In this document: in pieces, positions 1 to 64,000 of the stretch
Numbering within the stretch: the first letter of the stretch is position 1
Layout: each line of letters starts with the position of its first letter
Assembly (NCBI GenBank): GCA_965603825.1
Contig: CBFDEM010000055.1
Location: 372,001-436,000 of the forward strand
Source: Blepharisma stoltei ATCC 30299
Taxonomy: Eukaryota > Protista > Ciliophora
DNA length: 64,000 bases
Direction: 5' to 3'
The notes under the pieces: model-generated
What the model saw: only the letters and a program-made list of their open reading frames with translations
Database searches by the model: none
What the model was told of the DNA's origin: nothing
Made by a program: the position numbers and the translations under genes

Positions 1-17
1 ATAGATATTAATTTCAA

Positions 18-1841
18 TTATTTTTTACTTGCAGAAGTAAAATTTTCTCGCATATCGCTTATTCAGCTTCTATGTTTTCCTAAAATGCTATTAAAAGAAT
101 CGTTGCTCTTAAGTACATCATCTGAGCTTTCATATCTTCTATGCATGTTTCCTGTTTTTTTCGGCATATTTCAGCTGTCACATCTCTGATTAATTTTTCT
201 TTGGCTTTCAACAATGCTTTCCTCATCTCTGTAAGTTGACAATTTACTGAGATTAGTCCTTATATCAGAACTAATCGGAGAAATTGACCGGCTAATTATT
301 TTTAAATCCTCTATATCTTTTTCAAGCCTGCTAATTTTCTTTGGGCTTTCTGCTAAAAAACTTTGAATATCGTTTAATTTTATTTTGAAATTTTCTTTTA
401 ATTGACTGATTTGGGAGTTTACATAATTTTTGTTGGCTTTTGATTTTAATTCTTCTTTATAGTGATTAATTTCAGCTGTGATGTAAGAAATTTCACTATC
501 TTTTAATGAAGATTTGTTATAGAGCTCTGAAATATCAGACTCAAGCTTGAGGATTTTTCCAAATATGGATTTGTTAGAGTAAGAATTAAGCACAGATTTT
601 GTTTTTAAGCCATATTCTGATTCAAGCTTTTCTTTTTCAGTTAAAAGCTTCTGTTCATATTCGTCATCTAGTAGCTTAATATTCTTATTTAGCTCAATTT
701 CATATCTTTTAGATAACTCATCAATAGCTCATAGCTTTTCCGTTTCAAGAATTGATGAATTTTCTTGAATCTCCAGATTTTTATTAAATTCATAATTTAT
801 TTCTTCGATTTTTTCGTTGTTTTCTGTCCGCAGTCTTTTTAGCTCTTTTTCTAAACTTGTTGCATATTTTTCTCTTAATTCATTAAGCTTTTCCATAAAA
901 ATATTCTGCTTTTCTTTTGAGTTTCTTAAACAGTCTATTTGGTATTCAAAGTCTTTTAGCTTTTCTGCTATTTTTTCACCATAAAGATTTTTCAAAATTT
1001 TTTGTGTCCGCTCAGCCTCTTCATTGCATTCCGCTTCCAAATCTTCCAAAATCTTTTTGTTTGTTTCATAAACAAATTTCTGATCTTCTAAAATTTTTTC
1101 CTTTTCTAATTTTAATTTTTCTGCTGCTTCTAGTTCATTTTCAATAATTATTGAAAATTTTGCTTCTTCTTCGTTACAAAATTGCTGCATCTCTTTTTGC
1201 CCTTGGATAATTAATTGTGATTTTTCTTCTTCAATTAATTTTTTATTTTTCTCTTTAGTTTCTCTAAAAATATTTTCAGAATGTTTATCATGAATCTCTT
1301 TATTTAAATTTTTCGTTCTTATTAATTCTTTTTGACGTTTTGTTGCATTGATTTCTGATTCATTTTCAAGCTCGAGCCTTAATTTTCAAATTTCTTCATT
1401 TTTATATTCCTGCAATTCTTGGGTTTGTTCTAATAGCCAATTTTTGTATTTTTCTTTGATATTTTTGATATCGTCCTTGTATCGATTTTCTATATTTTGC
1501 TCACTTGATAGTAAATCGAAATTCGTTGGCGTGATTGGCTCATGAATTTTTAATTTTTTTGATTTTTCTGAAAGAAAAAGCTCTTTGTAATGAAAATAAG
1601 CAGGGTTGTCTCAGGTGCTTTCATTGGTTTCTGGGTTAAAAAAATAAATTTGCTGATTTGGAGATTGGCATAATATTCATGGTTTTGGTGTGGGAGATTT
1701 CAATCCTTCTTTGGCAATGTAAATAAAATCAGAATCTTCTGGGAAAATCATGCCTAGCGATTTAGCATATTCGATTATTTCTTCTTCACTGGGCTCATAG
1801 TTGGGGTCTAAAACCTCTTCTAAAATTATGGGTAGGGACAT
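18..1841 (-). CDS. CEP164-like protein: N-terminal WW domain + long coiled coil (607 aa, TGA=Trp)
   Basis: Reads MSLPIILEEVLDPNYEPSEEEIIEYAKSLGM...PKP[W]ILCQSPNQQIYFFNPETNEST[W]DNP. Both WW Trps are TGA (1677-79, 1611-13). One frame joins ORFs 729..1190 and 171..593 and ends TAA at 18-20. Confidence 0.8.
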
Positions 1842-3077
1842 TTAAATATCGAATTATCATTATCAAAAATTTGAATTAATTTTTATTTAACAGAAACTAC
1901 TTGCTTACTTGGGTTTAGCACACTTTTAGACTTCAATTTTATTTAAGTATTTTCAAGCCAAATCTATTTCTTCAATTTTTTATTAAATTCTGTTATTCGT
2001 AAAACTTCAGTTAGCAGGAAGAATTCTTAAATACTAAAAAGTAGATTATTTTGGGACTTATTTAATATATATGAAGATGAAATGACCAAGGATTATGGCA
2101 ATTAACAGATTAATAATTTCATTAAGGGAGAAAGTTAACATAACCAAAATATTTAATAGATTTGAAATTATGAAAAGAAATGAACGCAAATTTTTAAGGA
2201 AAATTCTTAAATGTGATTTTCATTTGATAATATAATTTCTATCAATATTGCCTAGCCCAATACTCAACTATAAATAATTTGGACTGGTTTATTTAATTTT
2301 TACTCATTTTCTCAAATTAAATATGCTTTTATTATATAATTAAACAGAGCAAAAATTTCTTATTCTTATAATAATTTTAAAATTTTTTCAGCCTGTTTTG
2401 CTGACAAAACCTAATTTTTCATAGTTTGCATAATAATTTTGCTATATTTAAAAGTATGAAAATCAGAGTAAATAAAGACCTAATTGCGTAACCTAAAAAA
2501 AAAATGAGGTTTTGGAAGAGTCTAAATTTTTAAATCAGTAAATATAAAATACCGCTTTTCATAATCTTATTTCAAAAAACGTGAATAATTATAAATCTTA
2601 AAAAATTACAAAAATTTTATTTAGTAGAAAAATAGAAAATTTGTGCTATCTCTAGCTCTAAATAACCAATTCTGTTTAATGCTAATTGAGTAAATAATTA
2701 AAAAAGGAAAAATATTTTAGTTCTAATGATCTAATTACTATTACTATGAAATTTGGCCATATTGACTTTTTTAATAGTCATTTTTTTATTTCTTACCGAT
2801 TAAAGCAGACTTATTCACTAAATAAATATTAGACTAGAGTAATAATTCAAAAGATATAGATTTTTTATATATTCGACATTATTTATATTAATAAAGCCAT
2901 AACCGCTAATAAAAAAATTTTAAACTGAATCTCAGTTTTCTTATAGTCTATAACTCCTTTCTAGCTTAAATCAATACCTAAACCTCTCTTCAATGTCAAA
3001 ATTTATTCGTAATAATAATCTACTAATAAAGTCCTCATAGAAGTAAAATGATTTTTTTTTGTATACCAATTATAAAT

Positions 3078-3581
3078 ATGAAAACCTCCCAACCCACATC
3101 CGATCAATTAATCCTTTACTGCTGCATGGAAAACGACTGTGGAAAAACTTTCATTACTAAATTCAATCTCAAGAGACATTGTGCATCAGTTCACTTGAAG
3201 ACGAAAAATTTCAAATGCAATTATTGTCATAAATTCTTTTCAAGTAAACAAAATCTGGATGAGCACATTTTCATCCATACAGGCGAGAGACCTTTCACGT
3301 GTGAAATTTGTCAGATTTCTTTCCGTCAAATAAGCCAACTTTCCTTGCACAAGCGAAACCATTCGAAAGTTTTCATCAAAAATAACGTCAAGAATGTTAC
3401 TAATCCGATGGCTACAGTAGATAAAAATTCATTTAATATTCAAGAAGCATCAATGGAAATAGAGGAGCATAAAGCTGTTTCCACAATATCTAGCATAAAT
3501 CTGCCTCTGTTAAATAGTAATAGAGTCAGTGGCGATGCTGTTTTGCCAGCTTTTTTAGAGATTATTGGAGAATATAAGTAA
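3078..3581 (+). CDS. C2H2 zinc-finger protein (3 fingers)
   Basis: Three C2H2 fingers with an HTGERPF linker. Likely start is the ATG at 3078 after an AT-rich leader; ends TAA. Confidence 0.9.
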   Translation: MKTSQPTSDQLILYCCMENDCGKTFITKFNLKRHCASVHLKTKNFKCNYCHKFFSSKQNLDEHIFIHTGERPFTCEICQISFRQISQLSLHKRNHSKVFIKNNVKNVTNPMATVDKNSFNIQEASMEIEEHKAVSTISSINLPLLNSNRVSGDAVLPAFLEIIGEYK

Positions 3582-4584
3582 TTATGCGATTTTTTAAAAA
3601 TTTAATTATTTATAAATATAAAAACATCCTGAACAACTTGTTCTTGAAAAAAAAATCATGCTTTAGAATATAAAGATTTATTTTAACAGGATTTCATGAA
3701 CTTTTGAGATAAGCAAATTTTCTGTTTAAATTTTTTAATCATTTTTATAAACCATTTCTATATATCTGGTTTTTTCTTATTTAATAATACCTAATATAGA
3801 GCATTTGAACTGAAAATAATATGACATACAGAAGCAGACATATCTAATATTAAAAAATGGTAGGAAATTGCAATTTGAAGGTTCTAATTTGGCTAAAATC
3901 ATATATAAATGAGCAAATAATATTTTCGGCTTTGAATTTTCATTCACTAAGTTATGGTATAATTTGCATTAAAAAATATGAATACAAAAGAATATTTGGT
4001 TTTATATAGGTGTGAATAACAATTTAATTAGCCAGCTAGAATCAATAATATAATCTCTAAAGCCATAGAAGATTCCCACCATTTTAACCATAGCTCTTAT
4101 TGCTTTATTTCTAATTCAATAAAGTGATCTCACACTCTTAACAAATTTTATGATTTTTTAAACAATTATATCCATAAATAGATCGTTTCTATAATAATCA
4201 ATATGATGTTTCTGCATCTCATAAAATATAGGAATTATTAATGAAAATAGAACTTATTTTAAATTCTTCAAAAAGATAAGCCAGTTGATAAATGCCATTC
4301 TACATTTTATAAAATGGATCTTAAAATTATGACAATTTTAAATTGCTAGTTTCAGTCATATAAGTAAAGATTAATATAGCTTTAAAATATCAATTTTTTC
4401 TATATAATTATATCATCAAAAAATAATAGAGCTATTCAAATAATATATAAAAATGTATTAGCTCTAAAACCCAAATATTGTGTGCCAATTTACCTTTATA
4501 TGTTTTGTATAATTATATTACTTATTATTGCTTTTAATTGATTTTTTTTCTAAATTCTCTTGCCGTAAATTTAATTATTTCTCC

Positions 4585-5655
4585 TTAGGAAGCATCACGA
4601 CCAATTATTCTGTTTAATTTTTCTTTTAAAACCTTTGTTTTAGTTCATCGATCATGATAATCGAATTCAAATACCATTGCCGTAGTATTATCATTTTTTG
4701 GCTCATAAAAATCCTTTAAATATTCATGCTTCAATAGTTTTTCAGCATCTCACCTTTTTAACGGATTAAAAACCAGCATTTTCTCTAAAAAATCTATTGC
4801 CAATGAGTCTGCTTCAGGAAAAATTACTTTAAAAGGCGTTTTATCTGGCTTTGCAGAAGTTTTGAAAAGTGATGATAAAGCCTCCTCATTATTAATAAAT
4901 AATAAATCATCTTCTGCCGGAAATCCTAATAATTCAAACATAGAATTTATCTGTTTAAGACTATTTTCTGGATTAAAAAGAGGATTCTGTCTTTTTAGAA
5001 AGTATGCCATTATGCATCCAACGCTTCATATATCAGATTTTGTAGTTATAAAGCGAGCTATATTTAAACATTCAGGAGCTAAAAATAATCGATCTACGTC
5101 ATAAATATGATCTTCATATCAATAATTCTCATTATTAGCAAAGGCAAACCAAAAATCAGTTATTTTTACGTCGCAATTTGCATTAATCCCAACTACTTTA
5201 GGGCTCAGGTTTCCTAAAATCACTCCTGCTGAGTGTATATATACAAGTGCACGTAGAATTTGGTAAATAATGAATTTTATATGCAAATCAGTTAAATCTT
5301 GGGATGATCTGATCACAGCATCTAAACTTGTATCCATTGATTCAGTTATTAAATAAAGGGTTAATGAGTCATTATGCTCATAAAAGTCAATATCATATAG
5401 CTGAAGAATATTTTCATGTTGAAAATGTTTCATTAAGTTAATTTCATTTAAGGTTCCTTTAATTCTGCCATTTCAGTCTAATGCATTTTCAATTGCTAGG
5501 ATTTTAACTTCTCGGTCAGATATATTGTCGTATGCAGTATAACTCTCTGAAATCCCTGTATAATAAGCATCCTTGAGATTGCTATAGCGCTTATTAATAT
5601 AAATAGATTTTCCAGAAAAATTTACTAAGATTTTTTCGGTTTTGCTCGGATTCAT
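4585..5655 (-). CDS. MAPK-family pseudokinase (356 aa)
   Basis: Joins ORFs 5473.., 5119.. and 4750.. through TGA. SDI[W=TGA 5026-28]SVGCIM, FIIYQILRALVYIHSAGV and AIDFLEKMLVFNP are MAPK-like. HRDLKP is replaced by LGNLSP and DFG by DFW. Confidence 0.85.
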
Positions 5656-7530
5656 TTTTTATTGATTTAATAAATAAATCATAATAGATACAGATCTAAT
5701 AAAGTTCAAATTTTAATTTAAACATATTGATAAGTAAAATTTATGGCAGTTTTAGAGCAACTGGAGTTATTTTTAAAATTAAAAACAAAAAAATGAAGGT
5801 TTATCATATAATTTTTACTAAACAGTTCAATAAAATCTGTCTTCTTTTGTGCTCAGAATTTCATTTCAAAATATATTTTATAAATCCAAAAATTCACAGT
5901 ATGGTCATCCACAAAATTAAAAACAAATATATATCATCATAAACTTAAACTCTAATAATTAAAAATCAGATAATCATTTCCTTCCAAATATTGCCTATAA
6001 TTATAAATCCCTTCATACCCCGTCTTCCAGAATTATTATAAAATCCATTCTATCATTATCCGTTGACCTTAAACAATTTTCCTCATCTTCCCCTAAATCA
6101 AACTTAAATTTCCTTTTCTGTTCTCACACAGTGTAATCTGAATCTATTAGTTATTATTATTAGTGTCTTCAAATTATTACTCCATCCGCAGGTCAACGTC
6201 CGATCCATTTCCATCAAATCAGTCCCTAAATAAAAAATCCTTGCTCTTCACTTGTTTCTTGGTTCCTTGTCTTGGCAGTCCTTGTCTTTTCTTGGTCTTG
6301 AGTGTTTAATTCACTTTAGCTTAAGTCTTTAATTAAGGTATTTTTTAGTACCCTACAAAACAAAACCAAAGTTATTTGAACAAACAGTAACACAAAGAAG
6401 CGAGGTCTCATGGTCAAAAACAACAAGTAATTAGAAGTTAGAAGCAAATAGGATTCTGAGCCTTAATCTGTACCCTGCTGAGTAGATCTTGACTCTTGAT
6501 CTTTCCTATTTAGGTCTTGGATTTCATAATAATTTTTTATTAATTTTGTAATTTCGGTCAGCTTAAATAGGGATTATTTGTGATAAAAACCCCCATGATT
6601 TTTAAAAATAAGCCATTTTAGGTGGGCTGGGGTGTCATGATTTGTAAATAGGAAATAAATGAAAATGGTGGGATAATAGGAAATCCAGGGGTAAATAAGG
6701 AAAATCATGGGGTAATTCTGGTATGAGGTATGAAGGAATGGACAGGGATAATTTAGGCACAGAGTTAGATAAATAAAGTAAATAAACAAACTAGATGTGA
6801 GGCGGTTTATTCAAAATTAGCATTGATTTTCAGTTAAGGGTTTCACCTAATTTAGACAATTTTTGTTTTACGAATTATTTGATAAGTTTATCTAATTCTT
6901 GCAATTTCTAGGGATTTCCGAGGATCTAGTTATTTAGGATATATGATAGCTAACTGTATCTGATTAGGGATTATTTTTAAGCTGCGAAAAGGGAAAGCTC
7001 TTCAGTTAGGATTTTTTCTTGCTTATACTTCAAGTATCGATCGCCAAGAATGACCTTATGAATATAAGGAATTTTTACTTGAGAGGAAGGAACAACTCCT
7101 ACAATGGTCTTCGGTAACTAATTTGAGGGTTATAATCAAGGGGTAATTCATTATATGATCATCAGCAAATGGTCTCCACCTTTCTTAATGCGACTTTTAA
7201 TCCATATTTATTACATCAAAAAGACCATCAAATTACAAAATTTGAAATTTTTGAGCCTTTTAGTGATTATTTTGATATTTATTTCTAATTTTAAAATAAT
7301 TGAAATAAATATAAAATAAATTGTCTTCTATCAATACTTAAAATATAAAAAAATTCTATAATGTCTATAGCTGAACACCTATCAATTGTATAAATAATGA
7401 ATTATGAGTATAAAGCATTAAAATTTCACAAATGTTAAATAAATATCTAAAAATTAGAAAAAATCAGCCAAAAAATGTGATCATAATAAATTATTGCATA
7501 TAGGAATTCCATAAATTAATAATTATGTCT

Positions 7531-10077
7531 CTAAATCGCTTTAGAAAAATCCCTTCGGCTAACAAATGTGACAAACAAAGGAACTTCAAGCATTTCATCT
7601 ACTTTACTGTGCATAATCCCAAATACAAAAGCTTCATTCAGTACCAAAACTCCAGGATCAGGACTAATAATAATTGATCCTTTAGGATGCAAAGGTGACA
7701 AAAACTTCAAATTCACAATTTCACTGCATGAAGATATGCTAAACTCTGATGATTTCGAGTTTATAACTTCTCCAATTTTATTTTCAAAAGCAACTGTAAA
7801 AGAAGGAATCCATATTTCTTCTTTTACATCTTGCACTTTTGTAATTTTTGTTAATACTTCTTTAGCATAATTAAAAGCCATGCCTCCATCTCTTTCCGAG
7901 CATGGTATAAAAAATGCACTAAAATTTGGGTCTTCAGTAGGGACAATATATACTAATAGATTTTCTGATTTCATTATATTTATTTGTGTTTGGTATATGC
8001 GCGTGTATGAAATCCCATTAATAATTGATGTCATATATTTAGGCCAGGAAAGGCCTAATGCCGAGCATGATACTGAGGTCTCTGAGTCTTCTTTGAAATC
8101 AGTTAAATTTAGGCCTATAGACTTTATGTCATTTAAAGCACCTTCATATTTCTCTTTTCTAAATCTAAATGCAGGAGGCACCCATGTGGCTGGCATTTTT
8201 CCTATTAAATCTTGGACCTTGTGACCTAGCTCAGTTTCTGATGAAAATTGGCCAAGCGCACGAAGTGCGCAAGAAATCCCTATTAAGCTGAAATACGGGC
8301 TATGCGTAGGAATATTTCTTGAATTATTTGAAATTTGTGCAGCACATGCATAAGCAATTTCTATGCAGTCTCCGAATAGCTGCTTTGCTGGCAAATTTTC
8401 AGCACACACAATACTTTCAGGCCTTCTTAGTCCTAGCAACTGTAAAGGCGTTTTATCGCCTGTGTAAATCATCTGTTTCCATCTAAATCCTAACTTATCA
8501 AAATGCTCTTTAATTGACTTATCAGCCTCATATTTTCCTTGTTCATTAACTTTAGATATCATTCCACTTCTGATTTCGATGCATGGGTAATTTTCCCAAA
8601 TATACTCTACTATCATATTCAAAATTTCTCCAAAAATTGGTAAGGATTCTGCTGAAATGTGTGAAATCATGAGCCTTTTTTGTACTGATTTTTGGTTTTC
8701 TAAATTTAAAATGACGAAACCTTTAATGTTTTGATTCTGCTTTATCCAAAGATAAGCAGGGAATCTTAAACTTTGAGAATTTGTATACGCGTTTTCAGGA
8801 TTTCCTAAGGCTTCTTTTAAGTTTTCTGGGACTTTAACTGAGTAGCTAGCTATCTGCTCTTCTATATTATTACCAGACAATGGGTCAATAATCAGCCTTT
8901 CAGTTAAAGCTTGCTGTGGCTCAATAATCAATGGTGTTTCAGCTTGCAAAACATGGATTTTTGACTCTTCAGGAGATGCATTTCCACTCTGATCCCTGGA
9001 AAATATAGATCTGTGAGATCTATTTCTACCTCGGGCAGAGCTTCTTCTTGAGCTTTTTGATATATCATTTTCTTTATCAGAGCTTACTATATGAGGCTCA
9101 TTATTAAATATGCTTGACTTTTTCCTCAAATCAAATAAGGTTTCTCTTACAGGTGCAGCTGATACTCCTTCTTCTAATAAAATCATCTCGCATTTTCTGA
9201 TTCTGCTTAATAAAGAATTTGCAATTGGCAGCTCGATTTTTTTCGGGGATTTCATTTTCCCCATAGAGATAGAGCTCGCATATACAAAAAAGGGGTCTGA
9301 TTTATTTGAAATGTAAATTAAGTCTGCAATTATGGTATTTGCAAGATAAATGGTATCCGTCTTCATTTTGATCAAATAATTTTCATTATTGATCATAAAT
9401 TGGATTTTCGCTGGCGAATAATTTTGGTTAAAATTCGCCAATTTTTCCCTTCAGTTTTGTATTAACTCTACCGCATTTAAAGAAAGTGTCCTCAAATTTG
9501 ACAGTCTGTCAGCTACTTCTTGTCGGGAAATTGAATTTCTTTCTTTTTGACTAAAAATTTTGAGGTCATTTAAAGCTTGTTCTCTTGCATTGATGGTTTT
9601 TATGGCATGCACCAGGATGCTTTTATTGTTATTCGTGTCATCAATTTCTTTAGCCATTGCTCCTGCTTTTTGTTTTAGTGGCAGATCTTCAATTGCTGAT
9701 AAAAATAGCTTTTGTTGGTGCTCAGGAATGCCTTTTTCTTCCCAGAGCTCTACTAGGTTATCTGTTAATTTTTTAAAGATTTGTCCTCTCAGCACTGGCG
9801 GCCTCCCTCCAGCAATTCCTTTATTTGAGCTGGATTTGATAATTCGATTTGGGATTTCTTTTGCTTTTTTTATTTTTCCAGGCGCCAGGATGATTTTTTT
9901 CCTATGGTTTGTGGCTATGTGGATTTGTATGTGCTTATCTCGGACTGCATCATAATCTGGAATTTTTTCGAGGTGGAATCTGTTGTCTCAGGATTGCTCT
10001 CTGACTTGAATTTCGTGCTTAGAAGATCGACGAAAAGGTCGAGCACCTGGAATTCGAAGAATACCATGTTCGAACAT
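7531..10077 (-). CDS. 848-aa multidomain protein: helical N-terminus, GNAT-like middle, serpin-like C-terminus
   Basis: ATG at 10077; a single frame runs through two TGA codons into ORFs 9451..9795 and 7531..9441; ends TAG. Domain labels are from motif resemblance only. Confidence 0.75.
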
Positions 10078-10134
10078 TTAAATTATAAAGAAAATTGATT
10101 TAATAGCTGATATATTGATTAAAATGGTAACTCC

Positions 10135-10545
10135 TATAGCTGGGAATTTGAAAGGGCCATAATTGAGGTGTCTAATATGATTATCCTTCTAGGTTTTCAT
10201 GAGATGGGACAGAGATGAGAGTTGATTAGCCAAAGCTCAAACCTTTGGCTAGGTTTTCCTTATATGGGAATACATGGAGTACGAAAGAGTTCTTCCAGTA
10301 GGCCAATCGAGAACTTAACCTAACGCGATGCTAGGTATTGCACTCTGGCTTTGAATTTCAATTAATAGATAGCTTACTGGATATCCGATCTTTGAATTTT
10401 CCATAATCGCGACCCTGTTTACGTACAACCTTCTGATTTTTGCAGAACTTCGCCAGAAGGAGTAGCAAAATGCAAGACTGTGTGCGGACTAGAGATTAAG
10501 AGGTGGAGTCTTATGCAATGAAATAAGAACCTCGGCTATCTGGCA
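10135..10545 (+). ncRNA. Candidate structured non-coding RNA (~400 nt), family unassigned
   Basis: GC-richer than its flanks, with no long ORF. Several helices, including a terminal ATAGCTGGG/CTCGGCTAT pairing and the TAGCCAAAG/CTTTGGCTA hairpin. Confidence 0.4.
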
Positions 10546-11475
10546 ATTGACTTTTCTGTAATCTTAAATAACGATAATATTTAATAACTGATGAAGAGAA
10601 ATTTCCATTTTAAGAAAGAATTGCTTTAGCTTAACACTTAAATATTTTCACATTACTAGTTTTTATTTATTTTTTCTAGTTATTAAATATCAATTAATAA
10701 GATATTTCGTTTTCTTCTTTTTTTCTTACAAGATATTACCTTTTCTACTTAAAAAATTTAATTGAATTTATTCAATATTTTATATTATTAAAATGGTTTT
10801 AGAATTTTAGATGCTTGCTAAAATTCACAATTGAAATATAATAAAGTCCATCTTTGTTTTTTCTAAAATTTCTTAAAATTATCTAGACATTCTAAATAGG
10901 GTTCACTATTTTCTATTAATTTCTTAAGTTCCTTCAAAAATTTCTGTATTTCTAACATTCTATATTAAAATTGGATTATTAAGCCTCAAAACTAATAAAA
11001 ATTGAATAAAGTTTTTGGTAAATATTGTTTGATCAAATTATTTTTACTAGCAGATTATATTTTTTTAAGTTAAAGTTTATATGATTGGCCAAATATGGTA
11101 AGCTAAACATTGAATCATAAAATATAAAAACATTGAAAATCTGATCTTTTGGAAATTTAATTAGAAAAATAAAATATAAAAATATAACAGTTTAAAAATA
11201 AGAATTTTCCAAATTTGTTTCGCTTAGATACACGCAAGTATAATAATCATCTTATCTATGCTTTACACAAAAATACCTTTTTACAGTACTTAATTATCAG
11301 ATCTAAATGGCTAATAACTATTTTCTGTTTCAGGTTTGTTACAAAAAATTATGACAAATTTCTCTACTCTTAGACAGCATATAAATACCTCTAAGCGTCA
11401 ATAATTTTATAACAAATTTTTCTAGATTTTTTTTATTTTAAAGTTGTGGAAACCTAATAGCATTTAATACATAAT

Positions 11476-14400
11476 ATGACCAAAAATATGTTCTTTAAGG
11501 CTCAAATTATGTTATTTGCCCTCTTTGGCTTATGTCTGCCCCTCGAAGTAATACTATCTCGTTTCGATTTTCCTAAGAATGGCCAAAATTCTATTCAAGA
11601 GGCCTCGATTCAAGAAATTTATCAGTCATTTTCTTCAGTTGAATGGCATGAATGCAACTTTTCGACGATAAGAAATTGTGTTTCTGCTTATCCAAGTAGT
11701 TCAGTATTACTAGATCTTTCAGATTCTTCTGATGCCCAGTCTATTATTTCCCAAGTTTGTGCAGGCTACTCTATGATCCACCTCGTTTACCAAGATGGAT
11801 TTTTATATCAGAACGGGTGGATTTATTCTGTTATCTCTTCGGAAACTGAGCAATTAAACGCTTTTTTAGCTGTCTTAAAGTATTTTGGCTGGAATCAAGG
11901 AATTGTTATTAGCAACCAATATAACTCAAATTGAAAAGAAAAAATTACTAAAAACTATTCAGGACTAGAAGTTTTTAACGTTCAGCTAGGTACAAATATT
12001 AAAGATTTCATAGATAAAATAGTTTTTCCACTAGGTGCAACGCTTTATTACATTTTTACTTGCCCTATTTTGTCATCACAAATTCAGGGTTATATGAAAA
12101 CAAGGAAATTACTGGATAAAGGGCAAGGAATTATTTTGAATCAAGAAAGCGGGTATTGCGAAAATAATGATGGTGCTTTGATAATCGTAAAATCTGGCTA
12201 TGAATTTGTGATTTCAAAGGAGGAATATTTCAAAAAAGCTACAATAGATGCTATTTATTTATTAGAAAAAAATGAAAATTTGAGGGATTACAAAGAGTTT
12301 CTAAACTCTAAATTACAAAGAAGCTATGAAAATCAATTTTCATTAGTTAATATCCAGGGTGGAAAAAGAGTTATTGTAGGCTCTATTATAAACGGAAACG
12401 TTTCCATATCAGGAAATTTAAATTTTCCTGGCCAAACAAGTCAAATCCCAAAGTCAACAAAAAAACTCTTGCAATTAAGCATAAATGCTGGTACCACAAA
12501 TCCTGGGTCATCCCCAATTTATAATGCATTAGTTGGCGCTCGAGGGACTTTTGTAATTCAAAAAAAAATCAATGAAGGAAATGATATCCTATCAAATTTC
12601 CAGCTCGATTTTTTTACCTATGACTGTGGAGTCACTATCTTTAATTCCACTTTTGCCCAAGCTTGCTTCACCAAAAATATAGATAAGCTTGGCTTTGCTC
12701 ACATTGCAGGCTTTTCTTCAATGATGGCTGTTGGGACAATCCAATTATTTGAGAAACTTAATATATCAGTTCCAATAATTGGCGCTGCAAATGCTGATGA
12801 TTTATTGAACTCTACAGCATTATTCCCTATGTATTCAAGAGTCCAGCTATCACAGTCTTTTATTTGTTCAAAATATTTAGTTGTAATTAAAGGAATGGGC
12901 TGGAAAACTGCTGCAGTGTTATATCAGAGTGATATTTGAGGGGTCACTGTTTATTCTCTTGTAAAGCTATTTGCTGAAAAATATGGGATCGAGATTTTAA
13001 ATCCAGAAGAATCAAGACTAATACCAGTCGGACTAGATAGAATTCACAAAAAAAACGTTACAAATCAGTTGAAAAAAGTCATAAATTCACAAGCAAGGCT
13101 CCTAGTTTTACTTGTACAGCATCCATTAGGAAATTATATATTAGAATGGCTTTACGACCTAGGAGCAAGAAAAGGAGACTATGTGGTCTGTGCTGGCTAT
13201 CCAGATCTGCCCACATTTATTTCTATTGATGATGATTATTTATATAAGAGGCTGGAGACTGGAATCCCTATGTTTACAATTGCGGGCGAAACTTGATCAG
13301 AAGAATTTGGTAAAGATATTTATAAAAGAATCCTCACTACTTATAAGTCAGAGCCAAATACTTTTTCCTGTACATATGCTGATGCTACTTATATGATTGC
13401 TAGTGCTTTAGATTTTATGATAAATAGAGGATTAGACTATACTGATTCTAGAAAACTCATGACAACAATAAGAACCACCCAATTTCATGGCTGCACTGGA
13501 CTTGTACAGCTCGAGAAAGGCAGCAATGATAGAATTGTTGATACATTGATAATTGCAGGTGTAAAATTAATTGACGGAACCCCTTCCCTTTACATTATTG
13601 GGGTTTTTCAACCTTTTAGCTCGAAATTAATATCTATAATAAACCCAATGATATACGCTGACGGATCTACCTTAAAACCATCAGAATCCCGTAGCTCTGA
13701 CTATGATTGTCCATTTCCTGACCGAGAAATTCAATCTTTTGATAAAGGTAAAGGCCTTTTATTTGGAATTTGTTTTTCTGTAGCTTTAGTTATGATTATT
13801 ATCACATTTTTTATATGGAAAAGATGGTGGAATGTCTCTATAGAGCCGCTTATCACAAAAGAAGAAATGTCGATCCAAGATTTAATTGTCGGACTTACTA
13901 TTGGAATAGAATTTTTTCAATATGCTGCAATGGGACCAAGTTTTCAGGTTATTAATTCTTTTTTATCAGAGTTAAGCGGATTGCTTTCTATGAAGCTAGA
14001 AGATGTGATAAACCTGAAAAACGGGGTATTTTGGATTGTTGTGGATTTTGTGTTTGGAGGGATTGGAATATGGGTCATTCTTTGTGCTGTTGTAATATTG
14101 GAGCTTGATGACAGAATAAGGTTTCTTTCGATATTTAGGTTTCTAAGGTGGCTTGCTGACTGCTTGATGCCTATTTTAGGAAATCTTTGTTTTATCCCAT
14201 TTACCTCAATATGTCTTGATATATTCCAATGTGACGAATCAATAGGAGACAATTTTACTGATAGCTTTCTTGCTAAAGACTGCTATTATTTCTGCTGAAA
14301 AGGCAAGCATTTAATATACGCGATTATTTCGTTCTTTGCTCTGCTGTTTTATCAGCCATTAGCAGTCTATTGTCGTCCACTTTGGCAAGACCTGCAGCCT

Positions 14401-14889
14401 ACATTGCATGTGTTTACTTCTCCTGTTTTTCTTATGGTAAAAACAGTTATTCAAACAACTTTGATAGTAATGAGTATAACATTGAAAAGATCATACGCAA
14501 TCCCTCATGGGATCATCTTTATCCTTATTATGACAGCTTATACTGTATTTATTTTTAAATTTAAGCCGTATAATTATCCAAGATTTAGCTGATGGCAAGG
14601 TGTAAGTATGATTGGAGTAGTATGGCTTGCTTTATTGTCGATGATTGGGCGAAAAGCTGAAGGCAAAGATCTTTCTGTTGTGCTTTTAATTAGTTTGAAT
14701 GTAGGGTGGATTATTATTATTGGAATTGGGTTTTATGTACAAAATATAAAATATCCGAGTTTGCTTTATAGGAAAAAAGGAATTGATACAACTCACTTGT
14801 TTAAGTTTGCATTCACTTTTGGAAAAAGTTCACAAGCTACACTGTCAAAGATATCGAAAAACTCAGAGACAAAATTTAGTAATTTATAA
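11476..14889 (+). CDS. Large receptor-like membrane protein, copy 1: signal peptide, periplasmic-binding (ANF/Venus-flytrap) ectodomain, ~9 TM
   Basis: Six ORF fragments in one frame, joined by TGA=Trp (1137 aa). VFT-like motifs LNSTALFPMYSRV, MGWKTAAVLY and FHGCTGLVQ. TM module with CD...LAKD..FC[W]KGKH and FKPYNY. Confidence 0.85.
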
Positions 14890-15768
14890 ATATATTTTAG
14901 TGTTTATTTGAGTTTAAATTTTATTTCTTAAACTAGTAAGAAATTTAAAATTTTAATATATAAAGCAAATAAGAAATCAAAGTCCAGAAAGAAAATATGG
15001 ATTCAAACTTCATTAAATTAAGCTGTGAATTATATTAAATAGGCAAGCTAAATACATAGAGATAAACTTTAATATAAATTCAGAATAAATTTATGAAAAA
15101 ATAAAACTTATTTTAACATTTCTCAAACTATGAATTATCTAAAAACAAAATCGATTAATGCGCTGAAGTTTATTTACTTGTAGGAGTTTTGTATTTACTA
15201 AAATTTAATGCTTTAATGAACTGCTGAATAGCATTTGCTGAAACTTTTGTTTCATATCAAATTCATTAAATTAATTTAGGCAATTAAATCCTAATAAATT
15301 AGCAGAATGCGAAAACTCTTTGTTACAAACTGTATCTCATTCAATCCATCTATTTATTAGGTATCTTTGTTCAACCATAAAGTTTATTTTCAATTAAACA
15401 ATAGAAACACCTATTATTTGACAAACTTTTATTAAAGGTCTACCCAAAACTTAATTTAAGTATTACTAGAATTTTATGTTCGATTTTACCTTAAATTTAT
15501 CTCTCTTCGATATGCGCTGTATAATAATCATCTTCTCTATGCTTTACACAAAAATACCTTTTACATTACTTAATTATCATATCTAAATGACCGATAACTA
15601 GTTTTCTTTTTCAGCGCTATTCCAAATAATCTATCACAAATTTCTCTGCTCTTAAGCAACATATAAATGTCTCTAGCGTCAATAATTTTATAACAAATTT
15701 TTCTAGATTTTTTTTATTTTAAAGTTGTGGAAACCTAATAGCAATTAATACACAATATAACCAAAAAT

Positions 15769-18700
15769 ATGTTCTTTAAGGCATCATTTTCTCCTCAAAT
15801 CATGTTATTTGCCCTCTTTGGCTTATGTCTGCCCCTCGAAGTAATACTATCTCGTTTCGATTTTCCTAAGAATGGCCAAAATTCTATTCAAGAGGCCTCG
15901 ATTCAAGAAATTTACCAATCATTTTCTTCAGTTGAATGGCATGAATGCAACTTTTCGACTATAAGAAGTTGCGTTTCTGATTATCCAAGTAGTTCAGTAT
16001 TACTAGATCTTTCGGATTCTTCTGATGCCCAGTCTATTATTTCCCAAGTTTGTGCAGGCTACTCTATGATCCACCTCGTTTACCAAGATGGATTTTTATA
16101 TCAGAACGGGTGGACTTATTCTGTTATCTCGTCAGAAACTGAGCAATTAAACGCTTTTTTATCAGTCTTAAAGTATTTTGGCTGGAATCAAGGAATTGTT
16201 ATTAGCAACCAATATAACTCAAATTGAAAAGAAAAAATTACTGAAAACTATTCAGGATTAGAAGTTTTTAACGTTCAGCTAGGTACAAATATTAAAGATT
16301 TCATTGATAAAATAGTTTTTCCACTAGGTGCAACGCTTTATTACGTTTTCACTTACCCTATCTTGTCGTCACAAATTCAGGGTTATATGAAAATAAGGAA
16401 ATTACTGGATAAAGGGCAAGGAATTATTTTGAATCAAGAAAGCGGGTATTGCGAAAATAATGATGGTGCTTTAATAATAGTAAAATCTGGCTATGAATTT
16501 GTGATTTCAAAGGAGGAATATTTCAAAAAAGCTACAATAGATGCTATTTATTTATTAGAAAAAAATGAAAATTTGAAGGATTACAAAGAGTTTCTAAACT
16601 CTAAATTACAAAGAAGCTATGAAAATCAATTTTCATTAGTTAATATCCAGGATGGAAAAAGAGTTATTGTAGGTTCTATCATCAACGGCAACGTTTCCAT
16701 ATCAGGAAATTTAAATTTTCCTGGCCAAACAAGTCAAATCCCAAAGTCAACAAAAAAACTCTTGCAATTAAGCATAAATGCAGGCACCACAAATCCTGGG
16801 TCATCCCCAATTTATAATGCATTAGTTGGCGCTCGAGGGACTTTTGCAATTCAAAAAAAAATCAATGAAGGAAATGATATCCTATCAAACTTCCAACTCG
16901 ATTTTTTCACCTATGACTGCGGAGTCACTATCTTTAATTCCACTTTTGCCCAAGCTTGCTTCACCAAAAATATAGACAAGGTTGGCTTTGCTCACATTGC
17001 AGGCTTTTCTTCAATGGTGGCTGTTGGGACAATCCAATTATTTGGAAAACTTAATATTTCAGTTCCTATAATTGGTGCTGCAAATGGTGATGATTTACTG
17101 AACTCTACAGCTTTATTCCCAATGTATTCAAGAGTCCAGCTATCACAGTCTTTTATTTGTTCAAAATATCTAGTTGTAATTAGAGGAATGGGCTGGAAAA
17201 CTGCTGCAGTGTTATATCAGAAGGATCTTTGAGGGGCCACTGTTTATTCTCTTGTAAAGCTATTTGCTGAAAAATATGGGATCGAAATTTTAAATCCAGA
17301 AGAATCAAGATCAATACCAGTCGGATTAGATAGAACTCACATAAAAAACGCTACAAATCAGCTGAAAAAAGTCATAAATTCACAAGCAAGGCTTTTAGTT
17401 TTACTTGTACAACATCCGCTAGGAAATTATATATTAGAATGGCTTTATGACTTAGGGGCAAGAAAAGGAGACTTTGTAATCTGTGCTGGCTTTCCAGATC
17501 TGCCCTTATTTATTTCTATTCAGGATGATTATTTATATAAGAGGCTGGAGACTGGAATCCCTATGTTTACTATTTTAGGCGAAACTTGGTCAGAGGAATT
17601 TGGTAAAGATATTTATAAAAGAATCCTCACTAATTATAAGTCAGAGCCAAATACTTTTTCCTGCACATATGCTGATGCTACTTATATGATTGCTATTGCT
17701 TTAGATTTTATGATAAATAGAGGATTAGACTATACTGATTCTAGAAAACTCATGACAGCAATAAGAAGCACCCAATTTCATGGCTGCACTGGACTTGTAC
17801 AGCTCGAGAAAGGCAGCAATGATAGAATTGTTGATACATTGATAATTGCAGGTGTAAAATTAATTGATGAAACCCCTTCCCTTTACTCCATTGGGGTTTT
17901 TCAACCTTTTAGCTCGAAATTAATATCTATTATAAATCCAATGATATACGCTGACGGGTCTACCTTAAAACCATCTGAATACCGCAGCTCTGACTATGAT
18001 TGTCCATTTCCTGACCGAGAAATTAAATCCTTTGATAAAGGTAAAGGCCTTTTATTTGGAATTTGTTTTTCTGTAGCTTTAGTTATGATTATTATCACAT
18101 TTTTTATATGGAAAAGATGGTGGAATGTCTCTATAGAGCCGCTTATCACAAAAGAAGAAATGTCGATCCAAGATTTAATTGTCGGACTTACTATTGGAAT
18201 AGAATTTTTTCAATATGCAGCCATGGGACCAAGTTTTAAGGCTATTAATACTTTTTTATCAGATTTAAGTGGATTGCTTTCTATGAAGCTAGAAGATGTG
18301 ATAAAACTGAAAAACGGGGTATTTTGGATTGTTGTGGATTTTGTGTTTGGAGGGATTGGAATATGGGTCATTCTTTGTGCTGTTGTAATATTGGAGCTTG
18401 ATGACAGAATAAGGTTTCTTTCGATATTTAGGTATCTAAGGTGGCTTGCTGACTGCTTGATGCCTATTTTAGGAAATCTTTGTTTTATCCCATTTACCTC
18501 AATATGTCTTGATATATTCCAATGTGACGAATCAATAGGAGACAATTTTACTGATAGCTTTCTTGCTAAAGACTGCTATTATTTCTGCTGAAAAGGCAAG
18601 CATTTAATATACGCGATTATGTCGTTCTTTGCTCTGCTGTTTTATCAGCCATTAGCAGTCTATTGTCGTCCTCTTTGGCAAGACCTGCAGCCTACATTGC

Positions 18701-19173
18701 ATGTGTTTACTTCTCCTGTTTTTCTTATGGTAAAAACAGTTATTCAAACAACTTTGATAGTAATGAGTATAACATTGAAAAGATCATACGCAATCCCTCA
18801 TGGGATCATCTTTATCCTTATTATGACAGCTTATACTGTATTTATTTTTAAATTTAAGCCGTATAATTATCCAAGATTTAGCTGATGGCAAGGTGTAAGT
18901 ATGATTGGAGTAGTATGGCTTGCTTTATTGTCGATGATTGGGCGAAAAGCTGAAGGCAAAGATCTTTCTGTTGTGCTTTTAATTAGTTTGAATGTAGGGT
19001 GGATTATTATTATTGGAATTGGGTTTTATGTACAAAATATAAAATATCCGAGTTTGCTTTATAGGAAAAAAGGAATTGATACAAGTCACTTGTTTAAGTT
19101 TGCATTCACTTTTGGAAAAAGTTCACAAATTACACTGTCAAAGATATCGAAAAGCTCACTGATGAAATTGTAG
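15769..19173 (+). CDS. Receptor-like membrane protein, copy 2 (tandem paralog)
   Basis: Near-identical to copy 1 at an offset of ~4293 nt; one frame with TGA=Trp; ends TAG. Confidence 0.85.
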
Positions 19174-19926
19174 TAATTTATAAATACATTTTAATATTTA
19201 TTTGCAATTAAATTTTATTTCTTAAATTACTAGAAATTTAAAATTTTAATACATAAAACAAGCGTTTTACACATAAAAAATCATCAGAAAGAAAAATGGA
19301 TTCAAAGTTTAATTAATTAAGCTGTGAATTATATTAATAGGCAAGCTGAAATTCATCGAGATAAACTCGAATATAAATTCAGAGCATATTTATAAAAAAT
19401 AAAATTTATTTTAACATTTCTCAAATTATTTAAAACAAAATCAATTAATGTGCTGAAGTTTATTTACTTGTAGAAGTTCTGTATTTACTAAAATTCAATG
19501 CTTTTAATGAACTGCTGAATAGAATTTGCTAAAATTTTTATTTCATATCAAATTTATAAATTAATTTAGGCAATTAAATCCTAATAAATAAGTAGAATAT
19601 GGAACCTTTTTTGTCACACACTGTATCTCATTCAATCCCATATCTATATTAGATATCTTTGTTCAATCATAAAGCATATTTTCAATTAAGAAATAGAAGC
19701 ACCTATCATTTGACAAACTTTTATTAAAGGTCTCTCGAAAACTTAATTTAAGTATTACTAGAATTTTATGTTCGATTTTATCTTAAATTTATCTCTCTTA
19801 GCTTTTTCAACATATTTTATTCTTTTTTACTATTTTCTTATGGCTATCTATTGATGTTGCAACAATGAAAATTCTTTCCTAAGCGTTCCAAAGATTTTTA
19901 GATAGAAAATGAGCTTATAAAAATAA

Positions 19927-20202
19927 ATGGCTTCAATTGAAGAAATTCTCGCTGACGACGCCAAACTCACAGAAGTAACCAAGGCAGTCTTTGACCAAGT
20001 AGATGCTGATCAATCAGGCACAATCGATAAAAGAGAGCTCAAGAATGCTATGCAGCAAGTTGCCCGTGAAGCTAATATTGAGCCACCAACTGACCACGCT
20101 GTTGACCAAGCTCTTCACGCTCTTGACGCTGATGGAAGTGGAACAATCGATGTCAATGAATTCAAGGTCCTCATCAGACAACTCTTGGAAGCCTTAAAAT
20201 AA
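19927..20202 (+). CDS. Small two-EF-hand Ca2+-binding protein
   Basis: Canonical loops DADQSGTIDKRE and DADGSGTIDVNE. Confidence 0.92.
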   Translation: MASIEEILADDAKLTEVTKAVFDQVDADQSGTIDKRELKNAMQQVAREANIEPPTDHAVDQALHALDADGSGTIDVNEFKVLIRQLLEALK

Positions 20203-20504
20203 AACAATAGATTAACTCTTAACCTAAACATTTTAGAAAAAACTCGTAAGTAAGTGTAAGGAAACCAAGATTTTATTCGCTCACTTGAAGCAGCCTTAAA
20301 CAGGTAAGAATATATAAGTTTGCATGCTGGAGACATAAAAGAACATTCTCGATTATTAAAGCTATATGTCATTTATTAAAGCTTTAGCTAGAAATATAAT
20401 TTTGGCTGTAAACTCAACTTTAAGAAATTAATAGAAACTTTTTCTTTTCTATTTCCAATGCTATTAGACTAAATAAACAGATAGCTTTTCTTAATAAAAA
20501 ATAT

Positions 20505-20936
20505 ATGGAACACTTATTTGGACCAACACTTATCGGGAAGCATGGACCTGTCCCAGTTGCATCTCTTGCGAACACTAAATACGTCTTAATTTATTTTTCA
20601 GCACATTGGTGTCCTCCTTGCAGAGCTTTTACTCCTAAACTTGCTTTGTTTTATGAATCAGTGAACTCAGCCCACAAGCAAGTGGAAATCATTTTCTCCA
20701 GCGCTGATAGGTCTCCTGACCAGTTTCAAGAATACTTTGAATCGATGCCTTGGCTAGCAATTCCATTTGCAGACGCGGCTCACAGAAATGGTGTTGCCCA
20801 AAGGTTTGGTATCTCAGGAATCCCAGCTTTGCTGCTGATTGATAGAGAAGGAAATGTAAAGAGATCACAATGCAGAGAAGACGTTATGGCAAAAGGACCT
20901 TTGGCTCTGGCAGATTGGGATAGCGCTTTACGCTAA
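20505..20936 (+). CDS. Nucleoredoxin/tryparedoxin-like thioredoxin
   Basis: YFSAHWCPPCRAFTP, MPWLAIPF and GIPALLLID. Confidence 0.92.
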   Translation: MEHLFGPTLIGKHGPVPVASLANTKYVLIYFSAHWCPPCRAFTPKLALFYESVNSAHKQVEIIFSSADRSPDQFQEYFESMPWLAIPFADAAHRNGVAQRFGISGIPALLLIDREGNVKRSQCREDVMAKGPLALADWDSALR

Positions 20937-21212
20937 TTAATTAGTTCCTAATTAGGATTGAAGATAATTCGATTTCAATATTTTTCTGATATAAATGTTA
21001 TGAAATAGGTATAATGATTTTAAAATGATTTGACTGAGAGAAAAGTGCTTTTTATTAATAAAATATTCATTGGTAAATGAGTCTTTATTAGACTTAATGA
21101 CTTTGAAACGCTCTTTAGTGTAATATTTAAATTAGATTAGGCTTATAGATATATTTTGCAAAAGATAAAAATAATCAATATAAAAATTAATTATTTATTA
21201 ATAAAATTGTAT

Positions 21213-22307
21213 TTACTTAACAGAACACCCTTCTCCACAATTTTCTGCATAGACATCAGATATCAATTTTTTAAGTTCATCCATATCTGATTTTATATTT
21301 TTTGCCATTATTCTGCACTTTTCCCATTGGTTCCCTGTATCTAATTGCTTTCTTTCTGTTAATCCGAGTAAAAAAACTAAATCAACTTTGTGTTCTGTAT
21401 ACATAGCATTTGTGATTTTCAGTAGTTGAGAAAGTTCCATCATTATAATGTACAAATCGTTTCCCAATTCAGAAACCTTATTGTTTGGGATTTCTGAAGC
21501 TTTTTCACTAAGGCTTTGTATCTCTTCTTTCAACAGCTCATTTTCTTCAATGAGCAAGTTCAAGAAAACTTGATTTTCTTGCTGTTCAGTAATGATTGTT
21601 AAATGGGATCTCATTTCTTTTAGAATTCTATTTTCTCTTTGACAATTATATATAATTTTTGCCATTTCATTTACTTTACTTTGTAGCTTGGATTTTTCAG
21701 CGGTAACTTCATCAATTTTTTTCTTGTATTGTTCTTCTTTATTGCTTAAAAAATCCATCACTATTTGAGGCTCATAATTAGAATATACGTTTTTTGTGTT
21801 TTCCATATTTTCAGCACCATAATCTTCCATTTTTTTCGATTGTCCTTTCGAAAGCTGAGCCTCACAAAAGTTTTTATTTTTTAACATGTCATTTATTTGA
21901 TTTTCAAGCTCAAAAATTTTAGAGTTTTTTTCATTTATCTCTTTCTGCATCCTTTCAATAGTTAAACTTTTTTTATTTAGTTCAATTTCTAAAGAACTTT
22001 TTTGCAAGCTTGTTTTAAGGTTGCTATTTCTCTCAATAATTGTTTCTAGTTCCTTAAAAATATGTTTTTCCTTCTTATTTGTGCGGGAGCATGCATCATT
22101 GAAACTAGAGGCTGCTTTTTTATTTGGGGAGTTGGCTTCACTTGTGCTAAAAGAAGAACTTGGGCTGCGATGCTTATCCAGAGAAATTCTAGGTTTTAGC
22201 CTAGGTGTTAGAAGATTGCCAAAAGTTACTTCTGAACGACAGTGATAATGTGGTAAAGCATCTTTATAAGAAATCGTTGTGAGACTTTTCTTCTTTCTCT
22301 CTGACAT
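21213..22307 (-). CDS. Coiled-coil protein of unknown function
   Basis: 364-aa intact ORF, heptad-rich, ending YAENCGEGCSVK. Confidence 0.75.
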   Translation of the reverse strand: MSERKKKSLTTISYKDALPHYHCRSEVTFGNLLTPRLKPRISLDKHRSPSSSFSTSEANSPNKKAASSFNDACSRTNKKEKHIFKELETIIERNSNLKTSLQKSSLEIELNKKSLTIERMQKEINEKNSKIFELENQINDMLKNKNFCEAQLSKGQSKKMEDYGAENMENTKNVYSNYEPQIVMDFLSNKEEQYKKKIDEVTAEKSKLQSKVNEMAKIIYNCQRENRILKEMRSHLTIITEQQENQVFLNLLIEENELLKEEIQSLSEKASEIPNNKVSELGNDLYIIMMELSQLLKITNAMYTEHKVDLVFLLGLTERKQLDTGNQWEKCRIMAKNIKSDMDELKKLISDVYAENCGEGCSVK

Positions 22308-22344
22308 TTATTTTTTCCGATATAAGTCCCGATAATTATTTAAA

Positions 22345-23649
22345 ATGATTCAGTATAACATTGCTTCTATATCTACCAGATCCACAGGCTCAGGATTAAA
22401 AATTCATGATTTACAAATGGCATGTCGTTTAGGTGACTTAGATGCAATAAGAGAAGCTTATAGGGCAAACCCAGACTCTATTAATATAAAAGACGACAGT
22501 CTGGGATGGACTCCTTTATATAGGACAATAATATCAGGGAGCATCAACGCAGCCGAATTTTTATTAAAACGCAATGCTAATCCTAATATCAAAAATAATT
22601 TAGGTGAAACTCCATTACACCAAACAGCTGATAATTCTCAATATGGACTTGCGGAGCTACTATTAAAATACAAAGCAGACCCAAATATCCAGCAAAATGA
22701 TGGGGATACCCCGTTACACCATGCAGCTTATCGAGGAGATACCAAAATGGTCGAAATTTTATTAAAAAATGATTCAGATCCAAATATCCCAAATTTTATG
22801 TTTGGCCGAACACCGCTACATTATGCAGCTGACAATAACTATTTAGAAACTATGAAAACTTTATTAGAGTTTGGAGGAGATCTATATTATTCTGATAAAC
22901 AAGGTAAAACACCGATTGATCTTATTGATGATAAAACCTCAGCCAATTTTTTAAAAAATATATGAATAAGAAATAGAAAAACGAATGAAGATATTCGGCC
23001 TGTCCTAAATAGTGATGTCGGGATTGAGCCTGAATGTGAGGTAAGCGAAATCAGAAAAGAAGAAAAACCCTTATATATTTGACTAGAAAAATATAATTTA
23101 CAAGACATGTATGACAAACTCTGTGAAGCTGGGTTTGATGACCTAGAAAACATTGCTTCACAAATGCAATCTTCACTACCACTCAAAATCGATGACTTAA
23201 AAAGGATTGGAATCGCAAAAATCGGGTACATCTATAAGTTTTTGCTTAATATCAATCACGATTCTTCCTCAATAACTACACACAGTTCACTATTCAAATC
23301 AAGTACTCATTTTCACCCTTGTGGATGCTGCTCTACAAAGAAAAATACAGAAAAGAAGAAAAAAGTGCCGACACTGAAGGTTTGGCTTGAAAGTTTAAAT
23401 TTGTCAGAGCTAAAGGACAAGTTTGAAGAAGCAGGATTTGAGGACTTTGAAACAATAATTAGGCTGATGAATTCAAAATATCCTGTTACTGATTCATTAT
23501 TAGAAGAAATTGGGATTCAGAAGTTAGGGCATAGGATAAGGATTTTAGCGAATTTACAAGATGCTGAAAACACAAAAGAACTAAATAGTAGTTTTATTAT
23601 TGATAGAACAAGCAATAAAACATCATGCGAAAAATGTATTTTAATGTAA
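22345..23649 (+). CDS. Ankyrin-repeat + two SAM domains + CaaX (434 aa)
   Basis: Ankyrin repeats GWTPL/GETPLH/GDTPLH/GRTPLH. SAM motifs [W]LEKYNL...LKRIGI and WLESLNL...LEEIGIQKLGHRIRIL. C-terminal CILM. TGA is read through near 22963 and 23080. Confidence 0.88.
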
Positions 23650-24196
23650 CACATAGCTAATATTAAAATAATGCTGCTGGAATTTATTATTTTTTTAATC
23701 TAAAATCAGAAATCTTTTCATCAGCAATTACAGAAGCTGATAGGTATTTATTTTTAAAATAAATCTTCGATGTAAGCAATTAAAAATCAATGAATAGCAG
23801 ATTATTTTTAATTGATGCTAGAAGAACTGATCAGAAAATATTTTTGATTATTATTGACCAGAAATCAGTCAAATAAAAAATTAAAACGTTTTTAAGTTAA
23901 GCTATCAGAATCTGCTCAATAATGAATTAATATACTTCAAATATGTCGTAACCCCAAAACCAATCAGTTCAATCCAAAATTAATCCAAAAACTTCGTAAG
24001 CTTTTCTTCTACCATTTCTGATGATATATTCAGGTAAACTCTTCAGAAATCTCTAACGCAAATCAAGCCAATTTCACCCCATCTTCTCATAGTTACTAAA
24101 AAACGCTTGCTCTTTCCCTATTAATCTTTTCACATAAATATCTTACCTACGTCATAAAATTAAGCTTAAATTTGTCCTTAATTCACATAAAAAATA

Positions 24197-25210
24197 ATGC
24201 AAAATCCTAATCATAAATGCATAGATTCTGGTACGTTGTCTGGATATGTAAAAATGTCACATGGAGATCGGAAGGCCTGAAACCAAGATGTAACCCTTAT
24301 TTAGGAAGATGATGCCATCAAAGCTCTTGTCGAAGAATTCGGAGTCAAGCATTGGACACTCATTGCACAACTGCTTGTAGATAGATATGGGATTAAAGGC
24401 AGGTACATTTTATGCAGAACTGGCAAGCAGTGCAGAGAACGTTGGCACAATCACTTGGATCCACAAATAAAAAAAGACACATGGACTAAAGAAGAAGAAG
24501 ACACAATCTTTGAATATCAGAAAACTTATGGAAACAGATGGTCAGAAATAGCAAAATTTCTTCCAGGCCGATCTGATAATGCAATAAAGAACCATTTCTA
24601 TAGTACGATTCGCAAGAACTTAAGGAGATACAATAGAAAACGCCGCCCTGAAGAGAAAATCTCTGGGCCTATAAAGCAAATTCTTCAAGATCAAGACTTG
24701 ATGGAAATCTTGATGGCATACCCAGAAAAAGTTTCTAATAAAAACAAGACACTCTCAAGTGAGCCTAAGCAACTGTAAGTCATAATTAGGAGAAGGTCAA
24801 GCCGAATTATTGATAGGAAAGACACAAAACCACAAATTAGCATAGAAACTGATATAAACGATAACGAGGTCCCATCCATTTTATGTTCACTTTATGATAC
24901 ACCTAAGGAAAATGCTCACAAGAAGTTAGTTACACCATCGATGAATGGGGCTAGCTTCGAAAGCTCTAGGACTACTCCTAGCAGCATGATAACTCCGTCA
25001 AAGCTTATTAGGTTTCCTGATCAGGGCTGTTTTTTCAATTTTCAAGAGAAGAATCAAGAAGAAAACCAACCAGACACAAATGAAGACCCACCGGTTAGAT
25101 CAGATTCTTCGCAAACAGTCACCCTGGAGCCAGCCAAAACTAAAGTTATCCCACAATTTTCGATCCCAAAACCTGAATATTTACCTTACACAGCAGAAGA
25201 GCATCAATAA
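24197..25210 (+). CDS. R2R3 Myb transcription factor, three 15-nt introns
   Basis: After splicing: RKA[W]NQDEDDAI...KHWTLIA...[17 protein letters not shown]...WTKEEE...[23 protein letters not shown]. Alternative start at 24254. Confidence 0.9.
24290..24304 (+). other. 15-nt spliceosomal intron GTAACCCTTATTTAG
   Basis: GT-AG with A at -6. Removal deletes an in-frame TAG and restores Myb WNQDED. Confidence 0.9.
24403..24417 (+). other. 15-nt intron GTACATTTTATGCAG
   Basis: Removal restores the canonical [11 protein letters not shown]; A at -6. Confidence 0.85.
24775..24789 (+). other. 15-nt intron GTAAGTCATAATTAG
   Basis: Removal deletes an in-frame TAA and links to ORF 24941..25210. Confidence 0.88.
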
Positions 25211-25232
25211 TTAATTAGAAATTGTATTAAAT

Positions 25233-25847
25233 TTACATATCGGAAAAAGATTCAATTTTTACATCATAAAGTGTTGCTGAGTCGCCGTCAATAACTAGCA
25301 CTGTTTTCGGCATTTTTCCTGGCTTTGCACGCGGTATCAATCTGACATCTCCTGACACATTTAAATATTTCATAATATCCGCTATGTTTTTATCAGGAAA
25401 CTCGTCTGTTGTTGTCGTGCTGGTCGGGCTTGACTCGTCTTCTTCATAAACCTCTTCAATTTTGCTTTGGGACTGATTTTCTTTTAAAAAAGAAGAATAT
25501 ACATTTCTTTGTTCTGGGGTTATTGATTTTGCCGCTTTTATAAGCGAAATCTTTTCACTGGCTTCTTCTGCCTCGATTTTGTTGTGAATTAGCTTTAGTT
25601 TCACTTGGGGAGCTGGAAAATTATTTTTGACTGTTTTTTCTATATGCAGCGGACTTTTAGAGATGTCCATAAGATTAATTTCAACTTTTGGAGGAGGAGT
25701 TTTGTTTATAGGGGATTTCAAAAGATTTTTAGGTTTTTCTGGAGACTTTATCGGGGTCGAGGAGCGCATAGGCTTTTTCTGCGCAATTGGGCTTTTACTA
25801 TGAAATTTTGTTCTGCTAGAATATGCTTCTTTAGAGATCAATGACAT
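25233..25847 (-). CDS. Ser/Pro/Lys-rich protein of unknown function
   Basis: 204-aa intact ORF with many SP/TP sites. Confidence 0.7.
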   Translation of the reverse strand: MSLISKEAYSSRTKFHSKSPIAQKKPMRSSTPIKSPEKPKNLLKSPINKTPPPKVEINLMDISKSPLHIEKTVKNNFPAPQVKLKLIHNKIEAEEASEKISLIKAAKSITPEQRNVYSSFLKENQSQSKIEEVYEEDESSPTSTTTTDEFPDKNIADIMKYLNVSGDVRLIPRAKPGKMPKTVLVIDGDSATLYDVKIESFSDM

Positions 25848-25865
25848 ATTTTTAAAGAAATTTAT

Positions 25866-27299
25866 TTAGCTAAGCGAAACGGAGTATCCTCCTTCTAGAT
25901 CACTTGCTTTATAGCCTTTTTCTTTAAGGTATTCTGCGACTGCAGGCTTTATTTTAGCAATTCCATGAGTGGAGTGCATCCCTTTCCCAGTGACCACTTC
26001 AACTCTTTTAAGCCCATCCTCTTGTGACTCATGCAAAAAAGCTTCCAGTAGCTCAATCGCTTCTTTTACCCTCAGTCCATGCAAATCAATAACGCCTGGC
26101 CTATTATTAATCCTTCTAAAAGTTTCCATATAAGTTTCATTATAAACTTTTTCAAAGGCGTCTTGGTATTTTTTCCCTTCACTGCTGAGCCTTTTTGCTT
26201 CATTCCAGTTTCCAACAGACGCTGCTTTTCCTGCTCCTTGAAAATATGCTTCTTGTAGCTTCCTATATCTATTCACAGCTTCGATTTTTTCATTATATTC
26301 TTCGTCTCTCATTCTTTCTCCATATACAATCCTGACATTTTCAGTATCGCCACGGCTAATTCTGCTTGGAGATGACTGCTGGGTTATCCTGATAACCCCA
26401 GTGTCAGGAGGAGGGTCTCTATAGTTATCAGGAAAAAGGATTTTTAGGGTGGCGACCGTTTCTTTGTAGTCATCTCCGCATTGAAAAAAAGTTTCTTTTA
26501 TTAGTTCTTCATCAACAGCTGGGAAGCATTTGAGGACGAGATTTAGCTTCCGGACTGCATCAAGGTTGTTGCCATCTAAAAAATGGTTATTAGAGAACTG
26601 GGATCAAACACCCTGAGGGGTTTTGGATTTAGGAAGAGTGCATAGGCTTGGGAAGGCTTGGTCTTTAGGCTTAGCAGATTTAGATGAAGGCGAGTTTTTG
26701 CGTTCTTCAGGAATGTGGCTGTTTGGATAGGATTCATTTAAAATTCTTACAGTCTCATAAAAATTCCCATTGTTGCCATAAAAAGTTTTATTAATAACCT
26801 CACGAGCCATATTCGGGAAAATGCCATATATCATTTCAAGCCCTTCAGCGTCTAGTCTACGTCTCAATGCTTGACTATTAACATACCCAATCGCGCTATT
26901 TCCAAACTCGTTTTCTTCTTCAGGTGCCTCTTCTTCTTTATTCCCTTCAACTAGCATTTCTTTGTTAGCTTCAATAAGAAATGCTGTCGTTTTCTCGATG
27001 TTTTCTTCACAGGATTGGTAAACTTCTTGGATCATTTCAGCACTGTTCTGACCAAACATGCCTTGTAAAAAGTCCATTGCTTGCTCTTGAGGACTTTGAA
27101 CTGTCTGTAGAATTTCTAAAGTTGACTCGAAATTACATTTTTGATCATTATAAGTAGATTCAATTTGTTCAATAGATAAATTTGAGAAGATTTCTCGAAG
27201 TTGTGAGAGTTCTCTTTTTTGCTTTGCTGAAGGCTTTTTTTGCTTTATGCAAGCCAAATCAATTTTTCCAGGCATCTTACCATAGTTACCGTATTTCAT
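25866..27299 (-). CDS. CUE-repeat + DUF1771 + Smr endonuclease (Cue2/N4BP2-like), 477 aa
   Basis: CUE-like repeats (LREIFSNL, IYGIFPNM, LKCFPAV). Smr motifs IDLHGLRVKEA and VVTGKGMHS. Joined at the TGA at 26604. Confidence 0.88.
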
Positions 27300-28031
27300 T
27301 TTATAGTAAAAAGATTGCGTATCTGGTACTTTGTAGAGATTTAAATAGAAATTTTTAAAGAAATGATAAAATTTATGTAGTTATAAATTATATATGATTA
27401 AATAAAAAAAAATTTTAAATTTATCCCTTTCAGCATTCAGATTTACAAAGCCTAGTTTTATTATAATTTTAAAGAAAGTGGAAATATAAATTAAAGTGGG
27501 TTTTGATATAAAATTGGTCTTGACAGAGCAGATTTGTCTAAAAATACGAAACCTTCCATATATGGAGTTTTTTATTCTATTTCTGGCATCGTCTTTAGTT
27601 TAAAAACTAATTGCCTTTTCACATCCCGACAGCTTCTTAAATGCGTTTAGAGTCCTTAACTGTGATCCTCCAAAACATTTCTTAGCTTATTCCTCATATT
27701 TATAATTCATTATCCCTTTGACCTACCCAATCTCCAAGATAACCAACAAAATTCAAAGATTTCCTTTCTCTCTTCATCCCATAATCAATGCATCCTTTTT
27801 CCCTCCATCAATCCACACAAGACTTGCAATTTTAAACCATAATTAATCCTAATTCTCAGGCATTCAGTAAATCCTTTTCTTTCTCTGCCTTCCTCCCACA
27901 ATTCACATTAATATTTTTCTACTACTTATACATTCATTTTAGCATGATCTTCTCTCATACTTTGAGTACTTAGAACCTTTATTCATTTCTGAGGCCTTTT
28001 GGCATAATTCCAATAGTGGCTAATAATAAAT

Positions 28032-29372
28032 ATGAAAGGCACCGAAGAAGAACTCCCTGACTACAACGAAAGTGATGCTGAACAAGAGGAAGCCAAAGGA
28101 CCCAAAACTCGAGTGAAAAAGAGTGGGTTTTCAGGCATCCATTCAGCTGGCTTTTCAGAGTTCCTCCTCAAAGAAGAACTTATCAACGCCATTCACGAAT
28201 GCGGCTTTGAACACCCTAGTGAAGTTCAGCAAGAAGCCCTACCACAAGCTATGAACGGCTGCGACATTATTTGCCAAGCCAAAAGTGGGATGGGAAAGAC
28301 CGCGGTCTTTGTGTTGGCGGTCCTACATCAGCTGGAAACCCCTGTAGAGCCGGTCAGTGTGTTGGTACTTGCACATGTGCGTGAACTTGCTTTTCAGATT
28401 AAGCGCGAGTTTGACAGGTTTTCTAAGAGACTTGATGGTGTCAGAACTGAAGTCTTCTATGGAGGTGTTCCACTGAGTGAGCAAGTTGCAGCTTTAAAAA
28501 ACCCACCTGCCATTATTGTCGGCACTCCAGGGCGTATTTTAGCTCTTGCACGCAAGGGGACTTTGAAATTAGACAAAATTAGGTATTTCATTATGGACGA
28601 GTGTGACAAAATGCTAGAAAAGCTTGACATGAGAAGCGACGTCCAGCACATCTTCCGCATGACTCCTCACGAAAAACAAGTCATGATGTTTAGCGCCACA
28701 ATGAACAAAGAAATCCGCAACGTTTTCAGAAAATTCGCCCAAAACCAAGTCGAAATTTTCATTGACGACGAGACCAAGCTGACTTTACATGGCTTACAGC
28801 AGTATTATGTCAGACTCAGCGAAAACGAGAAAAACAGAAGGCTCATTGACTTGTTAGACGCACTTCAGTTCAACCAGGTCGTCATTTTTGTGAAAAGTGT
28901 CAGCAGAGCTATTGAGCTTAACAAGATTTTGGTAGAATCCAGCTTCCCAAGTACAGCTATACATGCAGGACTGAATCAAGAAGAAAGGTGAGTTTCTAGC
29001 TAGAATCAACCGTTTCAAGGCATTTAAAGACTTCAACAAGAGAGTTATGGTGGCTACAGACGTCTTTGGAAGAGGAATTGATATAGAAAGAGTCAACATT
29101 GTGGTCAACTATGACATGCCGCAGAGAGAAGAAAAGACTGATGCCAGAGAAAACAATGCGTCGAATACTTATTTGCATAGAGTAAATGTTATTGTAGGTC
29201 GGTAGAGCCGGCAGATTTGGTACTAAAGGATTGGCGATATCCTTTATTTCAAGCGATGAAGACACTCAAGTGCTAAACGAGATACAAGAGAGATTCGAGA
29301 TTGCAATTAACGAGCTCCCAGCAACAATCAACATTTCTAGCTACAGTATTTTTAACTTCAGTGAACACTTAA
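28032..29372 (+). CDS. UAP56: DECD-box RNA helicase UAP56/Sub2, three 16-nt introns
   Basis: [25 protein letters not shown] and [10 protein letters not shown]. The spliced C-terminus reads [11 protein letters not shown]...[20 protein letters not shown]...SSYMNT*. Confidence 0.95.
28988..29003 (+). other. 16-nt intron GTGAGTTTCTAGCTAG
   Basis: Removal restores the frame EER-INRF. Confidence 0.9.
29182..29197 (+). other. 16-nt intron GTAAATGTTATTGTAG
   Basis: Removal restores helicase motif VI HRVGRAGR. Confidence 0.92.
29346..29361 (+). other. 16-nt intron GTATTTTTAACTTCAG
   Basis: Removal gives the UAP56-like end SSYMNT-TAA. Confidence 0.75.
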
Positions 29373-29447
29373 CAAGTAACCTAAAGACTACTTTCATGCA
29401 AATTTATTATCTTTTAAATAATGTAAAATTAATATTCAAACTTTTAA

Positions 29448-30938
29448 TTATGCGGATAATTGCTCACTAGTTTTCGAGCCTGGGGGAGTTATTCCTAGCC
29501 CTTGAGCAACTCTTGTGCCATACTCTGGATCACATCTGTAAAAGATTTCGCACTGCCTCTCAAGGATTTCTTTTTTTGTCACCATTTTCATATGAGCTAC
29601 CAAATTACTGATTAAATCTTCTCTTTCCGCGTCATCCATTACTTTCCTAAATAATGTTGTAGCCTGTTCAAAATCATCATTTGGATGGTTAAACCCGAAC
29701 CTCCCCGCTTTCCCACTTATTTCATATTCGTGCATTTTAGCGTTTGGGGCTTCTCTTGGGGTCCCTTCTATTGAATTCGGCTCATAAGCCGGCTCATTTC
29801 CATGGTTTCCGTCATATCGCATAGGGCCATCTCTATTTAAGGTTGCGACTTTGGTAGCATATGGGCAGTTTATAGGAATCTGCGTGAAATTTGGCCCAAT
29901 TCTATGCCTTTGGGTATCTTGATAAGAAAAAAGTCTAGCTTGCAGCATTTTGTCATTTGAGGGCTCGATTCCTTCTACCATTGATGCAGGATTAAAGGCA
30001 GACTGTTCGACTTCTTGGAAATAGTTAATAGGATTTCTATTTAAAACTAGCTTCCCAACAGGAATTAATGGATAATCACTATGTGGCCATACTTTTGTGA
30101 CATCAAAAATATCCCATTTATACCCTTCTCCCTCAGCAAAAGGCATTACTTGTATATAAAACGTCCATGAAGCTTCATTTCCTTTAGCAATATGATCATA
30201 CAAGTCGTGTGTGGAATAGTCAGGGTTATCTTCAGCTAATTTACTTGCTGCAGGCCATTTAAGATTATGGATTCCAGCGTCAGATTTCACATGGAATTTT
30301 ACATAAAAAACTTCATGATTGGAGTTCACCATTTTAAAAGTGTGAGAACCATAGCCATTCATATGCCGATACCCATCTGGGGTTCCTCTGCCGCCAAACA
30401 TATAGGTTATTTGATGTATGGACTCTGGAGTTAGGCTTAAAAAATCCCAATACGCGTCATGGTCTTTTAAGTTTGTTTGGGGATTTCGCTTTTGAGAGTG
30501 AATAAAATCGAAAAATTTTAATGGATCTCTGACGAAAAAAACAGGGGTATTGTTGCAGACTAAATCCCAGTTCCCTTCTTCTGTATAGAACTTAATAGCA
30601 AATCCTCTGGGATCTCTTCAGGTGTCTGGAGTCCCTCTTTCTCCAATGACAGTGGAAAATCTTACAAAAGCTGGAGTTCTTTTGCCGATTTTATTGAAAA
30701 TTTTGGCTTTGCAGTATTTTGAGATGTCGTGAGTGACTTCAAAATATCCATGAGCACCAGCACCTTTGGCATGCACTACACGCTCTGGAGCACGCTCATG
30801 ATCAAAAGCGGCCATTTTCTCTAATAGGTAGAAATCAGATAAAAGTATCGGACCTCTTTCTCCTGCAGTTAATGAGTTTTGGTTGCTGTCTATTCTGCGT
30901 CCTGTGCTTGTGGTTAAAACCTTTTTCTTTTCCTCCAT
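29448..30938 (-). CDS. CAT: Monofunctional heme catalase (496 aa)
   Basis: [22 protein letters not shown][W=TGA]RDPRGFA and RLFSYQDTQ. Confidence 0.95.
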
Positions 30939-31087
30939 TTAATTATGTGATTTCTGATTTATAAATGTCAGGCAAAATTAAAGCCATTTATTTTCATTTT
31001 GCATTAATATAGAAAATTAAAGAAATTATTAGATTGATTTTTTAAAAAAACAATACAGCAAAATTACTTAATAAAATCAATTTATTT

Positions 31088-32602
31088 TTAACGGACGATA
31101 AAAAGTTCGGTTAGCCTAAAATTCTCAGTATCAAATGAATATAAGTTGTCTATTCCCCAAGATATTAAATTTATGGTTGGAGGTGTGTTTGAAAAGAAAT
31201 AAAGTTTATTTCCATAGTCCAACGGCTTGCAAGGTGTATATAAAACCAAGTCTACACCCATTGTTGTAACTAATGTTATCTTATTTTCAACTAAATCTAT
31301 CTTATAAAGCTCATTTCTAATAAACATATAAACGTCTCCTTTATAGAGATACATGCTTGTCCTGCACGTTTTTTCAGGTAAAGCAATAGGAATAGTATAA
31401 AATTGAAGCTCTTTTGGATCAAAAACCTCTATATGAGTAGAATTTCCGACTATATAGATTTTATCCCCAATTACTACAGCTGAAACATGGCAATGCGGCA
31501 TATTCATATTAGGAAGCAGCTCCCATACTTTTGTGACCAAAGAATACCTTTCAGCTGTTTGAATTGGGCCTCTATGTTTTCCTCCAAATGCATAGACATA
31601 ATTTTTATGATAACAAACCCCATGGAATTGTCTTGGAAACTGCATTTTTGCAATGGCATCAATTTTTTGTGTGGCTGGGTTTATTAATGCCGCATCCCTC
31701 ATCACGTTTCCACTTTTCCCTCCACATATCAACACACTGTCATCTGGCAGTGTACACAAGGCACTTCTATGATAAAAACTTGCCCCATTGATTTTTACCG
31801 ACCTTAATTTGCCTTCATTTGGGTCATATTTTACCAGCCTATTTGTGTCTCCTTTCGGGAACCAAGTTTCCCCGAAACTGTTTTCAAATCCATCATAAAA
31901 GAGCATAGAAATTCTTTTCAAGCTCTCCATTGTATTTGTTATGTCAACTTTAAAGTATATTTTTCTAAGTCTGTTATACTCAGCATCATTTTCGCAGTTT
32001 TCCATCCTGAATATAAATTTGCTGACCCAGTTCTCGTTTTCTTTCATCCTTGCGTTCATCAAATTTGCCCTGGCTTTTAAAATTTCTTCTTCTACCCTTA
32101 AAACTTCATCAATTTTTTCTTTAATTATAATTTCTACTTGTTCATGAAGAGTTTCTTTAGCTTTTATTAGCTGTTCTTTATATATTTCTATTTGCCTTAG
32201 ATTTCACAATATTTGTTCTTGAGTCTTGTCAATAATTTTTTTCCTCGTTGTGAATTTCGCCACATCATCTCCTGACTGTAACAAATCATAATTTTCTACA
32301 GGCTCAAAACAGTGAGATGTGCTTGGGTCTTTGTCAATATGCACTATTCTGCAGCTCCTACACAAAAACATGCTCCGTCCTTTACAAAGACAGATGAATT
32401 GGGGCTCCCCGTTGCAAATTTCACATGATGAGTTACCTTCATAGCCACTTTGAGGAATTGGTGTTTGGATGTGGACTGAGATAGGATTTTGAGCAAAATG
32501 AACTGGAAGACAAATAGTACAGAGCATCACAGAGCCATTATCGCAATGACAGAGAAGGGTAGCTTCATTTCCACATCCATTACAGATATGACCCGATTCC
32601 AT
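31088..32602 (-). CDS. Cys-rich (B-box-like) repeats + coiled coil + Kelch propeller (504 aa)
   Basis: Three CxxC...CxC...CxxC..H units or partial units; Kelch YVYAFGG...ERYS...W; joined through two TGAs. Confidence 0.85.
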
Positions 32603-32944
32603 TTTGAAATAATTATAAATAATATCTAATTTGGGGTTTCCTGCATCCTTAGAAAAATTCTATATAAAAGAATTTTCATAGCAGATTCATATAGTCAAAA
32701 TGAGAAAGTATTAATAATTTTTGTATAACAGCCAATTATTAATTCACTGATAAGATCTCATATTTTCATTTATTTTAAAAAATTAATACGATTTTCAGCT
32801 ACCACTGCCTTATATATGAAATCCAAAATTCTGACGCAAAATCGTCTTCAAATATAGTTGTATAAATTTAGCAAATGAATTACAGCAGCACTGCTTTAAG
32901 AATCTGATTACTTACAATGCATTGCTACATTTTTTATAAGCTAT

Positions 32945-33205
32945 TTACATTTCTGCTTCATTTTCTGCTTCTTTTTCTTTGATTTTCTGCTTTTTTCGCT
33001 CCTCAAACTCCGGGATTGCAGGGAAATCTACCCCAAGCCTCTTCTTGAAGTCGCTAGGCTCACTTAAGCCAGGTCTGGGGAGAATCTTGCTCTCAGGCCT
33101 GTGCTCTCTGACTATTCTATTCATTGTGATTCCTTGGCGATTTATAAGCTGCCCAGGACTGACTTCTTCTTCTAGTTTTCGTAAAAATCCTTCGCGACTA
33201 TTCAT
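32945..33205 (-). CDS. Small hydrophilic protein of unknown function
   Basis: 86-aa ORF with AT-rich start context and coding-like composition. Confidence 0.6.
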   Translation of the reverse strand: MNSREGFLRKLEEEVSPGQLINRQGITMNRIVREHRPESKILPRPGLSEPSDFKKRLGVDFPAIPEFEERKKQKIKEKEAENEAEM

Positions 33206-33968
33206 TATTTATTTATGGTGGATAAATGGTATTCGGCAATAAAGTTACAGCGAAATGTAACAAAATAAAGAATGTGCCGTTGAAATAAGGCATGATTTAG
33301 CTGCGAAAACAATTTGGAAAAAATTGTTTAGGAAATTGAGCTCAGGATGAGTAAGTTAGAAAAATAAGAAAATTTTTTATATTGGGAAAATTAATGATTA
33401 TGGGCCAGGGTGCCTAATATTTTGTGTAATTATTGTAAAATGTGGGAATTTGAAGAAAAATTGTGAAATCTGTGCGTTGAAAAGTAAAGTATATAGTTTT
33501 TGGTAAATGGCAGGTATCGTAACAAAATTTTAAGACACAATAAAATGGAGTATTTTAGGCTTATTTATTCAGTTGAGCTTGGTAAATGATTGACCCCTAA
33601 TAATTAGAAGATTCACATTTTTGATAGCAAAGATCACTATTTTTTGCTTATCATAGATAAAGGCGTATTTTTAAAGGCAATTTCTGAATGAATCGTATTC
33701 ATTATAAATAATTAACCGAACCCTGCTAAATTTTATATTAAATGAACTGATTCAAGGCCACATTTAATATCCAAAGACCAATCTCTATTAGTTTTCTGCT
33801 TTAAACTCGATTCCTCCTTTCTATATTCTTATCATCGAATCAATATTTAATCTTATCTTTAATTGCTTCCATATAATTATTCTTTCCTTCAGCCTTCTTA
33901 TTAATATAAAAATCTCCCTAATCTTTTTCAGCATATTTATCTAGTCTCTCTCTATATAAAAAACTGAA

Positions 33969-34766
33969 ATGGAAGACCCAGCCAACAACTACGACCACAA
34001 AGAAAAAGCCATCATAGATGAAAGAATAAAAGAACTGACCCACAACCATGACGAATACATCCACAACCACCCAGAACTCCAGCAAATCCTCAATGATTTC
34101 GTAACTGAAGTTTTGCTTCACAAACCCCAGGACACAATTCTTTTTGCACGCGAATTTTTCTCAAAATTCAACCCTACCCCAGTCCTCAACAAGCCTCTTG
34201 CCATAATTGGTCCTTCAGGCGTCGGCAAATCTACCCTTATAAAAGCTTTGACTGAGCAATTTCCAGGGGTTTTTGAATTTTCTATATCCTTTACTACCAG
34301 AAACCCCCGAGGCCAAGAAAAGAACGGGGTTGAGTATTATTTTATTACAAAAGAAGAATTTATGTCAAAAATTGATGCTGGAGACTTCATTGAATGGGCT
34401 GAGGTCCATGACCACTTTTATGGGACTTCTAAAAGTGTTATAGACGATATTTATTCCAGAGGAAAAGTGTGTATTTTAGATATCGATGTACAAGGCGCTG
34501 TTAAGATTTTCCAATCAGGGCTGGAATTTAATAGAGTTTTTGTGATGCCGAAATCTATGAAGTCGTTAGAAGATAGGCTTAGAGGGAGAGGCACTGAAGA
34601 TGACAATATTTTGAGAGTCAGACTGAGGAATGCTCAAACTGAAATAGAAACTGCAAGGGAAAACCCTAATATTTTCAAAGATTTTATCACAAATGACGTA
34701 TTTGAGCAGGCTTATAAAGACTTTTTGCATTTGATTTATAGATATTATGAGCATTTGAGAAGCTAA
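33969..34766 (+). CDS. GUK1: Guanylate kinase with N-terminal RIIa/Dpy-30-like docking domain
   Basis: GPSGVGKS, TTRNPRGQEKNGVEYYF and LDIDVQG. The N-terminal HPELQQILNDFVTEVLLHKPQD resembles a D/D domain. Confidence 0.92.
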   Translation: MEDPANNYDHKEKAIIDERIKELTHNHDEYIHNHPELQQILNDFVTEVLLHKPQDTILFAREFFSKFNPTPVLNKPLAIIGPSGVGKSTLIKALTEQFPGVFEFSISFTTRNPRGQEKNGVEYYFITKEEFMSKIDAGDFIEWAEVHDHFYGTSKSVIDDIYSRGKVCILDIDVQGAVKIFQSGLEFNRVFVMPKSMKSLEDRLRGRGTEDDNILRVRLRNAQTEIETARENPNIFKDFITNDVFEQAYKDFLHLIYRYYEHLRS

Positions 34767-34820
34767 ATTATTTAAAATTTTAAATAGGCCGTTAATCTGT
34801 TAATTAAAAATTGGAACGAG

Positions 34821-35768
34821 ATGAATTCTAAAGTTACTAATATATTAGAAGACAAGGAAAACCCGAATTTAAAAGACAAGCCACGAGCATCTTTTGGTAA
34901 TTCTCGTTCATTTGGAACTGATATTACAAGAGTGGCTCTACATCCCATAGATCCTGATAAAGAGGATGAAATTGATCCACAGCGACTTGGGGACTATGCA
35001 AAAGAAATATTTTCTTACCTTTTTACTATTGAAGACCAATATCTCCCTCAATATGGCTACATGAAATCTCAAGCTGACATCAATGAAAAGATGAGAGGAG
35101 TCCTCATTGATTGGCTTGTTGGGGTCCATCTCAAATTCAAGCTGCTCCCAGAAACCTTGTTTTTATGTGTCAATGTCCTTGATAGGTACCTTGAAAAAGT
35201 TTCTGTACTCCGAGGCAAGCTTCAGCTTGTAGGGGTCACTGCAATGCTAATTGCCAGCAAATATGAAGAAATTTACCCACCAGAAGTAAAAGATTTTTCG
35301 TGGATTACTGATAATGCGTACACTAAAGAAGAAATTCTGGTGATGGAAAGAGAAATTTTAAGGAGTTTGAATTTCAATGTGACCGTTGTAAGCTCTTTGA
35401 AATTTTTAGATAGGTTTGCGAGGGTTTCTGAGATGAGCCAAAGGTGTTATCATATGGCGAGATATATAATGGAGCTTGCAATAGTTGAATATAAAATGAT
35501 TAGGTATAAGCCTTCAATTGTTGCGGGATCTGCTGTGTATCTTGCAAATAAAATTATGAATAATGATTGCATTTGACCACAAGCGCTTATAAAAAATTCG
35601 CCGTATAGGGGAAATGAGCTGAAGCCATGCGCAAGAGAATTATGTGTGCTAGTACAAGGAGCTGAGAGATGCTCACTGCAAGCTGTGAGGAGGAAATTTT
35701 CAGCTCAAAATTACTCAGAAGTATCAAAAATTGATATTGTTATGGCAAGGCAAGAAAATAAAGAATAG
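34821..35768 (+). CDS. Mitotic B-type cyclin (315 aa)
   Basis: MRGVLIDWL and KYEEIYPP, plus a KEN box. CI[W]P is read through at the TGA at 35574; ends AVRRKFS...TAG. Confidence 0.93.
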
Positions 35769-36152
35769 GTTGTTTAATTTAAAACTGTTATTACCAATTA
35801 AACTATAGAAAAATTATTTTATGATAAATTAGACATTAGACTAGCTATTTTTTAAAATTATAATTAAATTTCCATTATATAGCATGCCTTATATGTCGCC
35901 TAATTCTTTTATAGATCTATGAAAAAGCTCTAAATGACAGCAATTTTTGACAGATTTTTAGGAAATTGGGTTACTCAGTACCCACAAGAAGCAGCAAAAT
36001 GTAAGATTTCAAATGATGTTTTTTGATGAAGTTTTGGCGTGATCTAAAAAGCTTTAATTAGTATGCTGCAAGGATATTAAGGGACTAAATAGAATAAATA
36101 ATAAATAAAATCATGAAATAATGAAATTATTTTAATGTTAAATTGATAAAAT

Positions 36153-37094
36153 ATGAAGCCAACTATTACAAAAGGTCTTTATAAATCTCTAAGAGAGCTT
36201 CCTCCTAATGAACTTGTAATGAATCTGATCGAAATTTCTAAGCAGCACAAAGCAGTCATGGGAGGCGGCATCAGAGAAAGCATTTTAAAAAGCTTTGAAG
36301 ACCTCATCAACGAAAACAAGCTGAAAAACCTAGATTTCGCTCGCTTAGCCAATATCCCTAAACTATGTGATCGAATTGAGCTATATAACGTTCAATTCTA
36401 CATGATTATTGCTAATGAGATCCAAAACAAGTTGCATCAATGCAATGATAAAGTTTTCTATTATCTTTCTGATATTGCTTATTATTACACCAATTTCAAG
36501 CACTTCATGAACCCATCCTTCTACCGCTCTTTAGAAAATCACGCATTATCTTTAATTGATAAAGCGGCACTTAACAATATTATATCAGTTTCAGTAAACT
36601 TAAACAAAAATATTGAGTTAAGTGATGACTGGATTGCTGCATTTGAAAAAAATTATATAAGCAAACACCAAACAGTTGGGGTAAAAGATTTAGGGCTCAT
36701 TGGAACTTTTCTGACTAGCTGTCCGAGTGTTGGAAAAAATGAAAAATTCAATGAAGCATTCTTAGGAGATGTGAGAACTTTGAAAGATAACTTGTGGATG
36801 ATAAATATAGCACAAGTGGTGGGAGGGATTGGAAAAAAAGGAATTAAATGTGATGAACTTATTGAGGATCTGCATAAAAAAGCGATTGAGATGATACCAA
36901 AATCGCAACCTACAGTTGTGAAGGAGGTGGGGAGAGCTTTTGAAGCGTTTGATAGGCAATTGGAGGTACCGTTTTACACACATGTGAGACATGCACATCA
37001 GAAGACTGAAAGTAACACAATTAAGAGAAATATTAGGTTCTTGGAAGAACAATATGATTACGGGGCGTATTCATCTGGGAGTGAGGATAGATAA
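36153..37094 (+). CDS. Alpha-helical repeat protein of unknown function
   Basis: 313-aa intact ORF with amphipathic helical repeats. Confidence 0.7.
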   Translation: MKPTITKGLYKSLRELPPNELVMNLIEISKQHKAVMGGGIRESILKSFEDLINENKLKNLDFARLANIPKLCDRIELYNVQFYMIIANEIQNKLHQCNDKVFYYLSDIAYYYTNFKHFMNPSFYRSLENHALSLIDKAALNNIISVSVNLNKNIELSDDWIAAFEKNYISKHQTVGVKDLGLIGTFLTSCPSVGKNEKFNEAFLGDVRTLKDNLWMINIAQVVGGIGKKGIKCDELIEDLHKKAIEMIPKSQPTVVKEVGRAFEAFDRQLEVPFYTHVRHAHQKTESNTIKRNIRFLEEQYDYGAYSSGSEDR

Positions 37095-37189
37095 ATATTT
37101 ATAATTTATTTTATAGATCATTTTTGCAAATAAATATTCTAAATATCTATTTTAATCTGCTGAATCTTATAAAAAATCAAATTATTCAA

Positions 37190-37717
37190 TTAAACCTGCC
37201 CAGAAGGCTTCTCTAACAACGCGACAATATCCTGCTCAAAGCTCAATGGGTTTGTCCTCGGGCCATAATAATTCACAATATTCCCTTCTTTATCTATCAA
37301 AAATTTACCGAAATTCCACCCAATTCTTTTTCCTTTAAGCTTGCTTTTCTGCCTTAAAAACTTATACATTTCACAAGCTTTTTTACCATTGACCTCCACT
37401 TTGGAGAATAAATCGAATTTTGCGTTAAGGAAATTTCTCACATGGTCTTTTATTTCTTCATGGCTGCCTGATTCCTGCCAAAAGAATTGATTACAAGGGA
37501 AGCCTAAAATGCATAACGCTTTTTCTGCATAGCGCGAATATAAATCGTTAAGTTGGGCATAATTTTTAGTAGTTAGTCCACACCCACAAGCTACGTTTAC
37601 AATTATCATGACTTTTCCTCTGTATTGGGCAAGGCTGACTGGATTGCCATCTATGTCATTCATAGTGAATTCATATATTGAGCTTTGCTGAACTGGTTCG
37701 CTGCTAGTGCACCCCAT
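37190..37717 (-). CDS. GPX: Cys-type glutathione/thioredoxin peroxidase, copy 1
   Basis: VNVACGCG, LGFPCNQF and WNFGKFL; N-terminal MGCTSS. Confidence 0.93.
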   Translation of the reverse strand: MGCTSSEPVQQSSIYEFTMNDIDGNPVSLAQYRGKVMIIVNVACGCGLTTKNYAQLNDLYSRYAEKALCILGFPCNQFFWQESGSHEEIKDHVRNFLNAKFDLFSKVEVNGKKACEMYKFLRQKSKLKGKRIGWNFGKFLIDKEGNIVNYYGPRTNPLSFEQDIVALLEKPSGQV

Positions 37718-37942
37718 TTTATTTATACAAGAATGATATTATGCCACTTTATTAGAGAAAATAAAAAGACTTCTAGAATAGGCATTTAATTTTTTGAATT
37801 ATTTATTAAGAAAATTTTTATTATAAAAGACTAAATAAAATCAATAATAATTTAGGTAGCAATATTTGAGGATTCAGTGCGATCAAATAAAAAATATTTA
37901 GAAATTCTTTAAAATATTTAATTGAGTCTATTATCTAAATTC

Positions 37943-38458
37943 TTAAGGTTTTTCTAGCAAAGTAGCAAGTTCTGCCTCGAAATCGAGAGGGTTTGTTTTT
38001 GGGCCATGATAACTGATTATATTCCCCTCCTTATCAATTACGAATTTTCCAAAATTCCACCCAATCTTTCCTCCTTTAAGGGAGCTTCTTTGCCTTAGAA
38101 ATCTGAATAAGTCACAAGCTCTTTTTCCATTGACTTCTACTTTGGAGAATAAATCGAATTTTGCTCCTAGGAAGCCTCTGACGTGTTCTTTTATTTCTGG
38201 CTCTGTCCCTGATTCTTGTCCGAAGAATTGGTTGCAAGGAAAACCTAGAATGCGTAAACCTTTTTCTTCATAGCGTTTATAGAGCTCATTGAATTGAGCA
38301 TAATGTTTAGAAGTCAATCCACACCCACAAGCGACGTTAGCAATTATCAGGACGTGTCCTCTATAGCTTGCAAGGCTGACGGGGTTCCCGTCAATGTCGT
38401 TCATTGTGAAATCATAGATTGAGTTCTGTTGAAGAGGTGTGCTATCGGTACTTCCCAT
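37943..38458 (-). CDS. GPX: Cys-type glutathione/thioredoxin peroxidase, copy 2
   Basis: Tandem paralog with the same motifs; N-terminal MGSTDS. Confidence 0.93.
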   Translation of the reverse strand: MGSTDSTPLQQNSIYDFTMNDIDGNPVSLASYRGHVLIIANVACGCGLTSKHYAQFNELYKRYEEKGLRILGFPCNQFFGQESGTEPEIKEHVRGFLGAKFDLFSKVEVNGKRACDLFRFLRQRSSLKGGKIGWNFGKFVIDKEGNIISYHGPKTNPLDFEAELATLLEKP

Positions 38459-39201
38459 TTATTTAATGATTAAAGATTGTGATGTCACTTGATAATACGA
38501 ATATAAGAATTTTAATCAGGCTAAAATTAATCTTTTTGTAAAATCTATTTATTTAGAACTTTCTAAGAACTTCTGAAATTATTATTTTCAGAATTCAGCA
38601 AAATTTTTATCTCTTAGTTTTTACTTTAGAAATTTAGAATTGGTTCTACACCTAATTACTTTAAAAAATCAGCATTTTATAGTAAGTTAATTTGAATTTA
38701 TTTCCAAGCCTAAAAAGCTTAATATGCTATTTCCTAGTGCTTTCTTTTTAACTTGAAGTTATAAAAATATGCAAGTCAATTTTCAATTCGCAAGAGCTTT
38801 ACCTTTAAATTTTTGCACCTTCATGTCTTTATTATACTCTTATTAGCTCTGTTTAAACATCTTTAATAAAAATTTTTATATTAACTACTGCTTTAAAGTA
38901 TATTGTAAGATCATAAGATATATATATAATCAGCACATATTCCCAGAACTGTTAAATAATTTTTGAATTTAAATTATGTCCTGACAATAATTTATATTTA
39001 TATCTATTCTCGGGAATATTTATTTAATTTTTTTTTACGCTTTTAAATACGCATTAATTTCGTGCATGAAGTTTTTCGATAGGGTAAAATCGTATACAAA
39101 GATGAATTATGATTGTATATAGTGTTACTTTAAACATTTTTAAATTGTTGATTAGCTATTTGTGCCATTAAAGTCCAGTTGTTTATTTAATAATCAATAA
39201 A

Positions 39202-40155
39202 ATGGAAATTTACACTTTCCTAATTATTGGATTGATATTGTGCCTAATTTATTTCGTAAAATCGAAAAAAGCAGCCCCAATCGTAGTATCTGATATCATT
39301 ATCTATCCTATTAAGGGATGTGGCTCAATCCATCTAAAAGAAGGAAAAATCGTAGAAAACGGGCTTGTTGAAGACAGGCAATGGTTTATCGCAAATGACA
39401 AGCTAGAAAATATCACCCAGCGACAAAACCCAAAAATCCTTGGAATTCAACCAAGATTAATTTATAATGGCGAAGGCCAACTTACCAATATGATTTTAAG
39501 CCACGAAGGTATGCCAGATTTCAGCCTTGAAATAAAAGACTTAAGCGACAAAGAAACTGTAAACGTTGGAGTATGAAAGTGCACAGTTCCTCTTCCAAGC
39601 AAAGATGAAGGAGAAGCAGTTGGTGCCTGGATAACTGAAGCCCTCAAAGCTCCTGAAAACTACCATTTATTTAGATTTGTCGCCGACTGGCCAATAAATC
39701 ACCGTAAAGAATATCAAAGCACAGTTTCTGACGAGTTTAAAACTATGGCAACTGATATTGCCCAATTTTTAGTAATTTCTGAAGAAACCTATGCAGAATG
39801 TATTAGAAAACTTCCAGAGTATAAAAGAGACCATATCGATATCATAGCTTTTAGGCCAAATATCATGGTAAAAGGAGCTCCAAGGGCTTTTGATGAGGAC
39901 TGGTGGGAGAATTTTAAGATAAATGATGTGAATTTTCAAGGGATAGGAAGATGCTCAAGGTGCAGGGTTACTACAATTAGTCAAAAAACATTGGAATTTG
40001 ACGCTAATGGGGAGCCTGTGTCGACGCTGAGGAAAATTAATGGAAATGGAACAAAAGGATATTTGGGAATGCATTGTGTCAAGACTTGCTGCGGAACTGT
40101 TAGAGTTGGAGACCAAGTTCAGGTGGTTTCGAGACGTAAGTTCCCTGATATTTAG
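39202..40155 (+). CDS. MOSC-domain (mARC-like) protein with N-terminal membrane anchor (317 aa)
   Basis: IYPIKGC, DRQW, FRPNIMV and RCSRC; joined at the TGA at 39574. Confidence 0.9.
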
Positions 40156-40672
40156 TAAATAAGTCTCGATTAAATATTTAATTATAATGCCTACCTCTAT
40201 GATATCTTATACTACATTGCATCAAAATATGATTTATAAAGGAATTAATAATCTATTTTCTTGAAGCTTTTTATTTTATATGAGCCTTAAAGTTCTTTAT
40301 ATGGAAGGTTCTAAGTTTCTTCTATTTTAAATACCAAGGAAATAAACAAATCTATTTTAATATATAAATGCAATTTATCTTTTCTAGCGCTTGAATTAAG
40401 TACCGATTCAGGCTTTTATGATTAATAATAAATATATATTGCCAATATCTCCTATTTTCTCATTTATATTCTCATTTTTCTGTCTCAAACATAAAGCTAC
40501 TTGAGAATTTAAATACCAATTTCTAATATATTTGCATCTTTTCTTTCTTTTTTCTATCTTTCCTTAACCGATGAACAATTCGCGCCAAAACTTTTTAAAT
40601 TTTCTTTCCATATAATCCCTCTCACTTTCATAATTCTTTCTTTCTAAATATTAAAAAATTGCTTTAATTTGC

Positions 40673-41863
40673 ATGAATTCAACTGCAGCCACCCAAAGTT
40701 TTTCGCACTTCGATGCTCTTGAGAACGTTCACATCTTGACATACGATTTGCAATTTTTGTTTGACTCTGCAATATCCTCCCCAAACACCCCGCTATTACC
40801 TAAGCTCTTCGAAATGAAAGAAAAATTCCAAAACATAACAGAAGCTTGGGAATCACTTACCAATGAGCTTTATAGCAAAATTGAAGAAGAAAAAATTAAA
40901 TCTAAGAAATTCATTGAAACTCGATGCGGTTTGTATGAAAAAAATCAAAAAATTTCTGAAAAAATCCTTTTGTCACAAACACGAATTTTAAAAGAAAAAA
41001 ACGAAGAATTAGAAGATTCTTTATACAGACTTAAAAACATGTGAAGGAAAAACATAGAAGATATGGAAATTTCTGCTACAAAACATATGGTATCAAGAGG
41101 GCAGATAATGTCGAATTATCTAATTGAACTTGAACAAATTGATAAAGAAATCAACGAAGTCTTAAGTTCTTCCTTCATAAAACAGCCAAAACAAGACCCC
41201 TCATTCAGCTCAGAAATTTCTTCTCCTCCTGTCAGCTTAATTTCTTCAAAACCCTATGAAATCACCATCGACAAAGCAAGTTCCATAACTTCTTTCGAAT
41301 TCAAAAAAGCCATGGAAGGAATCAGCTTTAATTCTTTCGTAAATAACTCAAAAATCTCAATAGAAAAAAACGAAGGAGAATGAAACCCAGATTTTGATAG
41401 TGAAAAAGAAGACTCTTACTCTGTCGATGAAATTAAGCGTGCAATAGAAATTTTAAACAAAGCCCAGCTGCTAAATAAGCACGAAACTGTAGAAAAATTA
41501 AATGAGATGGTAAACAAAAGTGGGTCGACGAATATGGACTTTATTCTTGACCTTATGAGCATTAGCAAAGATATTTCTAATAGGAAAATGCCTAAAAAGA
41601 AGTTGGAAATTGACAGTTTTCAAGATGTGAGCGGTCTTGAGATCACAACTCCTAGAAGCTCGTTTTTCGTTCAGGGGAATGTTTTAAGCACAATACAGTC
41701 TCCAGGGCATAAAGCACCAATTAATTATTCAGGAGAAGTTTTGCATGATGTAAAGTATGATGAAATAATGAATGCACCAACACTGCTAGAAGTCCTTGGG
41801 CTTAAAGATGCTAATGAAGAGTTTTCTGTACTGATGTCCCCTAATAATAAAAATCATCAATAA
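40673..41863 (+). CDS. Coiled-coil/low-complexity protein (396 aa)
   Basis: Three same-frame ORFs joined by TGA; ends TAA. Confidence 0.75.
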
Positions 41864-41915
41864 TTGGTGAGTTTGTAAGTAAAAATTCAATTAAATTAAA
41901 TTTTTATAAAAATAA

Positions 41916-42080
41916 ATGGACGAGCATAGGGAAGAAGAGGAAGAATCTATGAAGGAAATTTTGGTTTCAAGAATAATCAAGCCTCTTACAAGGGGAACTT
42001 TCTTTGGACTAGGAACATGGGTTAGTTTGAAATTCCTTGGCCCTTTAGTAGCAAAAAAGTTATCTATTCCTTATAATTAA
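41916..42080 (+). CDS. 54-aa single-TM microprotein (not in ORF track)
   Basis: MDEHREEEEESMKEILVSRIIKPLTRGTFFGLGTWVSLKFLGPLVAKKLSIPYN. AAA-ATG context; fills the gap between two genes. Confidence 0.65.
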   Translation: MDEHREEEEESMKEILVSRIIKPLTRGTFFGLGTWVSLKFLGPLVAKKLSIPYN

Positions 42081-42101
42081 TGATGAATTGATAAATATTA
42101 A

Positions 42102-43601
42102 CTAAGCTGGTGGAATTAAATTTTGGCTTGAAAGTGCTATCCCATTCATATTATTCAGCCCAACTACATGAGAATCTATATAAGGAACTAGGGGTGATTT
42201 GAATTTTGGATCGATGGCTTTAGCCCTTGCAGCCAATGCATCCCATTTTGCTTCAACAGTAGCTCTTGCAGGCAAATTATGCATGGTACTTAAAGAGTTT
42301 GATCTTGCCAAGTCTCTTGATCCAGTTTGAAGAGCTCTATCGAACGCTACAGGGTCTATTTCTTTCAAAATTACTTTTAATGCATTTAACGATTCTTGCA
42401 AAATTTTATGCCAGTGAGTTTCTGCTAGTTCTACAATGACTGGAACAACCATAGGAAAAGTGACTTGTTTAAAGGTACGTAAAATACCTAAGAAATAATC
42501 ATTTTCAAAGAAACACATAGCACGATCTGCAACTTGAAGCTGAGGTCCTGAAATACACCTAACAAGCCTTTTAAACAGTTTCGGAATAAGCGGTTCAAGC
42601 TTTGCCAACTCACATACTTCTAAAACTTCTTGAAGCTCAGTCAAATATAAAGTTTCTTTAACAGAGTTCCCAAATGGCCAATATCTTAATAGCCCTTCTA
42701 CTAGTGGGATTGCTAAAGCATGATCCTTGCTTAAGAAAAGCATCGAACATCTGAGAAGCTGCTCATGGAAAATATGGGAAGTCTGGACTTTATGCAGAGG
42801 AATCATGATCACTTTAAAGAAAACTACATGCTCTTCTCTCAGAGGGACTGCAAAACCGCTGATAATTGATGCTAAAATATCCAAAAGTTCGCTGGCTCCA
42901 TTGAATCTTTGAGTTTCATGTATCATAGTTAAAAATGAGTCATTTATAGCTTTTCTTATCATTTTCCTGCGTGGTACTAACTTTGCGTAGAGCCTATGTA
43001 AAATATTTTTTAAATAATCTCTTTCTCTAGGCTCTTCACTATCAAAAAGCTGCAGAAAATCTTGAATAAAGCTGGGGGTAATAAAGACTTTTAGGCTTTT
43101 CACATCAGTTGCCTCACAAATGATCAGTTCAAAAAAGAATTCGTAAACTCCTTGTAAGTGTGGTCATGCTGGATCAATCACTATATCTTCGTCGCCACCT
43201 TCAGCGCCAGCTTCACCTGGGCCTAGTTTATCTCCGCCTTTTTTGTCCATAGGGAGTGGTCTGAAAATATTTTTCTTGATCATGTCAATTACAAGATCCA
43301 AATGAGGGATTACATATTGAGCAACATTTTTTGAGTCATTTAAAAATTCTCTTAAGTCTTGCAAAGCTGCATTTCTCTCTGCTTTGGCTTTAACATCTTT
43401 ATTGTCATCAGAATAATCATAAGTTATGCTGCACAGCTGAACTCGCTTTAAAAACATTTCTTTAGCATCTTTAGGGGTATGCTTTGTATCTGTTGCAGCT
43501 TTTCCTCTGACTGGAGGTGCAGGAGCTGCTTTTCCCACTTTTCCAACTTTGCCACGGGGTTGAGGGTTCGCCCCGGCTTTGTAAGCACCCGGCGTTGACA
43601 T
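42102..43601 (-). CDS. PPP2R5: PP2A regulatory subunit B56/B' (499 aa)
   Basis: NIFRPLP, DPA[W=TGA]PHLQGVYEFF, FDSEEPRERDYLK and GFAVPLREEH. Confidence 0.95.
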
Positions 43602-43820
43602 TTATAATCAATGAAGATAAAAATTTTTGAAAATATCGACAAAATCAAAATAATTTTATCTAAAAAACGCAGAAAAAAGGAAAAGAAATTGAGAATAAAG
43701 TTTTAAATAGATAGAGCTATATTAATAGCTGCCAGCAAAATATATATAAAATTCAGTATAAGACTCATAAAACTGCATTTTAACAGAGAATTAAGAGGAA
43801 AATTTTTGTTTAAAAAATTA

Positions 43821-44489
43821 ATGAAAGAAAGAAAATTTTCTAGACAAAATTTATCCGATACATCAATTTTAAGCGTCGCAAAGTCCCTTATAGAAGAAAT
43901 CCAAAACAATAAAAATTCTCCTCAAGCTCTATTGAAAGAGCAATATTTTATTCCTTTTATTAATGAACGAGATGGCTGTGGGAGGTTACGAAAATTCTTA
44001 GATCCTCCTCCAAAAAGGGAAAGGCCACCAATAAAGCCTACAAACACAAATCAATCTCAAATATTCAGCCGCAAAAAACTGATTTCAAAACACACAAAAA
44101 TTTCTTCAGTCCCTCCAGTTGGGATTTACTATCAGCCAGAATCCTGAATTAAGCAGTCATTCTCTCACAAGCCTTTATTGCAAGTATCTCTTACATCTCC
44201 CAAGCTAAATCTGTTCAGTGCAACGATGGAAAATACTTCTATTGACTCAAACCTTAGACCTAGCAAAAGTTTTGCAGTATCAAAATCATTTCCAAATATC
44301 AAAAAGACTAAAAATACCCAAAAGCAGACCTTTCGAAGCCGCCCTGCAAGGAAAAAAGGTGTATGAGAATGCTTGCAGATACAAACACAAATAGACGATT
44401 TAAGAGACCAGCCAAATGAGCCTTCATATACTCTCCCTTATCATGAGCGAATTTTAAGTATATTACGAGATATGAGAAAAAATAGTTAA
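43821..44489 (+). CDS. Basic protein of unknown function (222 aa)
   Basis: Same-frame ORFs joined by two TGAs; has a PPVGIYY motif like PGP-type repeats. Confidence 0.65.
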
Positions 44490-44573
44490 TAGCATCTAAT
44501 TTATTCAGTTTTTAAATATTTTTTTTGCAGTTTTTTAATATCCTCGTCTTCTGATGTGTCGCTTGATGATTCA

Positions 44574-44672
44574 TAAGATTTTCCAAATAAATGGCTTATT
44601 AAGATATAAAATTAATTGTATTTTGGATAAGAATTGGGGGAATAATATAGAGAGATTATGCAAAGAGATATA
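44574..44672. other. TA-bounded IES-like insert 2 (97 bp excised) in the STIL-like gene
   Basis: TAT direct repeat on the coding strand. Excision fuses VPKIIY to ESSSDTSEDE. No GT-AG ends. Confidence 0.55.
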
Positions 44673-45303
44673 TATAATTTTTGGAACTGCTATTGTAGTA
44701 TCTGAATTCCCACGAGAATTTGTTTTAGCTTTGGGGGGATTTTTAGGAAGATCCTGTGACGAGTCTGTAAAATATGAATTTCTTGCTGATGCTGCAGGGC
44801 TCGAAAAGAGGATTTTGGAGAAGTTTCTGAAGACTCAGACCCTTCAGTAGAAAATCTTAAATTAGGGACTCTTGGCATTCGGGGTGGTCTTTTAGGACGG
44901 TCTTTATGCATAAATGAAGTATTCGTCGAAGCCGATTGTTTTTCATGAAAAAGAGTTCTGCATGACGGCGATTTTTTATCAATTGTAGTATTTGTTGAGG
45001 AGTTCACCATTTTTGGAGAATTTCTTGCAAATTGATATTTTGGTTTTGGACTTTCAAGCTGAGTATAGCAGATTTGGCTTTGGAGTTCTTGGATTTGTTT
45101 TTCTAATCTCCTCAGCATTTGTGCTTGCTCTAGTATCAAATTTTCTGTTGAAGCCCCATTGCAGGTTTCTAAGCTTGACCTTGGTGACCTAATTGGCATA
45201 TCTTTTATGCTTGAGTATCCATCACTTGAAATGCTAGGGCTCGTAGTCTTTCTAGGTTTCCTTATATCAGCTTTTGGTGATGTTAAAATGCCATAATTTA
45301 ATG

Positions 45304-45405
45304 TATATACTTTTATTTAATTTTAAATATATATTTTATATAAAATATATATTAAGACAGCACAATAGAAATATTTTACGCATTTGAATCTTATTCAGCA
45401 GAATA
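45304..45405. other. TA-bounded IES-like insert 1 (100 bp excised) in the STIL-like gene
   Basis: Very AT-rich, has stops in both flanking frames and TAT...ATA ends. Excision restores the frame (LKGTLNYG). Internal 28-bp palindrome at 45326-45353. Confidence 0.55.
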
Positions 45406-46456
45406 CCTTTCAAAAAAGTACATGTTTCTGATAAAAACGATCCATTTTCTGCCCTTAATTCAAATATGGAATTTGCTATGCACCAGGCGGGTTTTTCTTG
45501 GGTACTAACTTCGTAAAATGCTGGCTTTGAAGAAAAATTGGCAAAAAGAAAAGTATTTTGCTCAGGGTTTGGAGAGATTCGGCCCTGAATCAGCTTGCTT
45601 TCAATAAATCTTACACAAGCTGCCTAAACTAATGGATGAGCTAATGGATTTGTATGGTCTCCAGTAGCTCCAACAGATCAGACACCTACAAGGGGATATC
45701 TGAATGCTAGAGGGTCAGAGCATAATAACGGCAAAACCCTCTTTTTTTGGTCAAGAGTCAGATAGCCAGTTTGGAATTTTACTTTTTTATCAGTTTTCTG
45801 TGTCAATTGTATGCTCAATGGTGTCGATACTATTTTCAGCATAGAAATTTGCACAAACTGCAAATTCACGTAAGGAAACAGCATTTGGCAGTTTGCGAGC
45901 AGTCGTCCATCGTTTATTACAAAACTAAAAGCAGCTTTACAGAGATCAAGGGGTTCTAAGTACTCAAATTCTGCATAAGAATCTAGTTTAAACATCAAGC
46001 TTTGTAAAATAAATTGAAACTCCCTTTTATCAGTTTCTAATATATCCCTTGAAAATAATCGAATTATATAATCTCCTGAAGACCTTGGCGTTCTTGCATT
46101 CTATTGTAGCTCATTAATCGTGACTGTTAAGTAATGAGATTGACTATATTTAGAGCCTATTAGCAATCCGCCAAATGCAGTTTGGGGAGATTCTTGTAGG
46201 CATTCTGTATATATAGATTCTAAAACTTCAGGGGTAAACTTGATTACAGGTAATATAGACGACGGCGAAAGAAGGCTTTTTTTGCCAGTAGGAGCCCTTA
46301 GTCATAATGAGGATTGTGAGGCCGATAAGTTTATTTTTTTGATAATAGAAAGTGTTCTCGTCTCAAAACTAAATGGTTCTTCTTGATAGTTATCCATTTT
46401 AAATTATTTTAACATGTTTTAAGTTTGCCAAGGATTGTAATTTTTGTTATTTAATA

Positions 46457-46984
46457 ATGCACACAGACATTAGCCCTTTTAAAACACAAAAAGCAACAGT
46501 AAGCTCTTTATTGATGTCAATAAAGCTAAAAAACAGAAACAAAATCAAGCATAACAGAGAAACTTCATTAGAAGAGCCTTTGTTTGCAGTTTCACAAGGT
46601 GGAAAAAAATATTCAAAAAATTCTCCTTATAAGGCTGATTATTCGTTGATTTTCCAGCCTCCAAAGTATGACTTGGAGAAGGTTTTTAATTTTCATGACA
46701 TGCAGCAGGATCTAGATTATTTGTTGATGCCAAAAAGAAGCTCTAGCTCAGCTACGTATACGAAAAAGACAAATATTAGAGCAAAAAGCCCTGATTGTAA
46801 TATATTTAATCAGAAATCCAGTAAAGGATTTTCGCTAGAAGCAACTGTGAGACAGATTACTCCTGGTAGGAGAATTTGTGGAAATATATTTAAACCAAAA
46901 AATGAGTGATCAACAATAAAGATAAAACATATGAATAGGTTCCATATTGCAAGGATTCCGACGGTAAAACTGGATTCCGATTAA
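46457..46984 (+). CDS. Basic protein of unknown function (175 aa)
   Basis: ORF extended past the TGA at 46907 to the TAA at 46982-84. Confidence 0.65.
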
Positions 46985-47377
46985 AAGTGATTGAATCGAT
47001 TTATATTGTGAAATATTAAAGTATTGGAATGATCTATATAAATAATTAATGATTCTTATGGTTTTGATAGAAATTAGAATAATTTCGTATAGAAAATTCT
47101 AAGAAATTGAAAAATTAAATTTATTCGACTTTATTATAATATAAGTACTGGATGGAACTTATTGTTAAAGAACATAAGCTCGCTAAGTACAATTTCTTTT
47201 TCTGCCTCCGAAAAAAAAGAAAACCCAAAGAAGCCTCTTTCCCTAAGCAGAGATAAATTAATCACCTCTCATATTTATTATTATTATTTAGTAAATTAAA
47301 TATCAATAAGATTATTTCATCTTTTCTATATACGATATTTATCCTAATCTAAGATTAATTCATACATAAAAAAAAAT

Positions 47378-48398
47378 CTAAACTTCAAGGTCAACTAGCT
47401 GATGCTGTTCATCTACCACACAATCCCCTCCTTCTTCTTCATTAAAGCTGACTAAATAATAACTTCCTTCATCATTTATACACACAATTTTATTCCCTTC
47501 CTTTATAAAAGCGCACAATGTCCTTACATTTTTAACCCTAAACTGTGCAAAACTTCATTCTGAGTCAAAATACTTTGGTAATAGCCGCTTCATAAAGGAA
47601 AAATTCGATCTCGGGTTCTGAGGTCTTTGGGCTCCTATTGAAAATATGTGTATTGTGCCTTTATCACTGCTGCAAGCCAGCCAATTTGAGTCTGGATGGA
47701 AAGCTAAACAATAAATTTCAGCTCTGTCAATGCCTCTTCTCAGCTCCTGCCTAATATCCCCTGTTTCTACGTTAAAAACCCTTATAAGAGTTCCTTTATC
47801 TGAAGCAGTCGCTACTAGAGTCCCTTCAGGGTTTAAACTAATACAAGATATAGCGCTTTCATGAGCTTGTATAGCCAAGCTTCTTTCTTCATTATAAATA
47901 TTGACTCTGATTTTACCTCTTTCTTTATCAGGGCATGCCAGTACAATTCTACTGCTATTATTAGATACACAGCAAAGTGCTTTAGGATTTGGCGCAGTGT
48001 CTATATGATCTTGCATTTTTAGGTCTTGAAGGTTATAAACGTAAATTTTTGTGTCTAAAATTACTATAATTCGGTCCCGTCGCAATCTAACACCTTTGAC
48101 TTCTTCTCTAAAACAAAGTTCTCCTGTCGGCCTCATTTGGTGGTCGTCCCAGATTATTACTTTTGTAATTGGGAAACGAGGGGAGTTCCCACCACCGACT
48201 AATGCTAAAATATTAGAGCGATATAAAAGCTCAACAAAGCCAATTCCTCCATAGAGATCTAAATAAAAATTCACCTCTTTTGAAACAGAATTTTATAGGG
48301 CAGCTGTTGAAGATTTTAAAGCCAGAGTTTGTGCCTTGAACAAAGCAGGTGGCGTCTTGGTTGAATCGGATACAAAGTTGGGAATTTACAGAGTCCAT
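47378..48398 (-). CDS. ATG18: PROPPIN ATG18/WIPI3-4-like WD40 protein, one 16-nt intron (48259-48274)
   Basis: RFNQDATCF, ATASDKGTLIRVF, ELRRG and YFDSE[W]SFAQF. Intron GTGAATTTTTATTTAG restores the frame. Confidence 0.92.
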
Positions 48399-48676
48399 TT
48401 TATAAGAAAAATTCAGTTTTGGGTATAATTTTTATAGCGGAAGACCTATTAAGTCTAATTTAACAATGCTTTATAATTTTTAATAAAAATAAAGTTTGCA
48501 TTCTAATGATTCTACTTTATCAATAATTATTTTATTTAATATCGCTTTTTATCACAAAATTTTGTTTTTAAACAATATTATTTATGCTTGTATATCATTT
48601 CTATATCATTCTTTCTTTATTTTCTATAATTTACTGATAATGACCAATTTAATATCTATCCATAATAATAAAGAAA

Positions 48677-49117
48677 ATGAACCCTCATCAAGATTGGAAT
48701 AGAGTTGTATTCACCGGACCAGTAGGAAAAGCTAAGAAAGGCGAACAAGCAATTCAAGATGCCCAAAGAAGAGGTGCAAATATTGAAACAGTAAGAAAAG
48801 CTCAAGGCGGGCATAACCAGCATGGCCCTCAGGTAAATATCAGGAAATTGGCTGAAGAAACTGATGTGGTTGACGTTCCTCAATTGTCCCATGAGTTCAG
48901 AATTGAAATGCAAAAGGCAAGAGTCGCTGCAGGACTAAGTCAAGCTGATTTAGCTAAAAGGATTAACGAAAAGCAGAGCGTTGTTAACGAATATGAAAGT
49001 GGAAGAGCTGTGCCTGATAATCAAGTTATCGTAAAAATTGAAAGAGCGCTGAATTGCAGACTTCCAAGGCCTCCAAAGCCTCCAAAAAGAAAGGCATCAG
49101 AAGAAGAGAAATTCTAA
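48677..49117 (+). CDS. MBF1: Multiprotein bridging factor 1
   Basis: QDW...LSQADLAKRINEKQSVVNEYESGRAVP. Confidence 0.93.
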   Translation: MNPHQDWNRVVFTGPVGKAKKGEQAIQDAQRRGANIETVRKAQGGHNQHGPQVNIRKLAEETDVVDVPQLSHEFRIEMQKARVAAGLSQADLAKRINEKQSVVNEYESGRAVPDNQVIVKIERALNCRLPRPPKPPKRKASEEEKF

Positions 49118-49325
49118 ACTATTTTAACTTAGATCCCATAGGCTAGCAAGACATGGTCATTAAGAAAATTAATATTCAAACAGTCACGAAAAGGCAAATA
49201 AAATTAAACTTTTCTGCTAATAATTATCGCAAAATTTAAAACAAAAACACCCACAAACCAATTCCCAAATTCTACCCCAATTTTCCATTTTATACGGTCA
49301 AAACAATTTCTTTAAGTTTTTTAGC

Positions 49326-49763
49326 TTACTTAAGATCAACTGCAGTAGAACCTTTACTAGCACCAATACCTGGCCTTCCGTGCTTAACTGGCTTATAAGT
49401 AAGCGAGAACTCAGCTAAATAGTGTCCAATCATATCAGGCTTGATTTCAACTGGGACGAATGATTTTCCATTGTAAATTCCTACTACAGACCCTACTAAC
49501 TCAGGAAGGATAATGGCATCTCTCAGATGAGTCTTCACAGGCTTTGGCTTTTCTCCAACTTGAGTGTCCTTTTTAGCAGCCACACATTTCTTGTAAAAGC
49601 GGATGTATTTGTGTGGGACTTCTCTGTTTAAAAGTCTTCTCCTTTGGCGGCAGCCAAGAAGCTTCAGGAAGTCTTCTTTTTCCATTTTCACAAGGTCGTC
49701 AAGGTCAACTCCTCTGTAAGTGTACTTACGAAATGCCCTTTTCTTTGGTTGTGATTCTGCCAT
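49326..49763 (-). CDS. RPS15: 40S ribosomal protein S15 (uS19)
   Basis: [26 protein letters not shown] and HGRPGIGA. Confidence 0.97.
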
Positions 49764-49894
49764 TTATGGAAATTATATAGTGATGAATTAGGAATTTATT
49801 TAGAGGAAATTTATTGTTTATAGTGATTTATCATTGGAAAATTTAATTTTATGCTGAAATTAAAGGGATTTTACCCTGAAGTTTTAATAATTAT

Positions 49895-50515
49895 TTATTC
49901 TTTACTATCTTGAAGCATTAAATCAAAGGGGTCAATTTCTTGGCAGTCTTCTAGGTTAACAGTTTCAGGGACTATTCTGACCATGTCTTCAATTTTCATC
50001 CTTTTTTCTATTTCAGGATCACTCTTAACACTTGACAGATTAATGGGGGCTTCTTCTTTTGTAGGCAATTTCTTTTCTTTTTTCTTAGCGTCATAGTAAT
50101 CTGTCCATTTCCTGATTTTGTCTTCATCAACTTGTAAAGCCAGTGATATTTCTGAAGGAGATCGGCCTTTAACATGCATTTTTATTGCTCTTTTTTTGGT
50201 TTCTCTACCTTCATTATCGCCTAGTCTGCTTCTTTTGGCTGGAAACTCTAGCTCAATTTCGTCATTTCCGAACTCCTGCATCAAAATTTCAAGCGTTCGT
50301 CGTGGGCATTCAAATAACATGCAAGTACGCTCTGTGCCTATTTTTTTGGCTGTTTTAATAACAAGGTTTCTTATTTTAACGAAAAATGGGTCTCTGTCAA
50401 AGTCTAAATCGCGAATTCAGTTCTTGACTGTAGCTTTTTCAATACCATGGAGATTGGCTGTAAATTGTATGCCATTCAATAGGGCATAGAGGGCTAAGGA
50501 ATTTAAGGATTGATA
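49895..50515 (-). CDS. Tandem helix-turn-helix protein; 5' end unresolved
   Basis: The frame is open upstream of 50320 through a TGA: ALYALLNGIQFTANLHGIEKATVKN[W]IRD. The last HTH is GRSPSEISLALQVDEDKIRKW. No in-frame ATG precedes the first HTH. Confidence 0.6.
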
Positions 50516-50714
50516 TTATGAATATTGGCATTTTAATGCAATTTGAATTTAATAAATTTATCACTTCTATCATATTGCTTATGAATATATAAATAGCAGA
50601 TATACTTAGGATTATAACAGTTGAGAAATTATGTATGAACGCATTGAAGTGCATTTAATTTATATAGTAATTAGTCTCGCATTAATTAGTAGGGGGCTTC
50701 AATTTAATTAAATA

Positions 50715-51164
50715 ATGAATAGCAGAATCAACAACTTTTATACCCAAAGTCTCCCATCTAGTGCTATAGCTCATTGCCCTGAAGAATATCCCAACTATTC
50801 TCATGAAAGCCAATATATGAACTTTAGAAGTAGTTTCCCAGAAAACCTCAATAAAGCACCCTCACCAACTGAAGATCTAATGAGTATCCGAAGCATCACA
50901 GTCTTTGCAAAGCGTTTTTTTGAGCTGCGTAACATAAAATTCCGGCAAGTCGTGATGAGAGAAAAAGACAAAATATCTGCAAAAGTGTATATTAATGATA
51001 TCTTAGCAGGAGAGCAATCCCATCCAAATTCATTTAACAGATGCAGAGTAATATCAATTATAAGGGCATTTGATAAAGACGATGTTGAAATCTTAAAAGA
51101 ATGAATGAAAGTGCACAAGGACGACCTTGAAAATTATCTGGTGCATAATAAGGGTGATAGTTAA
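50715..51164 (+). CDS. Small protein, possible dsRBD-like fold (149 aa)
   Basis: ORF extended past the TGA at 51102; alpha-beta-beta-beta-alpha-like pattern (ISAKVYINDILAG). Confidence 0.55.
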
Positions 51165-51644
51165 GTTTAAGAGCAAAAGTTTAAATAAAAAAATAATCAT
51201 TTTTTAGTTTAGACTCCATAATTAAAAAGATAAAATAGTTTTTCAGATAAGTAAAACGAGTATAGTGATTATTAGAATTAAATTATGATTTTTGATAATT
51301 TATATTTAATTAAGTATTACTTTGTGAATAACAAAGAATTAGCCTCATTTATATAAAATCTAGATAAATGAAGCTATTATAGCAATCAATCGAGCTAAAG
51401 GAGAGACTTCTGATAAAAATTCAATCGTGATATAGATAGCTTAAGCCCTTAAATAATTTCCGAAAATTTTAATCGTTAAAAGTTCATAAAAAGTTTTATC
51501 TAAGGACCTATATATATAATTTTTGTTTCTAAAACATAATCCATTAAAAAAACATAAATTTTGATTTAATAAAATCCCGTAAATTTCCATATCATTCTAG
51601 AGCTTAAATCATATAAGTTAACATGGAATGGTAATAATATTAAA

Positions 51645-51854
51645 ATGGGCTGTGCTACAAGTGGCAATTATAAATCCGCTGTCAAGCAGATCCCGAAATT
51701 TATCTCCATATCGAAGCCAAGACGAAAGCCAGATAAAGAGGCTTTTGACAACTACTTGGCTTATATCAAAAAATTAGATTCGGTCTTGAACGCAAGTAAC
51801 AGATCAAGGAAAATGAAAACTGAGATGAGCCTTCAGAGTGTAAAAATCAACTAA
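51645..51854 (+). CDS. 69-aa protein with N-terminal dual-acylation motif
   Basis: MGCATS with AAA-ATG context. Confidence 0.6.
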   Translation: MGCATSGNYKSAVKQIPKFISISKPRRKPDKEAFDNYLAYIKKLDSVLNASNRSRKMKTEMSLQSVKIN

Positions 51855-52089
51855 AACGAATTTTAAACTGTTTCTTCTAGGATTTATTTTTAAAACTTAA
51901 TAACTTATATTAGGCGAAAGATATAAATATAGTAACATTCTTAAAAATATAATGTTTAGCTTATAAAAATTTAGAATAAAAAGCTCATTAAAATCACCTT
52001 CCTCCGCTATTAGGAAAAGTGTTTTTTGATTGAATAAAATATTCAAATTATTTTTAAGGAATATTTAAAATATTCTATTATAATTGAAG

Positions 52090-52370
52090 ATTGAAATATC
52101 AGATATGACGGCAACATTTGAATTCCACACGTTTCTGCCCCAAGCATAATTGAAATTCTTATGAATCCTCCTTCTCCCCAAGCAGTGTCCCATGAATTCT
52201 TAAATCTATAATAATGATACTCTGCATAAAATGGTTTATGTAGAAGGATCTAAATAAGGACAGAATGAATGAAAGAATAAATTCTATAAAGACGAGTTAA
52301 ATGATCCTTACTATTGCCGAGACCCTTAGTTAAATTAATGTGATTGGCACATGAAATCAGATTTTAATTG
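52090..52370 (-). pseudogene. Papain/cathepsin cysteine protease relic
   Basis: IHSVLI*...YRFKNSWDTAWGEGGFIRI...TCGI, with an in-frame TAG at 52250-52 and no intact N-terminal part. Confidence 0.75.
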
Positions 52371-52780
52371 GAATAAGCAAAATCAATCTACCTTAAACAA
52401 TTTCTTGAAAATACACTGTTGTTAAAATAGCTTAAGGGCTCCAAAACGAAAAAACTGCAACAGAAATCAAGCCTAAAACTGTATAATGCTGCAGATAATA
52501 GATTCCTACAAATTATTTTAAGATCTTGCATTAAGTATAAAACAAAGTATATAGGATTGGATATTTTGGAATTTGGTGCTACTTAATGTAAATTTATGCA
52601 GTTTTTAGAGCTAGCTTGTTGATTATCCAATATTAGCACATAATAAATGCCTTTTTTCTATTTCAAATACTGTTTAATTCTTCAGAGAAAATGCAAACAT
52701 AGCAAGCAAATTCCAAAATATTAGCAAGCTTGCAAGAGAAGTACAAGTATAATATATATTTTTAAATTTTCATTAATTAT

Positions 52781-53887
52781 TTAGACATTTATCGCCATTC
52801 CACATCGTCCACGATGAATGTATCCTGAATTTCCTTTACCAACCTTTGTATCTGCCTGGCCTTTATGTTTTCCTTCTTTATATTTTGATTTAAGTCTCGT
52901 TTGAAATTCTTCTGTGCTTAAATTTCAATTATTCCGATCTAATAAAAAGTCTGCTGACGAGATATTTATTAATTCCATTCTCTCGCCAAAAATCATTTTT
53001 TCAACAAAATCACCCATTTCTGAATTATATTCGGCCCCTGTTTGTTTGCAACTTTTAGGAGTGAGTACTAAGTAACTGCTTTGATCTCTCCTATATCTAT
53101 GCATCAAGTGAGCTGATTCATGCAAGAGGGTTATTATTGTTGCTGCCATACCAAGACAATCTCCAATATTAAAGGAGTAAGTAGCAAATACTATATCTCC
53201 TATCGTAGTAAGCCCATAAAGCTCAGCAGGGAAGAAAGCATAATAAGAATAATTGGAGACTCGACTAAAGAGATCATCAAGTGTAACATTTTGATCTACC
53301 ATACTAAATGCATCTGAAACAACACTGCTTGATGTAAGACTTCTATAAAAATCCAAGCATTCCGAGTTAACCGATTGTCCAATTCTTACTGGGGGCAATT
53401 TCTCTATATTTAGAAAAATGACTTCCATGCTCAACTTGCATGCACCAGGAACGCGGATATAGAAATAAATTGCTAATGTTCTTATTAATGATCTAATTTC
53501 TTCCTTTAATTCTAAATTGGTCATCATCTCATAGAAAATTTGGCTGGAGAATAACTTGAGATTTGATTGAAATTTTGGATAATTAGATGTATTAGTAAGA
53601 TCATCTGTCCTTACGTTTTCAAGTAAAATTCATTGAGTATTCAAAGCTAAATATAAGAGTAGCTGAAAAGGGTTGCTGCAAGATAAGATATCATCTTGTA
53701 AGAGGACTGATTGATCCATTTCTGAAAGGCTTGGAATTCTATTTCTGAGATCTTCGATATCTTCAGAGCAGCGGACATAGTTGAAATCTTTTTCGCTTTG
53801 TTGTTTTTTGGTTTCTGAGAGAAAGTTAGCAACTATTTCATGATACCGGCATAGAGCTGGAAATCCTTGATATTGCTCTGATTCCAT
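52781..53887 (-). CDS. HExxH zincin-like putative metallopeptidase (368 aa)
   Basis: LLHESAH with a downstream EMGDFVE; joined through two TGAs. Confidence 0.75.
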
Positions 53888-54196
53888 TTTTAGTTTATAA
53901 TGGAGCGTTCATTAATTCAAAATTAAAAACAGTTAAAGAAAAATAGTTAAGTCCATGAAAGAAGGATTTTGGCACCCTTAAATTCATATTATTAAAGGCT
54001 TCGGGAAATTGATAAAATGAGATTTTAACACAGTAAAACTGACTATATTTGACTTTATCAAAATTAGGGTCATAAATGGTATGATTACAATTTTATTTAA
54101 AAAAAAATAGTTTCTTCATAGATAGGAGTAAATATACAACTAAGATTAATTGTCTAATTTTTATTTTCTAATTATAAACCATTACTTAATAATTTT

Positions 54197-55201
54197 TTAT
54201 AGGTAATTAATTTGCTCTATTTTAACATACTTATACATCAGTAATGCCAATTTTCTTCTTGATCATGGGCAGTACTTACCTCCTTTACATTTCGTTGATC
54301 TGCATTTAATACATGCACTTTTCTTTTCAATAACCCTTCAGTTTCCAAACTCTACATCATATACATATCCACTTTTTTTCCCAATAAAATGCATATCTCC
54401 TTTGGTATAAACCCCAGAATCTTCAAAGCTATCCGCATAAGGGAAATTTTGCAATTCTTCAAATCTTTGATCTTTTACATCAAATCTCCAAAATCTACTG
54501 CTATCCCCCAATTTCGACAGCACAAACCTGTACCCTCCCACAATATAAATCGAGTTATTAAAGCTACAAAGCCCAATTTCTCGAATTTTCAATGGAAGCG
54601 TGACAGGCAGGAGCATCCATCGCTTTCCATCATATTCTTCTATCCCATCATTTAAATCATCCCCAGCAAACACATAGATTTTATCATTACATGTGGTCGC
54701 TGAATGATGCTCTCTTGGCAGACACATAGGCTCGACCTCGATTCAATTATCCCCATCAAACATCTCCACACTTTTCAGTATCCCGCTAAGACATCCTCCA
54801 ATTGCGTATATTTTATTTTTTAAATTTGCTAATGCATGGAAAAATCGGCCTTGATTGAGATCGTCGAGCTTTATTAAGCGCTGGTGAATTAAATCCACTT
54901 TATATGTATTCACAAATGGAAAACCTCCAGAGCCTACAATTAGAACCATGTTATTTTCGGTCTGAATAGCTTTCCCTGGGATTTTGGGGAGATAATCGAT
55001 TGTGCAGAATGTTTCTTTGTCAGGATAATAAATCATTCCAGAAGACCCATCTATCATTATTGAAGATGTTGGAGCATTCGGGAGATCATCAAGATAAGAT
55101 GATAAAGAATAAGCAGTGGAGAGCATATTTATGCTTTGCTTAGTATCTTGAGAACGCTTTTTGGGAGCTGCTGGCTCGCAGCAACAAAGTAAAGATCCCA
55201 T
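54197..55201 (-). CDS. N-acylated Kelch-repeat protein (334 aa)
   Basis: MGSLLCCC; Kelch motifs IYAIGG, IYVFAG and IYIVGG. Kelch Trps are encoded by TGA (54743, 54338). Confidence 0.87.
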
Positions 55202-56122
55202 TTAAATTAAATTAACAATGGCAGCTTAATTTTTATTTTAATTAATCTCCAGCGCGAGAAATCAAGGATTAATAAAAGGCTATTTTTTTCTCCTATTTGC
55301 TGGTTTCCAGTAATTGAGTCGGTGACATATTAGTTGTTTATTTTATTTAATTTTAGATCATGATCAGTTTAATTATTTCAACAGCCTTTTTATTATTAAG
55401 AATTCTGCGATTTGGCTAATCATATCAGTTATGGCAGTCTATAATCTTATTAGGGAATTTTCTAAACTGTCATATAGCTATAGAAGGGCAATTTTTTAGT
55501 TTAATCGATTTCTATAATAAATTAATATAGCTAATTCCAACCCAACAAATTGTAATTAGATACCTAAAAGATTTTTATCTTTCTGCTGGAATAAAAGCAT
55601 AAAGAGATTTTCCTATCACTTTGGTTAAATAGGCCAAAAAGTATAATTAATTACACACTTTTTTTGATTAATTCTAAAGACTCATTCTAGGCAATTATTT
55701 AAAATAAAGCAAATTACTTAATATTTAGCTTATTTCAGATACCCTTAACCGGATCCACTATAGTCCCGCTTGATCCTTGAGATTTTGCTGTTTTAAGAAA
55801 AGCAATCTTTCATTTTGATTTATTTTTTGATTCTGCACAAACTAACTTTTTTTATTCTAAACTTATTGCCAAAGGAAATATAAAATTCGTTCTTTATAAA
55901 GAAAAAATTTGCTTTATAAAATAAATCTAACCTTTTTAAATTTGCCATTTTCCCATTTGAGCCGCTCTCAACAATTTACAAAATATTTAGCAATATTTCT
56001 TCTGATTTAAAAATCAATTAAATAAGTTCAAATAATAGGGCAAGCCCATGACAATTTATGATTTATGTTTTTATAAAATTTTCAGATTAATGCAAACGTA
56101 TTCATACTAATATAATCTTAAG

Positions 56123-56446
56123 CTAATATTTATTATTTCTATTGAACTTTCGCGAAACATTTTGAGATTCATGATCTAATGATGTTATTAGCTTGTCTGT
56201 GCTTATAAGCAGTTTATTATAAGCATTTTCACTCTCCCTAATTGTTTCGTTAAATCTTTGCAAGTGGGCTTCTTTTTCGTCTAATTGAGATTTCGATCTT
56301 TGATATTCAGTTTGCAGGCGATAAAGCTCATTTTCTAAGTCTGCAAGTTTGGCTCTTTCTTGGAGGATTTGAGAGTTGCAATAATCTCTGTCTCTTTTCA
56401 TAGAATCTAGCTTATCCTTGAGCAGTTTGAGTGGGTTACGACTCAT
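56123..56446 (-). CDS. SSNA1: SSNA1/NA14/DIP13-like coiled-coil protein
   Basis: 107-aa coiled coil with FNETIRESENAYNKLLIST. Confidence 0.7.
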   Translation of the reverse strand: MSRNPLKLLKDKLDSMKRDRDYCNSQILQERAKLADLENELYRLQTEYQRSKSQLDEKEAHLQRFNETIRESENAYNKLLISTDKLITSLDHESQNVSRKFNRNNKY

Positions 56447-56806
56447 TATTAAATAACCATTTATGATGAATTAGAAAATTCATTTTAATTCAGAAGCATT
56501 ATGTGATAAAAATAACAGTTTTGAGTAAAAATCTATGCAAGCCATTGAAATATATAAGAATTTGCTTTTAATAATTGCTATTTATTCTTAATTTTAATTC
56601 TTTGGATTTGAGATCTTAGCTTAACTTAAAATGCAAGTAGATGCTCCTTATTTAACGCAATTGAATTTTAGATCAAATGGTTTGATTAAAAATAAATTTG
56701 CAAATTTTTTATAATTTATTATTATCATAATAAAATTCCTTCATTTCAGATTGAAATATTCATATTAAAATGAAAAATTAACGATAATAATGCGAATAAT
56801 TACACT

Positions 56807-57367
56807 TTATGATTTTTCCCACTTCTCTTTCAATTTATCATACTTATTAGCCATTTCTTCTCTTTTCGCATCAGTTCTTGGTGTTTCATACTTAATATCT
56901 CTTTTTTCCAACAAATGTGCATTTTGTTTATAAAATTGAGCATTTCTTAAGCTGCCTCTATACCAGCAGCCAATGATAAAACAAATAAATACAATAATGC
57001 AGCCAGCCAGCATTGAATATCTAATAGCATTCGCATATTCTTCTCCTAGTATCGATTCATAATCCGAATAAAAAATAATTCCAATTGTAAACCCAATTTC
57101 GACACATAAGCAGGATAATAGTAAAAATAAATAAATTGTTATCCAAGGCATTGATTTTCTTGTTGTTCCTGATAAGATTACGAGTAGTGTTAAAATTCCT
57201 CCAAGAATGATATAGGCTCCATTATACCAGTTAAAAGAATCAGCTTTTTGCCAAACAGCGACACCTCCAGCAATGTTTCCAAGCCCAACACATAATAAAG
57301 AGATAGCTGAAGTCAAAAATAAGCAATAAATACAGTTGTTTCCAGTGGCTTGAGACTCAGGATCCAT
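56807..57367 (-). CDS. Four-TM tetraspanin-like membrane protein
   Basis: Four hydrophobic segments, a very short EC2 and a basic tail. Confidence 0.75.
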   Translation of the reverse strand: MDPESQATGNNCIYCLFLTSAISLLCVGLGNIAGGVAVWQKADSFNWYNGAYIILGGILTLLVILSGTTRKSMPWITIYLFLLLSCLCVEIGFTIGIIFYSDYESILGEEYANAIRYSMLAGCIIVFICFIIGCWYRGSLRNAQFYKQNAHLLEKRDIKYETPRTDAKREEMANKYDKLKEKWEKS

Positions 57368-57441
57368 TTTAAAACTTCAAGTCTATTTAATAAGAGTTAT
57401 TTAACTGGAAGTTAGATATTAGTTTATGGTAATGTAATTGT

Positions 57442-57660
57442 TTAGAATAGTAAGCATTTACAGCTTGTCTCAGCTTGTGAATAACTTTTATATGAAGGGT
57501 TTGCTTTTTGAGAAATTGATCTGGCTATTACTGCAGATTCATAGGTGTATTCAAGGAGAGAAGGAGTTTTTTGAGTCGTTTCGCATGATTCTATACCGTT
57601 ATAGGATACAATGCTAATATTCTCGCTCTGCAGGCTTGTCAACGTTCTTTTTGAGTTCAT
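57442..57660 (-). CDS. 72-aa protein with CaaX (CKCLLF)
   Basis: Intact ORF ending in a prenylation-like motif. Confidence 0.6.
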   Translation of the reverse strand: MNSKRTLTSLQSENISIVSYNGIESCETTQKTPSLLEYTYESAVIARSISQKANPSYKSYSQAETSCKCLLF

Positions 57661-57675
57661 AATGGGTGATTAGGA

Positions 57676-57900
57676 TTAATTATGCAAAATTTTGATGTCA
57701 TATTTAATTAAAAGTAGAATTCTTTTCCTTTTTAAGTAAAAACAATTAGAAAAAGCGCCTTTGAACTTCAATCAAAGGGTTGAAGCACGGACTGGCTTTT
57801 CGAACTTCATATAAATTTTGTCAGTAATGTTTGAGCCAGGAGTTGAGGAAGCTTGGTCTGCTGTAATTAAAATGCTCTTTACACTGTGCTTTCCTCCCAT
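57676..57900 (-). pseudogene. Truncated myristoylated arrestin-N-like ORF (74 codons)
   Basis: MGGKHS...PGSNITDKIYMKFEKPVRASTL[W]LKFKG, after which it runs into AT-rich sequence. Confidence 0.4.
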
Positions 57901-58219
57901 TTTATTAATACAAACCCTTTATCTCTTGCGTTATAAAATGATACGAATTTGTCAAATACTCTAAATATTTTAAAACTTAAATTGCACATAGATGCGATAT
58001 TGCTCCTGAAATGATTACCTCATTATAAGCAAATCTCATTAAGAAATTTTAAATATTTCATATAAGCACTGGCTTGATAATTATAAATGTGGACAAAATA
58101 GGGCAGAATTATCATAAGCGAAATCTTTTGTATTTTTCATAAAATTTTATTATTCTTTAAGACTAAAGACCTAGCTAAAATCATTTATTCACCAGATTAA
58201 AAGATATCTAAGAAATAAA

Positions 58220-60262
58220 ATGAGATTAACTCTCATTTTTACCCTTTCCTTAGCCTTTGCCCAGTCTTCCTTAAAAGAATGCCAAGCAGAGTGGGCAAAG
58301 ATTTTTGAGGGAGCTGAGGACATTCTAAGCCAAAATCCCTCTGATTATACCAAGATGTTCTTGTACTCTGGGTTTATGATCAATAACCTTGGTCAATACG
58401 ATCCATGTACAGACATCTCAAATGCCAAGTTTACCATTATCCAGTTTGGAATTTACCCAGTTCTTGTAGTTGCTTTATGTGGCCCGAAAGTGTGTACAGA
58501 GGAAGATTACTATCACCTTTTGACTAACATTACTTCACCAGTCCCTTTGTCAGGCATGATCAGAAAAAATAATCCGAAATTGGCACCTTATCTTAAAGAT
58601 TTAGAAGAAATAAAAGCCCAGAGCTTTGCTCCTCCAGTCGTTTTTCCTAAAGAGTATTATGATGACAACTTTAAAGACTATAAAGCAGGCCCAATTTTGA
58701 TGATAATTTTCATCTCAATAATATCAGCCATTTGCTTAATTGCTACTATTACAGACTATCTTATTTCTTCATCACCGCCGAGTTCGAGCTTATCAAAAGA
58801 AGACCCCAAGCCTCGAGAAAGTTCCCTATTTATTAAATATCTCCTCTGTTTCTCCATCATTACTAATTTAAAAAAGCTATTTATAAGCAGAAGCCAAGAA
58901 AGACTAGGCAAAAAAGATTCTCTTGACATACTAAACAGCTGCCGTGTGCTCTCTATAGGTTGGGTTGTCCTTGGCCACGTCCTTTTTATGCTGTGGTCAG
59001 AAGCAATAGTTTCGAACCCGGATCGGATTTTGACTCAAATTTCTGGCTCAGATATGATTCTTCCTATCAGCGGAGAAGTTTCTGTTGACACCTTTTTCTG
59101 ACTTTCTGGGTTTTTGGTGGGGTATCTGCTAATAATAGAGATCAATTCTGCTAAGAAAATGAACTGGATAATGGTTTACGCTCACAGATACTTAAGACTT
59201 ACACCTTTGCTATTATTTGTAATCTTGTTCTTCTGGGCTCTTCAAAAGCACATAGGAAATGGCCCAATGTGGTATACAGGAGACATTATTAATTTTCAAT
59301 GCAAAGATTATTGGTGGACCGATATTTTATATATAAACAATATCGTCCCTAATTATCACGGAAGTGTCTGTTTAGGCCAAACTTGGTATTTAGCTAACGA
59401 CATGCAATTTTTCATATTCACCCCAATTCTTCTTTATATTTACAATAGATTCCACAAGTCAATTCTTTGGGTTTTAGTATTGTTTTTAAATCTATTATCC
59501 ATTTTGACTTCAGGACTCATAGCAAACCACTATTCACTCAATGCGATGCCATCAGCGCTTCCTAATGGGACAAACTACTTCAGATACTATTATACAAAGC
59601 CATATAATAGATGTGGTCCATATGCTTTAGGAGTCTTATCTGGGCTTATTGTTTACTCATATAGGAAATTCCAAGATAAAAATATCGTTTATGACTCTTA
59701 TGCAATCTGGGTCGGAAAAATGCTGGAAAATCGCTATGTGAGATATACAATTGCATTTTTAGGGATGGCGCTAATAAACGTCAATTTATTTGTCCCTTAT
59801 GATACTTATAAGCACCCAGGAGATACGATGAATTATCCACATTGGACTCATGATGAAAATGTAGCTTATATAGCTTTCAATAAAGTCACTTTTGGGCTAG
59901 GGCTTACCTTTGTGTTACTCCCAGCGTTATTAGGGCATTTTCCCTGGATGACCTGAATACTTTCGTGGGAGATCTGGACTCCATTGGCAAGAATGACTTA
60001 CTGCGTTTATTTAATTCATTATAATATACTCGATATTGCGTACAGAAGCCAAAAAGTTGCGACTATCCTGGATGAATTTACTTTAATAAGAGATTCAATA
60101 TTTTTCTTTGTTTTAGCTCACATTTTGGCACTACCTTTTATTCTCTTAATAGAGATGCCAGGATTAGCAATAGAAAAATTGGCTTTTTCAAAAGTTAGGG
60201 CAAAAGCTGCTATTAAAGAGCAAGAGAAGTCTATCATTCTCCAGCCTCTAACTAAAGAATAA
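58220..60262 (+). CDS. NRF-6/OacA-type membrane O-acyltransferase, copy 1
   Basis: Signal peptide, NRF domain (LGQYDPC...ALCGP), VDTFF[W]LSG, HRYLRLTP and WYLANDMQ. Confidence 0.9.
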
Positions 60263-60880
60263 TCATTATTCTTAATTTTTGTCTTGATGATTAAAAGGAA
60301 ATAAGGATTTAAATATAAATAATGGCTATATAGTGGAAATAGTAAAATTATTTAATAAATCATCATTATAGCCGGATCCTTTAAGGTAATGACAAATAAT
60401 TTATAGAGATTTTTTGGTTATAATCTTCATATAAAGCAGATTATTTTTATAAACTTAACAGATTCATAAACTTATTTAAACAAATAAGAAATTAAATAAG
60501 CGATTTCTACTCTTTTGCTGATGAAATTTTAAAATAATATATGAAGTCGTATTTTTCATATTTATTCACCAAATATGGTACAATTTAGATAATGTTATTT
60601 TTGGTTTGCAGAGGCAAGCTATTTACAAAGCTATTTCTTTTCTTAATGTCTATTATCTTTATATTGATTATTTTTACATTAACAATATCAATTCTTTATT
60701 TAAACTAAAGGTGCTTTTAAGATTCAGACCTATAGCTTGCAATATGGACGTCAATAATTCAATTTGCTTAAAAGTTAGCGATATGAAACATATATCTAAG
60801 TTTTTTAAAAGATATTTTATAACTAAATTGCCATTTAAATTTATTCACCAGTGGAAATAAATGGCTTGTTTATAATCATT

Positions 60881-62896
60881 ATGAAGTCATTTCTTATTCT
60901 TTTTATAATAGTTGAAGTGGTTATATCAACCCTCCAAGAGTGCGAATCTGAATGACTCAAAATAATGGACGCTGGCAAAGGTATCCTCGATCCAAATCCT
61001 TCAGATTACACCAAAATGTTCTTATATTCTGGCTTCACAATGAATAACCTCGGGCAATATGATTCTTGCACCGACATTTCTATAGCAAAATACACCCTTA
61101 TAATGCTTTCTCCATCTCCAAATATACTATTTGCCTTATGTGGGCCTAAAATTTGTTCTGCCGAAGACTATCAACAAATGCTTTTTTCTCCACGAAATTC
61201 AAGCGTCATTTCAGAAATCATTGGAAAACAAGTTTTTAGCTTAAAATTATCCAAAAATTCAGCCCAGCCTATAGGTATTCCTGTTATTTTTCCAAAGGAA
61301 TATGTTGATGATCATTTTAAAGATTATCAAGCTGGGACAATTCTTATGATAATTTTTATAGTGATTTTATCAGTTTTTGTACTATTTGCTACTTTTTTGG
61401 ATTACAGACAAGCTTATAATACAGGATTAGAGAAAAATAACAGCAAGAATCCATTATGAATGGATTATCTTCTTTGTTTTTCTATAATCACTAATATTAA
61501 AAAACTATTTATTAGTAGAAGCCAAGAGAGATTAGGGAAAAAAGACTCTATGGAGTTGCTAAACGGTGTGAGAGTCCTTTCTATTGGCTGGGTCATTCTA
61601 GGCCACACATTTCAAGCACTTATGGGAGTCGCTGTAGTTTCTAACTTCGACCACTTTGACGATGAAACAAAAAAATCTTATGTAACTGTCCCAGGAGCTG
61701 GTGAGTTTTCTGTTGATACATTTTTTTGACTTGCTGGGTTCTTAGGCAGCTATTTGATACTTGTAGAACTAAATTCTTCAAAAAGATTTAACTGGGTTAT
61801 GGTCTATGTCCATCGTTATTTGCGGCTTACTCCTCTTGTGCTGTTTATTATGCTATTTTTCTGGGCATTCCAAAAATATATAGGCAGCGGCCCGATGTGG
61901 TTTACTGGTGACGACCTAAACAGTCCATGCAAAAATTGATGGTATACCCCTTTACTTTATGTAAATAATTTCGTCCCTCATTATAAAGGAAGTGGCTGCT
62001 TAGGAGTTACCTGGTACTTAGCTAATGACATGCAGTTTTTTATTATAACTCCTCCTATTCTATATTTATACCACAAGTACCACAAATCAATAGGCTGGAT
62101 TGCGATTGGGCTGCTTACTCTTCTATCAATTTTAAGCTCAGGGCTTATTGCCCATCATTTTTCTTTCAATGCAGTCCCTTCTGCCCAAGCAAATGGTGTT
62201 AATTATTATTACTATTATTATATAAAACCTTACACTAGATGTGGCCCATATATTATAGGTATTCTAACAGGCTTAATTGTGTACTCATATAGAAGATATC
62301 AAGACAAAAAAGAAGTTTATGACCCATTTGCGGTCTGGATTGGGAAAAAATTAGAAAATCAAAAAATTCGCTTTGCAGTTGGCTTCTTTGGCTTGGTCCT
62401 GATAAATTTGATGGTTTTTGTTCCTTATGATTCTATAAGACACCCAGGGAAGAATTTTGAATTTCCTCATTGGACTCAAGACGAAAACATTACTTTTATA
62501 GCTTTTAATAAGGCTGTCTTTGAATTTGGGCTCACACTTGTGCTGCTACCAGCTTTATTAGGCCATTTCCCTTGGATTTCTTGGATTCTTTCTTGGGATG
62601 TGTGGACTCCTTTGGCGAGAATGACCTTTGCTGTGTATTTAATACACCTTACTATTATGTTTATTTGTTATGAAAGCCAAAGAGTTGCGTATATTTTTGA
62701 TGAATTTAATATGATAAGAGACGCAATTTTTTTCTTTGTGATTTCGTATGTGCTGGCTTTACCTTTTGTGGTAATGGTAGAAATGCCAGCTTTGGGGATT
62801 GAAAAATTGCTGTTTTCTTCGGTTAGAAAAAAGCAAATTGAGGCTAAGAGTCTTCAAGAAGAAGCTCTTATGCCTCTCAAGAAGTCGGTTGAATAA
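60881..62896 (+). CDS. NRF-6-type acyltransferase, copy 2
   Basis: ATG at 60881; fragments joined by TGA at positions where copy 1 has TGG. Confidence 0.9.
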
Positions 62897-63017
62897 CTTA
62901 ATTGATTAGAAAATAAATATAATCATGAAATTAACCACTAAATACCTTATAATATAATAAAACTAGTAAAATAAAATCAATCTTCTTTATATCAATATGA
63001 TTATAATATTAATATAA

Positions 63018-64000
63018 ATGTGATTGCTGCTCCCTTTCACATTCATTGCAATCTCTCAAGCATCTTATTTTGAATGTGAAAGCGAATGGGGAAAAATATT
63101 ACAAGCCAGCCAAGACATTCTGAGCCCAAATCCTTCAGACTACACAAAGATGTTTTTGTACTCAGGATTCATGATAAATGATCTTGGCCAATACGACCCT
63201 TGCAATGATTTATCTATTTCTAAATACACTTTAATAGTGCTTTTCCCTTATCCAAGTATGCTAATTGCACTATGCGGGCCTAAAGTTTGCACAGCAGAGG
63301 ATTATCAGCAGCTTCTGGCAAATCATACATTTTATCAGACCATATCAGAAAAAATACAATTTCATAACCCTTTAATTGATTTAGAGCAGCTTAAAGCTGC
63401 TGAAACAGCATTGCCTGTGATTTTTCCTAAAGAGTATATTGATGATAATTTCGAAGATTTTAGTACCGGAGCAATTCTTATGATAACTTTTATTTGCATT
63501 GTTGGAGTGATAGGACTTTATGCAACATCTCTCGAATACTATTTATTGTCGAAAAAATCGAAAGAAATAGTGGCAGAAAAAGCAGAAATGATAGAGCCAA
63601 GAGCTGAGGATTCAACTTTGGTTAAGTTAGTCCTATGTTTTTCATTAATTTCTAATACCAAAAAGCTTTTTGTCAGTAGAAGTCAAGAAAGGCTTGGAAA
63701 AAAAGACTCAATGGAATTATTAAATAGTGTAAGAGTGTTATCCATCAGCTGGGTTCTCAATGGTCACGTCCTTTTGATGCTTTATTATGTTACAGTCATA
63801 TCCAACGCTGATACTTATATTAAAGAAGTTTCCAAATCTCAATATATAATCCCATTAGCTGGAGAGTTTGCTGTTGATACCTTTTTTTGAGTGTCAGGTT
63901 TTCTCGTCACATATTTGCTTATCCACGATATAAATAATTCAAAGAAAATGAACTGGCTTATGATTTACGTTCACAGGTATCTTCGTATAACACCTTTATA
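63018..64000 (+). CDS. NRF-6-type acyltransferase, copy 3 (runs off the window)
   Basis: Starts ATG-TGA-TTG (M-W-L) with the same motifs; open at the window end. Confidence 0.88.

Follow-up and report, generated by a model that had tools for sequence, protein, structure and literature searches.

We identified in the ciliate Blepharisma stoltei ATCC 30299 a STIL-family gene that is very probably (we put the probability at about 0.84) a recently dead duplicate (ohnologue) left by a whole-genome duplication (WGD) and carrying two fossil IES-like inserts. The gene lies on contig CBFDEM010000055.1 (C55), within the 64-kb stretch 372001-436000 that was analysed as a whole and is called the window here; coordinates below are those of the window. 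The reading frame runs on the minus strand from 46397 to 44501, with a TAA stop at 44503-44501, under a code in which TGA specifies Trp across the whole window (UGA=Trp code). Two premature TAG codons, two inserts and a frameshift interrupt it. The segments of the gene and its nearest neighbours are as follows.

46403..46981, plus strand: gene X, intact, syntenic with the outgroup and not found beside the C37 copy
46104..46397, minus strand: coding segment 1, from the ATG to codon 98, with TGA=Trp at codon 32; 68% amino acid identity to the C37 paralogue
46101..46103, minus strand: premature TAG, codon 99, placed by alignment to paralogues
45627..46100, minus strand: coding segment 2, core STIL_N domain, matching PF15253
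45624..45626, minus strand: premature TAG, codon 258, placed by alignment to paralogues, homologues and PDB 5OI9
45406..45623, minus strand: coding segment 3, end of STIL_N, by domain match and alignment
45306..45405, no strand: insert 1, IES-like, with putative boundaries; absent from paralogues and outgroup
44805..45305, minus strand: coding segment 4, with linker, predicted coiled coil and NTT motifs, by alignment
44804..44807, minus strand: frameshift in a run of four T, by alignment to C37
44673..44803, minus strand: coding segment 5, ending at the conserved PKIIY motif, by alignment
44576..44672, no strand: insert 2, IES-like, splitting the PKIIYESS motif
44501..44575, minus strand: last coding segment (acidic tract and KKYL end) and TAA stop, with the same end as C37
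43707..44486, plus strand: gene Y, intact, syntenic with the outgroup and not found beside the C37 copy
42105..43601, minus strand: PP2A B56 subunit, intact; shares 97.5% identity with the twin that lies next to the STIL gene of C37; synteny anchor and rate control

The STIL-like N-terminal domain described in the first-pass annotation was borne out. In a profile search the core piece matches PF15253 (STIL_N) with an E-value of 4e-8; against a Pfam cut-off of 27 bits, one piece scores 33 and the read-through 62 bits. A profile of the relatives of the window gene also matches PDB 5OI9 (E 1e-21), an entry that we take to be the N-terminal domain of STIL. A heptad-like conserved block at ~45148-45068, with weak matches to coiled-coil proteins alone, is plausibly a coiled coil, and the PKIIY...KYL end of the protein is conserved in ciliate homologues and may correspond to the animal STAN motif. 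Family membership alone would suggest a role of this copy in basal-body duplication. Coding segment 2 contains a 123-aa ORF present in the protein database as P0001; a word search with the core piece recovered nothing but this ORF of the locus itself, with no fragments from other strains.

The assembly searched for paralogues comprises 41.46 Mb in 64 contigs (in agreement with the MAC assembly published in PMC9942806). It holds seven STIL_N loci, six of which consist of one unbroken ORF each (444-670 aa). The seven-copy arrangement fits successive genome duplications. The loci form three pairs (C55/C37, C38/C32 and C13/C20), alongside a short divergent copy on C39 (444 aa) that is devoid of the KYL end. 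The closest paralogue of the window copy is the one on C37 (L016:4740-6476), with 74% DNA identity. As outgroup we used L030, a Logan contig (SRR24908292) from a heterotrich with the UGA=Trp code, in which the genes are ordered PROPPIN, kelch, aminopeptidase, X, STIL, Y, MORN, B56, Z, GPx. The window retains PROPPIN, X, STIL, Y, B56, Z and GPx; the 10 kb examined on C37 retain kelch, aminopeptidase, STIL, MORN and B56. Measured against the outgroup, the window and C37 thus display reciprocal loss of neighbours. At its position on C37, the STIL gene points the opposite way from its counterparts in the gene orders of the outgroup and the window. The outgroup carries genes from both of the duplicated B. 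stoltei blocks and may therefore stem from a lineage that diverged ahead of WGD-beta. The dS between the window copy and C37 is ~1.8-2.1, a rough value at saturated sites, and the published WGD-beta peak of Blepharisma lies at Ks 1.8 (PMC13685798). Intact, syntenic and with a dS at the published peak, the C37 copy is, judged from sequence, the WGD-beta twin of the window copy.

The genes around the interrupted copy are clean, as the first-pass annotation had it: five of them (PROPPIN, gene X, gene Y, PP2A-B56 and gene Z) align over their full length with the outgroup orthologues and contain neither stops nor inserts. Elsewhere, the window contains two tandem 1142-aa ORFs with 95% identity (11461-14886 and 15742-19170), a tandem glutathione-peroxidase-like pair (37193-38458; 74%) and three tandem membrane-protein paralogues (58175-63998; 54-57%). 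A Myb-like gene at 24305-25207 has an in-frame TAA at 24776, inside a candidate short GT..AG intron.

Relative-rate counts between the window copy and C37, with L030 as the outgroup, show 67 lineage-specific amino acid changes on the window lineage versus 21 on that of C37, at 47 versus 53 silent third-position changes. The corresponding nucleotide N/S counts are 105/101 and 43/79 (Fisher p 0.006), and the tree branches measure 0.31 and 0.10. Private deletions number five in the window copy, four of them in frame, and none in C37. The neighbouring B56 gene, taken as a rate control, shows no excess (1 versus 7 changes). These counts indicate relaxed selection on the window copy, with protein evolution about threefold faster, followed by recent death. 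Most of the acceleration would have taken place while the gene was still translated, because four of the five deletions keep the frame and missense changes affect just 2 of 63 highly conserved columns. The protein-level relaxation and the in-frame deletions must be older than the frame-breaking lesions.

Branch codon models give an omega of 0.05-0.09 over the whole window branch; omega=1 is rejected, and the value is not significantly above background. These models are uninformative here, because the synonymous sites have reached saturation and a brief neutral phase at the tip of the branch escapes such models. A dN/dS near 1, proposed beforehand as grounds for giving up the interrupted-gene interpretation, was thus not seen, and a value far from 1 is what is expected of a copy that died very recently and whose branch is saturated. 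From the 2 missense changes in the 63 conserved columns, the fully neutral phase comes to ~0.015-0.03 substitutions per site (about 0.02), which predicts 0.9-1.8 stops, and two are seen. Although this is young by sequence divergence, mutation rates in ciliates are low, and such a phase would span a great number of sexual cycles, long enough for the excision of both IESs to be lost.

The two TAG codons and the two ~100-bp AT-rich inserts were found where the first-pass annotation had placed them. The frameshift, too, stands at the place reported, near 44804, in the T4 run 44807-44804; described there as a 1-nt shift, it turns out to be a loss of 7 nt when compared with C37.

For insert 1 the best model is a TA-bounded sequence of 100 nt (45405-45306; 15% GC); taking it out gives exactly the length of the closest paralogue. 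Its boundaries are the less certain ones, because an alternative 97-nt GT..AG segment (45406-45310) restores the frame as well. It contains a perfect 28-nt palindrome made of A and T only. Insert 2 measures 97 nt (24% GC) and is flanked by a direct repeat, TAT (44672/44575); removing it restores the exact motif. Its right end, TAA GAT TTT, is one base off the reported Blepharisma IES end consensus TAT rrn ttt t (bioRxiv 2022.05.02.489906). Both inserts are AT-rich and, at 100 and 97 nt, fall within the range of 65-115 bp given for the periodic IES class of B. stoltei, whose genome carries ~1 IES per kb (PMC9942856). A TA-containing direct repeat that leaves one copy after precise removal is clear for insert 2, and for insert 1 is the best of several models. 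Spliceosomal introns of the heterotrich type (15-16 nt) were rejected: no GT..AG in insert 2 is compatible with the alignment, and insert 1 offers just atypical long GT..AG options. Membership of insert 2 in a repeat family was likewise rejected, as it occurs in a single copy in the genome. IESs are present in the germline and excised from the soma. Both inserts stand in the somatic consensus and in the DNA runs, and are therefore at most fossil or retained IESs. Taken together, the inserts look like periodic-class IESs that are no longer excised. Recruitment of IESs into somatic sequence has been described in Paramecium (PMC3464196).

Could the lesions be artefacts of assembly, through micronuclear reads or homopolymer consensus errors? 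The frameshift does sit in a run of T and the inserts are germline-like, but four DNA runs (X1-X4), which probably include both MAC HiFi sets and Illumina reads and may be the assembly's own source, hold a share of 1.00 of the 31-mers sampled at the locus. This dismisses assembly error for the inserts and makes it improbable for the single-base lesions. In addition, residual IES retention in the MAC libraries is at most 0.02 (PMC9942856), the neighbouring genes are clean and the faster evolution does not depend on the five lesions. Assembly errors, which the first-pass annotation had named as a possible undoing of its interpretation, thus appear unlikely as the source of individual lesions, and an artefact is hardly credible as an explanation of the locus. 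A gene intact in wild B. stoltei (e.g. HT-IV), with lesions or retained IESs that became fixed in the homozygous reference strain during its long culture, is decidedly improbable as well. Strain ATCC 30299 is nearly homozygous and has been in culture for more than 50 years (PMC9942806), and in a second DNA sample of that study only 41% of the words of the region occur. However, this share is what a divergence of ~3% would yield by itself, and five independent lesions together with ~45 excess amino acid changes are impossible within decades, so that a loss in culture could account for no more than the latest lesions or the retention.

Of the words of the region, 64-74% occur in four runs that are probably RNA, and the neighbours could supply only ~15%. 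The locus therefore seems to be transcribed, and is probably so, a point against a dead gene; the share cannot distinguish edited or excised RNA from unprocessed RNA. Transcription also bears on the question whether the two TAGs are, or were, recoded to Trp, by stage-specific A-to-I editing of UAG to UGG or by leaky reading of a UAG far from the poly(A), with the gene still producing protein at some stage or in some strain, or killed later by the frameshift and IES retention. We consider this unlikely. The case for it starts from the positions of the stops. The TAG at codon 99 (46103-46101) replaces a Trp found in 6/6 B. stoltei paralogues, encoded by TGG in five, and the TAG at codon 258 (45626-45624) a near-invariant Trp present in 26 of 27 homologues and also in PDB 5OI9; at either column the six paralogues all have Trp, encoded by TGG in 5-6 of them. 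Under neutral models the probability that both stops arose as TGG>TAG is 0.0004-0.003, and 29 Gln codons were left unhit. The conserved motifs are largely intact, and precedents exist in the A-to-I correction of premature stops in Fusarium (PMC10776026) and in the position-dependent stops of the heterotrich Condylostoma (PMC4967479). Against this, the column of codon 99 has Ile in the outgroup and is variable in Stentor-type homologues. Editing of A to I repairs neither a frameshift nor inserts of 100 nt, the protein has accelerated threefold in the presence of six intact paralogues, and where pseudogenes number in the hundreds, a coincidence of this kind is to be expected once. We therefore read the position of both stops at Trp codons as chance.

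Further searches bear on the same question. G>A missense changes are not in excess in the window gene (10/105), which rejects broad restorative editing, and no stable hairpin surrounds either TAG, which rejects a structured editing substrate. A search of the genome found no ADAR or ADAT1 domain and is uninformative, as the control gave no match either. Hypermutation in a CC context was rejected, since the changes show no context bias, and so was the possibility that the TAGs are ends of 15-nt introns, since they are collinear with the paralogues. We surveyed 134 kinase, 105 papain and 59 TTL matches (~300) for in-frame stops. Those in the eight kinase loci checked, of ten that bear stops, and in four TTL loci belong to 15-nt introns; TAG as a general sense codon was rejected, the kinase and TTL TAGs being intron ends. 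The papain-family copies yielded about a dozen nonsense codons, of which one is at a Trp and the others are at Gln, Glu, Tyr, Lys or ambiguous positions. The stops examined are thus introns or nonsense codons, with a single Trp case, in a survey small enough to miss a class as rare as that of Fusarium (71 genes). The exception, L032 (G000:C58:227056-227691 +), is a papain-family tandem copy with one in-frame TAG, codon 181, at the conserved Trp of YW..NSW in an otherwise open domain; it counts in favour of recoding and joins the STIL copy as a candidate case of TGG>TAG. Another papain-family copy, L031 (G000:C8:213338-213982 +), has its single TAG (codon 87) at a probable Gln position, again in an otherwise open domain. 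In these two genes and the STIL copy, single-type interruptions of otherwise open domains are all TAG, and terminal stops are TAA three times as often as TAG (37 versus 11). In so small a sample, the all-TAG interruptions may hint at a leaky UAG. That Blepharisma recodes some premature UAGs to Trp, through A-to-I editing or position-dependent readthrough, and that the STIL copy is or recently was gated in this way, possibly together with conditional IES excision, seems to us quite unlikely. A switch combining stage-specific excision with recoding, the second of the two options in the first-pass annotation, finds no support here: it would have to excise two inserts, recode two stops and overcome a frameshift, taking four separate repair mechanisms on a fast-evolving copy, and the intact paralogue that was to speak against it exists six times over. 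To our knowledge, mRNA editing has been neither reported nor shown in ciliates, and if the coincidence of the stops with Trp codons reflected true recoding, it would give ciliates their first case of mRNA editing that corrects stop codons, or of UAG decoded as Trp.

The young pseudogene, possibly with IES retention, that was the first option is the one supported, with decay visible as lesions, faster protein evolution and private deletions. A recently dead ohnologue could have arisen as follows. After WGD-beta, the window copy would have come under weaker selection while still being translated, hence the mostly in-frame deletions. It would then have died recently through two nonsense changes and the frameshift. 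Two ordinary short periodic intragenic IESs, normally cut out at each sexual cycle, would have ceased to be removed, before or after the nonsense and frameshift changes, either order being possible. Their retention would be tolerated because it is costless in a dead or dispensable gene, and it could be fixed by mutation of an IES end or by maternal inheritance. The window copy would thus be a clear, ordinary case of late duplicate-gene loss in a genome that keeps six intact STIL paralogues, and an instance of IESs that settle in somatic sequence after the gene around them has become dispensable.

Several known systems resemble parts of this locus. As in the A-to-I stop correction of Fusarium and Neurospora, UAGs stand at Trp positions in an apparent pseudogene. 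Correction of the fungal type calls for a reading frame that is otherwise intact, whereas the window copy has a frameshift and two frame-breaking inserts beyond the reach of editing, accelerated evolution and intact paralogues. With the STIL/SAS-5/Ana2 factors (PF15253; PDB 5OI9) the window copy shares the STIL_N domain, a conserved C-terminal motif and plausibly a central coiled coil, at ~570 aa as in other heterotrich homologues, but it is interrupted. The inserts share with the short periodic TA-bounded IESs of B. stoltei and Paramecium a TA or TAT repeat, a length of 97-100 nt, AT-richness, a non-repetitive sequence, an intragenic position and the restoration of the frame on precise removal, but, unlike those, they persist unexcised in the MAC consensus and are known here from somatic sequence. 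The closest parallel to the locus as a whole may be the ohnologues pseudogenised after WGD in Paramecium and after WGD-beta in Blepharisma, with which the window copy shares a syntenic twin, reciprocal loss of neighbours, a dS at the WGD peak and relaxed selection followed by nonsense and frameshift changes. It differs from typical post-WGD loss in that a very recent death befell an old duplicate, and in that two IES-like inserts have become fixed in the soma.
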